A stretch of 63,418 nucleotides of DNA, counting the filler, from Candidatus Desantisbacteria bacterium CG1_02_49_89 (GTDB lineage Bacteria; Desantisbacteria; UBA1551): the NCBI GenBank assembly GCA_001871075.1. It is 4 parts of 4 records of this genome, joined end to end, with 100 filler letters (N's around TTAATTAATTAA, not from the genome) between each part and the next. Parts side by side here need not be neighbours in the genome. Positions count along the whole stretch, not along the records: positions 1 to 22,170 come from MNUP01000110.1; 3 more parts are not named here. One strand, given 5' to 3'. The notes beneath the pieces were generated by a model, which was not told where the DNA came from, did not search any database, and saw only the letters and a program-made list of their open reading frames with translations. This document shows positions 1 to 63,418 of this stretch, in pieces. The translations under genes and the position numbers were made by a program. Position 1 is the stretch's first letter, and each line of letters starts with the position of its first letter.

Positions 1-97
1 TAGATATTTGTGCATAATCCACAAACACCACTGTTAGTGTAATCTGTGGATTAGCACCCTCTCGTCGGAAAATTTGTCAAAAATGTGCGTTTTTCAG

Positions 98-610
98 GTG
101 ATTACATTGATTAATAAAAAGATTACAATGATTATCAAAGTGAGACACTATGGGAAAGAAAGACGAATTCAGCGACTTAACTGAAAAGATCATCGCGGCA
201 TGTTTTGACGTCCACGGCGAGCTTGGCCCGGGATTTGTGGAAAAGATATATGTAAATGCCTTGAAAGTCGCATTGGATGAAAGGGTGTTAAAGCAGGAAA
301 CAGAAAAAGAATTCAGCGTACAATTCCACAATAGCCCGGCTGGTCAGTTCAGAGCCGATATAGTTGTTGAAGATTGCGTGATCATTGAAATAAAGGCAAT
401 AGAAGGATATATGCCAAAAATATTCGAAGCCCAGGTGATCTCGTACCTGAAATCATCGGGACTAAAAGTAGGTTTGCTGGTAAATTTCGGGAACAGGAGC
501 TGTGAGATACGGAGATTAGTAAATCCTAATTTTTAATTTACTTTAAATAATCACTTTGCAATCATTTTTAAAATAATCACCGTAATCATCTTTTAAAAAT
601 CACTGTAATC
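98..610. mobile_element. Candidate repeat-bounded element: GATTACANTGATT left arms + GxxExxY gene + AATCACYGTAATC right arms
   Basis: Left arms at 100-112 and 121-133; right arms at 549-563 (degenerate), 575-587 and 598-610 are their reverse complements; gene-less copies of the same arm pair at 11316-11532 and 45087-45163. Confidence 0.55.
150..536 (+). CDS. GxxExxY protein (PD-(D/E)XK nuclease-like, PDDEXK_3 family)
   Basis: 128 aa; LGPGFVEKIY is the GxxExxY motif; RADIVVEDCVIIEIK gives the D...ExK catalytic motif; C-terminal GLLVNFG is typical of the family. Confidence 0.92.
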   Translation: MGKKDEFSDLTEKIIAACFDVHGELGPGFVEKIYVNALKVALDERVLKQETEKEFSVQFHNSPAGQFRADIVVEDCVIIEIKAIEGYMPKIFEAQVISYLKSSGLKVGLLVNFGNRSCEIRRLVNPNF

Positions 611-625
611 AAAAAGAGAGGAATA

Positions 626-1633
626 ATGGAAAAGAAAATAAGGATCGGGGTGATCGGGCTGGGTATGGGGTGGTACCACTGCGATATGTACAAAAATATG
701 CCCGAAGCTAAAATACTGGCGCTGTGCGATTCTGATCCGGCAAGGCTGGACGCCGGGCAGAAGGCGTTCGGGGCGGAGCTCAAATTCACAAAATACGAGG
801 ATATGCTGAAAGTCAAAGAGCTGGACGCGGTCGCGGTCGCGACCCCGAATTTCCTGCACAAGCCCATGACGATAGCGGCGCTGGAAGCGGGCAAGCACGT
901 GATGTGCGAAAAGCCAATGGCGCTGGACGCGGCGGAAGCGCAGGACATGGTCAGCGCGGCGAAAAGCGCGAAGAAAAACCTGATGATACATTTCAACTAC
1001 CGCTACGCGCCCGAGTGCCAGTTCCTGAAGAAATATATTGACAGCGGGAACCTCGGCAGTATTTACTACGCCAAAACCGGTTATTTGCGGCGCCGCGGGA
1101 TCCCCGGAAGGCAGTGGTTCACCAGAAAGGACCAGGCAGGCGCGGGAGCGCTTTTCGATATAGGCGTGCACGCGCTGGACCTCGCGCTGTGGTTCCTGGG
1201 CCACCCGAAGATCCTTTCCGTGTCAGGCGTTACCTACGACAAGTTCGGTTACAAGATGAACAGTAAGAACTGGGTTTTTGACGTGGATGATTTCGGCAGC
1301 GGGTTCATAAAAATGGAAGGCGGCAAAACGCTCTATCTTGAAACAAGCTGGGCCGCGAACATACAGGACAAACTCTATATGACCCTTCTGGGAGATAAGG
1401 CAGGCGTCCAGAGGGACGGCGGGACAACCACGATCCTTGCGGAGGAGAACGGCGAGCTTGTTGACGTCACCCCTGCCAGTTATCCCCCGTGCATTAATGC
1501 CCAGAAGGAATTCGTGGATTCGATAATCGAGGGAAGAGAGCCGGCTGCAAGCGGTGAGCAGGGCCTTGTCGCGATGAAGATCCTTGACGCCATAGCGAAA
1601 TCCTCAAAAACCGGCAAAGAAGTAACATTTTAG
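626..1633 (+). CDS. Gfo/Idh/MocA family oxidoreductase
   Basis: IGVIGLGMG Rossmann motif, GKHVMCEKP, GALFDIGVH. Confidence 0.93.
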   Translation: MEKKIRIGVIGLGMGWYHCDMYKNMPEAKILALCDSDPARLDAGQKAFGAELKFTKYEDMLKVKELDAVAVATPNFLHKPMTIAALEAGKHVMCEKPMALDAAEAQDMVSAAKSAKKNLMIHFNYRYAPECQFLKKYIDSGNLGSIYYAKTGYLRRRGIPGRQWFTRKDQAGAGALFDIGVHALDLALWFLGHPKILSVSGVTYDKFGYKMNSKNWVFDVDDFGSGFIKMEGGKTLYLETSWAANIQDKLYMTLLGDKAGVQRDGGTTTILAEENGELVDVTPASYPPCINAQKEFVDSIIEGREPAASGEQGLVAMKILDAIAKSSKTGKEVTF

Positions 1634-1867
1634 ACACAGATTGCCACGGATATCCACGGATTATAATATTGTGAGATTGAGAGATTTACCCCCACAGATT
1701 TTTTATGAAATCTAGACGCGGGGGTTCCTTATGAAAGATTGTAAGATTGTTCCAAAGGAATCCCTTCGGGAAACTAAAGTTGATTTATTTAAATAAATTC
1801 CCTGCAGTTGCGTTGACACGTTGATACGCTGACACGTTGACACGCTTTTAAAATAAACGGGAAAATA

Positions 1868-3115
1868 ATGAGCGACAAAAATCCGCCGGGCTTGGACGGG
1901 TGGAGAAGGAGGATCTTCGCCACCCTCTGGGTCACATACGCGAGTTTTTATCTCTGCAGGGTCAACCTTGCGGTCGCGATACCCAAGATAATAGAAGATA
2001 CGGGTTTCACGCGTTCCGCGATGGGGCTCTTGGGGAGCATTTTTTTCGTTGTGTACGCGGCAGGACAGTTCATAAACGGGCAGCTCGGGGACAGGTGGAA
2101 CCCCCGCTTTCTCATATTGACAGGCGCAATATGCTCTGCCTGCGCGAGCATTCTTTTCGGCTTTAGCAGCGTGTTCGCGGTAATGGCGGTGCTGTGGGGC
2201 ATGAACGGGTACTTCCAGGCAATGGGCTGGTCTTCCTGCGTAAAGGTCCTTACGAACTGGTTCCCGCACAGCAAAAAAGGAATGATCTCCGGGCTTTTCT
2301 CCACTTCATATTACCTGGGGAACGTGCTTTCATGGTTTCTCGCGGGATGGCTGCTGCTCTATTTCAGCTGGAGGGTCTCGTTCTGGGTCCCGGCTATCCT
2401 GTTCCTCGGCGCCGCGGTCCAGTTCCTCATATTTGAGAGGAACAGCCCTGGATCAGCGGGCTTTAAACCTGAAGCCGTATCCGCTGGCGCTGAGAACCCG
2501 GCGGAACTGGTAATGCAGGGGCTTCCGCTCCTTTCCAACCCCGGGCTCTGGCAGGCGGGATTTGCGGCGATGTGCCTCAGCATCATGTCTTCCGGGTTCA
2601 TATACTGGATCCCGACTTATTTATACGAAGAGATCGGTTTCAGCATATCCGGCGCGGCTTTCCGCGCCCTGGTCTTTCCCCTTGCCGGATGCGGCGGCGC
2701 TATGTTCGCGGGATGGGCAAGCGACAGGCTTGCAGGTTCAAAACGCTCGCCGGTCGCCGCGGCAATGCTTTCAGCCGCGGTATTCCTCGTCCTGCTCCTG
2801 CCGGGTATCAAGGGTGCCGGCATCCTGATCGTGGCGCTGGTTGCCCTGATGGGATTTGCGATAAACGGGCCCCAGATGCTTCTTGCCGTGACCCTCGCTA
2901 TGGATTTCGGCGGGAAGGAGAAGTCGGCTTCAACCGCGGGATTTATTGACGCGATGAGTTACGTGGGGGCGGGCATCGGCGCTTTTACCGCGGGTTTTCT
3001 GGTTGACAGGTTCGGCTGGAAAACGGTATTCCAGTTCTGGGCAGGCGTTTTAATAGCTACGATATTAATGGTTTTGCTGGTCTGGAGAAAAGAAAATCTC
3101 CGTCATGTTGGATAA
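1868..3115 (+). CDS. MFS transporter, GlpT/UhpC-like (organophosphate:Pi antiporter family)
   Basis: About 12 hydrophobic segments; YLCRVNLAVA, GQLGDRWNPR, NGYFQAMGW, NWFP motifs. Confidence 0.88.
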   Translation: MSDKNPPGLDGWRRRIFATLWVTYASFYLCRVNLAVAIPKIIEDTGFTRSAMGLLGSIFFVVYAAGQFINGQLGDRWNPRFLILTGAICSACASILFGFSSVFAVMAVLWGMNGYFQAMGWSSCVKVLTNWFPHSKKGMISGLFSTSYYLGNVLSWFLAGWLLLYFSWRVSFWVPAILFLGAAVQFLIFERNSPGSAGFKPEAVSAGAENPAELVMQGLPLLSNPGLWQAGFAAMCLSIMSSGFIYWIPTYLYEEIGFSISGAAFRALVFPLAGCGGAMFAGWASDRLAGSKRSPVAAAMLSAAVFLVLLLPGIKGAGILIVALVALMGFAINGPQMLLAVTLAMDFGGKEKSASTAGFIDAMSYVGAGIGAFTAGFLVDRFGWKTVFQFWAGVLIATILMVLLVWRKENLRHVG

Positions 3116-3168
3116 GCAGTGTGTTTTTGCGATGAACGACGCACGATGGACGATGCGCGAGGCGTGAT

Positions 3169-4998
3169 ATGACCGGAAAAGAACGTATAAAAGCAGTATT
3201 GGCGCATAAAATACCTGATATGGTTCCGATAGCCGAGCAGCTGATCGTCAGCAAGGTGGCGAAGGAGCTGCTGGGAAGGCACGCCTACACCGGCGGCGGG
3301 GAATACAATAACGACGAGATAAAAATGCTCAAGGGCGGCCAGAGGGAATTCCTGGTCTCAAAGTTCACGCAGGACGTGCTGGAACTCTACCACACAAAGC
3401 TTGACCTGGACGCCATACCTGTGGGGTTTGTGCCGCACAAGGATGAGAAACTTCCCCTTGTCATGGAAACTGAAGCCTTTACGTACCGCTACGAAAACGT
3501 GTACGGGCCAGGCACGTTCGAGACCAGGCAGTTCACCCCGGATTCGGGCGAATTCTTCGTTGTGGATTCAAGCCTGAAAGAGAACGGGCTTGCCGTGCTG
3601 AGGAAGTGGGTGAAGGAACTTGAGAAAGGGATAAGCCGTGAGATAGTTTACGACCCCAGCCAGCTTGAGATGATAGACGAAATAAATAAAAAAGCCGGAG
3701 GCCTTAAGGCGCTGATGGGCGGCCAGGCAATGAACATACCCATGAACCAGGTCTGGCTTCAGGCCCTTGTGGATGAGCCGAAAATAGTCGAAATATTCCT
3801 TGACGTCCAGCTGTACTGGAGCATGGCACAGGTAAAGACGCTTGCCGGGCACGGAGTTGACCTGATACTGGGCGGAGGTGACCTTGCCTCAAATCACGGT
3901 CCGGTTTACTCTCCCATGACCTTCAAGGAAGTGGTTGCTCCCCGGTTCAAAACACTGGTGGATTACTGCCACAAGCTGGGCGTTCCGTATATATTCCGCA
4001 CTGACGGGGACACGAGAGCCCTGTGGTCCTCGTTCAGAGAAATAGGCGTTGACGGGCTGGGAGAGATAGACAAACAGGCCGGGATGGACGTTGGCGAGAT
4101 CCGCAACTACTTCGGGAAGGACTTCATTATTTTCGGCGGTGTTGACTGCGCCAAGACGCTTGTTTTCGGCTCAAAAGAGCAGATCTCGGAGGAAGTGAAA
4201 TACGCGGTTGAAAAAGCAGGCGCGGGCGGCGGGCTGATACTTTCAACGTCCAACTGCGTGCACTGGAACGTTCCGGCGCAGAACTACCTCTGGATGATAG
4301 AAGCGGGAAGGCAATACGGTAAATACGAAGAAAAGATAAACCACGGAGACACGGAGGCACAGAGAGATGCACAGAGAAAAACAGATGCCGCGCTGGTCGA
4401 AGAAGAAGAAAAGAAGGAAGAGCGGGCTGAACAGAAAGCGCCTGCGGCCGCGCCGGCGCCCCTGCCGCAGAATGCAGAAGTAAAAAAGGAAGACCTGAAG
4501 AAAAAGAAACGGAAGATCACGCTCGAGCAGATAGTCACGGACGTGTATCTTATAGGGACCCTTGCGGTATTCTGGATAGGAGGGATGATAGGTTATTTCA
4601 GGAAACTCGCCCCTGTTGACTGGATACTGCGGTGCGCCGCAGTGCAGCTGATGCTGACCGTGGGCGCGGTTGTCGCGACCACAATAATAAAGACCATAAA
4701 GACGCCTGAAGAAAAAAGGCAGCTTAACCCGGTCAGCCTTCTCGGCCTTGCGTTTTTCCTTTTATACTGGATCTTCTACCTTACCTGGGACCTGGAGCTG
4801 TATCCTTACATGTTTGTCAGGTTCGGCAAGTTCATGAAGATCAGCTGGTTTGTGAGTTCCATAGCGTCCCTCGCGTTTACGTCCATCGGGGAGATCATTT
4901 CGCGCGAAAAAAGCAGGAACGAAGGCCTGGGAACCTGGGCGGTACTCATCATTATATGGTTCGTGATATTCTATTTCCTGTATTACGCGATGGGATAG
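3169..4998 (+). CDS. Uroporphyrinogen decarboxylase/MtaA-like family TIM-barrel fused to a C-terminal multi-TM domain
   Basis: MTGKERIKAVL...PDMVP start, GGDLAS..GPVYSP..FKE, FGGVD, GGGLILSTSN; after about aa 385 a charged/Ala-Pro linker and about 5 TM helices. Confidence 0.8.
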   Translation: MTGKERIKAVLAHKIPDMVPIAEQLIVSKVAKELLGRHAYTGGGEYNNDEIKMLKGGQREFLVSKFTQDVLELYHTKLDLDAIPVGFVPHKDEKLPLVMETEAFTYRYENVYGPGTFETRQFTPDSGEFFVVDSSLKENGLAVLRKWVKELEKGISREIVYDPSQLEMIDEINKKAGGLKALMGGQAMNIPMNQVWLQALVDEPKIVEIFLDVQLYWSMAQVKTLAGHGVDLILGGGDLASNHGPVYSPMTFKEVVAPRFKTLVDYCHKLGVPYIFRTDGDTRALWSSFREIGVDGLGEIDKQAGMDVGEIRNYFGKDFIIFGGVDCAKTLVFGSKEQISEEVKYAVEKAGAGGGLILSTSNCVHWNVPAQNYLWMIEAGRQYGKYEEKINHGDTEAQRDAQRKTDAALVEEEEKKEERAEQKAPAAAPAPLPQNAEVKKEDLKKKKRKITLEQIVTDVYLIGTLAVFWIGGMIGYFRKLAPVDWILRCAAVQLMLTVGAVVATTIIKTIKTPEEKRQLNPVSLLGLAFFLLYWIFYLTWDLELYPYMFVRFGKFMKISWFVSSIASLAFTSIGEIISREKSRNEGLGTWAVLIIIWFVIFYFLYYAMG

Positions 4999-5003
4999 TC
5001 ATA

Positions 5004-5155
5004 GATTACACAGATTAGAACTGCGAGATTACACAGATTCAGCGGGCTGGTTTTGCCAGTTCAAATCAGTTATATGCAAAAACAGTGATAAACTGTGTTT
5101 ACATGGTTAAATTTGTTTTAATCGGAGTAATCGTCTTTTTGAAATCTGTGTAATC
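5004..5155. repeat. Inverted arm pair GATTACACAGATT x2 ... AATCGGAGTAATC / AATCTGTGTAATC
   Basis: Arms at 5004-5039 and 5120-5155 are reverse complements; variant of the arms around GxxExxY. Confidence 0.8.
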
Positions 5156-5178
5156 AATATCTAAGGATAGGAACTCAC

Positions 5179-6108
5179 ATGGCCAATGTGATAGAAACCA
5201 GTAATTTAACCAAATATTACGGCAAAGTAAAGGTTGTGAATGATGTTTCATTGAGCGTAAGAAAGGGTGAGATCTACGGATTTTTAGGCCTCAACGGCGC
5301 GGGTAAAACAACAACGATCCGTATGCTGCTGGGCATGATAAAGCCTGCTTCCGGAGAAATATTCCTGAATGGCGATAAATTGCATTTTGGTCGCCGGGGG
5401 CCATGGGATAAAATCGGGTATCTTGTCGAAATACCGTATTCATATCCGGGATTAACTGTCAGGGAGAACCTTGAAATTACAAGGAGGCTCCGGCGAATAT
5501 CGGACACAAGGTCTGTTCAGGATATAATTGACAAACTGGTTTTAAATTCACACGCGGAAAAAAAAGCGGGACATTTGTCACAGGGGAATGCCCAGCGACT
5601 CGGTGTCGCGAAGGCGATGATGCACAACCCGGAGATGCTGTTATTAGATGAACCTTCAAACGGCCTGGATCCTGCCGGCATTGCCGAGGTGCGCGATCTT
5701 CTGAGAAACCTTGCTCTCAATAATGGCGTGACCATATTCATTTCGAGCCATATTCTTGGCGAAATTTCAAAAATTGCCACTCGTATCGGCATCATTCACA
5801 ACGGCAGGTTAATCCAGGAGATCAACGCTGACAGTCTGGGGACGCTTCTTCACCGGCGCCTTCTTTTGGACGCAATTGACAGAGATGGGGCAAGAAAGAA
5901 ACTCATTGAAAAGGGTTTTACCGTGAAGTTATCTCAGGAAGGAACACTGGAAATCAAAGATGACGAAGGCGCTATAAACCATCCTGAGGAAATAGCGGAT
6001 TATCTGGCGCGCGCGGGATATCCTCCGTCTATGTTCAAGGTCGAACAGGAAGATCTGGAGTCCTATTTTTTAAGAGTGACCGGGACGAATAAAGGAAAAG
6101 AAAAATGA
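5179..6108 (+). CDS. ABC transporter ATP-binding protein (BcrA/lantibiotic-immunity type)
   Basis: GLNGAGKTT Walker A, LSQGNAQR signature, LLLDEPSNGLDP, ISSHIL. Confidence 0.93.
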   Translation: MANVIETSNLTKYYGKVKVVNDVSLSVRKGEIYGFLGLNGAGKTTTIRMLLGMIKPASGEIFLNGDKLHFGRRGPWDKIGYLVEIPYSYPGLTVRENLEITRRLRRISDTRSVQDIIDKLVLNSHAEKKAGHLSQGNAQRLGVAKAMMHNPEMLLLDEPSNGLDPAGIAEVRDLLRNLALNNGVTIFISSHILGEISKIATRIGIIHNGRLIQEINADSLGTLLHRRLLLDAIDRDGARKKLIEKGFTVKLSQEGTLEIKDDEGAINHPEEIADYLARAGYPPSMFKVEQEDLESYFLRVTGTNKGKEK

Positions 6109-6884
6109 AAGACCTGATCGCTTCCATATGGGCAGAAGACCTGAAGGTCCGGCGTTCAAAATTACTTTGGATCTCCGCGATTATATTTTCCATGATACCG
6201 TTGGGAGTCGGATTTTTAATATTGGTTTTAAGATCTCCGGGTTTGGCAGGCCACTTAGGAATAGTTAAAACCAAAGCAAACCTGTTTCTGGCGGCTGCTG
6301 ATTGGCCGGCATATATGGGATTGCTCTCTCAAACAACCGCAGCCGATGGTATATTGTGGTTTGCGTTTGTAACAAGCTGGGTCTTTGGCCGTGAATATAC
6401 CGACCATACTGTTAAAGATCTGCTGGCCCTGCCGGTATCACGGATCACAATTGTTTTATCAAAGTTTATAATATTAGTAGTATGGTGCTTGCTGCTTTCA
6501 GCGCTTATTATTATATCAGGGTTAATAACAGGGTTTGCTATATCGCTTCCTAATTTTTCGTTAAACCTTTTATATTCCGGACTGGGAAAAATCATGGTAT
6601 CCGCTGTCCTCGCCATAATTCTCATTACTCCGGTCGCATTCCTGGCAAGTGTCGGTAAAGGGTATTTACTTCCCCTTGGATTTACTGCGTCAGTGTTTAT
6701 TGTTATTCAGGTAACCAATATGCTGGGCTGGGCAGCTTTTTTCCCATGGGCAATCCCGGTTCTCTATATAACACCATCCGAACATCTTGGAGCCGTTAGC
6801 TATATTATTCTTTTGTTAACAGGCATTGCCGGAACGATATTGACACTTGCCTGGTGGCAGTACGCAGATCAATCCGGGTCATGA
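6105..6884 (+). CDS. ABC-2 type permease (BcrB/LanE-G-like)
   Basis: About 6 TM; FGREYTDHTVKDLLALPVSR motif; ATGA overlap with the ATPase gene. Confidence 0.88.
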   Translation: MKDLIASIWAEDLKVRRSKLLWISAIIFSMIPLGVGFLILVLRSPGLAGHLGIVKTKANLFLAAADWPAYMGLLSQTTAADGILWFAFVTSWVFGREYTDHTVKDLLALPVSRITIVLSKFIILVVWCLLLSALIIISGLITGFAISLPNFSLNLLYSGLGKIMVSAVLAIILITPVAFLASVGKGYLLPLGFTASVFIVIQVTNMLGWAAFFPWAIPVLYITPSEHLGAVSYIILLLTGIAGTILTLAWWQYADQSGS

Positions 6885-6974
6885 GTTCTAATTTGCTGAA
6901 TGCCCGAAGGTGCTGAAAGCTGAATGTAAAATATATAATCTGTGGCAATCTGTGTTAATCTGTGTCTAATTTTA

Positions 6975-7055
6975 TTTCGTGATTTCCTCGCCCATCCTTA
7001 CAGGTGGGCGAAGTCTCGCCCGCTGAAAGACGGGCGGAGTGCTTTCGTGGAAATC
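6975..7055 (+). repeat. 81-bp double-hairpin repeat, copy 1
   Basis: 79/81 identical to the reverse complement of 10346-10426 by manual alignment; a diverged relative lies at about 7110-7195. Confidence 0.9.
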
Positions 7056-7206
7056 TTGTGAACCTATAGCTTGGTTTTTTAAATCTCCATGAATCCCTGT
7101 AAAATATTTTTCGTGCTTTCGTAATTTCCCCCGCCCCGAGCAAATATCGGGGCGAGGTCTCGCCCCCGCTTATGCGGGTGGCGGAGTGGAAATCTTTGGA
7201 GGTTTG

Positions 7207-8265
7207 ATGTTGAAAGTGGGAATTGCGGGCCTGCGCAGGGGCCAGGGCCTTTATTTCAGTTTTAAGCACTGCGCGGACGCTGAAGTGACGGCTGTTTGCG
7301 ACACGAACAAGCAGGCTGCCGAGGATTTCGGGAAGGCGAACAATGTGCCCGAGGTCTATTCAGGCCTGCGAGAGTTCCTGAGATCAAAAATAGACATCGC
7401 GGTGCTTGCAACCCCCGCCCCGCTGCACGTTGAACACGCGGTTGAGGCGCTTGAAGCGGGAAAACACGTGCTTTCAGAAGTGCCTGCGGCAATGAACATG
7501 GAAGGCTGCAAAAAACTCGTGAAAGCGGTCAGGAAAGCGCAGAAGTACGGGCTTAAGTATATGATGGCAGAGAACTGCAATTACTATCACCCTATAAGGA
7601 CGTGGAAAAAATGGGTGGACGCGGGAAAGCTGGGCAGGATATTCTACGCTGAAGCTGAATACGTGCACGACTGCAGGTCTTTGATGCTTACGCAGGACGG
7701 AAAGCCTACCTGGCGGTTCGGGTTCACTCCCCTGCTTTACCCCACGCACAGCATCGGTCCCCTGCTTATGCTCATGCAGGACAGGCTTATCCTTGCTTCA
7801 GGTTTCAGCACCGGTATTGAGGTATCGCCGGAACTTAAATCGCCCAGCATGGAAGTCGGAATTTTCAAAACAAAGAAAGGCGCAGTTGTTAAGATCCTGT
7901 GCGGTTTCAGCATAGAGCGGGAGCCGTCGCACCTTTACTATTCGCTTTACGGCACGAACGGCTCGGTTGAGACGAACAGGTTTAACATCGGCGAGACCCG
8001 TGTTTACATAAAAGGCGAGCATAAGGCATTGACAGCTATGGATATTCCGCTGGACGATCCGGATGCGCCGCCTGAGGCGAAGCTGGGCGGGCACGGCACA
8101 AGCGAATACTACCTTGTCAGAGATTATATAGAGTCGGTCCTGAAAGACACGAAACCGCCTGTGGATATTTACGACGCGATGGATTGCACCGCGCCGGGCA
8201 TCTGCGCGCATCTCTCTGCGCAGAACAACGGCAAGCCGGTCAGCATTCCCGATTTCAGGCAATAG
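7207..8265 (+). CDS. Gfo/Idh/MocA family oxidoreductase
   Basis: VGIAGLRRG, GKHVLSEVP, YAEAEYVHD, GGHG; start moved to ATG 7207 behind GGAGG. Confidence 0.9.
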   Translation: MLKVGIAGLRRGQGLYFSFKHCADAEVTAVCDTNKQAAEDFGKANNVPEVYSGLREFLRSKIDIAVLATPAPLHVEHAVEALEAGKHVLSEVPAAMNMEGCKKLVKAVRKAQKYGLKYMMAENCNYYHPIRTWKKWVDAGKLGRIFYAEAEYVHDCRSLMLTQDGKPTWRFGFTPLLYPTHSIGPLLMLMQDRLILASGFSTGIEVSPELKSPSMEVGIFKTKKGAVVKILCGFSIEREPSHLYYSLYGTNGSVETNRFNIGETRVYIKGEHKALTAMDIPLDDPDAPPEAKLGGHGTSEYYLVRDYIESVLKDTKPPVDIYDAMDCTAPGICAHLSAQNNGKPVSIPDFRQ

Positions 8266-8267
8266 CA

Positions 8268-8421
8268 ACCACGCGATTTCACACGATTTTCACTAGATGA
8301 CCTGCCGCAAAGGCGGGTCATTGCGAGCCTGAAAGGCGCGGCAATCTGATAAATAGATTGCTTCGTCGTTTCACTTCTCGCAATGACATTTCGCGTGGAA
8401 ATCTCGTGTAATCGTGTGGTT
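8268..8421. repeat. CACACGATT-type inverted arm pair with a nested GTCATTGCGAG...CTCGCAATGAC palindrome (8317-8387)
   Basis: Arms at 8268-8298 and 8388-8421 are complementary; the inner palindrome recurs at 21049, 21802, 50622 and 50788. Confidence 0.85.
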
Positions 8422-8436
8422 AAATGGAGGTTTGGC

Positions 8437-10257
8437 ATGGTTCCTCGTCCGGAGTACCCGCGGCCGCAGTTCGTAAGAAAAGAATGGCTTAACCTGAACG
8501 GCGAGTGGGAGTTTGAATTTGACGACGCGCCCGCAAGGTTAGAGGGGAAATGGCAGGGAAAGAAGATCATCGTTCCCTTCCCCTTCCAGTCAAAGCTTTC
8601 CGGCGTCAGCGACGTTTCCTTTCACGACGTGGTCTGGTATGCCAGGAATTTCACCGTCCCGGAAAAATGGGAGGGAAAAGAGATCCTGCTCCATTTCGGC
8701 GCGGTTGATTACGAATGCTGGGTATGGATCAACGGCAGGGAGATAAGCACGCACAAAGGCGGGAACGTTCCTTTCTATCTGAATATAACCAAATACCTTA
8801 AGCCCGGTGAAAACAAGCTGATGGTTCGGGTTGAAGATAAACAGGACCCGTTCCAGCCCAGGGGCAAGCAGGTTGTGGCGCTCAAGCCCGAAGGATGCGA
8901 TTACGACCGAACGACCGGGATATGGCAGACAGTGTGGCTTGAGCCTGTCCCGCGGACAAGGATAGAATATTTTAAGATAAAAACAGAGATCGACTTCGGC
9001 AAAGATAGCTCAAAGCTCAAAGGTCAAGGGTCAAGGGTCAAAACGCAAAAACCAGATTGCAAATTGAAAATTGTAAATTGTAAATTGCAAATTGTGACTA
9101 CCGGATGGAGACCGGGGCAGGAGATTGAGGTGTGTGTATATTATAAAGGAAAAACGGTTGCAAAGAGATCAGTTGAACTTGAGAACGGGTGCGCTGCCCT
9201 GGATATTCCCGTCAGAAACCCAAAGCTGTGGTCGCCGGAGGCACCTAATATTTATGATTGCAAATTGTCCCTAAGGGATCCCGTGAGACAAATTGCAAAT
9301 TGCAAAGGTGAAATAATTGATGAAATAGAGACATATTTCGGGATAAGAACGGTTTCGGTGAAAGGAAACAGGGTCCTGCTCAACAACAAGCCGTATTACC
9401 TGAAGCTCGTGCTTGACCAGGGGTATTTCCCGGAAAGCCTGCTCGCCCTTCCCTCGGACGAAGCGGTTAAAAAAGACATAGAGTTTACAAAGGCGTTCGG
9501 GTTCAACGGGTGCCGCAAGCACCAGAAAGTGGACGACCCCAGGTTTTATTACTGGGCGGATAAACTGGGGCTTATCGTATGGGGAGAAATGGCGAACGCG
9601 AGGCCCTGGAGCAAAGCAGGAGAAGGAATATTCCTGCACGAATGGCCAAAGGCCGTAAAGCGGGATATAAACCATCCCTGCATAATCGCCTGGGTGCCGT
9701 TCAATGAGAGCTGGGGGGTGCCGGAGCTTGGCAAGGACACGCGCCAGCAGGAATTCGTGAAAAAGGTTGTGCGGCTTACAAGGGAAATGGACCCCACGCG
9801 GCTCGTGGTGGATAACGACGGTTGGGAACACGTGGACACAGACCTGGTCACGATACACGATTATTCTTTGCACGCATCCGATTACGAGAAGAATTACGCG
9901 CAGTTCAGGAAGGACAATAAAACACTCCCCGCGGTTCACAGGCCCGCGTACGCAGAAGGATACGAATATGACGGCAAGCCTATACTGATAACAGAATACG
10001 GCGGCATCGGGTATAAACTCCCCGGCAGGCAATACGCGGAAAAGGACTGGGGATATCATAATCCAGAGACAGAAGAAGCTAAGGTCATCGCGAGGTTCAA
10101 AGAAGTGACCGAAGCGATCTTCGACCTGGATTTCTGCTGCGGCTTCTGCTACACCCAGCTCACGGACATCCAGCAGGAGATAAACGGGGTGCTGACGTTT
10201 GACCGCGTCCCGAAAGTGGACCCGAAAAAAATAGCAAGAATACTGAATCAAAAGTAA
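8437..10257 (+). CDS. Glycoside hydrolase family 2 (beta-galactosidase/glucuronidase-like)
   Basis: PRPEYPRPQF, LNGEWEF, LHFGAVDY, LWSPEAP, LDQGYFP, WVPFNESWG (acid/base), ITEYGG (nucleophile); start ATG 8437 after GGAGG. Confidence 0.93.
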   Translation: MVPRPEYPRPQFVRKEWLNLNGEWEFEFDDAPARLEGKWQGKKIIVPFPFQSKLSGVSDVSFHDVVWYARNFTVPEKWEGKEILLHFGAVDYECWVWINGREISTHKGGNVPFYLNITKYLKPGENKLMVRVEDKQDPFQPRGKQVVALKPEGCDYDRTTGIWQTVWLEPVPRTRIEYFKIKTEIDFGKDSSKLKGQGSRVKTQKPDCKLKIVNCKLQIVTTGWRPGQEIEVCVYYKGKTVAKRSVELENGCAALDIPVRNPKLWSPEAPNIYDCKLSLRDPVRQIANCKGEIIDEIETYFGIRTVSVKGNRVLLNNKPYYLKLVLDQGYFPESLLALPSDEAVKKDIEFTKAFGFNGCRKHQKVDDPRFYYWADKLGLIVWGEMANARPWSKAGEGIFLHEWPKAVKRDINHPCIIAWVPFNESWGVPELGKDTRQQEFVKKVVRLTREMDPTRLVVDNDGWEHVDTDLVTIHDYSLHASDYEKNYAQFRKDNKTLPAVHRPAYAEGYEYDGKPILITEYGGIGYKLPGRQYAEKDWGYHNPETEEAKVIARFKEVTEAIFDLDFCCGFCYTQLTDIQQEINGVLTFDRVPKVDPKKIARILNQK

Positions 10258-10345
10258 CCACACGATTCCACAGATTTCCACGAGATTTCTTACAGGGAAC
10301 CCTCCACCAAGATTGGCGGGCAGGCTTACGAGAACTTAAACATAG

Positions 10346-10426
10346 GATTTCCACGAAAGCACTCCGCCCGTCTTTCAGCGGGCGAGACTTCGCCCACCTG
10401 AAAGGATGGGCGAGGAAAGCACGAAA
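10346..10426 (-). repeat. 81-bp double-hairpin repeat, copy 2 (inverted)
   Basis: Reverse complement of 6975-7055 with 2 mismatches. Confidence 0.9.
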
Positions 10427-10540
10427 ACACGAAAAAATAAATCAGGTTTCTTTCGTTAGAAAGTAGACTTTAATTTATCTACATACTGTTCTAAACGTTA
10501 CACGTTACACCTTACACGTTACACGTTTTAAGGAGGAGAC

Positions 10541-11317
10541 ATGCTTCCCACAGTGGACTTTTGCGGCCTTAAAGTAACGCGCCTGATCATCGGGGCAAAC
10601 CCGTTCGGGGGATTCAGCCACCAGAGCGACCAGCGCAGCCGGGAAATGGGCACCTATTATACTCCTGAGCGCATTAAGGAAACATGGCGCCGCGCCGAAG
10701 CCGCGGGCATCAATACGATGATAACCAACAATGAGTCAGCGCATGTTATCCAGGCAGTGCGCGAATACCTGGGCGAAGGCGGGAAGCTCCAGTGGATCGT
10801 GCAGGCCGCTAATTATAAAGCAGATATGTTCAAGGCTGTGGACGAAGCAGTAGAGATCGGGGCAAAAGCTATTTATTTCCACGGCGGGCAGGTGGATAAT
10901 CTATATGCAGGCAGGGATGAGAAAACCCTGCGCGCGTGGGTCAAGCACGCCCGCTCGCACAAGATCCCGGCCGGCATAGCAGGCCATTCACCGGACGTGC
11001 ACTTTTGGGTGGACAGCATGGATATAGTGGATTTCCACGCAGTGGCTTTCTTCAACTGCGGGAGCCTTCACAGCGGGAAAGGCCACAATTTCAAGCTGGC
11101 AGACGCGTTCCCCGCGGCGGAGTGCGCGCGCAGGATCAAAAAACCGTGCATCGCCTACAAGATAATGGCCGCCGGGCGCATTGACCCGGTAATGGCGTTT
11201 GAGTTCGCGTTTGAAAACATCAAGCCGGGCGACGCGGTGAACGTGGGCATGTACCGCGGTGACAAAGATAACATGGTTGAAGAGGACGCCGCCATCGTCC
11301 GCACTATACTGAGCTGA
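10541..11317 (+). CDS. Aldo/keto-reductase-like TIM-barrel protein of unknown function
   Basis: VTRLIIGANPFGGFSH start, KPCIAYKIMAAGR; strong AGGAG RBS. Confidence 0.65.
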   Translation: MLPTVDFCGLKVTRLIIGANPFGGFSHQSDQRSREMGTYYTPERIKETWRRAEAAGINTMITNNESAHVIQAVREYLGEGGKLQWIVQAANYKADMFKAVDEAVEIGAKAIYFHGGQVDNLYAGRDEKTLRAWVKHARSHKIPAGIAGHSPDVHFWVDSMDIVDFHAVAFFNCGSLHSGKGHNFKLADAFPAAECARRIKKPCIAYKIMAAGRIDPVMAFEFAFENIKPGDAVNVGMYRGDKDNMVEEDAAIVRTILS

Positions 11318-11532
11318 TTACAGTGATTTCAAAAATGATTACAGTGATTATTGAAATATAAGGAGAATAACAAATCTTGGTTTTAGTTTTTTTAAAATAA
11401 TCACCGTCCCTAAAGAACCCCTGCGTCTTGTCCCGATTCTTTTTATCGGGACTGCAGGAGTAATCAGCAGTTAGAAATCACCGTAATCATTTTCAGATAA
11501 TCACCGTAATCTGTGTTAAAATCACCGTAATC
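11316..11532. repeat. Empty GATTACAGTGATT / AATCACCGTAATC arm pair; one right arm is interrupted by a ~54-bp hairpin insert
   Basis: Left arms 11316-11328 and 11337-11349; right arms 11399 (split by the 11408-11461 insert), 11476, 11499 and 11520. Confidence 0.88.
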
Positions 11533-11553
11533 ATCGGTTAAAAAGGAGGAAGA

Positions 11554-12609
11554 GTGAAGAAGTGGAAGGTGGGTTTCGTGGGAGTGGGCGGGATAGCGAA
11601 GTACGCGCACATGCCGGGGTGGAAGAACCTGCAGGGCGCGGAGGTTGTAGCGGTTTCCGACGTCAGGGAGGATGTGGCAAAGGCGTTCGCGAAGGACTTC
11701 GGCATAAAGAACGTGTTCACTGATTACAACAAGATGCTGGAGATGGATGAGCTGGAGATAATTGACATCTGCGCGCCGAACATGATCCATTATCCCGCGG
11801 CAATGGCGGGGTTCAAGGCGGGAAAACACGTTTTATCCGAGAAGCCGCTTACCGTCACTCCGAAGCATGTCCAGGATATGATCGACGCTTCAAAGAAGGC
11901 AAAAAAGAAACTATGTTCAATACAGAACCACAGGTTCAGGGCTGAAGCGCAGGTATTGAAAAAGATGATAGATAAGGGCGAGTGCGGCGAAATATATTAC
12001 GCGAGGGCGCACGCGCTCAGGCGCAGGCTTCTTCCGGTTGCCCCGACATTCATAAAGAAAAGCCTTTCCGGAGGCGGGCCGTGCCTTGACATAGGGGTGC
12101 ACGCCCTTGACCTTACTTACTGGCTCATGGGCCACCCGAAGGTCAGATCGGTAAGCGGCGTCGCCCTTACAAAACTGGCGAAACGCGAAGACATCCACGG
12201 GGACTGGGGCGAGTGGGACAGGAAGGCGTATGACGTTGAGGACTTCGCCGCTGGATACGTGAAATTCGCCAACGGCGCCAGCCTTACCCTTGAATGCAGT
12301 TTCCTGCTGAACACAAAGGAGAATGAGGTATTTTCGGCGCAGGTATTCGGCACGGAAGCGGGCGCGTACCTGCCCTGGGGAAGCCCTCCTGAGATATACA
12401 CGGAAAAGAACCGCACTTTCATGGTGAAACAGCTGGTAGGCCTGCCGCAGGTTGCCACGCACAGCGAGGAGATCAGGCTTTTCCTTGAGGCGGTTGACAA
12501 GAACAAGGAAGTTCCCGTTCCGCCGGAACAGACGCTTGAAGTGATTAAAATACTTGACGGGGTTTACCGCTCAAGCAAGTCCGGCCGCGAGGTAAGATTC
12601 ACAAAATAA
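11554..12609 (+). CDS. Gfo/Idh/MocA family oxidoreductase
   Basis: VGFVGVGGIA, GKHVLSEKP, GGGPCLDIGVH, DVEDFAAG. Confidence 0.93.
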   Translation: MKKWKVGFVGVGGIAKYAHMPGWKNLQGAEVVAVSDVREDVAKAFAKDFGIKNVFTDYNKMLEMDELEIIDICAPNMIHYPAAMAGFKAGKHVLSEKPLTVTPKHVQDMIDASKKAKKKLCSIQNHRFRAEAQVLKKMIDKGECGEIYYARAHALRRRLLPVAPTFIKKSLSGGGPCLDIGVHALDLTYWLMGHPKVRSVSGVALTKLAKREDIHGDWGEWDRKAYDVEDFAAGYVKFANGASLTLECSFLLNTKENEVFSAQVFGTEAGAYLPWGSPPEIYTEKNRTFMVKQLVGLPQVATHSEEIRLFLEAVDKNKEVPVPPEQTLEVIKILDGVYRSSKSGREVRFTK

Positions 12610-12611
12610 CC

Positions 12612-12696
12612 AGTTTATAAAGTTTACAGAGTTTACAAAGTAAACGCCGTTTAAAAACCTCTGTAAACTGTATAAACTATGTAAACTTTGGAAACT
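12612..12696. repeat. 9-mer AGTTTAYAR tandem array with its inverted partner array
   Basis: agtttataa-agtttacag-agtttacaa ... ctgtaaact-gtataaact-atgtaaact-ttggaaact; single arms also at about 24984-25022 and 42015-42050. Confidence 0.85.
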
Positions 12697-12717
12697 ATTT
12701 TTGGCACGGAGGTGGGT

Positions 12718-13215
12718 GTGGCGGACGAATTTTCGTTTGACATTGTTTCGGTCCTGAACATGCAGGAAGTGGAGAACGCCGTAACCCAGGCGACCAAGGA
12801 GATCATACAGAGGTTTGACTTCAAGGGAAGCAAGTCCCGGATTGACCTGGACAGGGACAAGAAAACCATCACGCTTATCAGCGACGATGATTTCAAGCTG
12901 AAGAGCGTGGTGGACATCATGCAGGGCAAGCTGATAAAGCGGGGAGTTTCGCCGAAGGCGCTTGTTTACGGAAAGATCGAACCTGCCGCAAGCTCAACCG
13001 TCAGGCAGGTCGTGACCCTTCAGCAGGGAATAAACCAGGAAAAGGCGAAGGACATCGCGGGCCTGATACGCAGCAGCGGTTTGAAGGTAAAAACCCAGAT
13101 ACAGGGCGACCAGCTGCGGGTTTTCGGCAAAGTAAAAGACGACCTGCAGGCGGTTATGGCAATGCTGAAGGATAAAGACCTCGGCGTGCCGCTGCAGTTC
13201 ACAAACTACCGCTGA
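12718..13215 (+). CDS. yajQ: YajQ family nucleotide/c-di-GMP-binding protein
   Basis: [47 protein letters not shown] start after GGAGGT. Confidence 0.95.
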
Positions 13216-13473
13216 AGATAGTGTGTGGCGTATCGCGTATCGTTAAATACAGCTTATCCCAAAGGGATCCCCTTGGGACAGGCTTATAAGCTTACAAGTT
13301 TAAAAGTGAAAAGCCATAATCCGTGTAAATCCGTGGCTGATTTTGTGTTTTGTAGCAGTTTTATCCGTATGCATCCGATCTTTTAATCCGTTTGCATCTG
13401 CGAATATAATAAATATCAGCGTCAAGGGGAAACGGCGATTAAGACCAAACGGCTGGATATTAGTAAATTTGAT

Positions 13474-15993
13474 ATGCCGGAATTTACCAGGCCGGACTCT
13501 TTTTACTGGCCCGGGTACATATGGTTCTGGAACGATCGCCTGTCCGTAAGAGCCCTTTCTTCCCAGCTGCGGGATATGAACAGGCATAAGGCGAAAAGCG
13601 TCTGGCCCCTGCCGACGCCAAGGGATTTCAGGCCTGATTCTATGCCCACATCCCTTGACCCGGATTATCTTTCAAAAGAATACCTGAAAAGATATAAATA
13701 CGCGGTTAAAGAGGCCCATCGGCTTGGTATGAAAGTCTGGCTTTACGACGAAGGAGGCTGGCCTTCAGGATCGGCTTGCGGCAGGATCGTTAAGGAAAAT
13801 CCTGCTTTGGCCCAGCAATATCTTTGCCGCAGGGAGATCAAACCCAAACCCAAAGAATTAGTAAAGGTTCCCGGGAATTGCCTCTCCGCCTTTTTGTATC
13901 ACGGCCCAAGTTTTATCAGGCGGTTGATCCCCGGGCAGGAAATAAAGATCAGCCGGGCCGGTTTCAGGCTGGAGATCTTCAGTGCCGGGCGCGCGGACGC
14001 GACACGATACCCGGATTTACTGAACCCGGAGGCAACCAGGGAGTTTATCAGGCTGACACACGAGGCATACAAGAAAACCGCGGGCAATTACTTCGGCAAT
14101 ACTATCCCTTTGGTATTCACCGACGAACCAAAGGTTGCCAACCCGCCCTGGACCAACGGTCTGGATAGAGATTTCAGAAGAAAAAAGGGGTATGACATAA
14201 TAAAAAAACTTCCCGCGATCTTCGGCGCCGGCAACCGGGAAGGCATGCGGGCCAGGATCGATTTTTATGACTGGTGGTCCCGGCGTTTTGCAGGGGCATA
14301 TTTCGGTCAGATCCAAAGATGGTGCAGAAAGAACGATCTTCTGTCTGCCGGCCATCTGGGAGGCGAGGACGACACCCTTGGGTCCGGGATATACGGATAC
14401 GGCCATATCCTGCGCATCCTGAGAAAGTTTGATATACCGGGCGTGGATACCATCTGGAGACAGATATTTCCGGGAACAGAGAAAAGGTCCGGCAATGCCT
14501 GGGGCGCATTCGTTATCGCAAGAAACCACCATTTTCCCAAATATGCATCCACGGCAGCCCATCAGGAAGGAACGCCCTGGGCATTGACAGAGTCCTTTTG
14601 TGTTTACGGCAGCGGGTTGACCCCGGCGCATATGAAATGGATCACGGATTTCCAGTATGTAAGGGGAATAAATATAATGACGATAGGTTCATACCCCCTG
14701 TCCACAAAGGGATATTATATGGCCGGACAGCGGCCGATGTTTTGCCCGAGTAATCCCCTGTGGAAATATATGGAGGAATACCATACCTATACAGCGAGGC
14801 TAAGCTATCTCCTCAGCCTGGGCAGGCCGGTGATAGAAACAGCGGTTTATTATCCTGTAAGGGATATATGGGCGGGCGGACCTGATGCCGGGAAGATCGC
14901 GGGGTCCAACGATGCCCTGGCAAAGACACTGCTTGAAAACCAGCGCGATTTTGATTTCATAGACGACGATATCCTGGAAAGAAAATCAACAAGGGTGGTA
15001 AACGGCAGGCTGAAAGCAGGGCGCATGGAATACCGCGCCGTGTGCGTTTCAAGATCAGGGTGGATGAGTGAGAAATCAAAAGCAAAATTATCTGAATTTG
15101 CGTCCCGGGGCGGCAGGGTCCTGCGGATAGATAACAGGAAAAATTTTAAGCTGACAAAATATATTAATCCTTTAGTCTGCGTGGAACCAAGGAACAGCGC
15201 GGTCAGGGTATGCAAGCGAAAGCTTGAGAACGGCAGCCTGTATTTCCTCTCCAACGAAGGCACCGGAAAGGTGAAATGCACTATCAGGTTTGCTGAAGAT
15301 CTTCCAATGGTCAGGATCGACCCGGAAACAGGGAAATGCTGCAAGCCGTCCGGGGCGTTTTATTCAAAAGGAATGTGGGCATTGCCGCTCAGTCTTGAAT
15401 TCGCCGGTTCCTGCGTTATCTTCTTCACGCGAGAGGACCTGCACCTGGCGCCTGCGCCCTTAGAAGCCGGGCAGGAACTCCTCTCTATCAAAACAGGATG
15501 GTCGTTGCGCGGGATAAGATCCTACCGCATCGGAAAGCGTGATTTTGAGATAGATGAACTGGACAAGAAACCGGTTCCGGCAAGGCTCGGAGACTGGACA
15601 AGAAGCCTGGGAAAAGATTTCTCGGGAGACGCGGAATACAGCGCGGAGTTTGAATGCGGCGGGGTTGTGGCAGAATGTGCCGGGGTACTGGACCTGGGAG
15701 AAGTCAGATATGCCTGTCAGGTATCACTCAACGGAAAAGACCTCGGCAAAAGTGCCTGGCAGCCCTTCTCTTTTCCGGTGAAAGGCCTGGTTAAAAAAGG
15801 GAAAAACCGGCTCAAGATAATAGTGACCAATACACTGGCAAACCAGTTTGTTACAACCCGGGTATTTGACAGATACCGGGAAAATGTAATCGGCCCCTAT
15901 CACAAGATCGCGCTCAATTTCGAGCCGGATTCAATGCCAAGCGGGCTCTTCGGCCCGGTAAGGATTATGCGCTGCCCCGGGAGCGCTAAATGA
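13474..15993 (+). CDS. GH106-like (alpha-L-rhamnosidase-like) glycoside hydrolase
   Basis: WFWND, WLYDEGGWPSG, FTDEP, PGVD, ESFCVYG; C-terminal GH2-type jelly roll with VTNTLAN...PSGLFGPV. Confidence 0.8.
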   Translation: MPEFTRPDSFYWPGYIWFWNDRLSVRALSSQLRDMNRHKAKSVWPLPTPRDFRPDSMPTSLDPDYLSKEYLKRYKYAVKEAHRLGMKVWLYDEGGWPSGSACGRIVKENPALAQQYLCRREIKPKPKELVKVPGNCLSAFLYHGPSFIRRLIPGQEIKISRAGFRLEIFSAGRADATRYPDLLNPEATREFIRLTHEAYKKTAGNYFGNTIPLVFTDEPKVANPPWTNGLDRDFRRKKGYDIIKKLPAIFGAGNREGMRARIDFYDWWSRRFAGAYFGQIQRWCRKNDLLSAGHLGGEDDTLGSGIYGYGHILRILRKFDIPGVDTIWRQIFPGTEKRSGNAWGAFVIARNHHFPKYASTAAHQEGTPWALTESFCVYGSGLTPAHMKWITDFQYVRGINIMTIGSYPLSTKGYYMAGQRPMFCPSNPLWKYMEEYHTYTARLSYLLSLGRPVIETAVYYPVRDIWAGGPDAGKIAGSNDALAKTLLENQRDFDFIDDDILERKSTRVVNGRLKAGRMEYRAVCVSRSGWMSEKSKAKLSEFASRGGRVLRIDNRKNFKLTKYINPLVCVEPRNSAVRVCKRKLENGSLYFLSNEGTGKVKCTIRFAEDLPMVRIDPETGKCCKPSGAFYSKGMWALPLSLEFAGSCVIFFTREDLHLAPAPLEAGQELLSIKTGWSLRGIRSYRIGKRDFEIDELDKKPVPARLGDWTRSLGKDFSGDAEYSAEFECGGVVAECAGVLDLGEVRYACQVSLNGKDLGKSAWQPFSFPVKGLVKKGKNRLKIIVTNTLANQFVTTRVFDRYRENVIGPYHKIALNFEPDSMPSGLFGPVRIMRCPGSAK

Positions 15994-18257
15994 TCAAAAA
16001 AGTGTTCGTGGTCCATCACAGCCACACGGACATAGGTTATACCGATATCCAGGCGAAGATCTTCAGGGACCACGTGAAATTTCTGGACCAGGCGCTTGAA
16101 TACTGCAGGGAAACTGACGGCTATCCGCGGGATTCTCAGTTCAGGTGGACCTGCGAGACTTCGTGGATGGCAAAGAATTACCTGGAACACAGGCCGGGAA
16201 AGGTCCGGGAATTCATCAGAAGGGTTAAAGAAGGAAGGGTCGAGATCACCGCTCTTTACCTGAACGTGACAGAGCTGTACACCGCGGAAGAGCTTATCCG
16301 CTCCATATACTTTGCAAAGGGATTAGAAAAGAGATACGGGATCAAGATCGTCTCGGCGATGAACTCCGACGTTCCGGGTATGTCCTGGGTCCTGCCCCAG
16401 GTCCTGGCAAAAGCAGGCATAAAATATTTTTCAATGTCCACCAATCCCATCAGGTCTTTCAGGCCGGAGGTCCCCTATCCTTTCTACTGGGTATCTCCCG
16501 GGGGCGGAAAGGTCCTTGCCTGGAACACGGAATCAAAAGAGCCTGGCAGCTGGTACGGCAGAGGATATTCACTGGGCCTGGGGGAAAGCTATGAAAAAGT
16601 CTCAGGGCTCCTGCCGGGATATCTGCGGAAACTGGAAAAAGAAGGATGTCCGTATGACGCGGTTTGCATCAGGACCGCGATGGATAACGCGGGCCCGCAC
16701 ATTGAGCTGTCAAAGATCGCGCGGGAATGGAATGAAAAACACGGGTCGCCGAAAATAATAGTTGCCACGAACAGGGAGTACTTTGAATACATGGAGCGAA
16801 AGTACGGCCGCAGGCTCCCTTTTTACAAGCTTGCCTGGCCTGACTGGTGGGCGGACGGCAACGCTTCCGCGGCGCGCGAAACAGGCATTTCAAGGGATAC
16901 GCACAGAAAATTGATCGATATTGAGAAGGCAGCTTCCTTTCTTTCCCTGTTTGACGAAAAATACCCGAAAGAAAGAATAGACAGGATATGGGATAACCTG
17001 ATGTTCTTTGACGAGCACACCTGGGGCTCAAGGTACAGCATAAGCAAGCCGCGATGTTTCCAGTCAAGGTCCCAGTGGGCTGTAAAATCCTCGTTTATCC
17101 GTAAAGCGCGCGCGGAAAGCGTAAAACTGCTTGGCTCGCTTTCACAGAAACTTTCCAAAAAGATAAAGACCTCTCTTAAGAATAAACTTTATTTTGCCGG
17201 AAACAGCATGGAGGGCAAATTTTACAGGATCACCCTTGATCCTGTTACCGGCGGGATAAAAAGCCTGTTTGATAAGGAATTAAAAAGGGAACTCGTTGGC
17301 CAAAATTCCTCCTGCAGGTTTAACCAGTATATCTATGAGGAGATCGTTTCCAAAGAAGGAAGAAGGGCGATATATGACGATACGGCCGGCTGCCCGGGCC
17401 CTAAGAAGCGAGACGCGAAATTCAGAAGGACAAGCCCGGGATCCTGCAGGATAACAAAAGGCAGGAATGATACTCTTGCCTGCAGCCTGATCGCGGCAAT
17501 AAGGGCAAGGGGATGCCAGTCGGTCAGGCAGGAGATCATTCTTTACGGGAACGAGAAAAGAATAGACATCGTAGATACCCTTTCAAAAAAAGAAACGCTT
17601 ATGCCGGAATCGATCTATTACGCCTTTCCCTTTAATTTCAGGAACCCTGAGATAAAGTTCGAGATCGCCGGGGCAATAATGAGGCCTGAGAAAGACCAGC
17701 TGCCAGGCACAGCGAAAGATTATTATTCCATCCAGGACTGGGTCTCTGTTTCCGGAGGCGGCTGCTCAGCGGTCTGGGTCAGCAGGGACGCGCCCCTGGT
17801 CCAGTTCAACAGGATAAACACGGGAAAATGGATCACCGGCAGGCTGAAGATCAAGAACGGAAATATTTTCTCCTGGGTAATGAATAATTACTGGTACACT
17901 AACTTCAGGGCAAGCCAGGGCGGGAAAACGGTTTTCAGGTACAGTATTACGAGTTTTAAAGGGAACGCTGAAAATTCAGAAGCAGAGCGGTTCGCGCGAT
18001 CGTGCCTTAACCCGCGGGACCGGGAATTCTGCTCTGCGGACAAAAAGAATCTTACTTTCCTGGCATTCAAAAGAGCGGAAGACGAAAACGGGATTATCAT
18101 CAGGATGCGGGAAACCGAAGGCAGGGATACGGCTGTAAACATATCCTTTCCCTGTTTTGACGTTCAGAAGGCATGCCTGTGCTCCATTGATGAAAAAGAG
18201 ATCGAGTCCCTTCCGGTCCGGGAGAACAGTAATAAAGCTGCCTGTAAAGAAATTTGA
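15990..18257 (+). CDS. GH38-like alpha-mannosidase family hydrolase; C-terminus probably frameshifted (alternative end 18303)
   Basis: HHSHTDIGYT, DVPGMSW, PFYWVSP, FDEHTWG, MNNYWYTNF, KRAED, IRMRE; the expected ...FEIITLKI tail lies in the +1 frame from 18232. Confidence 0.82.
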   Translation: MIKKVFVVHHSHTDIGYTDIQAKIFRDHVKFLDQALEYCRETDGYPRDSQFRWTCETSWMAKNYLEHRPGKVREFIRRVKEGRVEITALYLNVTELYTAEELIRSIYFAKGLEKRYGIKIVSAMNSDVPGMSWVLPQVLAKAGIKYFSMSTNPIRSFRPEVPYPFYWVSPGGGKVLAWNTESKEPGSWYGRGYSLGLGESYEKVSGLLPGYLRKLEKEGCPYDAVCIRTAMDNAGPHIELSKIAREWNEKHGSPKIIVATNREYFEYMERKYGRRLPFYKLAWPDWWADGNASAARETGISRDTHRKLIDIEKAASFLSLFDEKYPKERIDRIWDNLMFFDEHTWGSRYSISKPRCFQSRSQWAVKSSFIRKARAESVKLLGSLSQKLSKKIKTSLKNKLYFAGNSMEGKFYRITLDPVTGGIKSLFDKELKRELVGQNSSCRFNQYIYEEIVSKEGRRAIYDDTAGCPGPKKRDAKFRRTSPGSCRITKGRNDTLACSLIAAIRARGCQSVRQEIILYGNEKRIDIVDTLSKKETLMPESIYYAFPFNFRNPEIKFEIAGAIMRPEKDQLPGTAKDYYSIQDWVSVSGGGCSAVWVSRDAPLVQFNRINTGKWITGRLKIKNGNIFSWVMNNYWYTNFRASQGGKTVFRYSITSFKGNAENSEAERFARSCLNPRDREFCSADKKNLTFLAFKRAEDENGIIIRMRETEGRDTAVNISFPCFDVQKACLCSIDEKEIESLPVRENSNKAACKEI

Positions 18258-18337
18258 AATAATCACGCTAAAGATAAAAGCAAAATCCGCGCGCCCGAGC
18301 TAAATACTAACGCTCTGTAACACTAATTCCGACAACC

Positions 18338-18387
18338 AAATCCCCCTCTTGCTCCCCCCTTTCTCAAAGGGGGGTGAGGGGGGATTT
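18338..18387. repeat. CCCCCT...AGGGGG double-palindrome repeat (relatives at 20050-20098 and 21006-21046)
   Basis: aaatccccctc...cccccttt-ctc-aaagggggg...gaggggggattt; three related copies each follow a stop codon. Confidence 0.7.
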
Positions 18388-18465
18388 ATTCGTCAAGCTT
18401 GAATGTCACAATGCACTAACGTAGGGGGAAATACGAGAAATTATTATAATGTTTGTTTCCGCAAT

Positions 18466-20028
18466 ATGATCATAGGAATTGCCGGGATCCTTCTTTTGTG
18501 CGGCCCGGCATTTGCCGCGGACCAGGCCATGACCGCCGCGGTCCTGGACCTGGACGCGAAGGAAGGGATCTCACAGGGCGTGGTCTCAACCATTACCGAT
18601 TACCTGCGCACACAGCTTGTAAACACGAACAGGTTCAATATCGTCACGAGAGAGAATATGGACCAGGTCCTGAAGGAGCAGAATTTCCAGTTGTCTGGCT
18701 GCACAAGCTAGGAGTGCATTGTGCAGATGGGCCAGCTCCTGGGTGTGAACAAGATGTTCACCGGCTCGATCGGGAAGGTCGGCACCACGTATGTCATCAA
18801 CCTGAAGATCATTAATGTTGAAAGCGGCAAGATAGACAGGGCTGAGGCGGAAATGGCTTATTCCGAGGACCAGCTTCTGCCCGCAACCCAGAACCTCGCT
18901 AAAAAAATGGCAGGGCTGGCAACACAGCCGCTCGCAGGGCAGCAGCCCCAGGCAAAAACATTTGTTGAGCCTCAGCAGCCGGAAAAAATCACGCCTCCCG
19001 GATCACTCGGCGCCAATATAACCAGCATAACGGATAATTTCGCGAGATCCTTCGGTCTTTCAGTCAGGGATGGAGCGCTTGTGCTGGGCGTTGTCAAAGA
19101 AAGCACCGCTGATAAAGCACAGGTTAAAAAAGGTGACGTGATCACAGGATTCAACGGCACCGAAATTAAAAGCAGTTTTAACCTGATTTCGCTTATAAGC
19201 AAAACCCTTGCCGGGGATAACGTTAAGCTGAAAGTACTGCGCGGGGGCAAAGAGATCACGATCGAAACCGTGATGCAAAAGGCCGTTTCAAGCGAAGAGG
19301 TATCCTGCGACTTTTTTGGGCTGACTGTCCTGGATACCAGGGATGGTTTCCTTATAACCGGAATAAAGAAAGGGACCTTTGACGGGAACTCGGAAGTTGA
19401 GGTCGGGGATATGATAAAGGAAATAAACGGCCAGGAGTTCAATTACATAGCGGATTTCTACAGCGCAATAACAATGGCCGGAAGCTCAGCCGGTCTGCTG
19501 GTCGAAAGGGGTAACGCGCCTGTCAAAGCGACGGTATCAATGATCGAAAAAATAGGGATCGGCGCGTACTGGGCGCTGACCGGGATGTCGGGCGGAAGCC
19601 TTGCCCCGGGATTCACTCTGTGCAACTACGCGCCTGATGACCCCGGCAATAACATGGAAATGGACTTCAGGTTCTGGAAATCTGCCAGCGGCCTTAATGA
19701 CATGGAGCTCATCCTCGGTTATCCGTTTGTCTTCGTTTATCCCATAAAGACATACACGGTCACGCTTTTCCTGGGAGGCAACTGCAGGATGGAGTTCGGC
19801 GATATCCCCGGCTTCTCTGATTATTTCGGCACCGACATAGGTTTCCTCGCCAAGAGCGGCGTGGAATTTTTCGCCGGGCCAGCGGGATTTTTCTTTGAAG
19901 GCGGAGTGGACGTTATTATGCTCGGTTTGGCAAACTGGACAGACGCCGCGAATAAGGATCAGAAGACCCTGAGGTCTACAATTGACGTGTATTTCCCTAT
20001 TAGCGCCGGCGTCCGCTTTTACTTTTAA
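18466..20028 (+). pseudogene. Secreted CsgG/HfaB-like + 2 PDZ + putative beta-barrel protein, interrupted by an in-frame TAG at 18709-18711
   Basis: ORFs 18403-18711 and 18721-20028 are in the same frame and read REN MDQVLKEQNFQLSGCTS*ECIVQMGQLLGV...GSIGKVG; PDZ motifs GALVLGV..STADKA..KKGDVI; ends in AGVRFYF. Confidence 0.7.
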
Positions 20029-20147
20029 ATAAGGCCGGCATCAAAGCCACCCTCTCCTTCGTCCTCTCCCCTTGAGGGAGAGGATTAAGGTGAGGGGGAG
20101 AATTTTTCTGTGCTGGGAGAAACCATTATTTTAAACGGAGGTGTTGA

Positions 20148-21005
20148 ATGAAAGTAGCAATAAGGGACAGCATGGTAGAACCAAAGAACCTGGATGACCT
20201 GGCCAAGGGACTTGTGGAGGTCGGGGTAAGCAGTTTTGAGCTCTGGATAGAAAGGGACCTTACGACGATCTGGGGAGAAAGCCTGGCAGCGCCTGACAGG
20301 CAGGAGGCGTTCGCAAAAAAGATGGGCAGGCTTAAAACCAGGGCCTGCGCCGGAATAGTGGGAAGCAATCTTGCCAACGAGAACGCTGAGCCGGAAATAG
20401 ACTACGTGGTGAAGGCGTCGCGCCTGCTCTCTGTCCTGGGCTCAAAGGTCCTGCGCATAGACGTTGTGGCGAACGAGCCGGGTAAGGAACCCAAGACCTG
20501 GCAGGAATACCTCCAGCAAGCGATAAAGTCCGTGAAGGAGGTTTTGAAAAGGACCGAGAAGCTGGGCACTGAATTCGCGGTTGAGAACCACGGTTCGATC
20601 TCAAACAGGATCGAATTCCTGCGCGGCCTGTACAAGGGGGTTGACTCTCCAAGGTTCGGCCATACGCTTGACACGGGTAATTTCTACTGGTACGGCTATC
20701 CCCTGTCCCAGATCTATAAGATATTTGAGGAGCTTGCGCCGCTCGTAAAGCACACCCATATAAAAAATATTAATTACCCCAAAGAGGAAAGGGAAAAGAC
20801 CCGGCCCATGGGATGGGAATACGAGAAATATGTCTGCCCCATCGCGGATGGTGACATAGATATCGGGAAGGTGGTGAAGCTGCTTAAAAAAGCGAAATTC
20901 AGGAACGACATCTGTATCGAGGACGAATCTCTGGGCAAGTTCCCGGTGGAGCAGAGGCGCGGGATCGTCATAAAAGACGTTGAATTCCTTAAATCCCTGT
21001 TATAG
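20148..21005 (+). CDS. Sugar phosphate isomerase/epimerase (xylose-isomerase-like TIM barrel)
   Basis: AVENHG, LDTGNF, HTHIK, GDID, ICIEDE metal-binding pattern. Confidence 0.88.
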   Translation: MKVAIRDSMVEPKNLDDLAKGLVEVGVSSFELWIERDLTTIWGESLAAPDRQEAFAKKMGRLKTRACAGIVGSNLANENAEPEIDYVVKASRLLSVLGSKVLRIDVVANEPGKEPKTWQEYLQQAIKSVKEVLKRTEKLGTEFAVENHGSISNRIEFLRGLYKGVDSPRFGHTLDTGNFYWYGYPLSQIYKIFEELAPLVKHTHIKNINYPKEEREKTRPMGWEYEKYVCPIADGDIDIGKVVKLLKKAKFRNDICIEDESLGKFPVEQRRGIVIKDVEFLKSLL

Positions 21006-21098
21006 CCCATTTTCCCACTTTGTAAAAGGGGGATTAAGGGGGATTTTAGTCATTGCGAGCTAAAGCGAAGCAATCTATTTTAATAAAGGGAGGGCAAA

Positions 21099-21770
21099 AT
21101 GAAGAAGCTGGTTCTGGCAGTTGCAGTTTTGTTGGTTGTGGCAGGATACTGTTCCGCAGCCGAAAAAGGCCTTGTCCTGCATTTCAAGTTTGACGAGGGT
21201 TCGGGTGATACCGTTAAGGACGCTTCAGGCAGCGGGCTTGAAGGCACGGTTAACGGAGAGGTGTCCTGGGGAGAAGGAGTGTCAGGCAAGGCGATCTCGT
21301 TTGACGGCACGTCGTTCGTGGATGTGCCATACGACGACAGGCTTGCCCCTGAAAAGTTAGTTACGATCCTCGCGTGGATAAATCCCACGGATTATGAGTT
21401 TGATTCATATAAGAACATAGTGATCTGCTGGGACAGCTACATCCTGCGCTACGACAATCCGCCTGAGGGCGGCAAGTTCTCCTTCTTCATATTCCTGGAA
21501 GGAAGCCCTGAGCCCAGGGTCCAGATGGACGCCCCCGCTCTTAAGAAATGGCACCTTGTCGCAGGGATGTGGGACGGAAAGCAGAGCCATGTTTATATTG
21601 ACGGCAAAAAGCAGTCAGTGGACAGGCCGGGAGCCCCTGCCCCGAAAGAAAACACGTTCCACATCGGCGAGGGATATGTCGGCGCGATAGACGAGCTTAA
21701 GATCTACAACCGCGTGCTGACAGACGACGAGCTGAAGGCAGTCCTTGCTGCCGGCCCCAAAGCAAAATAG
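21099..21770 (+). CDS. Secreted LamG/concanavalin-A-like domain protein
   Basis: Signal peptide; LVLHFKFDEGSG..VKDASG, WHLVAGMWDG, GAIDELKIYNRVL. Confidence 0.88.
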   Translation: MKKLVLAVAVLLVVAGYCSAAEKGLVLHFKFDEGSGDTVKDASGSGLEGTVNGEVSWGEGVSGKAISFDGTSFVDVPYDDRLAPEKLVTILAWINPTDYEFDSYKNIVICWDSYILRYDNPPEGGKFSFFIFLEGSPEPRVQMDAPALKKWHLVAGMWDGKQSHVYIDGKKQSVDRPGAPAPKENTFHIGEGYVGAIDELKIYNRVLTDDELKAVLAAGPKAK

Positions 21771-21776
21771 AAACTT

Positions 21777-22055
21777 AACCACACGATTACACACGATTAG
21801 TGTCATTGCGGCCGTAGAGTCATCAACCCAGTTCTGACTCGAAGGCCCCTGTATTAAATTCCGGTTTAATCGGAATTACAGGGGGAAGCATTTTGAAGCG
21901 ACGAAGCAATCTGTTAATTTGTCGTAACTCAGGGCTTTAGCCCTGAAGGATTGCGTGTAGGGGCGGGCTTGCCCGCCCAATATTAAAATTTCTCCAACTA
22001 CCCTGAAAATCCATTGAAAAATAAGGAGTTTAAAAATAGTGCCTGTCCCTATTTT
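21777..22055. repeat. Stack of different short repeats: CACACGATT arm, GTCATTGC palindrome with nested GCCGTAG...CGAAGG hairpins, GTAAC and GTAG REP-like palindromes, CTGTCCC motif
   Basis: Sub-elements at 21777-21798, 21802-21912, 21924-21946, 21957-21978 and about 22015-22055, each with relatives elsewhere in the window. Confidence 0.75.
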
Positions 22056-22085
22056 AACAGCACCTTTATCGCAGGAGGCTAAATA

Positions 22086-22170
22086 ATGGCATTAACCAAA
22101 GAACAGGCGAAGAAAAATCTGGAAAAGCTCATAGAGAAGCTTGAAAAAGAGCAAGCTTCGGGCAAAGCTG
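22086..22170 (+). CDS. Partial CDS (N-terminus only, cut by contig end); weak resemblance to type IIG restriction-modification N-termini
   Basis: AGGAGG RBS, then MALTKEQAKKNLEKLIEKLEKEQASGKA; too short to assign. Confidence 0.45.
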
Positions 22171-22270
22171 NNNNNNNNNNNNNNNNNNNNNNNNNNNNNN
22201 NNNNNNNNNNNNNNTTAATTAATTAANNNNNNNNNNNNNNNNNNNNNNNNNNNNNNNNNNNNNNNNNNNN
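22171..22270. other. Artificial contig linker N44-TTAATTAATTAA-N44
   Basis: Six-frame-stop spacer; same structure at all three gaps. Confidence 0.98.
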
Positions 22271-23622
22271 TGCCTCGGTATACCGTCCTTAAAAATAAAG
22301 ACTTTTTTGATCACTCCCTGACCCACAGCGCATCTCGCGTGCAGGAAAAATTTATTTCCCAGGGTATTGTCAGCCGTGAAATTCCCCAGGCAGCATAGAA
22401 GGCTGTACCTGAATTTCTCGGTTTTTATTGGATTTTCGAAATAAACGGGATTTGACAGGGCGGATCTCCCGTATTCATCCGTTACGCGCACCGTATACCA
22501 CGCGGAGCCCTTCTCTTTGAAATCATAAAACATCCTGAACCTGTAATTCTTCTGCTTCATCAGTGACTTGAATTCCTTCACTGTATTGCCGTTGCGTATA
22601 ACCTCAATGCTGCTTATCCGGTTCAAAGCGAAAACCTGGACCCGCGCCGTGTATGTTTTTCCGAGTTCGGGGATCACTGTGCTTCCGGGCGCTGCGCCGT
22701 CAACGTCGAATATGACAAATACCGGGCCGTCTGTGACGAAATTATTCCCGTTCCTGATGCATTTCGCGGCGTTTTCAGGACCTGACAGCCCGTCGCTGCC
22801 GCAGGTATAGACCCTTTTGCTTCCCGGGCATACGGAGAATTTCCTCTCAAGGCACGCGTCTGTGCTCGCGGTTCCCGGTATTCTTGCGCCCATATTAAGC
22901 AGGAGGAAATACATAAGCTGTTCCGCCTCCTTTTTGTAGCAGAAAACGTCAAAACCTTCCGGAGTATTCCCGAGAACCACGTCGGAAAAGACCCTGACGG
23001 CTGTCAGCCAGTTCAGCGCCGGGATATTCCCGAACGGATGCGTCACTATTTTCATCCCGTCCATGACCGCGTAATGCCCGTCCAGCGCGTGTTTTATCTC
23101 TTTTTCAGCCGTTATAAAAGGATTTTTACTTTTTAATTTTGCAATTTGCAATTTGCAATTTGCAATGTTATTTAAAATACTTCCCTGTTCCGTCCCGTAG
23201 TCCAGCCCTTCAGCGCGCAGGACAAGCCGTGCGTATTTCCAGTCAGGCGGGTTTTCCAGCCCGGGAACCTTCGAAAGATCGTCGTGGCAAAGGTGCCAGT
23301 GGTTATCCCCGCAAAACCAGCCCAGCTTCCTCATATCCGCCCATTTTTTTAGAAGGAATTTTTTTATTATCGTCCTGCCTTCCGCGGCCTTTATAGACTC
23401 GCAGGCCGGCGCGTAATCAAAACCGCGCGATACTTCTATTTCTATCCTGCCCGGTTTGCACTCGACCCAGAATTTCCCGTCAGCGTAAAACCTGCTGCCG
23501 CTGCCGTAGGTCCTTCCGCTCGCGGACGTTCTTATGACATCGCCGGATCTTACGGTTATCCTGGCAGGGATCTTTTTTTTCGTCTGCGCGTCCAGTATAT
23601 TTCCAACTATTCTGCATTTCAT
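22271..23622 (-). CDS. CehA/McbA-like PHP-fold metallohydrolase, 3'-truncated by contig end
   Basis: SRGFDY, GWFCGDNHWH, AEGLD, THP, ASTDA, GNNFVTDGP, IEVIRNG, WYTVRV, ALSNPVYF. Confidence 0.72.
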
Positions 23623-23633
23623 TTCTAATTCCT

Positions 23634-23750
23634 GATGACAGCGATTTTAAAATACGATGTCAGCGATTAAATGACGATTTTAAAGATAAAAGAAAGATAT
23701 CAGCGATAAGGATTTTATCGCTGCAATCGGATCTTTTTATCGCTGCAATC
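23634..23750 (+). repeat. 117-bp dispersed element (GATNNCAGCGAT arms), copy 1
   Basis: About 90% identical to the reverse complement of 33334-33451; supplies the last codons and stop of the MFS gene. Confidence 0.88.
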
Positions 23751-24927
23751 TATAATACACAATTTGTAAAACAATAACACCCACAACAACGATAATGCAG
23801 GCAAGATACGGAGCCCGCAGGGTGTAGTTCTGGGCGAGTATGCCCGCGATCAGAGGGCCCAGCAGGCTGCCGCTTCCGACAATGGATTCATGGATCCCGG
23901 TCCCGGAGCCTTTGCTTGACGCATCGTTCAGACTGTAATACAGGCTTGAAAAATACGCGACCCCGGCTCCGATCCCGGCAAGCGCGAACCCAATGAAAAA
24001 AAGAACATTGTTTGAGGAAAAAATAAAGATCAGGGACCCGGCGGCAATAGCCGCTTCAATAGCCAAAAGGAATGCGATCTTGTAATGCCACCAGGAAGAG
24101 CAGCACAGGATATAGGACGTGACCGCCTGCGACGCGGTTATCGTGAAAAGCATGAATCCCAGTATTTCCGGGGTGATCCCTATGTCAACCGCGAGTTTCG
24201 GGAACAGGAACCTTATTGCGCCGACCACGAACCACACCATGAAATTCGACATCCAGGCGATCTTTAAAAAAACGTTGGTTAGTTTGTTAGTTGGTTTGCT
24301 GGTTGTCTGGTTATTTGTTTCGAGGTTTTGCGGTTTCGAGGTTTCGTGGTTCAAGGAATCATCTTTTGACTCTGACACGTTGACACGTTGATACGTTGAC
24401 ACTGCCTTATCTTCTTTCGCCATACTTGTAAAAACCGCTGCCAGCGCGCAGAACGCGGCGCCGATATACGGCGGGTAAGTAAGGCTTACCGCACTGACCA
24501 TCCCTGATGCCAGGGTGCCGACGGAAATTCCCGCGCACCATGAAACGCTGAACAACCCCACAGCCCGCAGGACGTTGCCTTTTGAATTCTTCGCTATCCA
24601 GACCTCGATGCACGGCCAGAAAACAGCGGCGCACACGCCGTAGAAACTCACGAACGCGAAAAGCAGGAATATTGATCTCAGGGACGGCAGGACCAGGCAT
24701 GCAGCGGCTGAAAGCAGCGCGGCAATAAAAACAAGCTTCTTGCTGCCCGTCCTGTCGCACATCCTGCCGAATAAAGGCGTTAAAAATGTATAAAAGATCC
24801 CGAAAAGAAAACCGAACATCCCCAGCGCTAAAGGGCCCGCGCCGAGTTTTATGGCGATCAGCGGCACAACGAAAAATACCATGCCTATCGACGCATCCAT
24901 AAAAAAAGCCGCGAAATATAATGACAT
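23737..24927 (-). CDS. MFS transporter with a repeat-derived insert in the central loop
   Basis: GRMCDRTGSKK motif A, about 12 TM, GSLLGPLIAG. Confidence 0.88.
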   Translation of the reverse strand: MSLYFAAFFMDASIGMVFFVVPLIAIKLGAGPLALGMFGFLFGIFYTFLTPLFGRMCDRTGSKKLVFIAALLSAAACLVLPSLRSIFLLFAFVSFYGVCAAVFWPCIEVWIAKNSKGNVLRAVGLFSVSWCAGISVGTLASGMVSAVSLTYPPYIGAAFCALAAVFTSMAKEDKAVSTYQRVNVSESKDDSLNHETSKPQNLETNNQTTSKPTNKLTNVFLKIAWMSNFMVWFVVGAIRFLFPKLAVDIGITPEILGFMLFTITASQAVTSYILCCSSWWHYKIAFLLAIEAAIAAGSLIFIFSSNNVLFFIGFALAGIGAGVAYFSSLYYSLNDASSKGSGTGIHESIVGSGSLLGPLIAGILAQNYTLRAPYLACIIVVVGVIVLQIVYYRLQR

Positions 24928-25132
24928 GAATCACTCCTAAAAGCGTGTCAACGTATCAAAGTGTCAACGTATCAAAGTAAAAAAGTTTATAGAGTTTATA
25001 AAGTTTACATAGTTTACAGAGTATAAATCTCAGTAACCTCAGTACCCTCAGTGGCAGAACAGGTATTTCTCTGTGTCTCCGTGCCTCTGTGGTGATATTC
25101 AAAATAAAAAAGGAGACGGTTAAATTGTTTTC

Positions 25133-25213
25133 GTAGGGCAAACCTTCAGGTTTGCGGTTTCGCAAGGCTCCCTCCTATCAAAATTGGCGGGTCTTCGAAA
25201 AGCCTTGCCCTAC
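25133..25213. repeat. GTAG-headed REP/REPIN-like palindrome
   Basis: GTAGGGCAAACCTTCAGGTTTGC ... AGCCTTGCCCTAC; near-identical head at 50544-50567. Confidence 0.75.
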
Positions 25214-25241
25214 ATAAACCATACCTGTCTCCTTGCTAAAA

Positions 25242-28200
25242 TCAAATTTCCACGCCGTATTTGACAAAGAAATAATCGTCCTTCCAGTTCGCCTCATCGG
25301 TGAAATCGTGCGGCCCGACCCCGAAAAGCTCTCCCTGCTTATGGTGGGGGCCCAGAAGGTTGTGCAGGCTGTGCGCGAGCTCAAGCGTTATCTTGTTTTC
25401 GCCTTTTTTCAGGGCGTCCGTAATATCGAGCTTGAACGGCGGGAAGATCATCAGGCCTTCCGGCTTACCGTTTATCTTCACTGCCGTAACGATCGCGTTA
25501 AGCCTGCTGAATTCAAGGTTGTACCTGCGGCCCTTCTCCTTGTCGATATTAACGGTCTGGCTCAGGGAGATCGTCCCCGCGAAAAAAGGATATCCCTGGT
25601 CCACCAGATCCCCGGTCACCAGTGTTTTCCGTTCAGGCACAAGCCTGAATTCCTTCCTGTCCTTATGCTCCACCGCAAAATCACCGACGATATAGCAGGA
25701 CTCGAGCTCCACGCCGTCTTTTGTGTATATCATCGTCCCGGGCTTTATGGGAAGCCTGAAATCGCAGGAAAGCGCAACAGTGTTCTCTCCCATTTTCACG
25801 AATTGCCTGATGTCTATTTTTTTGAACGAAGTATCCGTCCAGTATCCGGTATCCCGGTATTTCACGGTTTTCCCGTTCACTTTTACGCCGTATATTTCGG
25901 GTTTCTCCATAACGAAGAACAGCCTTGCGTCCTCCGGCATCTCATAATCCATGTTAAAGTCTAGTTCCATTTCAACGTTGATACTTTGACACGATGCCTG
26001 CCCGCCAACGCTTTCTGGGCGGGACACGTTGACACGTTTTTCCGCCTCCGCCTGCACCTTCCACACCGGCACCTTCGACTCGGTCCATCCCTGATCCCCA
26101 ATCCTGTACCTTCGGCAGTAGTCAAGGGTGAGCGCGTTCATGTCCTTCCGTTCGAAGGTCCATTCATTCTTCAGCCTGACCTTCTCTTCCTTTATCTTTT
26201 TTTCATTTGCCGGCAGGATCTCGCTCAGGAAATGCTTGAGGGCTATGCCTTTCCTCTCCACCATGATAAGATGCGAGCCCGCGGGGCTGAAATCAAGCTC
26301 AATCTGTGTTTTGTTCCCTTTAACCCGGAACGGGATCTCGGCGATCTTGCCTGTAAAAAGGTCCCACTCCTCCGCTTTCCCGAGTGAATTCAGTGTTACA
26401 GTCGTGCTGAACTCCTTTTCCTGGTCAGTGTTGCACAGGAAAAATATATCAGCGTCTTCGGTTGTTCTGTGCTGGTAGTAGATAGCGGGAACGCCTGCTT
26501 TTTTCTTATCCGCAACAGTCACTTCAGGATCAAGCATCTCGTCCAGTAATACTTTCAAATTGTCTTTATTTGCAGGAATTACCTTTATACTACTAATAAA
26601 CTCCTTTAATTCATCCGAAGCCTGGCAATCCACCATTGTTGGTGCGGGTTCTAACGCAATAACTTTACCCCCACTGTTCTTAAATTCCTTCAGTAGCTTG
26701 AATGTATTTTTTCTCAGTGTTATTGAAGACGGGATAATGACCAGCTCGTACCTGGATCCGCCCACCTGCAGGCGCGGCAGTCTTTTCATGAAAGCGCCGT
26801 CGTAATAACCTTTATTCCCGTCCATGCCCTTTGCAGGCTGTTCAACCCAGGAAAGCCGGGCGTATTTCTCCATCAGTTTTTCGTCCCCGTAATCATAATC
26901 CCTCTGCAGGGAGCAGAGGTCAATGCTCAGCCGCTCGAACGCGCTGCTCATTTCATTGCATTTTGCCGCGTCAAGCCTGCTGTACGCCACCCAGGCGCTG
27001 CCCATCGGATGCATCAGCAGGATATCGCATTTGTGCTTTCCCCTTGTAAGCATGTAAGTAAGGCGGGTGAAATAATCCTCGATCACCCTGTTGTATTTCC
27101 ACCACGGCTGCTGAAAATAGATATTAGGCGGGAAGTCGCGCTTGCGGCATCCCTTCATTGAATAGAGCGAAAGGTGGTGGTTCAGGATATTTATGCCCAG
27201 GACGAATTCCCAGTCCCCTATCCATTTCCTCCCGGTGAACGAGAAATTCTGCCCGGAACAGCCGTACGTCTCGGAAAGCGTTCTCAGCCTGCCCAGCTGG
27301 TGGGCGGCGCTTGAACACTGTTTCGGGGTCATTACGTTTGAAATGTTGCGGCAGAGATGGTCTATGCCCGGCACGTGCATGTATTCGTAATGCGGCATTG
27401 CCGCCCCGATGCACAGGATCTGGCTTTCCAGCGTGTCCTCGCAAAGATAATGGCCGGCGTACCTTAAATTGCGCTCCTCGCACCAGTCATACATTTTCTT
27501 TGAATACGACTCAAGGAAAAGGTCTGTCGCAGCCTCCCAGTAATCATAACGCGCTTTCTCGCACCCCTCCCCCGGGAAGAAAAGAAGAGGCAGTTTTTCC
27601 ATTATATCGTAGCCTTTCCTCTTCCTGAAATATTCCTGGAAGCCGCCTGTCCAGGGTATGACGCACACCTTTTTTGAAGGATCAGAAGGCGAAAAAGCCC
27701 CTCCCTGGAACGTGAAATAGTTCGGCTCATCCGTGAATATCCCCGGTATGCTTTTCCCGAACTCGCTGCCGAATTCCCTGTAATACGCTTCGTGGGTGAC
27801 TTCAATGAAATCATCCACCGCTTCCGGGTTCATGGTGTCAAGGTAGGTCTGGTTATTGTACCAGGGGTTTGGCGGGCCTGTTATCACGCGCGTCGAAACG
27901 ATGTTTTCTCCTTCAATAGTGCATTCAAGCCCCTTCATCTTGTTTTCGTCTTTGGCAGTTACAATACCGCCGGCAAACCCGGAAGGCCACCTGTCCTCAT
28001 CATACAGCCAGGCACCCATCCCTCTTTTCTTCGCCTCGGAAACGCAGGTCCTTATCCTTTTCATCCATTCCTTGGTAAGATAAGGCGTGATAAGCCCGAT
28101 GCGGGAATGCATAAAGAAACCGCCCCAGCCGTTTTCATCCATTTCCTTTATCTGCCTTGCGAGTTCCTTGTCCTCAAGGTCATCGTTCCAGGACCAGAAC

Positions 28201-28259
28201 GGCGCTCCCCTGAATTCCTTTCCCGGCTCCTTAAAACCTTTTTTTATATCCTCCGCCAC
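25242..28259 (-). CDS. Large GH106-like glycoside hydrolase
   Basis: APFWSWND, GGFFMHSRIGL, WLYDEDRWPSGFAGG, FTDEP, PGIDHL, SETYGCSG, HNLLGPHH; GTG start after AGGGGG. Confidence 0.82.
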   Translation of the reverse strand: MAEDIKKGFKEPGKEFRGAPFWSWNDDLEDKELARQIKEMDENGWGGFFMHSRIGLITPYLTKEWMKRIRTCVSEAKKRGMGAWLYDEDRWPSGFAGGIVTAKDENKMKGLECTIEGENIVSTRVITGPPNPWYNNQTYLDTMNPEAVDDFIEVTHEAYYREFGSEFGKSIPGIFTDEPNYFTFQGGAFSPSDPSKKVCVIPWTGGFQEYFRKRKGYDIMEKLPLLFFPGEGCEKARYDYWEAATDLFLESYSKKMYDWCEERNLRYAGHYLCEDTLESQILCIGAAMPHYEYMHVPGIDHLCRNISNVMTPKQCSSAAHQLGRLRTLSETYGCSGQNFSFTGRKWIGDWEFVLGINILNHHLSLYSMKGCRKRDFPPNIYFQQPWWKYNRVIEDYFTRLTYMLTRGKHKCDILLMHPMGSAWVAYSRLDAAKCNEMSSAFERLSIDLCSLQRDYDYGDEKLMEKYARLSWVEQPAKGMDGNKGYYDGAFMKRLPRLQVGGSRYELVIIPSSITLRKNTFKLLKEFKNSGGKVIALEPAPTMVDCQASDELKEFISSIKVIPANKDNLKVLLDEMLDPEVTVADKKKAGVPAIYYQHRTTEDADIFFLCNTDQEKEFSTTVTLNSLGKAEEWDLFTGKIAEIPFRVKGNKTQIELDFSPAGSHLIMVERKGIALKHFLSEILPANEKKIKEEKVRLKNEWTFERKDMNALTLDYCRRYRIGDQGWTESKVPVWKVQAEAEKRVNVSRPESVGGQASCQSINVEMELDFNMDYEMPEDARLFFVMEKPEIYGVKVNGKTVKYRDTGYWTDTSFKKIDIRQFVKMGENTVALSCDFRLPIKPGTMIYTKDGVELESCYIVGDFAVEHKDRKEFRLVPERKTLVTGDLVDQGYPFFAGTISLSQTVNIDKEKGRRYNLEFSRLNAIVTAVKINGKPEGLMIFPPFKLDITDALKKGENKITLELAHSLHNLLGPHHKQGELFGVGPHDFTDEANWKDDYFFVKYGVEI

Positions 28260-28338
28260 GTCTTCCCCCTTAAATATAGTCACGAGTCATGTGTCATGAG
28301 TCATGAGTTATAATCCACTAAAGACAAATGACTATTGA

Positions 28339-29904
28339 CTAATGACTGCTCTTCTCTTCTTTCATGAGCTTGTATTCAATACTGTCAACAAGGGCCTGCC
28401 ACGACGCTTCTATGATGTTCTCCGAAACCCCCACGGTGCCCCAGGTATCCTCATCGTCGCTTGATTCGATCAGCACGCGCGTTTTAGCCCCGGTCGCTGT
28501 CTCCGGATTTATGATCCTCACCTTGTAGTCAGTCAGGTGCATTTCCTTCAGGACCGGATAGAACTGCTCCAAAGCCTTGCGCAGGGCGTTGTCAAGCGCG
28601 TTTACAGGGCCGTCTCCCAGCGCGGCGGTATGTTCTTCCTTGCCTTTTACGGTCAGCCTTATAGTGGCTTCCGAAACCATCTTGCCGTCGTGCTTTTCAA
28701 CAACAACCTTGAAGCCCTTCAGGTTGAACGCCTTTTTATGCTGCCCGATGATCTTTCTGACCATGAGCTCGAATGACGCTTCAGCGCCTTCGAACTGGTA
28801 ACCTTCGTGCTCAAGGTCTTTTAATTTCTTTAAGATACTGCCGATCTTCTTGTCGTCCTTTTTCAGGTCAAGCCCGAATTCCTCCGCTTTGAATACAATG
28901 CTGCTTTTGCCTGAAAGCTCGGAAACCAGGATCCTGCGCTTGTTCCCGACCTTCTCAGGCTCAATGTGCTCATAGCTCCTGCTCTGTTTCTGGACGGCAT
29001 CCGCGTGCACCCCGGCTTTGTGCACGAAAGCGCTTAGGCCCACATACGGCTGGTTTACCTGCGGCACAAGATTAGCTATCTCAGCCACAAAATGCGATAC
29101 CTCGGTAAGCATTGCGAGGGACCTGTCGCTGACGCAGTCTATCCCGAGTTTAAGCTTAAGGTTGGGGATCACGGAACAGAGATTCGCGTTGCCGCTTCTT
29201 TCCCCGTACCCGTTTATCGTGCCCTGTACTTGTACAGCGCCTTCTTTTACCGCCACAATAGTGTTCGCTACAGCGGCATCAGAATCGTTATGCATATGCG
29301 CGCCCAGAGTGACTTTCACAGTTTTCCCGGCTTCCCTGAACGCGGCCCTGACCTCATCAGGCATCGCGCCGCCGTTCGTGTCGCACAGGACGATCACATC
29401 AGCTCCTGCTTCTTCCGCTGCTTTCAAAGTTTTAAGAGCGTATCCCGGGTCATCCCTGAACCCGTCGAAAAAGTGCTCAGCGTCGTAAAAAACTTCCTTT
29501 GTTTTTTCTTTCAGGAAGGCAATTGTGTCCCTTATCATTTCCATGTTCTCTTCAGGGGTAGTTTTCAGGACCTCCTTCACGTGCAGAAGCCAGGATTTCC
29601 CGAAAACTGTTATAACATCGGTTCCCGCCCTGACAAGCGTCTGAAGGTTTGTGTCTTCCCCGGCTTTCTTGTGCGGTTTTCTCGTGCTGCCGAAACTTGC
29701 TATTTTTGAATTTTTCAACCGCAGGGATCTTACTTTCTGGAAGAAGCCGATATCCTTCGGATTGGACCCGGGCCACCCGCCTTCGATATAATGCATGCCC
29801 AGCGCGTCAAGTTTTTTCGCGATCTTCAGTTTATCTTCGAGGGAGAAAGAAACCCCTTCTCCCTGCGCGCCGTCGCGCAAAGTCGTATCGTAGATTTTAA
29901 CCAT
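28339..29904 (-). CDS. cimA: Citramalate synthase (LeuA-related, CimA type)
   Basis: [63 protein letters not shown]. Confidence 0.93.
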
Positions 29905-29945
29905 ATTTACTCCTTATTATTCTTTGTTATTAATATATCTTATTC

Positions 29946-31352
29946 TTATTTAATTTTAATCATATCTATGAATTCTCTTAGTTGTGGAAATAAAGCATTT
30001 ATTTTAACAATTTGATACGCACACTGCAATGCCATCAACTTTTCTCCCTGTTCCAAAAATAACAATCCTGCCTGATAAAAATCATCACATGCTGATTCTT
30101 TGTGATCAAGCGCTTTGTTAGCCATTCCTCGTCCATTATATGCAAGTGCATTTTTTGGATCAAGGTCTATAGTTAACGTATAATCATCTACGGCTTTTTT
30201 GTAATCTTTTTTATTTAAATAAGCAATTCCACGATTATAATAAACTATTGATCTACCGGGATCTAGTTCGATCGCTTTTGTATAATCTTCTATTGCCAGG
30301 TCCTGGAAACCTTTAATATCAAAAGCGCTTCCGCGGTTGCAGTATGCTGCCGTATCTTTTGGATTTGACGCAATTACTTTAGTAAAATCATTTATCGCCT
30401 TGTCTATCTCTCCCTTTCTGGCATAAACAACACCTCTTCGAGAATAAACATCTATAAGTCCAGTATCCAAATTTATAGCCTTACTCCAATCCTTTATTGC
30501 TTTTTCGTATTCACCTTTATCACTGTATGTATTGGCTCGGTTATAATATGCAAAAGCGTTCAGGGGATCTATTTCAATTTCTTTATCAAAATCTTCTAAA
30601 GCTTCAAAAATACGCCCTTCATTTAAATAAATTATTCCGCGATAACAATGAACCATAACGTGCTTTGGATCAAGCTTGATCGTCTTGTTGTAATCTTCTA
30701 TGGCTCTTTTATAATCACCCTTTCTGTCATATGCTACCCCGCGGTTATAATGGGCATAAGTAAATGTATTTTCCAATTCAATCACTTTAGTATAGTCTAG
30801 AATGGCACTGTCATAATCAGAATTATATATATAGGCGTTTCCTCGATTGTAGTATGCCTCGTAACTTCCTGGTTCAAGTTGAATAAATTTAGTAAGATCT
30901 ATAATTGCTTTACCATAATAACCTTTCTTGCCAAAAGATATACCCCGATTAAAATAAACAGATGTTTCTTTCGGATCCAATTCTATCGCTTTGGTGTAAT
31001 CTTTAATCGCATCTTCTTCCTGACCTTTTATACTGAAAATATAACCACGGCAGATATAAATATATGCATCTTCTTTGTTTAATTCGATCGCTTTATTATA
31101 ATCCTTTAAAGCTTCATCGAGATTTTCTATATCGGCAAAAGCACTACCCCGGTAGTAATATAATAAATAATTTGCATCCAGTTCAATTGCTTTAGTATAG
31201 TATTCGATTTTTATAGAAGGTGTGTCTGTTTCTTCAGCTTTCTTGAGCCATTCTCTGGATTTATTTTGATTTAAAGATAAAGTTTCTTCTGCAAAACAAA
31301 TTGTATAAATAACAGAATGTAACAATACTATTAAAACTAATCTCTTTCTCAT
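29946..31352 (-). CDS. Secreted tetratricopeptide-repeat protein (about 11 TPRs), AT-rich
   Basis: Signal peptide; repeated AYYNRG...AI.DY.KAIELDP units. Confidence 0.92.
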   Translation of the reverse strand: MRKRLVLIVLLHSVIYTICFAEETLSLNQNKSREWLKKAEETDTPSIKIEYYTKAIELDANYLLYYYRGSAFADIENLDEALKDYNKAIELNKEDAYIYICRGYIFSIKGQEEDAIKDYTKAIELDPKETSVYFNRGISFGKKGYYGKAIIDLTKFIQLEPGSYEAYYNRGNAYIYNSDYDSAILDYTKVIELENTFTYAHYNRGVAYDRKGDYKRAIEDYNKTIKLDPKHVMVHCYRGIIYLNEGRIFEALEDFDKEIEIDPLNAFAYYNRANTYSDKGEYEKAIKDWSKAINLDTGLIDVYSRRGVVYARKGEIDKAINDFTKVIASNPKDTAAYCNRGSAFDIKGFQDLAIEDYTKAIELDPGRSIVYYNRGIAYLNKKDYKKAVDDYTLTIDLDPKNALAYNGRGMANKALDHKESACDDFYQAGLLFLEQGEKLMALQCAYQIVKINALFPQLREFIDMIKIK

Positions 31353-31386
31353 TACATACCCCAAAAATAATCAGGTATTTAGATTT

Positions 31387-31476
31387 AAATAGGGACAGCC
31401 CCCATTTTTTAAAACCCTTATTTTACAGCCTTTTTCTGCTACCCTTGACATTAGAAAAAACAGCCTGTCCCTTTTT
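31387..31476. repeat. GGGACAG...CTGTCCC inverted-end element
   Basis: aaatagggacagc ... gcctgtcccttttt; its left part resembles the reverse complement of about 22015-22055. Confidence 0.65.
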
Positions 31477-31521
31477 ATACGTCCCGCAATGTCGTATCGT
31501 ATATTTTTACCATAATCCACC

Positions 31522-31842
31522 CTATTTCTTGATTTCCTTTCTTTTTTGAATCTTATATGCAGCTTTCGGTTCCTCAATCCCTATTCCTGTTCTGTGATTT
31601 TTTTTCGAAGCCTCTAATATGGTTATGCCAACGAGTTGATTCTCTTTATACCGCATAAGCAATCCCTTGTCCTTAAGCATAACTGATTCGGTCGCTTTCT
31701 GAGGACGCCTGAAACTAATATAAAGCGCATCTGCTTCCTTATCATAATCTATCCACATTCTTGTTTCAGGAAACTTTAATAAATGAGGGGTCGCCTCATA
31801 GATTTCAGATATAATATTTTCTGCTATCACTGTTTTTGCCAT
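31522..31842 (-). CDS. DUF2283-type putative antitoxin
   Basis: IDYDKEADALYISF...LVGITILEAS signature. Confidence 0.8.
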   Translation of the reverse strand: MAKTVIAENIISEIYEATPHLLKFPETRMWIDYDKEADALYISFRRPQKATESVMLKDKGLLMRYKENQLVGITILEASKKNHRTGIGIEEPKAAYKIQKRKEIKK

Positions 31843-32129
31843 ATGATTACCTCCTTTTCAATCTTTATCCTGCTGGTGAAGTATGCAGTTATGATAAGAC
31901 CGTTGTTTTCAGATTCCTTGTATACAACAGCCAGAAACTTGTTCTTTAGCATTTGAGTTAAAGCAATCAGCGCTCCCCCATAACCTTCTATAATACAATC
32001 CGGCTCTTCAACTGTTTTAAGAACATCTTCGTAATAACCGGCTAAGTCATCGTGGTTTTCTATTATATGGAACCACCTTTCTTCCGTCAGTCTTACGGTA
32101 ACATTATTTTTTGACTTAACAACGTCCAT
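31827..32129 (-). CDS. Putative RelE/BECR-fold toxin paired with DUF2283
   Basis: VRLTEERWFHI.E.H, LAVVY, IITAY; overlaps the downstream DUF2283 gene. Confidence 0.65.
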   Translation of the reverse strand: MDVVKSKNNVTVRLTEERWFHIIENHDDLAGYYEDVLKTVEEPDCIIEGYGGALIALTQMLKNKFLAVVYKESENNGLIITAYFTSRIKIEKEVIIWQKQ

Positions 32130-32154
32130 CGTTATTCCCCGATGCTGCTCAAGT

Positions 32155-33315
32155 CTATCGTTTCACTGCGACCCATTTTGCGGATTTGCTGGATTCCAGA
32201 ACCGCGTCGCATATCAGGAGCTCGTCGTTACCGTCCACGAATGTGGAAAAATCCGGCTTGTCCCTAACGGGATCCTTGCCTTCCGCGATGAAAGAATACA
32301 CCCTTAAAAGGAAATTCTTCAGCCCGTCAGGATAGGCTTCCGGATGCCCGCCCGGGTAAAAAGCGTATGCCTTTGCCTCCGGGCTTAAAAGAGACGGGTC
32401 CTTGACAAGGATCTCATTCGCTTTCTCCCTGTACCCTATCCACATCTCGTTCGGCGTTTCCTGGTCCCACACGACCGCGGACTTCGAGCCGTAGACCTCG
32501 AAGAAAAGCCGGTTCTTCCTTCCAGCGCAGCACTGGCATACCGTGAGCACGCCTTTCGAGCCGTTGTCAAAATTGAGAAGGAGCGTGGCGTAATCCTCTG
32601 TTAACACCTTCTTACTCTCATAATCCGCCGGCTTCAGCTCTTTGCCCGCGTAAGTCTCTATCGCTTTTTTCGGCTTTTTTCTGTACTCGTGTATGATCTT
32701 CATATCCGCAAATATGGAATCTATTTTCGAGCCGGTGATAAACTGGATCAGGTCGCACCAGTGTGAACCCACGTCTCCGACAGCCCTGGGATTGCCGCCC
32801 AGCTCAGGCTCAACGCGCCAGTTGTAGTCGGTATCCAGGTAGAGCCAGTCCTGCAGGTATGAGCCCATCACTGTGTAGATCGTACCGAGTTTGCCCTTTT
32901 TTATCATTGCCTTTGCTTCCTGCACAAGAGGGTAATACCGGTAGTTGAAATCAACCGCGTTAACCACGCCTTTTTCTTTCGCAAGGCTTACAAGCCTGGT
33001 CCCCTCTTCCGAGTTCATGGCGAGCGGCTTCTCGGAAATAACGTGCTTGCCCGCTTTTATTATATCGCTTGAGATCCGGACGTGCAGAGAATTGGGAGTG
33101 CAGTTGTGCACCACCTGTATCTCTTTGTCCGCGAGCATCTCTTTGTAATCGCCGTATGCCTTAGGGATGCACAGCTTCTCCGCCTTCTGCTTCGCAATCT
33201 CATCCCCTGCCTCCGCAAGCGCGACCATGTCAACGAACCCCAGCCGCCTCGCGGCCTCAACGTGCGCGGGCCCTATGAACCCGGTCCCGATTATTCCCGC
33301 TTTTATCTTTTTCAT
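32155..33315 (-). CDS. Gfo/Idh/MocA family oxidoreductase
   Basis: GIIGTGFIG, GKHVISEKP, YLQDWL, DVGSHW, PGGHPEAY. Confidence 0.93.
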   Translation of the reverse strand: MKKIKAGIIGTGFIGPAHVEAARRLGFVDMVALAEAGDEIAKQKAEKLCIPKAYGDYKEMLADKEIQVVHNCTPNSLHVRISSDIIKAGKHVISEKPLAMNSEEGTRLVSLAKEKGVVNAVDFNYRYYPLVQEAKAMIKKGKLGTIYTVMGSYLQDWLYLDTDYNWRVEPELGGNPRAVGDVGSHWCDLIQFITGSKIDSIFADMKIIHEYRKKPKKAIETYAGKELKPADYESKKVLTEDYATLLLNFDNGSKGVLTVCQCCAGRKNRLFFEVYGSKSAVVWDQETPNEMWIGYREKANEILVKDPSLLSPEAKAYAFYPGGHPEAYPDGLKNFLLRVYSFIAEGKDPVRDKPDFSTFVDGNDELLICDAVLESSKSAKWVAVKR

Positions 33316-33333
33316 TAATAACTCCTTATTTCT

Positions 33334-33451
33334 GATTACAACGATGAGAAGATCCGATTACAGCGATAAAATCCTTATCGCTGATATCTTTCTTTTATCT
33401 TTGAAATCATCATTTAATCGCTGATATCGTCTTTTAAAAATCGCTGCCATC
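33334..33451 (-). repeat. 118-bp dispersed element, copy 2 (inverted)
   Basis: Reverse complement aligns end to end with 23634-23750 (about 11 differences). Confidence 0.88.
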
Positions 33452-34631
33452 AATTATTATTTGCGATCACACGGGTCCACTTGCCGTCCTTCACCGAACG
33501 CTCAACCGCGTCCAGCACAACCTGGCACCTGTACCCGTCCTCGAAATTAGGGTGCGGCTCTTTATTCTTCGCTATGCAGTCCATCAGGTCCACGACTTCG
33601 TGCACGAATGTGTGCTCCCAGCCGATCGTGTGCCCCGGAGGCCACCAGCCCGCGATATAAGGGTGGTTCGGCTCTGTTACCAGGATCGTCCTGAACCCCC
33701 TGGCGTAATCCGGGTCTTTGCGGGAGTAGAATTGCAGTTCGTTTATCCTTTCCAGGTTGAATATGACGCTGCCCTCGCTGCCGTTGATCTCTATGCAGTT
33801 CATGTTCTTGTGGCCTGCCGCGAACCTGGTAGCCTCAAAAGTCGCGAGTGTGTCGGCCTTTGTGAACCTTGCGAGGAAGATCGCTGCGTCATCCACCGTG
33901 ACCTTCCCAATCCCTTCGGACTTGACCGTGCTTGTGATACCGTCGCTGGAAGTTGACCTTGGCCTTTCTTTTACGAATGTTTCGGTTGTCCCGACAACGC
34001 TGTCTATCTCGCCGACCCCGTCGCAGATAAGGAACCTGCAAAGGTCTATGAGATGCGCGCCGAGGTCACCCAGGGCTCCTGAGCCCGCTGATTCCTTCTC
34101 AAGCCTCCAGTTCAAAGGAAAAGCCGGGTCAACTATCCAGTCCTGCAGATAAACCGCGCGGAAATGGTGGATCCTGCCGATCTTCCCTTCGTCTATCAGT
34201 TTCTTAGCAAGGACTATGGCGGGAACCCTGCGGTAATTGAAACCTATCATATGCTTGACCTTCGCCTTATTCGCCGCGTCCAGCATTTCTCTTCCGTCTT
34301 TAAGGGTAAGGGCAAGGGGTTTCTCGCAGAAAATATGCTTTCCAGCCTTCGCTGCCGCTATCGCTATGTTGGCGTGCATCGCGGGCGGGGTTACAATATC
34401 TATCAGGTCAATATCATCCCTTTCCACAACCTTTTCCCAGGAAGTGCTGTATTCAGGCCAGCCGAACCTGGCGGCAGCGGCCTTCACGTCAGCCTCAGTC
34501 CTGCCGCACAGCACCTTCATTACCGGCTGTGCCGCGGGGCTGAAAAACATAGCCGCGTCCCTGTACGCCCGGCTGTGAGCCTTACCCATGAACTTGTAAC
34601 CGATCAACGCCACGTTTACCTTCTTAGCCAT
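33450..34631 (-). CDS. Gfo/Idh/MocA family oxidoreductase
   Basis: ALIGYKFMGKAHS, GKHIFCEKP, YLQDW, GALGDLGAH, WWPPGHTIGWEHTF. Confidence 0.93.
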   Translation of the reverse strand: MAKKVNVALIGYKFMGKAHSRAYRDAAMFFSPAAQPVMKVLCGRTEADVKAAAARFGWPEYSTSWEKVVERDDIDLIDIVTPPAMHANIAIAAAKAGKHIFCEKPLALTLKDGREMLDAANKAKVKHMIGFNYRRVPAIVLAKKLIDEGKIGRIHHFRAVYLQDWIVDPAFPLNWRLEKESAGSGALGDLGAHLIDLCRFLICDGVGEIDSVVGTTETFVKERPRSTSSDGITSTVKSEGIGKVTVDDAAIFLARFTKADTLATFEATRFAAGHKNMNCIEINGSEGSVIFNLERINELQFYSRKDPDYARGFRTILVTEPNHPYIAGWWPPGHTIGWEHTFVHEVVDLMDCIAKNKEPHPNFEDGYRCQVVLDAVERSVKDGKWTRVIANNN

Positions 34632-34649
34632 CTCTCCCCTCCTAGATAT

Positions 34650-34749
34650 AATTATGAGTGCTGAATTATGAATTATGAATCAACAACAAGGATTTTTCTA
34701 TTTAAAATAAATTCCTTGACTCATAATTCATAACTCATAATTCATAATT
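34650..34749. repeat. Heptamer AATTATG/CATAATT inverted-array element
   Basis: Arms and central spacer match the reverse complement of 46311-46398; partial copy at 37642-37691. Confidence 0.85.
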
Positions 34750-34750
34750 G

Positions 34751-35833
34751 TTATTTCAAGCCGCATAGAACTTTGCGGCGCTCAATGTAGTATTTGTAGT
34801 TGTCAAACGAAACGTCTTCAGGGATCGCGTGGTCAACCAGGGGTATGAACCCGCCTTCGGCAGTGATCCCCGCAAGCCTGTTGATCTCCGCGTCGATCTC
34901 TTTTCTTCCCTTTGCCAGCGCCCTCTTGTCCACGTTGCCCCACATTATTATGTTCTTCCCGTAGATCTTGCGCAGTTTTACCGCGTCCATCCCCGCGGCT
35001 ACTTCGAGCGGGTAAAAACCCGTGACCCCGCCTTCGATCCACAGGGGAATAAGCTCCTCGATGTTCCCGTCGCAGTCCACCCAGGAATGCCTGACCCCGT
35101 GCTCCCTCAGGAGCGCGGTGATCTTCTTGTAATGCGGCAGCATGAACTCCCTGAACATTTTCGGCGATATCAGAGGGCCGGTCTTGTAACACATATCCTC
35201 CCAGAAACAGGCGTAGTCTATGTCCTTTACTTCGTCAAGCGCCCTGTGCAGGACCTTCATTGCGAAGTCAAGTATGAACTCGTTCATCTCGTGTATAAGG
35301 CCGGGGTCGTCGAAGAACATCACGCTAAGGTTCTCAACGCCCACCCAGTTGCGGATCCAGCCGTAGAAACTGCACGCACCTATCGTCAGCGGGTAATCCC
35401 TTTTCTTCATAGTCTCTTTCCACTCTTTCCAGTCTGTTTCAGGCGGGTACCTGCACGGAGAACTAACGTTCATCCTTTTCCTATAATCCTCCCAGTCTTT
35501 CCTGGTTTTTATGGGATATTCTATCCACTGGGGCATCCCGAACCCCGAATATTCCTTGAACTGCTTCTTTATTGAATTATCGCCGTCCCTGAAAACCCGG
35601 TACTTGTCGGTTTCTTCAAGCGTCTCGTATTTAAAACCGGGGATTATACCCAGGTTCACAGGGACCCCGGCTGTCCGTTCAAAACCGAAATATTCCGAGA
35701 TATGCACGTCCTGCGGCAGGCCTTCTTTATACCAGCGCTCCAAACCTGTAGGCGAGTACCAGTCCATCCAGAACGGAACATGGTCCTGCTTCTTGAATTC
35801 AACCATTTTCCAATATCTTTCTCTTTCAGTCAT
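34751..35833 (-). CDS. Uroporphyrinogen decarboxylase/MtaA-like family protein
   Basis: MTERER start, WEDMCYKTGPLISPKMFREF, VDCDGN, PLEVAAGMD, GGFIPLVDH. Confidence 0.88.
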   Translation of the reverse strand: MTERERYWKMVEFKKQDHVPFWMDWYSPTGLERWYKEGLPQDVHISEYFGFERTAGVPVNLGIIPGFKYETLEETDKYRVFRDGDNSIKKQFKEYSGFGMPQWIEYPIKTRKDWEDYRKRMNVSSPCRYPPETDWKEWKETMKKRDYPLTIGACSFYGWIRNWVGVENLSVMFFDDPGLIHEMNEFILDFAMKVLHRALDEVKDIDYACFWEDMCYKTGPLISPKMFREFMLPHYKKITALLREHGVRHSWVDCDGNIEELIPLWIEGGVTGFYPLEVAAGMDAVKLRKIYGKNIIMWGNVDKRALAKGRKEIDAEINRLAGITAEGGFIPLVDHAIPEDVSFDNYKYYIERRKVLCGLK

Positions 35834-35869
35834 TTTGCAACCCCTTAAATGCCGCATATGGCATATGGC

Positions 35870-36328
35870 TTATTTCTGCAAATCCTCTCTCATCGTTAAA
35901 ATTAATTTATTAAATGTATTCGTCCAGTTTGTAGCCAAATTCTGTATTGAACTATTTTTTTCTTTTTCTGTTTGGAGGTTCTCTATTTTTATTATTTCTA
36001 TTGCTAAAGTTTTCCGGGTTTTTTCAACTAAATTAGCATATCCTAATAATGATTTAGTGACTTTTTCCGAAGCATATAAATGAAGAATATCAATTGCAAT
36101 TTTCATAGAATCAATTTTTTCATTAATTTCTTCGGATTTTTTAGGATTATCATCATAACTAAACAAGAGAGTTGTGAAGTCTTCTATTGTTCCAAATGCT
36201 TTAATGAATTCTTCATATACTCTTTTTTTATTTTCGTGAATTACCGACCACCTTTGAGTGCAAAAAGTTATTAACCCACCTACCAATACGCCTAAAAAAC
36301 CAAAAAGCACAGTTTGCCAACCTTCCAT
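35870..36328 (-). CDS. Hypothetical protein with N-terminal TM helix, AT-rich
   Basis: 152-aa ORF, one hydrophobic N-terminal helix followed by a helical charged region. Confidence 0.7.
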   Translation of the reverse strand: MEGWQTVLFGFLGVLVGGLITFCTQRWSVIHENKKRVYEEFIKAFGTIEDFTTLLFSYDDNPKKSEEINEKIDSMKIAIDILHLYASEKVTKSLLGYANLVEKTRKTLAIEIIKIENLQTEKEKNSSIQNLATNWTNTFNKLILTMREDLQK

Positions 36329-36340
36329 AAATTACCCTTT

Positions 36341-36988
36341 TCACTTCTCTGTTTCTTCGTAGATTTTGTCCATAAGTTTTTTGATTAAAGGAGAAGATGG
36401 ATCTACATTTTTCATAGAATCAATACATTTTAAGGATTCAGTTTTTTTATTTTGTTTCAGATCCAATAATCCTGCTTTGTAAAGATCATCACAGGCTACC
36501 GTTGGAAGTTTTAAAGTAGCATAAATAACTCCGCGCTTGAAATAAATGACAGGATCTTCGGGTTCCAGTTCTATTGCTTTGGTGTAGTCATCTATTGCTT
36601 TTTGGTATTGGTTTAAAAGAAAATAAGCATTCCCACGGCTGTTGTAGATACCGGCTCTGTAAACGGAGATTTCCCTTTCAGCAAAACTCTTGTAATCAGC
36701 ACCTGCAAGGACGTTGGTGTAGTCATCTATTGCTTTTTGGTATTGGCCTAAATTAAAATAAGCACCCCCACGATATTCATAAAGAACACAAGACATATAA
36801 GTATCCTCAAGATTTACTTCTATTACTTTAGTGTAGTATTTAATTTTTAAGTTTAAGGTTTCTGATTGTTCCGCTTTAATAACCCATTTAAAAAATTCAT
36901 TAACTTGTTGAGTGGTTAAAGTTTCATTTGCGAAACAGTAAATACTTATACAAAGAAAAAATGTAGTAAACAAAATCCGTTTGAGCAT
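36341..36988 (-). CDS. Secreted short TPR protein, paralog of 29946-31352
   Basis: Shares the KI.YYTK.IE N-terminal and ACDD.Y.AGLL C-terminal caps; about 3 TPRs. Confidence 0.88.
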   Translation of the reverse strand: MLKRILFTTFFLCISIYCFANETLTTQQVNEFFKWVIKAEQSETLNLKIKYYTKVIEVNLEDTYMSCVLYEYRGGAYFNLGQYQKAIDDYTNVLAGADYKSFAEREISVYRAGIYNSRGNAYFLLNQYQKAIDDYTKAIELEPEDPVIYFKRGVIYATLKLPTVACDDLYKAGLLDLKQNKKTESLKCIDSMKNVDPSSPLIKKLMDKIYEETEK

Positions 36989-37110
36989 TTTAACCTCATT
37001 CTCATCGGAAAAATATTTATCAAAGGGAATATTAAGCCCTTGGTTCCCGCGAATAAATGCATTTTAAAACGTTTACGTGATTCGTTTTTACTGTTTTCTT
37101 ATAGCCCATT

Positions 37111-37320
37111 CTATGCGAATACCAAACGCCCTTTTGGTTTAGGAATTGCCCTTTTTAATTCTTTGGCGGTTTCTATCCATTCCTGAATTACCGTTTCTGC
37201 GTTATCCAGAGCTTCCTGATAGGTTTTCCCATCAGCCATACAGCCGGGTAATTCAGGCACATCCGCGATAAACGCTTCGTCTTCATAGCTCCAATAGATA
37301 ATAACTTCATACCTAAACAT
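37111..37320 (-). CDS. hicB: HicB family antitoxin
   Basis: YEVIIYWS.ED.AFIADVPELPGCMADG.T. Confidence 0.9.
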   Translation of the reverse strand: MFRYEVIIYWSYEDEAFIADVPELPGCMADGKTYQEALDNAETVIQEWIETAKELKRAIPKPKGRLVFA

Positions 37321-37570
37321 TTTTACCTCCGAGTTTATGCTTTAGAATTATATTTCGAACCTGCTTAACTTGATACGGCTTTGCTTTTGCGCCTTTAGGC
37401 TGTAAGTTCAAAATCTCCGCAATATCATCTCTCGTAAAAATATGATGACTGCCACGAATACGCTCGTCAAAATTCATTCTATCCAGTAATAAACACATTT
37501 CCATAAAAGAAATATTCGAATCAGAATTACCCTGCAAAATGCGAATCAAAAATTTTTTATATTGAATCAT
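37313..37570 (-). CDS. hicA: HicA family toxin
   Basis: RIRGSHHIF, LNLQP, AKPYQVKQVR; directly upstream of hicB. Confidence 0.88.
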   Translation of the reverse strand: MIQYKKFLIRILQGNSDSNISFMEMCLLLDRMNFDERIRGSHHIFTRDDIAEILNLQPKGAKAKPYQVKQVRNIILKHKLGGKNV

Positions 37571-37689
37571 GGCCTTTCCTTTATGGAATGTTAATAAACA
37601 AAATATGAATCAGGGCTGAAGCCCTGAGTTACATAAAAATATTGCTTTTGATTCATAATGCCCCTCGGGGCATAACTCATAATTCATAA

Positions 37690-38553
37690 TTAAATACCAA
37701 GCTGCATTTTAGTGACTTCAACGGTGTTCCTGAGCAGAATGGCGGTTGTGACCGGGCCCACACCGCCTTTCACAGGCGTGATCCAGGACGCTTTCGCGGA
37801 CGCAGGCTCAAAATCCACATCCCCGAGCGCGGTCCCGTCCGGCAGCCTCTTTATGCCCACCAGCACAATTATAGCGCCTTCTTTCACCCATTCGGGTTTG
37901 ATAAGACCAGGTTTTCCCACTGCTGAGATTATTATGTCAGCCCGCCTTATATGGCTTTCAAGGTCTTTTGTGGCAATGTGGCATACTGTTACGGTCGGAG
38001 AATCTGTGAGCCACTGCAGCAGCAATATTGCGACCGGCTTCCCCACTATTTCGCTGTGCCCGACCACGACCGCTTCTCTGCCTTTAAGGTTTTCGCCGGT
38101 TGATCTCAGGAGCTCCATGACAGAAAGTGCTGTGCAGGGTCCGATTTTAGGATTTCCATACAGGAGCATGCCGAGATTTGAAGGATTCATTCCCTCAACG
38201 TCTTTCGCAGGCGAAAGCGCTTTCTGGGCAGAGCGCGGGTTTATTCCCTGCGGTAAAGGCATCTGCAGGATGATCCCGTTGACGGATCTATCGCTGTTCA
38301 GCTTCTCTATGTATCGGACCAGCGCGGTTTCAGACGTATCAGCGGGAAGCGTGTGAAGGTTATAAACCAGGCCGATTGCTTCACAGTTCTTCTTCTGCAT
38401 CCCGACATACATCTTTGACTCCGGGTTGTCTCCGACCTGGACCGCTGCCAGGCTGGGTATAATCCCCTTTACCTTTAATGCCTCCATGTCCCTTGCAACC
38501 TCATCCTTGATTCTCTTCGCAACAACATTTCCATCCATTAATTGTGCAGCCAT
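37690..38553 (-). CDS. folD: Methylenetetrahydrofolate dehydrogenase (FolD), probably monofunctional
   Basis: GIILQMPLP, KDVEG, VGHSEIVGKP, TVTVCH, ITPVKGGVGPVT; the YxxxK motif reads YVGMQ. Confidence 0.93.
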   Translation of the reverse strand: MAAQLMDGNVVAKRIKDEVARDMEALKVKGIIPSLAAVQVGDNPESKMYVGMQKKNCEAIGLVYNLHTLPADTSETALVRYIEKLNSDRSVNGIILQMPLPQGINPRSAQKALSPAKDVEGMNPSNLGMLLYGNPKIGPCTALSVMELLRSTGENLKGREAVVVGHSEIVGKPVAILLLQWLTDSPTVTVCHIATKDLESHIRRADIIISAVGKPGLIKPEWVKEGAIIVLVGIKRLPDGTALGDVDFEPASAKASWITPVKGGVGPVTTAILLRNTVEVTKMQLGI

Positions 38554-38593
38554 TTTCTACCTCCCCCTTAATACAATTATGAATGATGCTTCT

Positions 38594-39226
38594 TCAATAT
38601 TTGCCCCGATTGATCTTCTTAACGACTTCATACTTTATCGCTCCGCCCTTCACCATCAGCGGCTTCAGTGCAATCCTGGTCTTTTCCGTAAATTCTTTAT
38701 CGGTTATGCTTGAAAGGTTAATTTCAACGTTAAGCAACGCGCTCTCCATTGCCGCGCAAGAAAGAACCGCGGCCATTCCCGTATCCGTTATGAGACCTGG
38801 ATTACCCGCTTCCAGAAGTTTTTCGGCAAGCTCAAGCAGCTGATAGGAAAGTTTTAAAATTTGCTCCGGAACCTGCATTGCTTCTTTTAACACCTCCTGG
38901 ATCACGATAGCTCTTTTTGCCTTTTGCTCCTCGGTATCTTTGGGAAGCTTATAAGCGATGCTCACCTTCCCGTATACCCTCACATCTTCGTCAATCAACC
39001 TGCAGAGTTCTTCCCTTACGCTGCCTGCAGAAGAAAGTATCCCCATACATTCATTTTGTTGCAAATCCGGAAATTTTGGGTTGCCGATCGTAAAATTGCA
39101 AACCATGGAAATGAGCCCGCCCGCGAGCGCGCCTGTGAGAGCGGCAACGCTTCCGCCGCCGGGAGCCGGCAGTTTCGCCGAAAGATCTTCCAGGTACTTT
39201 TTAATTGACTGTTCGATGTATAGCAT
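38594..39226 (-). CDS. fchA: Cyclodeaminase/cyclohydrolase family protein (methenyl-THF cyclohydrolase FchA-like)
   Basis: PAPGGGSVAAL, LIDED, NVEINL; lies between fhs and folD. Confidence 0.85.
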   Translation of the reverse strand: MLYIEQSIKKYLEDLSAKLPAPGGGSVAALTGALAGGLISMVCNFTIGNPKFPDLQQNECMGILSSAGSVREELCRLIDEDVRVYGKVSIAYKLPKDTEEQKAKRAIVIQEVLKEAMQVPEQILKLSYQLLELAEKLLEAGNPGLITDTGMAAVLSCAAMESALLNVEINLSSITDKEFTEKTRIALKPLMVKGGAIKYEVVKKINRGKY

Positions 39227-39330
39227 TTTACCTCGCTTTTTGCATATGGCAAATGGCATATAGCTTATGGCAACTGCTTAAGGAATTTATTTAAAGCCAT
39301 GTGCGATGTGCCACATGCTATGTGCGATAC

Positions 39331-41025
39331 TTAAAAAAGACCAACAACCCTACCCTCGCTGTCAATGTCCACTTTCACGCCGGCGGGAACCGAAGGAAGC
39401 CCCGGCATAGTGCGCATATCTCCGCATAGCGGATAGAGGAACCCCGCCCCCACGGACGCCCTTATATCCCTTATCGGAAGAGTGTAGCCGCCTGGCGCTC
39501 CCTTCCATGACGGCTCGTGTGAAATGGAAAGGTGCGTCTTTGCCATGCATACGGGCAGCCTGTCGTAGCCGAATTTCGTGTAGAGTTTTATTTTTTCCTC
39601 TGCGGCGGGCGAATACGAAACGTCCTTTGCGCCGTATATTTTTACCGCTATCGCCCCGATCTTTTCTTTTATCGGAACGTCCAGCGGGTAGAGGAATTTG
39701 AAATCCGTTTTTTTCTCGCAGGCCCTGACGACCGCCTGCGCAAGCTCCCTGCCGCCTTCCCCGCCCTTCGCCCAGACCTCGCTGAGGACAGCGTCTTCAG
39801 CGCCTGCCTCAACCGCGCGCTTGCGTATAAGGCTGATTTCGTTGTCCGTATCCGTTGTAAATCTGTTGACGGCCACCACCACCGGGACCCCGAACAGCTT
39901 TGCGTTCTCAATATGCTTTCTGAGATTGCACATGCCCTCTTCAAGCGCCTGCAGGTTTTCCCTTACCAGCCCTTCGTCCAGGGGTTTTCCGGCTACCATC
40001 GTAAATTTACCGCTATGCATCTTCAGCGCGCGAACTGTGCAAACTATGACAACACAGTTGGGGACCAGCCCGCTGCACCTGCACTTTATGTTCATGAATT
40101 TTTCCATTCCCATGTCCGCGCCGAACCCGCTTTCGGTTACCACGTAATCCGCAAGTTTCAACGCAATGTTATCCGCAATTATGGATGAATTGCCGTGCGC
40201 TATATTCGCGAAAGGTCCCGCGTGAACAAAGCAGGCGGTATTTTCCGTTGTCTGCAATAAATTGGGTTTTATTGCATCTTTCATAAGCACTGCCATTGCG
40301 CCCGCAACCTGCAGGTCCTCGGCTGTCACCGGTCTTCCATCATAAGTTGTGCCAACGCAGATCATTCCCAGGCGTTTGCGGAGGTCAGGCAAACCCGAGG
40401 TTAATGCAAGAATAGCCATTAGTTCGGAGGCTACCGAGATATCAAAACCAGTCTGTCTGGGAATTCCGTCATCCTTAGTTCCAAGTCCGATTACAATATT
40501 CCTCAAAGCCCTGTCACTCACATCCACAACCCTTCTCCAGGTGATGCTGGCCGGGTCTATGTTCAGTTTGTTGCCTCTCAGCAGGGCGTTATCCAGAAAG
40601 GCCGCGCACAGGTTATGCGCTATGCTGACGGCATGCACGTCCCCTGTCAGGTGCAGGTTAAAATCTTCCATCGGAAGAACCTGGGAATAACCGCCGCCCG
40701 CGGCGCCGCCCTTTATCCCGAATACAGGCCCCAGTGAAGGCTGCCTTATGACCGTAACTACCTTTTTTTCGATTTTATTCAACCCTAACGATAGGCCTAT
40801 AGTTGTGACGGTTTTTCCTTCTCCCAGCGGAGTCGGCGTAATCGCCGTAACATCAATGTACTTACCCTGCGGCTTACCATCAAGCCTTTTCAGAACATCA
40901 AGCGTTATCTTTGCCTTGTATTTACCGTACATCTCAAGCTCGTCTTCCAGGATACCGATACCTTTTGCTACGTCCAGCACGGGTTTCATTTTAGCCTGTT
41001 GCGCAATTTCCAAATCACTCAGCAT
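39331..41025 (-). CDS. fhs: Formate--tetrahydrofolate ligase
   Basis: TPTPLGEGKT, GIKGGAAGGGYSQV, HAGPFANIAHG, MAKTHLS, MRTMPGL. Confidence 0.97.
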   Translation of the reverse strand: MLSDLEIAQQAKMKPVLDVAKGIGILEDELEMYGKYKAKITLDVLKRLDGKPQGKYIDVTAITPTPLGEGKTVTTIGLSLGLNKIEKKVVTVIRQPSLGPVFGIKGGAAGGGYSQVLPMEDFNLHLTGDVHAVSIAHNLCAAFLDNALLRGNKLNIDPASITWRRVVDVSDRALRNIVIGLGTKDDGIPRQTGFDISVASELMAILALTSGLPDLRKRLGMICVGTTYDGRPVTAEDLQVAGAMAVLMKDAIKPNLLQTTENTACFVHAGPFANIAHGNSSIIADNIALKLADYVVTESGFGADMGMEKFMNIKCRCSGLVPNCVVIVCTVRALKMHSGKFTMVAGKPLDEGLVRENLQALEEGMCNLRKHIENAKLFGVPVVVAVNRFTTDTDNEISLIRKRAVEAGAEDAVLSEVWAKGGEGGRELAQAVVRACEKKTDFKFLYPLDVPIKEKIGAIAVKIYGAKDVSYSPAAEEKIKLYTKFGYDRLPVCMAKTHLSISHEPSWKGAPGGYTLPIRDIRASVGAGFLYPLCGDMRTMPGLPSVPAGVKVDIDSEGRVVGLF

Positions 41026-41039
41026 ATAAATCCTCCTTA

Positions 41040-41438
41040 TTATCGTATCTTGGAGCCCCAGGCCTTATCGGGCTTCTGCATCCTGTTTATCTCGATCTCC
41101 GCGTATTCAATAAGGCCGCCCACGGGAGGCCGGGGTTTTCTTACCTTCACGGTTATATCGTGTATTTCCTTAAATTTATCAAGCAGCGCGCCGGCAGTGT
41201 CTTCGGCAAGTGCTTCAAGCAGGCGGTATTTTTTACCCCCCTGAATTTTTTTAACAAGCACGCAGGCCTGCTTGTAATCAAGCGTCTTTGAAAGCTCATC
41301 GCTTCTGCCGGCCTTCTCCAAATCTACGATCATTTCGATGTCTATATAATACCTCTGGCCTTTTCGCCTTTCTATTTCCGAAGTGCCGTGGTATCCGTAG
41401 AAACTCATGCCCTTAAGGATTATTTTATCCTTAGTCAT
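41040..41438 (-). CDS. folB: Dihydroneopterin aldolase
   Basis: FYGYHG...ER..GQ, TLDY, LLEALAE, VRKP. Confidence 0.93.
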   Translation of the reverse strand: MTKDKIILKGMSFYGYHGTSEIERRKGQRYYIDIEMIVDLEKAGRSDELSKTLDYKQACVLVKKIQGGKKYRLLEALAEDTAGALLDKFKEIHDITVKVRKPRPPVGGLIEYAEIEINRMQKPDKAWGSKIR

Positions 41439-41472
41439 TATCAAGCTCCGTATTCATTGATTACCCGGAAAT

Positions 41473-41931
41473 TTAGTTTTCCGGCGAAAATACCTGCTTG
41501 TATCTCTCTTCAAGCCTGGCCTTGTGTTTAAGCTCTTCTTCGCCAAGTTTTTTCAGCAGGCCCGCAACATCCTCATTTTCAATAATAAATTCAGCCCATG
41601 AAACATAGAAAACGCGCGTGTCCTCCTCGTCTTTTATGGCGGCAAGCATTACGTCTTTTGCGTCCGCGTATTTGTTGATAACGGGTTTCTCGAGGAAATC
41701 GGATATGCGCTTGTCCTCAAGGCTTTTTATGCCAAGCCCTATATCCGCCTTTCTCCTCTGAAAATCCTGCAGCCTCTCTTTATGTTTCAGCTCCTCGCCT
41801 GACAGCTCTTTGAGCAGGTTGCGCGTGGCAGGATCCGTGATCCTTCTGGACAGGTCCTGGTAAAGCGACGAAACCTCTTCTTCCTTCCCTATCGCCCTCT
41901 GTATGATCTCGTCCATCGCGTAGCTTTTCAT
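41473..41931 (-). CDS. Ferritin/rubrerythrin-like diiron protein
   Basis: Two EELKHK motifs with AI..EE helices. Confidence 0.85.
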   Translation of the reverse strand: MKSYAMDEIIQRAIGKEEEVSSLYQDLSRRITDPATRNLLKELSGEELKHKERLQDFQRRKADIGLGIKSLEDKRISDFLEKPVINKYADAKDVMLAAIKDEEDTRVFYVSWAEFIIENEDVAGLLKKLGEEELKHKARLEERYKQVFSPEN

Positions 41932-42109
41932 GCAGGCCCCTTTAAATTAATTTCCTGTTTGATCAACGGTTTAACGGATTAATCAGCAGATTAACGGTTT
42001 CTCGGCTTTAATACAGTTTATAGAGTTTACAAGTTTACATAGTTTACAAGGTAAAAAATTCGTGGAAATTAGTGTAAATTCGTGGTTAAAAAATTTCGTG
42101 GTAATCTTT

Positions 42110-44008
42110 TCACTGTTTCAATTTGGCTTCAAGGTTTTTAAACAGCGCGGAAAGCAGGACTGCCAGCTGCTCGTTATTGACCTTGCAGTTCACGAATGTA
42201 AACTCACATTCAAAGTTCTTGTATGTCCCCATCATATTGAGTGTGTATGTCCTCTGATTCTGGGTAGGCGCGATTATTACTTCTTTGATAACGGTTTTTC
42301 CCGCGGGAGGGGCATCCAGCTTTATATCCTGCAGGACCTCCATCGCGACTCCGGGCGTGCCCTTGATTCTCTCCCATTTGCTTTTTATGGATTTTTCCTC
42401 AGCGGCAAGGAAAGAGGCGGCATCTTTATTCTCGCGGAACATAAGCAGGGCCGCGGAAATAAAAGCGGTATTGCCTTTTGCGAATGTAAGAGAATACCCC
42501 TCGTTAAAACCCTTCAGCGTTTCTTCTATTTCTTTCGGGGTAAGGCCGGTTGAAAGCCCCGCCCTGAGAAGCATTTCGTTGATCTCTCCTCCCTGCTTCT
42601 GCCATTTTTCCTTTTCGGGCGCTATGACCCTCTCAAGAACGGACAGCAGGGAAAAATAGTCTTCTTTTGCAAGCAATTCCTTTTCGTAATAAAGCTGGGG
42701 CTGCATAACGGCGGACAGTTTTTTCGGAGGCGAATTAAACAACCGGGTGATACCCGGATTTCCTTCTTTTTCATGGACGAATTTAATGAATTCCTCTCCC
42801 CTCACATATATCTGCTTGAACCTGGTGCTTACGACCTGGCGGGCGCCCTCGTCAAAAACGGAAGCCTCACCAAGGTCACCGGAGGTGAACATCATTCCGA
42901 ACCTGACGTCTTCCTCCTTCAATCCCATTTTTTCAGCCACCTTGCGCGCCACAAAAACCGCGTGCCCCTCAACTATGCTTTCAAGTATTCCCAGTTCGTC
43001 CTGGCTTTTCGGTTTTATTATCCTTGCCGAGATGCCGTAATTCTGGTCATCAAGAGCATGGACCATATCGTGCGCGACCAGAAGGACCATGATGTTCCTG
43101 ATCTTATCTTTTGAAGGTTTTACAAGCACTACATTCCTCTGAAAAGTATCGGGGACCATATACAGGTTGCCGTCCGCGAACTCATAAAGCTCGGGTATTA
43201 TCTCGGAATAAAACTCTGAGAACAGGCGCGAATTGAGCTCGATCTGTTTCCTGTCCGCGCCCGGGCTGACGCTGACCGACTGCGCAACGAGCCTTTTTCT
43301 TTCTATCTCACCCAGCTCATCGGGAGTGATGATCCTGAGATCAACTTCTTTCATGAACTTTAAACCCGTTATTTCTTCTATCAGGGGCCTGGCAAGGCGC
43401 ATCGCCTCTTCCATTACCGCCGGCGTAACGTCAAATTTCAGGTCTTTTGCCGCAAGTTCAATGTATTTACGGAAAGCTTCTCCCGACTCTTCATACTTCT
43501 GCATCTTGCGCAGTACCGAGGCTTTATTCGCCCAGGCGCCCGGATATTTCGGGTCCAGCCTTATCGCCTCGTCATAACTCCGCAGGGCGTCCTCAAGCAT
43601 GCCCTTCCCGTATTGCGCGTTGCCCTTATAAACCCACGCTTTGACTTTTTTCGGTTTCAGTATCAGCGCTCTGTCTAATGCCTCGATCGCCCTGTCCGGA
43701 TCACCCATTGAATCCAGGGCTAAACCCAGGTTCATCCATGCTTCCGCGATCCTTGGATCCTTCTGGATGGCCGTCTGGTACAGGTTCACGGCTTCCCTGT
43801 ATCTTTTGTCTTTCAGCAGCTTGTTGCCTTTTCTTACAAAGGACCCCGCGCCCGTTAACATAAAATATACTGACAGGGACACCAGCAGTCCGGCAAAACA
43901 TACTGCCGCAGCGATCATGAAGATTTTTTTCTTGCCTGCGCTCATGCCCTGTTCAGGATCCTGCTGCTGCCCGCCTTCACCGCTTCCGGTTTCTTCTTCT
44001 CCGTTCAT
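42110..44008 (-). CDS. Membrane-anchored TPR protein with a zincin-like C-terminal region
   Basis: One TM, about 4 TPRs, then AHDMVHALDDQ...EGHA; ATGA overlap with the upstream gene. Confidence 0.75.
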   Translation of the reverse strand: MNGEEETGSGEGGQQQDPEQGMSAGKKKIFMIAAAVCFAGLLVSLSVYFMLTGAGSFVRKGNKLLKDKRYREAVNLYQTAIQKDPRIAEAWMNLGLALDSMGDPDRAIEALDRALILKPKKVKAWVYKGNAQYGKGMLEDALRSYDEAIRLDPKYPGAWANKASVLRKMQKYEESGEAFRKYIELAAKDLKFDVTPAVMEEAMRLARPLIEEITGLKFMKEVDLRIITPDELGEIERKRLVAQSVSVSPGADRKQIELNSRLFSEFYSEIIPELYEFADGNLYMVPDTFQRNVVLVKPSKDKIRNIMVLLVAHDMVHALDDQNYGISARIIKPKSQDELGILESIVEGHAVFVARKVAEKMGLKEEDVRFGMMFTSGDLGEASVFDEGARQVVSTRFKQIYVRGEEFIKFVHEKEGNPGITRLFNSPPKKLSAVMQPQLYYEKELLAKEDYFSLLSVLERVIAPEKEKWQKQGGEINEMLLRAGLSTGLTPKEIEETLKGFNEGYSLTFAKGNTAFISAALLMFRENKDAASFLAAEEKSIKSKWERIKGTPGVAMEVLQDIKLDAPPAGKTVIKEVIIAPTQNQRTYTLNMMGTYKNFECEFTFVNCKVNNEQLAVLLSALFKNLEAKLKQ

Positions 44009-45075
44009 TTCCATTCTACTATCACCTTCCCGCATTCTTTCGCTGCCGCTGTCTCAAAAGCCTCTTTGGCTTTTTCGATCGGAAACCTGTGCGTAACCAT
44101 TTTTTCCAGGTTTGTTTTATGCTTCAGCATAAAACCCGCAAGCTTGTCATACATGCCCCTGGGCATTATAAAAGAACCCCTTATGCTGGTGTCGCGCCCT
44201 ATAAACCAGTTCGGTATCGGCGCGCCGCCCGCCACGGTAACCGCCCTTCCGTCAAAAGTCAGGAGCTGCAGCATCCATTTCATAGCGTCCTCGGAACCGC
44301 TGGTTTCGTATCCGGCGCTGAAAGATCCGGGGAACTTTTCCCTGATATCGCCCCATATCTTTTTCGGGTTCTTGTCGGCTTTTACCGCGTCTATGTCCAC
44401 AACCATATCAGCTCCGAACTTCCGCGCCAGGCCCAGCCTTATCTCGCGCCTTCCGAACGCCGCGACCTTCGCGCCCATAGCCTTTGCCATCACAACCCCG
44501 CACAAACCCACGGGCCCCAGCCCGAATATAGCTATGTCATCAAGGCCGCTCAGTCCCAGTTTATTCAGCGCCGCGAAACTTGTCTGCGCGCCGCAGGCTA
44601 TGAAAGCCCCGTCCACAAAGCTCAGGCCTTCGGAAAGGACCATGCAGTTCCTTTCCGGAGTAACCTTGAGATCCGCGAATGAACCCTGGCAGCCTATCTG
44701 TCCCATGCCTTTTGTTTTAGAGCATCGCATAAAATAACCTTTAACGCACTGCTCGCACTTGCCGCAGCTTTCATAATGGTATATGCTGACGCGGTCGCCC
44801 GGCTTCACGGACGTCACGCCTTCCCCGGTCTCTTCCACTACGCCTGAACCTTCGTGGCCGGGTATGGGCGGGTATGGTTTTGCGTCTTTGAATTTTGCGT
44901 CCATCTCCTTCTGCTTTTCCGGCGGAACTTTATAAACGTACTGCTTAAGGTCGCTGCCGCACACGCCGGAAACCTTGATCCTTACCAGGACCTCTCCGGG
45001 ACCCGGTTTCGGGTCAGGGAATTCCCTTACTTCTGATCTTGAATCGCCCAGCAATACCAGAGCCTTCATTTTCAC
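44005..45075 (-). CDS. Zn-dependent alcohol/sugar dehydrogenase (MDR family)
   Basis: GVCGSD, GHEGSG, CGKCEQC..G...C, GLGPVG. Confidence 0.92.
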   Translation of the reverse strand: MKMKALVLLGDSRSEVREFPDPKPGPGEVLVRIKVSGVCGSDLKQYVYKVPPEKQKEMDAKFKDAKPYPPIPGHEGSGVVEETGEGVTSVKPGDRVSIYHYESCGKCEQCVKGYFMRCSKTKGMGQIGCQGSFADLKVTPERNCMVLSEGLSFVDGAFIACGAQTSFAALNKLGLSGLDDIAIFGLGPVGLCGVVMAKAMGAKVAAFGRREIRLGLARKFGADMVVDIDAVKADKNPKKIWGDIREKFPGSFSAGYETSGSEDAMKWMLQLLTFDGRAVTVAGGAPIPNWFIGRDTSIRGSFIMPRGMYDKLAGFMLKHKTNLEKMVTHRFPIEKAKEAFETAAAKECGKVIVEWK

Positions 45076-45086
45076 TCCTCTAATGT

Positions 45087-45163
45087 GATTACAGTGATTA
45101 GTAATGAGATTACAGTGATTATTTTAATATCACCGTAATCATAAGTTAAAAATCACCGTAATC
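45087..45163. repeat. Minimal empty GATTACAGTGATT x2 / (A)ATCACCGTAATC x2 element
   Basis: Arms at 45087-45099, 45108-45120, 45129-45140 and 45151-45163. Confidence 0.9.
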
Positions 45164-45167
45164 ATTC

Positions 45168-45737
45168 CTATTGAGAAAGCATTTCGCATTCCACGCTCGT
45201 CCCCCAGGGCGGGGAACCGAACTCGCCCATTTCAAGCGCCTTAACCCAGCTTTTATCCTCTACGCCGTCCTGCCAGCCCTTTGTGGCCTTGCTGGATGCT
45301 TTCCATGTGGAATTGGAAACAAGCGAAACCTTCTTGCCGTCAGCCGTCACAAGGCCTCCCGCCACAATGAAACCGGCTGGTCCGTCCTGATTCGTAGCCA
45401 GGATCGCTATTACGTTCTTCCCTGTTTTAAGGTTCTTTGTTATGTCATAGACCGTTGCTGCCTGCCAGTTATCCCCTTCCCCTATCGATTTCCCGTTCAC
45501 AAAGAGCTGGTAAACATTGTCAACCGCAACTTCTATCTTCGCTGATTTGGGAGCTGCTTCAAGGCTGAAAATCTTTACAAAATACCTTGGCTCTGCCGGC
45601 GCTTCCGCTATCGGGTCCATATCCTTTTCAGGATACCATATCCACTGCGCAGTCCCTGCGCCTTCCGCGCATATGCCCGTCTGAACCGCTGATACCAGCG
45701 CCATTGCCGCAACCAAAATTACCGCCATTCTTTTCAT
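45168..45737 (-). CDS. Secreted galactose-binding-like jelly-roll protein (rhamnosidase N-terminal-like)
   Basis: Signal peptide; AQWIW, VDNVYQLFVNG, L..GKNVIAI.A.N, SNSTWK, G..PWG. Confidence 0.72.
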   Translation of the reverse strand: MKRMAVILVAAMALVSAVQTGICAEGAGTAQWIWYPEKDMDPIAEAPAEPRYFVKIFSLEAAPKSAKIEVAVDNVYQLFVNGKSIGEGDNWQAATVYDITKNLKTGKNVIAILATNQDGPAGFIVAGGLVTADGKKVSLVSNSTWKASSKATKGWQDGVEDKSWVKALEMGEFGSPPWGTSVECEMLSQ

Positions 45738-45863
45738 AACCCACCCCCATTTCAATTTGTTGCATTGTAAAATTCAAAATGTAAAATGTAAAAGTCAAAA
45801 TTATGGAATAGTCTGTAAAACTTTTACAATTTGCAATTTGAATTTTGACTTTCAGTTTAACAA

Positions 45864-46295
45864 CTATGCTTTGACCAGCTTTTCCTTCATTGTTTTAAGG
45901 TAGCCGACCGAATCTTTTATCGCCTCAACAGGCAGCCTTACGCCCTTCTTTGTAGGTCCTGAATAATCTTCGGTATCAACATACTCCCTGATGTCAAGCC
46001 CCTGTTCTTCCTTGTAAGTGGTAATATTCACGGCTATGAATTTCCCGTCCTGCACCTGAACCCTGCCGACTTCCTTGTCCTCCATCTTACCGGTTTGCTT
46101 CAGCAACCCGCTCAGGAGAACCACGAGCTCGTCAATGCCGTCCGTGCTGAGGACCACGCCGCTTTTTGTCGGCCCGGAATACGCCTCCGACTCCACGAAT
46201 TTCCTTATGCTGCCGAACCTCTTTCCCTTAAATTCCTCCACGTAAAAAACGCACTGCGATGAATCGTTGAGCTCTACCTTGCCGACGATGTCCAT
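45864..46295 (-). CDS. Tandem PC4/YdbC-like ssDNA-binding domain protein
   Basis: Two internal repeats: FKGKRFGSIRKF...GPTKSGV and YKEEQGLDIREY...GPTKKGV. Confidence 0.75.
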   Translation of the reverse strand: MDIVGKVELNDSSQCVFYVEEFKGKRFGSIRKFVESEAYSGPTKSGVVLSTDGIDELVVLLSGLLKQTGKMEDKEVGRVQVQDGKFIAVNITTYKEEQGLDIREYVDTEDYSGPTKKGVRLPVEAIKDSVGYLKTMKEKLVKA

Positions 46296-46310
46296 TTTTC
46301 CCCCTAAATC

Positions 46311-46398
46311 AATTAGTTATGAGTTATGAATGAAGGAATTTAATTTGAATAAAATTCCTTGCTTTTGATTCATAATTCATAAATCATAATTCATAATT
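46311..46398. repeat. Heptamer TTATGAR/TCATAAT inverted-array element
   Basis: Inverted copy of 34650-34749 including the spacer. Confidence 0.85.
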
Positions 46399-46994
46399 TA
46401 TTTTACTTTAACTACTGCGGCGCTTGAGATCGCGAAGTCCATCCCGCCAGGGATCTCAAGGCGGATATCCGCGCCGTTGCAGTTGTTCTCAAAACGGGCG
46501 TCCTCGATATGGAAGGTCATCGTTTTCCATTTGCCCGTGTCTTCAAGCACTATTTTGTCCTCCGCGGGCTTCCATGTCCCCATCGGATAACCTTCAACCA
46601 AGCTGAATTCCTGGTCGGAAGAATCGTAAACGAGCCCTATCTCAGCCTCACCTTCATCCAGGTATTCGATTATAATGTCCACCTTGGGGGTCTTGCTGTT
46701 TTTGAACGCCTTGTTTACAAGATTAAAATACATGTATCTTGCTGCATCCTGGGAAGCCGGGTTCTCTCCTGCCACCCAGCATTCCTTGCCGGCTTTGGTC
46801 CCGGGACTATGCTTTCCTTCGCCTGTCTCATACACAAACGCCAATCCTTTTTCCACTGGTTTCTTGCCTAAAACCGTCCATGCAGCGTTCGCTGCATCCT
46901 TCACGTATGAAGGCGCTCCGCTCTTATCCTGCGCACGCGCGCCTGCCGCTGCGGCAAGAACCGCGGCCAGCACTAAACACACAATCCTTTTTAT
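46398..46994 (-). CDS. Secreted carbohydrate-binding-like hypothetical protein; apparent ATA start
   Basis: AAGGAGG then ATA-AAA-AGG-ATT-GTG gives a clean signal peptide; YMYF, IEYLD.G, YDS, TGKWKT..F.I.DARF. Confidence 0.7.
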   Translation of the reverse strand: MKRIVCLVLAAVLAAAAGARAQDKSGAPSYVKDAANAAWTVLGKKPVEKGLAFVYETGEGKHSPGTKAGKECWVAGENPASQDAARYMYFNLVNKAFKNSKTPKVDIIIEYLDEGEAEIGLVYDSSDQEFSLVEGYPMGTWKPAEDKIVLEDTGKWKTMTFHIEDARFENNCNGADIRLEIPGGMDFAISSAAVVKVK

Positions 46995-47232
46995 GCTACC
47001 TCCTTTTTTTGAACTTGATTACAGTGATTTCTAACTGCGATTACGGTGATTAAACCAAGTGTCAAGGGTCAAGTATCAAAAGTCAAGTTAAAACTATGAT
47101 CTCTGTGCCGTAGCCCGCCACGATTATTGGCGGGCGAAGGTCCCTGCGTTATAGCTCCGGAATCATCGGAGCTGCAGGGAACTCCGTGTCTCCGTGGTTA
47201 TTCTTTTAAACTTTTGACTTTTGACTTGCCTT

Positions 47233-47916
47233 TCAAATCAATCCTTCATCCGCGAAACTGTAATACCTGTTGTCCCCTATTATTATATGGTCCAGTACCT
47301 TTACCTGCATTACTTCTCCCGCGGATACGAGGTTACGCGTGAAATCCCTGTCCCCCTCGCTTGGCTGGGGGTTGCCGGACGGATGGTTGTGCACTGCGAC
47401 CAGGGCAGCCGCATATTCCTGCATTGCCTTCTGCATTATCTCCCTTATCGGGGGCATAGCCTGGTTTACAGTGCCTTCTTCTATTTCCTCATTTCCTATC
47501 ACGTTGTTTTGCCCGTCAAGCAGGAGGATCTTAAAAACCTCTTTTTTCAGGTCCCTCATCCTCGGCATCATCATGTCCGCGATCTCCCTGGAGGATTTCA
47601 CGCACCCGTCAATTTTCTTTTCTTCGGTCATGAACCTTCGGCCGATCTCTACCGCGGCCCTGATGCGCGCCAGCTTGAAACTGCCTATCCCCTTTATTCT
47701 CTTCCAGTGCAGGATATCCGTATGCCCCATCTGCCTGATGGTCCTGAATTCCTGTATAATTTTCCTGCCAAGCTCCACAGCGCTCATGCCTTTTACCCCG
47801 GTGTGCAGCAGCACTGCGAGCAGTTCGGCGTCGCTAAGGTTATGTTCGCCCTTTTTGAAGAGTTTTTCAACCGGTCTTTCACCTTCCGGCCAGCCCTTGA
47901 TACCGTTTTTCTTCAT
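47233..47916 (-). CDS. radC: RadC family JAB-domain protein
   Basis: ERPVEKL, LSDAELLA, HhH KGIG, HNHPSG...S..D, LDHIII. Confidence 0.95.
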   Translation of the reverse strand: MKKNGIKGWPEGERPVEKLFKKGEHNLSDAELLAVLLHTGVKGMSAVELGRKIIQEFRTIRQMGHTDILHWKRIKGIGSFKLARIRAAVEIGRRFMTEEKKIDGCVKSSREIADMMMPRMRDLKKEVFKILLLDGQNNVIGNEEIEEGTVNQAMPPIREIMQKAMQEYAAALVAVHNHPSGNPQPSEGDRDFTRNLVSAGEVMQVKVLDHIIIGDNRYYSFADEGLI

Positions 47917-47952
47917 TGTTTGTTCTCTATATAAATATATAAATATTTTAAT

Positions 47953-47980
47953 ATTATAGCATATATTTAATAAATTGCAA
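47953..47980 (-). promoter_or_regulatory. Sigma70-type promoter for radC (TTGCAA-N16-TATAAT, extended -10)
   Basis: Minus strand reads TTGCAA tttattaaatatatgc TATAAT, including TGn before -10, about 36 nt upstream of the ATG. Confidence 0.65.
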
Positions 47981-48078
47981 GTTTTAAGACCGGCTAAATA
48001 GACGGAGATCCCCCTGTTTACTTTCTTCAGAAAGTAGAAAGATAAGCTTGTAGAAGATCCCCGCGGAATAAGCTGTCT

Positions 48079-49017
48079 TTATTTCTTAAAGAATTTTGAG
48101 ATATCTTTCAGGCTGTCTACGGACGCCCTTCTGAAATAATAGACATCGTGCTTCATGCCTTCGTAAGTCCGCCAGTCGCACTGGATCCCGCTTGCCCTTA
48201 TAAAATACACGAAGTCCGTTACGGACGGGTATAAACCGTCCGCGGTCCCGCATTTTACCGCGAACTTGATATTCTTGACCTTGTTGTTATTCCCTTTTAT
48301 GAGCCAGAATGGATGGTTCTGCCTGTAGTAAGACGGGTCTGCCTGGGGTCCGTATATCTGAGTAAACACTGTAACCTGGCCGGAAGGAAGCTCGGACGGC
48401 GGGATCGCGGGAGAGATCGCGCATACGAAACCGAAAATATCCGGGTGGCGCAGCGCTATTTTCAGCGCGCCGAACCCGCCCATTGAAACCCCGGCTATCA
48501 CGGTATTCTTTTTTCCCTTCAGGACCCTGTATTTTTTTTCTATATACGAGCGGACATCCTTCACAACCCAGTCTTCGTAAAGAACCGAGTAATCATAATA
48601 ATTCGACCAGAATCCCCTTCCCCCGTCAGGCGCAACGAGTATCATCGGAATGATATCGCCCTTTTCTGCCATAAGGGTTGCCATCCTGTCCATCTCCTGC
48701 TCGCCGCCAAGCCAGGTCCTGTTATGGTCGCCCATCCCGTGCAGGTAATACACTACCGGGTATTTCTTTTTGGACCTGTTATATCCCGGCGGCACGTATA
48801 CGGAGATCTTGCCCTTGCCCCTCAAGGATTTACTCTCGATCTCAAATTCCTTCATTTTCCATTCTTCAGCCGGAGCCGCTGGCATCATGCCCTTGTATTC
48901 CGGCGTAGCCGCGTCTATCCTGAGCTGGTCCGCTGTCAGTGTCTCGCAGGAACAGCTGGCACAGAACAGCAACGTAACTCCACCCAGTATAATTGTCAGC
49001 GATCTGATTAATTTCAT
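48079..49017 (-). CDS. Secreted or lipoprotein alpha/beta-hydrolase esterase (CE1-like)
   Basis: VYVPPGY, YPVVYYLHG, GVSMGGFGA nucleophile elbow, CGTAD, H near the C-terminus. Confidence 0.88.
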   Translation of the reverse strand: MKLIRSLTIILGGVTLLFCASCSCETLTADQLRIDAATPEYKGMMPAAPAEEWKMKEFEIESKSLRGKGKISVYVPPGYNRSKKKYPVVYYLHGMGDHNRTWLGGEQEMDRMATLMAEKGDIIPMILVAPDGGRGFWSNYYDYSVLYEDWVVKDVRSYIEKKYRVLKGKKNTVIAGVSMGGFGALKIALRHPDIFGFVCAISPAIPPSELPSGQVTVFTQIYGPQADPSYYRQNHPFWLIKGNNNKVKNIKFAVKCGTADGLYPSVTDFVYFIRASGIQCDWRTYEGMKHDVYYFRRASVDSLKDISKFFKK

Positions 49018-50498
49018 TTTTCACCCGTGGTCAGCTGCAGCAGTTTTTGGACCAGGATCTTTCTTGTCTTGTCGATCCCCGCGTAGGTTCCGGCGTTTGC
49101 CCTCTGCGGCTTGTTTGAAAGCGAGTATTTTATTCTCTTTGAGCAGGCTTCTTTCAGGTTCCTGAAAATACCCGTCCCAACGCCCGCAAGGAGCGCTGCC
49201 CCGTATACGGAATGCTCCTGCCGGTCCACCCCGTAAATATTCCTGTTATATATATCCGCCTGCATCTGTTTCCAGAAATCGCTTTTTGCCCCGCCCCCGG
49301 ACGCAACCACCCTGCCAACCTTCACGCCAAGCTCACGGAATATATCCAGGGATCCTTTCATCGAGAAAGTCACGCCTTCCATTACGGCTCTTATCAAATG
49401 GCATTTGTTATGTGCCAGGGTGATCCCGTAGAAACATCCTTTTAGGTCCGGGTCCATATACGGGGTTCTTTCTCCAAGAAGGTACGGAAAGAACGTAAGG
49501 CCATCTGAGCCGGCAGGCGCTTTTTTTGCGTATTCATCAAATCGAGAATAGTTTTCCTTCAAAAAACTATCCCTCAGCCACCTGAGAGAAAGGCCTGCCG
49601 AGAGGATAGCGCCCATCAGGATCCAGTTGCCCGGCATCGCGTGGCAAAGCGTGTGGATCCTTTGTTTGGGGTCAAGCACAGGCCTTTTTACCGCTGTTAT
49701 GAACTGGCCTCCGGTTCCCAGCACCGAAGCCGCAAGACCGGGTTCAACCATTCCCATCCCGATAGCGCCCATTGCCTGGTCACCGCCCCCTGCAACTGCG
49801 CGAGTGCCTGCTGTAAGACCCGTGTCTTCTGCTGCAGTCTTTGTTATTCTTCCGGCGATACTGCCGGACTCAACCAGCTCCGGCATTATTGATCCACTGA
49901 TACCTGTTTTTGACAGCACTTCCGCAGACCATTCCCTCCGTGAAACATCCATGAGAAGCGTTGCGCAGCCGTCTGTGGGCTCAGACAGGAATTCGCCTGT
50001 CAGCCTGGACCTGAGATAATCTTTGGGAGAAAGGATCCTGAATATTCTGTCATATATCCCGGGTTCATTCTTTCTTATCCAGAGCAGGCTGGGAAGCAGG
50101 AATCCGGGAAAAACCGGAATGCCTGTTATCCTGTATAATCTTTCCTGCCCGATCTTTGCTTTGAGTTGTTCGCATTCTTTCTGGCTTCGCTTATCAATCC
50201 AGGGAATGGCATTGCGTAAGCATCTTCCTGACCTGTCAACAGCAACAAGACCGTGCATCTGTCCTGAAAATCCAATTCCTTTGATTTCACAGGAGTTAAT
50301 TTTTGATTGTTTAAATATGAGTTGTATTGAATATTTAAGTGCCTGCCACCAGTGTTCGGGGTCCTGTTCAGCCCAATCCTTGTGCGGAGTAAGTATCGGG
50401 TATTCCCTGCCAGCAATGGCAACAGTTTTTCCCGTCCTTTCAATCAGGGCTGCGCGAAGGCTTGAGGTCCCAAGGTCTATTCCTAAAAGATAACCCAT
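49014..50498 (-). CDS. xylB: Xylulokinase / FGGY carbohydrate kinase
   Basis: GIDLGTSS, SGQMHG, PKDY, GGGDQ, PYLLGERTP, GGGAKS..W.QMQAD. Confidence 0.85.
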   Translation of the reverse strand: MGYLLGIDLGTSSLRAALIERTGKTVAIAGREYPILTPHKDWAEQDPEHWWQALKYSIQLIFKQSKINSCEIKGIGFSGQMHGLVAVDRSGRCLRNAIPWIDKRSQKECEQLKAKIGQERLYRITGIPVFPGFLLPSLLWIRKNEPGIYDRIFRILSPKDYLRSRLTGEFLSEPTDGCATLLMDVSRREWSAEVLSKTGISGSIMPELVESGSIAGRITKTAAEDTGLTAGTRAVAGGGDQAMGAIGMGMVEPGLAASVLGTGGQFITAVKRPVLDPKQRIHTLCHAMPGNWILMGAILSAGLSLRWLRDSFLKENYSRFDEYAKKAPAGSDGLTFFPYLLGERTPYMDPDLKGCFYGITLAHNKCHLIRAVMEGVTFSMKGSLDIFRELGVKVGRVVASGGGAKSDFWKQMQADIYNRNIYGVDRQEHSVYGAALLAGVGTGIFRNLKEACSKRIKYSLSNKPQRANAGTYAGIDKTRKILVQKLLQLTTGEK

Positions 50499-50572
50499 AG
50501 TTTAGCCAGTTTAGTCAGTTGAGTCAGTTTTGTCAGTTATTTCGTAGGGCAAACCTTTAGGTTTGCGTACTG

Positions 50573-50795
50573 CTAGTATGGTGTCGCATAAATCCCTTGA
50601 CATTTGATTCTGCTTTGAGTTGTCATTGCGAGCGACCAAAGGGAGCGTGGCAATCTCGATTTTTAGGTCGAGATTGCTTCGTCGTTAACACTCCTCGCAA
50701 TGACAGCCCAAATGTAAAGAACTGTTAGAGACACCACACTAGTATGGTGTCACATAAATCCCTTGACATTTGATTCTGCTTTGAGTTGTCATTGC
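50573..50795. mobile_element. CTAG-bounded MITE-like element (166-bp period) with a second tandem copy cut by the contig end
   Basis: 34-bp imperfect TIRs CTAGTATGGTGTC...ACATTTG / CAAATGT...GACACCACACTAG around a GTCATTGC palindrome; 50739-50795 repeats 50573-50629. Confidence 0.72.
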
Positions 50796-50895
50796 NNNNN
50801 NNNNNNNNNNNNNNNNNNNNNNNNNNNNNNNNNNNNNNNTTAATTAATTAANNNNNNNNNNNNNNNNNNNNNNNNNNNNNNNNNNNNNNNNNNNN
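50796..50895. other. Artificial contig linker
   Basis: N44-TTAATTAATTAA-N44. Confidence 0.98.
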
Positions 50896-51110
50896 TGGGT
50901 CTCGATTAAAAGATGATAATGGTTATCCATCAGGACATAGGCATAAACGTTTATTCCGTGGCAGTCCTTTGCATCGTTTAATATATTCAGCATTTCCTGC
51001 CTGTCCCGGGCATCCCTGAATATGGGCTTCCTTTCATTTCCCCTTGCAGTGATGTGGTAAAACGCTTCTTCGTATTCAACCCTTAACGGCCTTGTCAATG
51101 CAATCCCCAA
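50896..51110 (-). mobile_element. Partial Y1 HUH transposase (IS200-like / REP-associated tyrosine transposase)
   Basis: RPLRVEY..AFYHITARGNERKPIF.D..DR...YAYVLMDNHYHLL (HUH); truncated by the gap; AGACCTGACACC motif at about 51165. Confidence 0.85.
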
Positions 51111-51253
51111 ATATTCAAATATGTTTTATCCAGACAAAAAAATGATTAGCTACTCACAACTAAAGACCTGACACCATAACCTTCATACATAAGGAGTTTT
51201 ATCCTAAACTCTGACACTCTGATACTCTGATACTCTGATACGTTGATACTGTT

Positions 51254-52456
51254 TTATCTGATTTTAAGGATATGGCCCATTTTATTCTTTTTGGTCTTGA
51301 GGTATTTCAGGCTGTACTGCGTGGGCGGTATTTCCAGGGGCACCCTGCCCGTGATCTTCAGCCCGTATCCGCGCAGGCCCACTATCTTGCAGGGATTGTT
51401 CGTCAGTAGCCTTATGCTGGAAAGCCCCAGGTCCGCAAGTATCTGCGCCCCGATGCCGTAGTCGCGCAGGTCAGCTTTGAAACCCAGTTTCAGGTTCGCC
51501 TCAACCGTGTCCAGGCCTTTATCCTGGAGCTCGTAGGAGCGCAGTTTGTTCACAAGCCCTATGCCCCTGCCTTCCTGGCACATGTAAACAAGCACTCCCC
51601 TTTCGGCTTTCCCGATGATCTCCAGGGATCTGCGCAGCTGATCGCCGCAGTCGCAGCGCATACTGCGGAAAACATCCCCTGTAAGGCACTGCGAATGGAC
51701 CCTCACAAGGACGTTCTTCTTCCCCCTTACAAATCCCTTTACAAGAGCGAGGTGGTGCTGGTTGGTGGTGGCGTCCTCATAAACCAGGAGGCGGAATTCC
51801 CCGAACCTTGTGGGCAGGCCGGTATTTATGACCTGGCTGATGAGCCTTTCGGTTTTATGCCGGTATTTTATGATGTCGGCGATGGTCACGATCTTCAGCC
51901 TGTGCCTGGCTGCAAGTTTCACCAGCGCCGGCACCCTTGCCATCTTGCCGCTCTGCGCCATGATCTCGCATATGACGCCCGCGGGATAAAGGCCCGCGAG
52001 GCGCGCGAGGTCCACTGCCGCCTCTGTGTGCCCGGCCCTGCGCAGGACCCCTGCCGGATGCGCCCTTAACGGGAATATATGGCCCGGCCTTGCAAGGTCT
52101 TCCGGCTTTGTGCTCCTGCCGATGAGCGCCCTGATGGTTGCGGCGCGGTCATGCGACGAAATGCCGGTGCTGACGCCTTTTTTGGCGTCCACGGAAACCG
52201 TAAAAGAAGTTCCCATCAGGGATGTGTTCTCGCTCACCATCGGGTAGAGCTTGAGGGCGTTCATCCTCTGCTCGGGAGCCGCAACGCAAATTAGCCCCCG
52301 CGCAGCCTTCGCCATGAAGTTCACGGCGGCGGGAGTTATTTTTTCGGCGGCTATGACAAGGTCGCCCTCGTTCTCCCTGTTCTTGTCATCCGTCACAACT
52401 ATGAATTTTCCCTTCCTGATATCTTCTATCGCTCCGGGAATGTCCGAAAACTTCAC
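51254..52456 (-). CDS. ribBA: Bifunctional DHBP synthase / GTP cyclohydrolase II
   Basis: [57 protein letters not shown]. Confidence 0.96.
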
Positions 52457-52673
52457 CAGCTACCTCCGCCAAAGATTTCCACGAAAACACGAAAGTATCA
52501 CGAAAGCACGAAAAAATACTTTTCAACAGGGAACTTAAGAGAACTAAAAAATCTTTTTTCCTTGAACCTCGGAACTACGGAACCATGGAACCAGTACTGG
52601 CTTTTACAAATGACTGCCTGCAACCTTTAACCTTTCCCGAAGGGATCCCTTTGGGACAACTTTTAACTTCTAT

Positions 52674-53045
52674 TCAACTAACCTTGAGCGAAATAAGGTA
52701 CACGCCGAAAATTATTACCGCCACACCCAGCCACCTTGCCAGGCCTACCTGTTCCTTGAAGATCATCCACGAAAGCAAGACCACGAGAACATAGCTTATG
52801 CTCATCAGCGGGTACGCGTAACTCAGCGGCACCCTCGAGATCGCGACAAGCCAGAAAAAGCTCGAGCAGAGGTACATTACGAAACCCAGGAAAACAAAAG
52901 GCCTGAATATTGTCTTCACGAAGAGCGGTACCGCGTTGGCTATAGTGATGCCTGTTATCTGGTAGCCCAGCAAACCCTGCTTCATGAACATCTGCCCGGC
53001 GACTGCGAACCCGAGGCCTATGAGGATAATGTAAAGCGGTTTCAT
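52674..53045 (-). CDS. Small EamA/SMR-like membrane protein (ArnE/ArnF-like flippase subunit)
   Basis: 4 TM; GQMFMK, WLVAISRVPLSYAYP, FKEQV. Confidence 0.8.
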   Translation of the reverse strand: MKPLYIILIGLGFAVAGQMFMKQGLLGYQITGITIANAVPLFVKTIFRPFVFLGFVMYLCSSFFWLVAISRVPLSYAYPLMSISYVLVVLLSWMIFKEQVGLARWLGVAVIIFGVYLISLKVS

Positions 53046-53070
53046 GCCCTGCTCCTTTTGTAATGAAGTT

Positions 53071-54795
53071 TTATTTTTCCGATTTGTATATCCGGATCTC
53101 CGGGTAGAAATAGGTGTAGTCGTCAGCCGGTTCCGCGCTGTTGTTGAACGCGACGCCGAAAACCCTCGGGGGGTTTGAAAATTCCTTTACCAGGCCGTAC
53201 CCCGCGTTCTTAAGAACGCTGTTCCATTCCTCTCTGTAGCCGATGTACTCGGCGTTGCTTATGACGAAGTATCCGGGTTTCTTCTCCGCGATCGCTTTCG
53301 CGGACTCGGAGGCGAGCTTTCCCGTGATGCAGAGCCTGTACTTCGCCTGGTTTACGGGCGGCGTCTCATACTGCCACGGGTCCCTTCTCAGGCCTATGCT
53401 GCTTCCCGCGGGTATGTTCTGCGCGATCCATTTCCCGGCCGAGGTCCGGGTGTTTTCCTGCATAAAAACCCTGTCATAACCCGCGCTGAAAAGCAGGGTC
53501 GGAACGCAGGCGACAAGCGCGATCAGGACCGGAACAACCTTGTTTGCCGGGCGCATAGCGCATACCGCCGCCATAAACCTGGCGGCAAGGACCGCGAGCG
53601 CCGGCAGTATTATAAGCAGGTACCTCATATGCCTGTCGCCCAGAGGGGACATTATTACCAGTATAAGCATATTAATGGCTATCCAGAAAATAAAGAATAT
53701 GTCGGCTTTTTCCCTTTTCATAACAGCCATGACCACGCCCGCGGCGGCAAGCAGGAAAAGAGGAAGGCCCATCCCGTGGTAAAGAGCTTCCGTAAAAAAC
53801 ACTGTGTTGCTGGCAACGCTGCTGATCCTGGGGCCGATCCTGAACATGCCTGCCGAAAAATTGCGCGAGAATTCCGGGATCGTCGTAAAAACAAACGGCA
53901 ACAGGAAAAGGATAAAAATACCGAGGGCGCACGCGTAGCTCAGGAGCGCCTTTTTTTCAAACCAGCATAATAGAATATCCGTCTTTTTCCCGCAGGTCCT
54001 CAGCAGCCCGGCAACAGGCACCGCCAGCGCGACCAGCGCGGCATTATACTTGGACTGCGCTGCCAGCCCGGCGCATATTCCCGCCAGAACGTACCATTTT
54101 AATTCGCCGGAAGATAATATCCTTGCGGCGAAAAGCATCGTAAGGAACACGAAAAAGGACATCGTGACGTCCACAGAAAGGAAATGGGAATTCACCACAA
54201 GCGCCGGGGTCACTGCCAGCGCGAGCGCCGAGAACAAACCCGTCTTTTCCCCGTAGAGCTTCCTCGCGAGGCGGTATATTACGTATACCAGCAGAACCGC
54301 GAAGATCACTGAAACGAGCCTGCCCGCGACATAGAATTTCGCTATCTCAGCGGGGTGCGTGAAATAAAAAAGAATGTCGGTTGTGGGCTTTATGATCCTG
54401 AACACAACTCCGGCGGCGAGGACGGCGGCAAAAGAATAAATATACATGGTGCCGTAATAAAGATAGTGCGGGTTGAAATCCAGCTTCTTCGGCTTCATGT
54501 TGCTGATCGCTTTAATGAAATTCGACTCATCTGGATGGTAGCTTTTAATGGGGGCGAATGCCGATCCCGAAAGACCTTCCTTTTTTCCCGCCATGGAATC
54601 AGCCACTTCTTCCGGATCCACCCTCTCAAGCGACTTCCTGATCCCGGCTTCATCCGAAAAATACAGGCTGTTCCTCTCCGCGCTCGGAACCCCCCACTGC
54701 AGGCCCAGCGAGTTCAGGATGAAGGAAACCGCCAGTATCAAAAATACGGCCGGGTTGCTCTTCGTGCCTATTGCCGCCTCCTCTATTTTTTGCAT
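53071..54795 (-). CDS. GT-C fold membrane glycosyltransferase (ArnT/PMT-like)
   Basis: YHPDE, NPHY, GRLVS, SKY, RYLL; multi-TM. Confidence 0.85.
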   Translation of the reverse strand: MQKIEEAAIGTKSNPAVFLILAVSFILNSLGLQWGVPSAERNSLYFSDEAGIRKSLERVDPEEVADSMAGKKEGLSGSAFAPIKSYHPDESNFIKAISNMKPKKLDFNPHYLYYGTMYIYSFAAVLAAGVVFRIIKPTTDILFYFTHPAEIAKFYVAGRLVSVIFAVLLVYVIYRLARKLYGEKTGLFSALALAVTPALVVNSHFLSVDVTMSFFVFLTMLFAARILSSGELKWYVLAGICAGLAAQSKYNAALVALAVPVAGLLRTCGKKTDILLCWFEKKALLSYACALGIFILFLLPFVFTTIPEFSRNFSAGMFRIGPRISSVASNTVFFTEALYHGMGLPLFLLAAAGVVMAVMKREKADIFFIFWIAINMLILVIMSPLGDRHMRYLLIILPALAVLAARFMAAVCAMRPANKVVPVLIALVACVPTLLFSAGYDRVFMQENTRTSAGKWIAQNIPAGSSIGLRRDPWQYETPPVNQAKYRLCITGKLASESAKAIAEKKPGYFVISNAEYIGYREEWNSVLKNAGYGLVKEFSNPPRVFGVAFNNSAEPADDYTYFYPEIRIYKSEK

Positions 54796-55694
54796 AAAAG
54801 GTTAGTCCATGTCTTTTTTTCAGGAGAATATTTTTTCAATATTTTATCCGCGTCCGAAGGTTCCACCCGCTCTGTTTCTTCGTTTATGTCGCTGAGGCTG
54901 AACCCCAGGCTTGAGATCAGTTCCAGGTATTCCTTCGCGCTTGAGCCGAAAGAAGAAAGCCATCTGGGATAGTATTCCGTTACCAGCTTAACGGACCGGC
55001 TGCCCCGGAGCACCTGTTCCATACCCTTCACGGCCGCGCATTCCGCGCCTTCGATGTCCATCTTGACAAAATCGATCCTGCCGCCGTAATCCCTAAAATA
55101 GTCATCCAGCCTTACCGTTTCGACCTCCACCGATCCCGCGCCCGCGCGGGTCTTGCTCATCGTGTGCGCCATGTTATTGTAATCACAAAGGTAAAGCCTG
55201 GCTTTGCCGGCCTTATCCGACACCGCCTTGTTGTTCAGGATAACGTTTTTGTAGCCGTTCTCCCTGACGTTCTTCTCCAGGACCGCGAATATGTCCGGAG
55301 CGGGCTCAAAAGCAAAAACCTTTCCTTTTTCGCCGACAAGCCTGGCGAACATGAGCGTGTAATAACCGATGCTTGCGCCCACGTCCACAACCGTGTCCCC
55401 TTCCTTTATCTCTCCGGCGACGACCTTTGTCATAAAAGGCTCGAAAACCCCGAAGACCGAAAGCCCCAGGCTGTCGCCGCGGTCAAGGAACATCGTATGG
55501 CCCCGCACGTTCGCGACGTCTTTCAAAAAAGGCGAAAGGAAAAAATGAAATGCCTTGAACGAGAAAACCGGATGCATAAGTGCCCAGCGGTACAGGCGTT
55601 TCTGCACGGCTTTCGTGAGGCGGAACCTGCTGCTTTTGGCGTCACCGTATCCCAGGAAAAGTTTGAGCGTTTTGCCCAGCACGGAAATACTCAT
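54783..55694 (-). CDS. FkbM family methyltransferase
   Basis: VDVGASIGYYT, VFAFEP, VKMDIEGAE. Confidence 0.92.
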   Translation of the reverse strand: MSISVLGKTLKLFLGYGDAKSSRFRLTKAVQKRLYRWALMHPVFSFKAFHFFLSPFLKDVANVRGHTMFLDRGDSLGLSVFGVFEPFMTKVVAGEIKEGDTVVDVGASIGYYTLMFARLVGEKGKVFAFEPAPDIFAVLEKNVRENGYKNVILNNKAVSDKAGKARLYLCDYNNMAHTMSKTRAGAGSVEVETVRLDDYFRDYGGRIDFVKMDIEGAECAAVKGMEQVLRGSRSVKLVTEYYPRWLSSFGSSAKEYLELISSLGFSLSDINEETERVEPSDADKILKKYSPEKKTWTNLLCKK

Positions 55695-57358
55695 CGCGCC
55701 TGCCCGGATGCCCTTTTAAAAACACGGATTTTCGGATACATGTACCGGTAGTTATCGCTGGGGTCCTTATGATTGAACGGGATCCCGAAAACTCTGGGCG
55801 GGTTGCCGAACTCCCTGAGCAGCCCGTATCCTTTCCCGGAAAGCAGGTCGGTGCAGGCCTGAAAACCGCCGGGAGGGAATTCGGCCTCTCCGAGAATAAA
55901 GTAACCGGGCCTTTGGGCATCAACCGCGCCGGCCATCTCGGCGGCCTGCTTGCCCGTGATGCACAGAACGTATTTTTTCCGGTTCAGGGGAGGAATCTCG
56001 TACTGCCAGGGGTCCCTTCTGAGGCCTATGCTGCTTCCTGCCGGAATATTCGCCGCGATCCACTCCCCGGCTGCAGTCCTTGTGTTCCTGCTCATAAAAA
56101 CCCTGTCATAGGCAAAAGAATACAAAAACGTAAGCATCAGGGTAAAAATGAGCGCCGCGTTTCTGAGCGAAGCGTTTTTAAAAGCCTCCAGGCCTTTTAC
56201 CGCGAGAACCGCCATGAAGGGAACGATGGCGAGAATATACCTGTCATAGATCAGGCCTGTGGACGCGAAAAGCATAAAAGAGAATATTACCCAGAATAAT
56301 ATCAGCAGGTCCCCTTTCTCCTTCCCCCGCAGGGCAAGGAACAGGCCTGCCAGGGAAAGCAGGAGAAGCGGCAGGCCAAGCCCGTTATACAGCGCCTTTG
56401 AATAAAATATCGTCCCGGAAACCGGATGCCAGGCTCCCGTGACATTCCTTACGAAGCCCATCACCTCGCCGTGCGAGGTTACGATGAACGGAAAGGTGAT
56501 CAGGAAAGCGGCGGCGCCGCAAAGATAGCTCAAAAGAACCTTTTTGCGGAACCAGCAGGCCAGCAGGTCCCTCAGCCCGCGCCTGCTTTTCAGAAAAACC
56601 GCGACCGGGACCGCCGCGATGACCAGCAGCCCCGGGTATTTGGCGCTGCCGGCAAGGCCGGCGAGGGCGCCGGCCAGAACGTACAGTCTGTTCTCGTCGG
56701 AATCCAGCAGTTTCAGGGAGAAATAGAAGGAAAAGATTATGAAAAAGACCTCGGTGACGTCCACCGCAACGTAATGGGCGTTGATCACGGAAAGCGGGAC
56801 CAGCGCGGCGGCAAGCGCCGCCATCAATCCCTTGAAAACCCCGTACCTCTTCTTCGCGACAAGGTACACCATAAGGACCGTGAGGGCGGCGAAAACCGCG
56901 GAAACCGCTCTTCCGGCGATATAGAACCTGGCCAGTTCCTCCGGGTGGGAATAGAAAAAAGCCAGGTCCGTGGTCAGTTTGACGAAACCGAGCGCATATG
57001 CGAGAGCGAGCGCGATCCCGAAAAACCAGAAATACAGAGTTCCGTAGTAAAAATAGTGCGGGTTAAGATCCAGTTTTTTTATGTTCATATTGCTGAGGGA
57101 CGCCAGGAACTGGGACTCATCGGGATGGTAGGTGCGCACCGGGTTAAATCTTGAACCGCTCATCTCTTCCCTGTACTGCGTCCTCGATCTTTCCACTTTG
57201 TCCCGCGTTACCTCCGCCATGGACTCCCTCATCTCTTTTTCGCCGGTAAAGTAAAGCCTGTTGCGCTCGGCGCTGGGCACGCCCCAGTTGATCCCGAGGG
57301 TGTTCAGCGTAAAAGATAAAATTAAAATAAGGACTATTAAAACCTTTTCATTTTTCAT
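55691..57358 (-). CDS. GT-C fold membrane glycosyltransferase, paralog of 53071-54795
   Basis: Shares WGVPSAERN.LYF, YHPDES.F, AKY and IPAGSSIGLRRDPWQYE.PP. Confidence 0.85.
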   Translation of the reverse strand: MKNEKVLIVLILILSFTLNTLGINWGVPSAERNRLYFTGEKEMRESMAEVTRDKVERSRTQYREEMSGSRFNPVRTYHPDESQFLASLSNMNIKKLDLNPHYFYYGTLYFWFFGIALALAYALGFVKLTTDLAFFYSHPEELARFYIAGRAVSAVFAALTVLMVYLVAKKRYGVFKGLMAALAAALVPLSVINAHYVAVDVTEVFFIIFSFYFSLKLLDSDENRLYVLAGALAGLAGSAKYPGLLVIAAVPVAVFLKSRRGLRDLLACWFRKKVLLSYLCGAAAFLITFPFIVTSHGEVMGFVRNVTGAWHPVSGTIFYSKALYNGLGLPLLLLSLAGLFLALRGKEKGDLLILFWVIFSFMLFASTGLIYDRYILAIVPFMAVLAVKGLEAFKNASLRNAALIFTLMLTFLYSFAYDRVFMSRNTRTAAGEWIAANIPAGSSIGLRRDPWQYEIPPLNRKKYVLCITGKQAAEMAGAVDAQRPGYFILGEAEFPPGGFQACTDLLSGKGYGLLREFGNPPRVFGIPFNHKDPSDNYRYMYPKIRVFKRASGQAR

Positions 57359-57823
57359 CCGCATACAGTCCCTGCATGTCATTGATTCTTATCTGCACCA
57401 GTTCCAGGAACGAGTTCAGGCTGTCCTTAAACAGGCGGACCTTCGTGGTGGAGGAATTCAGCCAGCGCACGGGAACTTCCTTGATCTTATATCCGTATTT
57501 CTCCGCCAGGAAGAATAATTCAACGTCAAAACCCCAGCGCTCCAGACGGCTGATGCCGTAAAGGCGGTGCGCGACCTCCCTGCGGTAGCATTTAAAACCG
57601 CAGTTGAAATCACGGACGATGCCCGTGACGAACGCTTTTGCCAGCATATAAAAGATCCTGCCCATGAACTCCCTGTGCCGGGCCTGGTGCACCTGCACGA
57701 CCGAATCCTTCAGCTTCCGCGAACCCACGACGATATCGTATCCCTGGCTGAAATACGGAAGCAGCTTGTCCAGCTCCTCAAACGGCGCTGACAGGTCCGC
57801 GTCGGTAAAAAGCACGTATTTGC
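57348..57823 (-). CDS. GT2 polyprenol-phosphate glycosyltransferase (Dol-P-Glc synthase-like), 5'-truncated
   Basis: FTDADLS, VVGSR, D.NCGFK, GFDVE, EVPVRW. Confidence 0.88.
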
Positions 57824-57923
57824 NNNNNNNNNNNNNNNNNNNNNNNNNNNNNNNNNNNNNNNNNNNNTTAATTAATTAANNNNNNNNNNNNNNNNNNNNN
57901 NNNNNNNNNNNNNNNNNNNNNNN
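57824..57923. other. Artificial contig linker
   Basis: N44-TTAATTAATTAA-N44. Confidence 0.98.
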
Positions 57924-60900
57924 CTTTTGGCATCCGGGACAAAGAACATCTATTACAAAGATATGAATTTCGGCAGTCCCGTAATAGGGGCAAGCCATTG
58001 GGACCTTACGCCTGACACACAGGTACAAACAATACAGGTATCCAGGTTCGTGTTTATGACCCCCCAGAGACAGGTTAAAGCCGGGGTGCCAACGGACGCA
58101 GTCACCATAGAAGCGCAGGACGAGAACGGGCATATAGACAGCTCGTTCAGCGATTACGCGCTGCTTGGCACCGGTTCCGCGGCAGGCTGTTTCTCCCTGG
58201 ACCAGGTTCCGTGGTCGAACATAGGCGCTATAACCCTTGTTTCAGGCCAGGGAAGCTTCTACTACAAAGACGAATCCACAGGATATCCGGTCATAAGCGC
58301 TTCCAGAACAGACCTTTCAATGACCTCGGGCACGCAGGCAGAAACGATTGTGTTCGGCGCGATAAAAATGAAGATAACTTCCTCTCCTGGAAATGAAAGG
58401 GCTGGCTGGCCGATAAGCATGGCTGTTCAGGCGCAGACAAACACAGGCGCGCTTGACCCGGGCATAACGGCTACCCCGGTTGATCTCGCGACCACTTCGG
58501 GTGACGGGCATTTCTCCGCAAGCAGCACGGAATGGATAGACATAAACCAGGCTAACCTTGAATCAGGCCAGGCAGTATTCTACTACCTGGACCACAACCT
58601 GGGCTCACCCGTGATCACCGTTTCAAAAACCGGATATTATTCCGATACGCAGGCGCAGACCATATATTACGGAGCTACAGGATTCAGCATTACCACGGAA
58701 TTCAGGACCTTCATAGCCGGGCTTTCCTCAGATTCCATAGCCGTTGAAGCCCTTACCGACGCAAGCCAGGTTGACACAACCTTTAACGGAACTGCAACGC
58801 TTTCCGCGTCTTCAAACAGCGGCACCTTCTCAACCAGCAAGACACAATGGTCTGACACGACAGCGCTCAGATTCTCTCAGGGAAAGGCCGTATTCTATTA
58901 CAAAGACAGGATAATAGGCTCCCCGTCCATTACCGTGAGCAGAAATAACTATAATTCCGCTGCACAGGATCAGAGCGTTATTTACGGGGCAATAAAATTA
59001 AAAATAACGACGGCGCCCAAGGCCGCAAGGGCAGGATATCCTACCGATTATATCGCGGTCGCGGCCCTGACCGACGCGGATGATACCGACGTCAGCCAGA
59101 ACGAGGCAATCTATCTCTACAGCACTTCGGGGAACAGCGCTTCATTCTCAGCGAGCAGCACCGAGTGGGCTGACATCAACCAGGTCACACTCGTTAACGG
59201 CATCGGGATATTCTCTTACAAGAACAAAAAAACAGGGCGGGCGGTAATAACGGTTTCACGGCCCGACCTGTACCCGTATTCGGACACGCAGGCGGAAACC
59301 GTAGCCTACGGCGCAATCAAATTCGCGATAAGAACCCCGGAGAGAACGGCAAAAGCCGGGATGCCCACCGCAATCATCCAGGCCGTGTCACAGACAGACA
59401 CAGGCGAAACAGATGTAAGCTTTACGGGGACCGCGGCGCTTATTACGACTTCCCTGAACGGATCTTTCTCAATAAGCAGCACCCAGTGGGCTGACACCAG
59501 CATAATAACCTTTACGTCAGGCATCAGCCGGTTTTATTACATGGACGAAAACGACGGCAGGCCGACAATAACCGTGACCAGGGACGATTTCTATCCTGGC
59601 GGGCAGCAGGAAACCATCGCGTACGGCGCGATAAAACTTGTGATAACTTCCGCAGCGAGGACAGCCAAAGCGGGCATTCCCGCGGATTCCATCACCGTTG
59701 AGGCGCAGACCAATAAGGGCGTGCTTGACACTTCCATAGGCGGGACCGTCGTGCTTTCCACAAGCTCGGGGAATTCCGGCTCGTTCTCGATCGACCGCGC
59801 GCTCTGGGCCAGCACAAGCACGATCACTCTTTCAGGCGGCCAGGCAGCGTTCTACTATAAAGACCATAAAACAGGCGCGCCGGTTATCACGGCCAGCAGA
59901 AGCTCGTCCGACCTTTTGCCCGCAACCCAGACCGAAACCATAATCTACGGCGCCATTAAAATGAAGATCTCGTCACCTCCGAGAACAGTGTACGCCGGAA
60001 CCGCTTCGGAATCGATCATAGTCCAGGCGCTGACCGATACTGACGCTGTTGATACCGGTTATAGCCAGCCGGTGACATTTACCGTTGAATCAGGACTGGG
60101 AACCTCGGAAATTTCCGCGGATAACGGGATCTCATGGACACCCTATACCCTTGGTCTGAACTTTAACTGCGGCGAAACTTTTGTATATGTGAAAAACCTA
60201 AACTACGAAACCGCGGTGATCACCGTAACAAACGCTGATTTTACCCCGGATTCTCAGGCAATAACCTTCACAGTTTCCCGCCTGGTGATCACCACTCTGC
60301 AGCAGACAGTTAAGGCGGGTTACCCGACAGATTTCATAACAGTGGAAGCCAGGGATGAAAACGGGCGGCTGGACCCGAATTACGGCGGGACAGTAACCCT
60401 TTCCACGACTTCCAACACCGGCTTTTTCTCCGTGAACAGGTTCACATGGAAAAATACCACAACGATATTTCTCAGTGCCGGGGCAGCGTCGTTCTATTAC
60501 AGGGATTTCGCGCCGGGAATCCCGGATATAACGGTCTCAAGGGAAGGGCTCATACCCGGAGTGCAACCGGTAACGATCGAATACGGCGCCTCAAAGCTTG
60601 CCATTATAACCCCGCAGAGAACGATTGTTGCGGGCGCTATATCAGATTCTATGGTGATCCAGGCGCAGACCTGCACCGGGGCCCTTGACGCCGGTATAAC
60701 CGGCGTGAACATCCAGCTGCTGACCGCTTCTTCAACAGGCGCGTTCTCGGATACCAACGCTTTCTGGAACGAGCTGTCCCCGTCCGAAATAACACTTGTG
60801 GACGGCGAGGCGCGGGTATATTATAAGGATTATTCCACCGGCGTTAAATTGATCAGCGCGGCAAGGGACGGGCTGCTTTCCGCGACACAGAACGAGACAA

Positions 60901-63418
60901 TAGTTGCCGGCGCGATAAAACTGAAAATAACCACCGCAGGAAAAACAATCAGGGCAGGGGACGTTTCAACCGCGGTCAACATCCAGGCATGGACCTGCGC
61001 TGACGCCCTATACGCGTCTTATCCGGCAGCGAACACGATAACGCTTTATACGAGCAGCGAAAGCGGCCAGTTCTCGACCACAGGCAGCCCTCCATGGAAC
61101 CCCAGCGGCTGCACGATCACCCTCGCGGGCGGGCAGCGTAATGTTTTCTACAGGGATTTCCTGATGGGCAGGCCTGTGATCACGGTAACGCGGTACAACG
61201 CTGACCTCGCGCCTGACTACCAGGAAGAAACAATAACTTCCTCAAAGCTCAAGATCACTTCCCCTTCAAGGACGGCAAAAGCCGGTCTGCCCACTGACAG
61301 CATCACTGTCGAGGTCTGGGATGAGGCAGGCAATTTTGACGGGACATTCAGCGGGACAGCAGCGCTTTCTTCGTCATCGGTGACAACGCCGACATTCTCG
61401 GTCAGCCAGACAAGCTGGATAAACGTCACCGTCATTAATATCGTGAACGGGAGAACGCTCTTTTATTACAAGGACAAAGGGAGCGGAAGCCCCAATATAA
61501 TCCTGACAAACTCCTACCTGCGGTCTGATTCACAGGTGCAGACAATAACGGGCGGCGCGATAAGGCTCCAGTTCAAACCTGTTGCATCGACAAAAGCCGG
61601 GTCCCCGACAAACGAAATAACCCTGCAGGCAACGTCAGACACGGGGCTGATGGACGTATCCTGGAACTGCACCGTTTCGCTGTTCAACACCACCGGGAAT
61701 TCAGGTTCCTTCTCAGTAACGCACAATCCCTGGGTTAATACAAGCGTTATAACGCTGTCAAACGGGGAAGTAAAGCTGTATTACAAGGACAGGAAAACAG
61801 GCCAGTCAAAAATAAGCGGGTACGCGTATGACCTGCTGCCCGACACTCTGACCGTGACCATCCTTTACGGGGCAATAAAACTGAAGATCGAGAACGATAC
61901 CCAGGTGATCACGATAACCCCGTATTCGCCTTCCGGAGCCATTAAGGCGTTCGCCCTGACAGACACCAACGATATAGACAAGACCTACTCGGAAACGGTT
62001 GTCTGGATAACCGACGGCCCGAACGGGTGTTTCAACGACCAGTATGTCCCGATCACAGATCCTTCATGGGACAACACGGGCGCAATTTCATTAAAAACGA
62101 TACAGGGCGTGTGCACGATCTACTACAAGGATATCGACCTGGGCACAAGGACACTGACCGCAAGTATATGGAATAACACGTTCAACCCCGACACCCTGAC
62201 AGTAAGGGTGCAAAGGGGCGTGCCTGCGATCCAGAACGCTTCCGCAAGTCCTTACTGGTTCAGCCCGGACGCGAGCGGCTGGAAAGACACTTCCGTTATT
62301 TCATATTACCTTAAGGATGAGGACGATGTTGCTGACAGCGTTATTATTCATATATATGACAAACTGGGCAATACCATAACAACGCTTGTGAACGGCCAGA
62401 CCAGGATAACCAATACCTATTCCTATCAAACGTGGAACGGGACAGGGAACACCGGCGAGGACACCTACTACGCGTGGATAGACGCGTTCGACCCGACAGG
62501 CCTGAGGGCTTCCGATTACGGCAACGCGGACAGCTGCTTTATTGAAATTGACCTTGCGGCACCTTATACCGGTTCAGTGTTCATCAACAACAACGCTCAA
62601 TACGCTGACAACGTCGTCGTAACGCTAAGCCTTTCTTCCGCTGACACACTCTCAGGCGTCGGGGAAGTGCTTGCAAGCAATAACCCCGGGTTCGCAGGCG
62701 CGCAAGTCCTTCCGTATTCCTCGCAGGTGACCTGGACCCTCGCGGGGAACGATACGCAGGTCGTTTACGCGCGGTTCATGGACCTTGCGGGAAATATGTC
62801 CGCGGTTTACAGCGACACGATATTTATCGACACAGGCCCGCCCAGGATCGCGTGGACAGACCCGTTCAGCGGCGAAACCGACGTTTATTACCTGACAAAT
62901 GTTATCGCGCAATTCACGAAAAGAATGGAAGTTTCGACCATCAACACGGACACTGTCAGGATGTCTTATGTTGTCGGCACACAGATATATTACGTCACGG
63001 GGACCATATCTTACAACTCTATAAGCTTCCAGGTAACCTTCGACCCGTCAATAACGCTTACATACCTGAGAACTTATAATATGACAATCTACGGCGGAGG
63101 CACGGGTGTCAAGGACATATTCGGCACACCAATGGCAAGCCATTACACCTGGCCCTTTACGGTGGGTATTGAAGACGACACCCCGCCCTGGGGCTGGGTC
63201 AAGATCAACAACGGCAACCCGTACACGAACACCTCGCCCGTCGCTTTGTACATCTACGGCGCTGACACGCACGGCTACGTGGCAACAGTCTGGATAGGGG
63301 ATTCTCCGGGCATAGGCCTGGCAAATATCCTGTGCAACAGCAATCCTTTCACCGGGATAATAAGCTGGCCGGTAAAAGGGCTTACGACAGGCGAAAGCGA
63401 CGCGCTCAGGACGGTATA
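57924..63418 (+). CDS. Giant repetitive surface protein, partial at both ends (more than 1830 codons): about 14 Ig-like repeats of about 105 aa, then FlgD-like and SbsA/Big-like domains
   Basis: Frame from 57924 (LLASGTKNIYYKD...) is still open at the window end (...ISWPVKGLTTGESDALRTV); FYYKD-type motif about every 320 bp from 57951 to 62120; WFSPDASG.KD...IYD..GN...WNG; RFMDLAGN; absent from the ORF track, presumably because no stop is reached. Confidence 0.88.

Follow-up and report, generated by a model that had tools for sequence, protein, structure and literature searches.

A GxxExxY nuclease gene enclosed by inverted word arrays: a probable mobile cassette in Candidatus Desantisbacteria bacterium CG1_02_49_89

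Results

The cassette at 98-610 and its neighbors

The window analyzed here, a stretch of 63,418 nucleotides from Candidatus Desantisbacteria bacterium CG1_02_49_89, consists of four contigs joined by runs of N, and the source genome comprises 2.48 Mb in 150 contigs. Starting 150 bases from the start of the first contig, the PF13366 gene of the window (150..536, plus strand) was recognized as an open reading frame (ORF) with profile matches and encodes a GxxExxY/PD-(D/E)XK nuclease of 128 aa. Two copies of GATTACNNTGATT in forward orientation precede it and two in reverse orientation follow it. The forward words at 100-112 and 121-133 on the plus strand form the inner left arm, 21 bases apart with the central letters AT and AA, and the reverse words at 575-587 and 598-610 on the minus strand form the right arm, 23 bases apart. 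A degenerate third reverse word, the innermost (549..563, minus strand), was read directly; it is two bases longer than the 13-mer with more than one mismatch, and a degenerate innermost word is common to many other arms too. The right arm ends 15 bases ahead of the start codon of a GFO/IDH/MocA oxidoreductase gene (626..1633, plus strand), a neighbor lying outside the cassette. The nuclease gene and both neighboring genes share one strand. Mirror-image words around the gene had been reported in a preliminary description of this DNA, and direct reading and pattern search agree on them.

The true left flank is visible solely in the metagenome contigs L021 and L022, which are identical over their shared part. 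In these contigs an outer left array of three full consensus-type words and a fourth partial word (L021 2052-2125) begins on the TGA stop codon of an upstream PHP-domain gene, and about 330 AT-rich bases separate it from the inner words at 100-133. With their AT and AA centers the inner words are unlike the types found genome-wide (AG, GG). A search of L021:1900-3100 against Rfam at E up to 1 returned just two sub-threshold snoRNA-like matches, on the word array, and a scan of L021:2000-3050 gave 4 promoter-like sites against 3.7 expected and 0 terminators.

The predicted protein

The gene had been described as encoding a GxxExxY protein, and this identity is borne out by matches to PF13366 (PDDEXK_3; 117.5 bits against a cut-off of 22, E 5.2e-34) and to TIGR04256 ('GxxExxY protein'; 124.3 bits against a cut-off of 35, E 3.1e-36). 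Both the GxxExxY motif and the PD-(D/E)XK catalytic residues are present, the D...ExK triad is conserved, and the residues G28, E31, Y34, D70, E80, K82, Y99, N112 and F113 were invariant in 48 aligned sequences. No conserved cysteine was observed among the invariant or nearly invariant columns of these 48 sequences, which argues against an iron-sulfur cluster. An AlphaFold2 model (pLDDT 94.7) shows an alpha-beta core, with Cas4 SSO0001 as the nearest solved fold (4ic1, E 2.9e-4, TM 0.57), followed by MGME1, RecE, lambda exonuclease and AddAB nuclease domains. A sequence search of solved structures with the 128-aa protein gave no match. The protein has at least 570 relatives at E 1e-10 or better, and the function of PF13366/GxxExxY is given as unknown in an excerpt of PMC3424549.

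Gene-less and related arrays within the window

At up to one mismatch, the window contained 19 matches to GATTACNNTGATT, whereas 100 shuffles averaged 1.00 (sd 1.03, maximum 4). All of the gene-less copies noticed on first inspection, the pairs at 11316-11532 and 45087-45163 and the half at 47017-47051, were recovered by the pattern search. The copy at 11316..11532 contains forward words at 11316-11349 (+,+), a 126-base center and reverse words at 11476-11532 (-,-,-). Its forward words start on the upstream stop codon and its reverse words end 22 bases before the next start codon, which belongs to another GFO/IDH/MocA paralogue. The compact doublet at 45087..45163 has a pair of words in each direction (+,+,-,-). 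Folded as a DNA single strand, 45083-45167 reached -13 kcal/mol on the plus strand and -17.6 kcal/mol on the minus strand (z -5.0 and -7.7, respectively). The remaining copy, at 47017..47051, is a single arm of two words on the plus strand, located directly upstream of a minus-strand gene start.

Additional arrays had been labeled as variants, which is a fair description. The array at 5004..5155 is a gene-less doublet (+,+,-,-) of the sister word type ACACAGATT, with one mismatch per word. Those at 23634..23750 and 33334..33451 were read directly as inverted arrays of related ACAGCGAT-type words enclosing no gene, and neither contained a GATTACNNTGATT match at up to 1 mismatch. The word at 33334..33451 resembles the arms of 60-72% identical relatives in other phyla.

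Association of arms with genes in the genome

A flank score was calculated for every ORF by local alignment of the 250 bases upstream with the reverse complement of the 250 bases downstream, using a threshold of 37; family genes were trimmed to their profile match and the background used ORF borders, a slight difference between the two. A score of at least 37 was observed for 50 of 2205 ORFs (2.3%). The genome contains five PF13366 genes, the paralogues being 37-44% identical to the window copy; all five have inverted-repeat flanks, and each of their arm sets is of a different word type. Their flank scores were 44, 23, 64, 43 and 37, so that four of the five passed (hypergeometric P 1.2e-6); arm-flanking is therefore commoner at these genes than at random genes of the genome, in line with what the preliminary description had proposed. 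A start codon on the same strand follows all five GxxExxY cassettes.

Two other families were compared by the same measure. Four-helix-bundle genes (PF05635) gave 11 matches, two of which are halves of one broken gene, and 6 of 9 testable genes passed; their arms, like those of the GxxExxY genes, are built of tandem 7-9-base words. When the best 11-mer of an arm type was counted genome-wide, each GxxExxY or four-helix type gave about 11 to 184 occurrences. Genes matching the RAYT-like Y1 transposase family (PF01797) numbered 10, nine RAYT-like and one IS200-like, with 6 of 9 testable passing. The RAYT arms are ordinary hairpin REPs of other sequence than the GATTAC words, and no GATTAC word was found within 1 kb of any RAYT gene of the genome. 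A portion of the ORFs with inverted-repeat flanks (34 of 50) were outside the GxxExxY, four-helix-bundle and RAYT families. Within the genome, the gene-plus-arms layout is specific to GxxExxY and four-helix-bundle genes.

Relatives and co-variation of word and protein

Scanning of metagenome contigs for relatives gave 40 loci, in which the GATTAC-type word GATTACNNNGAT was scored within 300 bases upstream (forward) and downstream (reverse). Among relatives of at least 47% identity, which are not independent (the 36 loci compared represent 9 genomic contexts, with L055 and L058-L060 left out), 35 loci were testable: GATTAC-type words stood on both sides in 31 and on one side or more in every case. 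Among homologues of 45% identity or less, the words were on both sides in 1 of 20 and on any side in 2 of 20, a set made up of 3 loci from metagenomes, 15 from other genomes and 2 paralogues within this genome. Comparison of arm sequence with protein phylogeny had been suggested as a check, and the word type does go with the protein clade across phyla. Several of the homologues at 33-45% identity, from eight other genomes, also had word-built inverted arms, and 4 of 15 testable distant homologues in other genomes reached a flank score of 37.

The relatives form only two large syntenic groups. In group A (13 loci) the cassette lies between a cobA-hemD fusion gene and hemB, and in group B (14 loci) it is flanked by genes for a sensor kinase and a response regulator; Pfam was applied to two loci per group. 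Cassettes of both groups are co-oriented with their operons. Proteins of 60-72% identity come from sources whose names span Omnitrophica, Chloroflexi, Planctomycetota and WOR-3. This identity is too high for such distant hosts, so inheritance has not been solely vertical, and to judge by the protein sequences the cassette appears to have crossed phyla.

Within group A, dN/dS was 0.03-0.08 (35 informative pairs) and dN was not above that of hemB. In orthologous cassettes the words, which read GATTAC and GAT around three free letters, were conserved despite a synonymous divergence of 0.5-2.4, at which synonymous sites are near saturation, and whole word-plus-spacer units were gained and lost among these cassettes. 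The protein is kept intact, with its catalytic residues, under strong purifying selection.

Presence, absence and decay at the hemD/hemB junction

The cassette was observed at the hemD/hemB junction in 13 metagenome contigs. GTDB genomes were searched with the group A HemB and 80 loci were kept, of which one (L065) had a GxxExxY protein beside hemB. Twelve loci had a HemB of at least 76% identity, eleven of them with an upstream flank. These eleven testable junctions included one filled (L065), eight compact and without words (L062, L063, L064, L066, L084, L085, L087 and L121), one remnant (L061) and one with another repeat insert (L081). In most of the compact junctions the hemD stop codon overlaps the hemB start codon as ATGA. 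In L061 two words of the left arm and the initial bases of the cassette remained, and unrelated repeats came next. At filled loci hemD ends within the first word, which provides its final codons and stop, and the hemB ribosome-binding site is untouched. Comparison of filled with empty junctions placed the insertion point within a few bases, with no clear target-site duplication.

The filled and unfilled states were placed on a HemB tree of 26 rows (10 filled, 16 not; L025 and L050 were taken out as duplicates, and L035, L042 and L088 lacked sequence). At least 6 changes of state are needed, 5 of them forced by well-supported (starred) branches, and the filled L026 and the empty L064 are sisters with a support of 100/99. 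The state label is weakly clustered on this tree, since 38-43 of 500 shuffles needed as few changes. In one case, L028 and L029, the cassette showed 0 differences over 427 bases between flanks that were 7-10% different, and the identical tract ran from within the left arm to about 80 bases into hemB. Filled, empty and remnant states, which the preliminary description had proposed to look for in relatives, therefore all exist at one orthologous junction, and the presence/absence polymorphism it relied on is real. The gene and its arms are one unit that was gained, lost or decayed several times at one junction in a Dehalococcoidales clade.

At the locus of the window itself (L021:1500-4300), the contigs of four sequencing runs had the filled form throughout and no empty allele was observed, although contigs cannot show rare variants. 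Joints recorded as 'skips 820-826' were considered as a candidate empty allele and rejected; their sides measure 21-29 letters and are separated by additional letters, which identifies them as other repeat copies. G001, the sole same-order genome compared (87% complete), contained no GxxExxY match with this query and no GATTAC word.

Distribution of the word across the genome

A total of 315 exact words were observed genome-wide in 150 clusters (about 150 loci), mostly as pairs 21-23 bases apart, and 307 of the 315 were outside ORFs in a rough ORF set covering 87.5% of the genome. The pattern GATTACNGTGATT occurs 303 times here, whereas a search of 40 other genomes gave 0-3 occurrences per genome; the control, the pattern read backwards, occurs 0-1 times. 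Only 1 of the about 150 word loci carries the nuclease gene. Many other short-period repeat families fill the same genome.

For the following counts, a denotes a forward word on the coding strand and b a reverse word. Clusters between co-directional genes (n=120) contained b only in 78 instances, a only in 12 and both in 30. The b arms mostly end 6-26 bases before an ORF start; among single b arms of two words, 45 of 49 end at most 26 bases before one, two of these two-word arms lying at or past the longest-ORF start. The a arms begin from 2 bases inside the upstream stop codon to 7 bases after it. Arm orientation agreed with the direction of flanking genes for 180 words against 67. Gene-less clusters were convergent in 33 instances and divergent (b then a) in 0. 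Part of this a/b placement is attributed to the use of very short operon spacers as insertion sites together with the stop codons inside the words. A surplus of single arms in one orientation is not predicted by a palindromic mobile unit.

A degenerate partner arm was sought upstream of the 78 single b arms and none was established; allowing up to 3 mismatches gave a match in 19 of the 78 spacers, mostly words of other families. Spacers with single b arms hold arms of other word families, the left-type of one with the right-type of another. In these other families a-type arms also lie near stop codons and b-type arms near start codons, some families being mostly a and others mostly b. We looked beside 185 arms for a conserved inner module: 59 had a partner arm within 110 bases, 24 had CTTGAYAC words and 99 had neither. 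Where arms were paired, the central letter differed in 41 of 45 word pairs, compared to 24.3 expected from the margins, which indicates that the doublets are one asymmetric unit copied in two orientations. This asymmetry, taken as the strand of the G-T wobble, had no fixed relation to transcription (antisense 24, sense 14).

The genes just behind a word array are enriched in paralogues, with 24 pairs observed compared to 4.6 expected and none of 500 random sets as high. An array precedes 6 of the 28 GFO/IDH/MocA-like and 4 of the 11 zinc-dehydrogenase-like genes, against 4.4% overall, and the genes behind b arms are enriched in sugar-type oxidoreductase paralogues.

Discussion

Taken together, these observations suggest that 98-610 is probably one copy of a mobile and likely selfish single-gene cassette, the nuclease of which would recognize its own arms. 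The unit consists of a minimal Cas4/RecB-like PD-(D/E)XK nuclease gene within inverted arrays, each of 2-4 copies of a 13-bp word at a spacing of 21-23 bp. Word type tracks the protein, and the protein is therefore most likely the reader of its own arms. In the proposed model, several protein copies would bind the phased words of both arms, the nuclease would cut at or beside the arm words, and repair of the break would copy or move the unit into gene junctions; the arm would provide the upstream gene with a stop codon and leave the downstream ribosome-binding site intact. In this reading the predicted nuclease would be what drives arm cutting and movement. We read the gene-less arrays as most likely non-autonomous copies and remnants, with L061 as an example of remnant origin, and a single gene may act in trans on all of the roughly 150 arrays of this genome. 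Arms built alike also surround the four-helix-bundle genes, whose products are no nucleases, so the arms may be served by something besides their cargo. Relatives of the nuclease evolve as slowly as hemB, and a domesticated host gene would look alike. Ordinary homologous allele exchange could account for the state changes seen on the HemB tree.

The polarity of the arms could also reflect an element acting at the RNA level, similar to the ORF-bearing intervening sequences (IVS) of 23S rRNA. Arms transcribed within the operon would pair into a long stem, and RNase III, or the GxxExxY protein working as a ribonuclease, would cut this stem and so separate the cistrons. The single arms scattered ahead of start codons would then act in the RNA, as processing sites or in translation control. 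A same-strand start codon after each of the five cassettes of the genome, the co-orientation of both syntenic groups with their operons, and the ties of arm orientation to gene direction (180 against 67) and of arm position to stop and start codons are consistent with this, because a polar process such as transcription would yield such polarity and plain duplex DNA would not. Excerpts of PMC4990558 also describe four-helix-bundle genes, found here in cassettes of the same build, as known cargo of rRNA intervening sequences excised by RNase III. However, the variable letters of paired words are not compensatory, differing in 41 of 45 pairs, and of the pairs with a G-T wobble, 14 have it on the sense and 24 on the antisense strand. 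Single arms are unable to form a stem, the nearest folds are DNA nucleases, and the coming and going of a DNA unit would be unexplained. We therefore consider an RNA-level element unlikely.

Slower still to convince is a domesticated host system, in which a sequence-specific DNA-binding factor would use the arrays as operators near ribosome-binding sites and the mobile appearance would be a historical remnant. The low dN/dS (0.03-0.08) with a dN not above that of hemB, the fixed syntenic position and the conservation of words at orthologous sites fit such a system, as does the enrichment of array-preceded genes in paralogues (24 pairs compared to 4.6 expected), with the GFO/IDH/MocA-like (6/28) and zinc-dehydrogenase-like (4/11) genes as examples. 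Its catalytic residues are nevertheless invariant, and the gene is dispensable at hemD/hemB in close relatives. Five paralogues with five word types and about ten four-helix-bundle cassettes in one 2.5-Mb genome, and a word essentially missing from 40 other genomes including one same-order relative, also speak against domestication, which we regard as improbable. Finally, the arms might be ordinary host repeats spread by RAYT or slippage with small genes merely between them, as the many repeat families, the nine RAYT-like genes and one IS200-like gene, and the 34 of 50 inverted-repeat-flanked ORFs belonging to none of the three families might suggest, but this is very improbable given the strong enrichment (P 1.2e-6), the hairpin-type arms of other sequence at RAYT genes, and above all a word type that follows the protein clade in unrelated phyla and contexts and a whole unit that is present or absent with exact borders, the last two of which bring it close to refuted.

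Returning to the selfish cassette, a broader proposal can be made, which we put forward tentatively and with less confidence than the reading of the locus itself. GxxExxY and four-helix-bundle cassettes may form a new class of mobile elements without a transposase of any known family, in which a 125-aa nuclease would read a clade-specific 'word code' in phased end arrays and copy itself into operon junctions; the cassette would bring a stop codon and spare the ribosome-binding site, and gene-less arms would multiply until they make up most intergenic DNA in some genomes. We found no description of arms around GxxExxY genes in the literature searched. That the gene and its arms are gained and lost together points to an undescribed kind of selfish gene cassette. 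If GxxExxY is the active part of a mobile cassette, the very large PF13366 family gains a role, and a class of short-period intergenic repeats in many uncultivated phyla would be accounted for. The cassettes would also offer a compact set of natural protein-DNA word pairs with diversified specificity, and would connect the long-puzzling ORF-bearing rRNA intervening sequences with a broader family of cassettes that insert at junctions. Genome annotators would then count such arrays neither as CRISPR-like repeats nor as regulatory motifs.

Comparison with known systems

The preliminary description had drawn a parallel to RAYT/REPIN or IS/MITE arrangements. This holds in that a gene within inverted repeats is also found as gene-less copies; it does not hold in that single arms dominate, the words are not hairpins, and four-helix-bundle genes are armed alike. 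As in REP/RAYT systems, the gene lies inside inverted copies of a many-copy repeat, gene-less inverted doublets exist, and one genome houses several families that differ in their repeat; the present genome also contains true REP/RAYT examples. The enclosed gene, however, matches PF13366 only and not the Y1 HUH transposase family PF01797, the members of which lie elsewhere. REPs are hairpins with a GTAG head, whereas the arms here are phased arrays of a non-palindromic 13-bp word, and most gene-less copies are single arms at a fixed place before start codons. As in IS/MITE pairs, an autonomous copy occurs alongside many shorter gene-less copies with common ends, but no known transposase family is involved here and single ends dominate.

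The phased, multi-site inverted ends are also similar to those of Tn7 and Mu, in which each end holds two to four direct copies of a binding word, about two helical turns apart, and the ends are inverted. TnsA of Tn7 is itself a PD-(D/E)XK nuclease. Those elements also need a DDE transposase, whereas here the nuclease is the only gene. The best structural matches of the protein were to nucleases of the Cas4/RecB/lambda-exonuclease type, with the D...ExK triad conserved, but it has 128 residues where those have about 200. Cas4 has four cysteines holding an iron-sulfur cluster and a cas neighborhood, in contrast to the PHP-domain and oxidoreductase neighbors observed here. One hint of a homing endonuclease gene, whose enzyme would cut gene-lacking alleles so that the gene is copied in along with short flanking tracts, comes from L028 and L029, with an identical cassette inside diverged flanks.

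ORF-bearing intervening sequences of 23S rRNA, as in Coxiella burnetii and Leptospira, are similar in placing a small ORF of about 0.4-0.5 kb within complementary arms at a site tolerated by the host, and excerpts of three sources describe them as acquired horizontally and then kept (PMC4990558, PMC3936711, PMC11270868). The present genome also has their four-helix-bundle cargo (PF05635), in cassettes built identically. The cassette at 98-610 differs from them in its setting at protein-gene junctions in place of a 23S or 16S rRNA helix, in its nuclease cargo, and in arms that are arrays of words.

Gene-less arrays and the genes that follow them

The convergent gene-less clusters, or doublets, in which a forward arm of 13-bp GATTAC-type words is paired with a reverse arm, were found to be asymmetric. 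Across 33 such clusters genome-wide, e.g. those at positions 11316-11532 and 45087-45163 of the window, the paired words of the two arms shared the same central letter (A or G) in 4 of 45 pairs, versus 20.7 expected. Because paired words almost never agreed in this letter, a doublet consists of one 'G arm' and one 'A arm'.

Paralogues were over-represented among genes immediately preceded by a GATTAC word array, with 24 pairs observed genome-wide versus 4.6 expected. Of all ORFs, 4.4% were preceded by such an array; the share was 6 of 28 for GFO/IDH/MocA-like genes and 4 of 11 for zinc alcohol-dehydrogenase-like genes. Array-preceded genes within the window include those at 626-1633, 11554-12609 and 44005-45075.

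Intergenic spacers throughout the genome were also observed to be mosaics of different word families (e.g. G000:C144:3093-3126 and G000:C61:6741-6774). Left-type arrays of one family lay by the stop codon, and the arrays close to the start codon were right-type and belonged to a different family. The dominant array type, left or right, varied between families.

The gene-less arrays at window positions 23634-23750 and 33334-33451 were built of a ACAGCGAT-type word. Arms of this type were observed on none of the five GxxExxY nuclease genes found in this genome (93.5% complete); the word resembles the arms of 60-72% identical relatives in other phyla.

Positions of cassettes and divergence of their flanks

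Outside the window, four small cassettes were observed side by side in 5.5 kb (G000:C114:4833-10316). Two of them carry GxxExxY genes, one a RAYT-like gene and one a four-helix-bundle gene; every cassette has inverted arms of its own. At L017 1307-1381 (G000:C17), another GxxExxY cassette of this genome starts approximately 110 bases past a tRNA-Glu gene.

On metagenome contigs, five group B loci (L036, L037, L039, L044, L045) contained the cassette inside kinase/response-regulator operons. At these five loci a gene-less doublet of the cassette's own word was observed at the next downstream gene junction, with an additional doublet immediately after the GxxExxY gene.

Two further metagenome loci, L028 and L029, place the cassette at the hemD/hemB junction. 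Their cassettes had zero differences across 427 bases, against 7-10% in the hemD and hemB flanks. Identical cassettes within diverged flanks suggest that the cassette alone was recently transferred or gene-converted.
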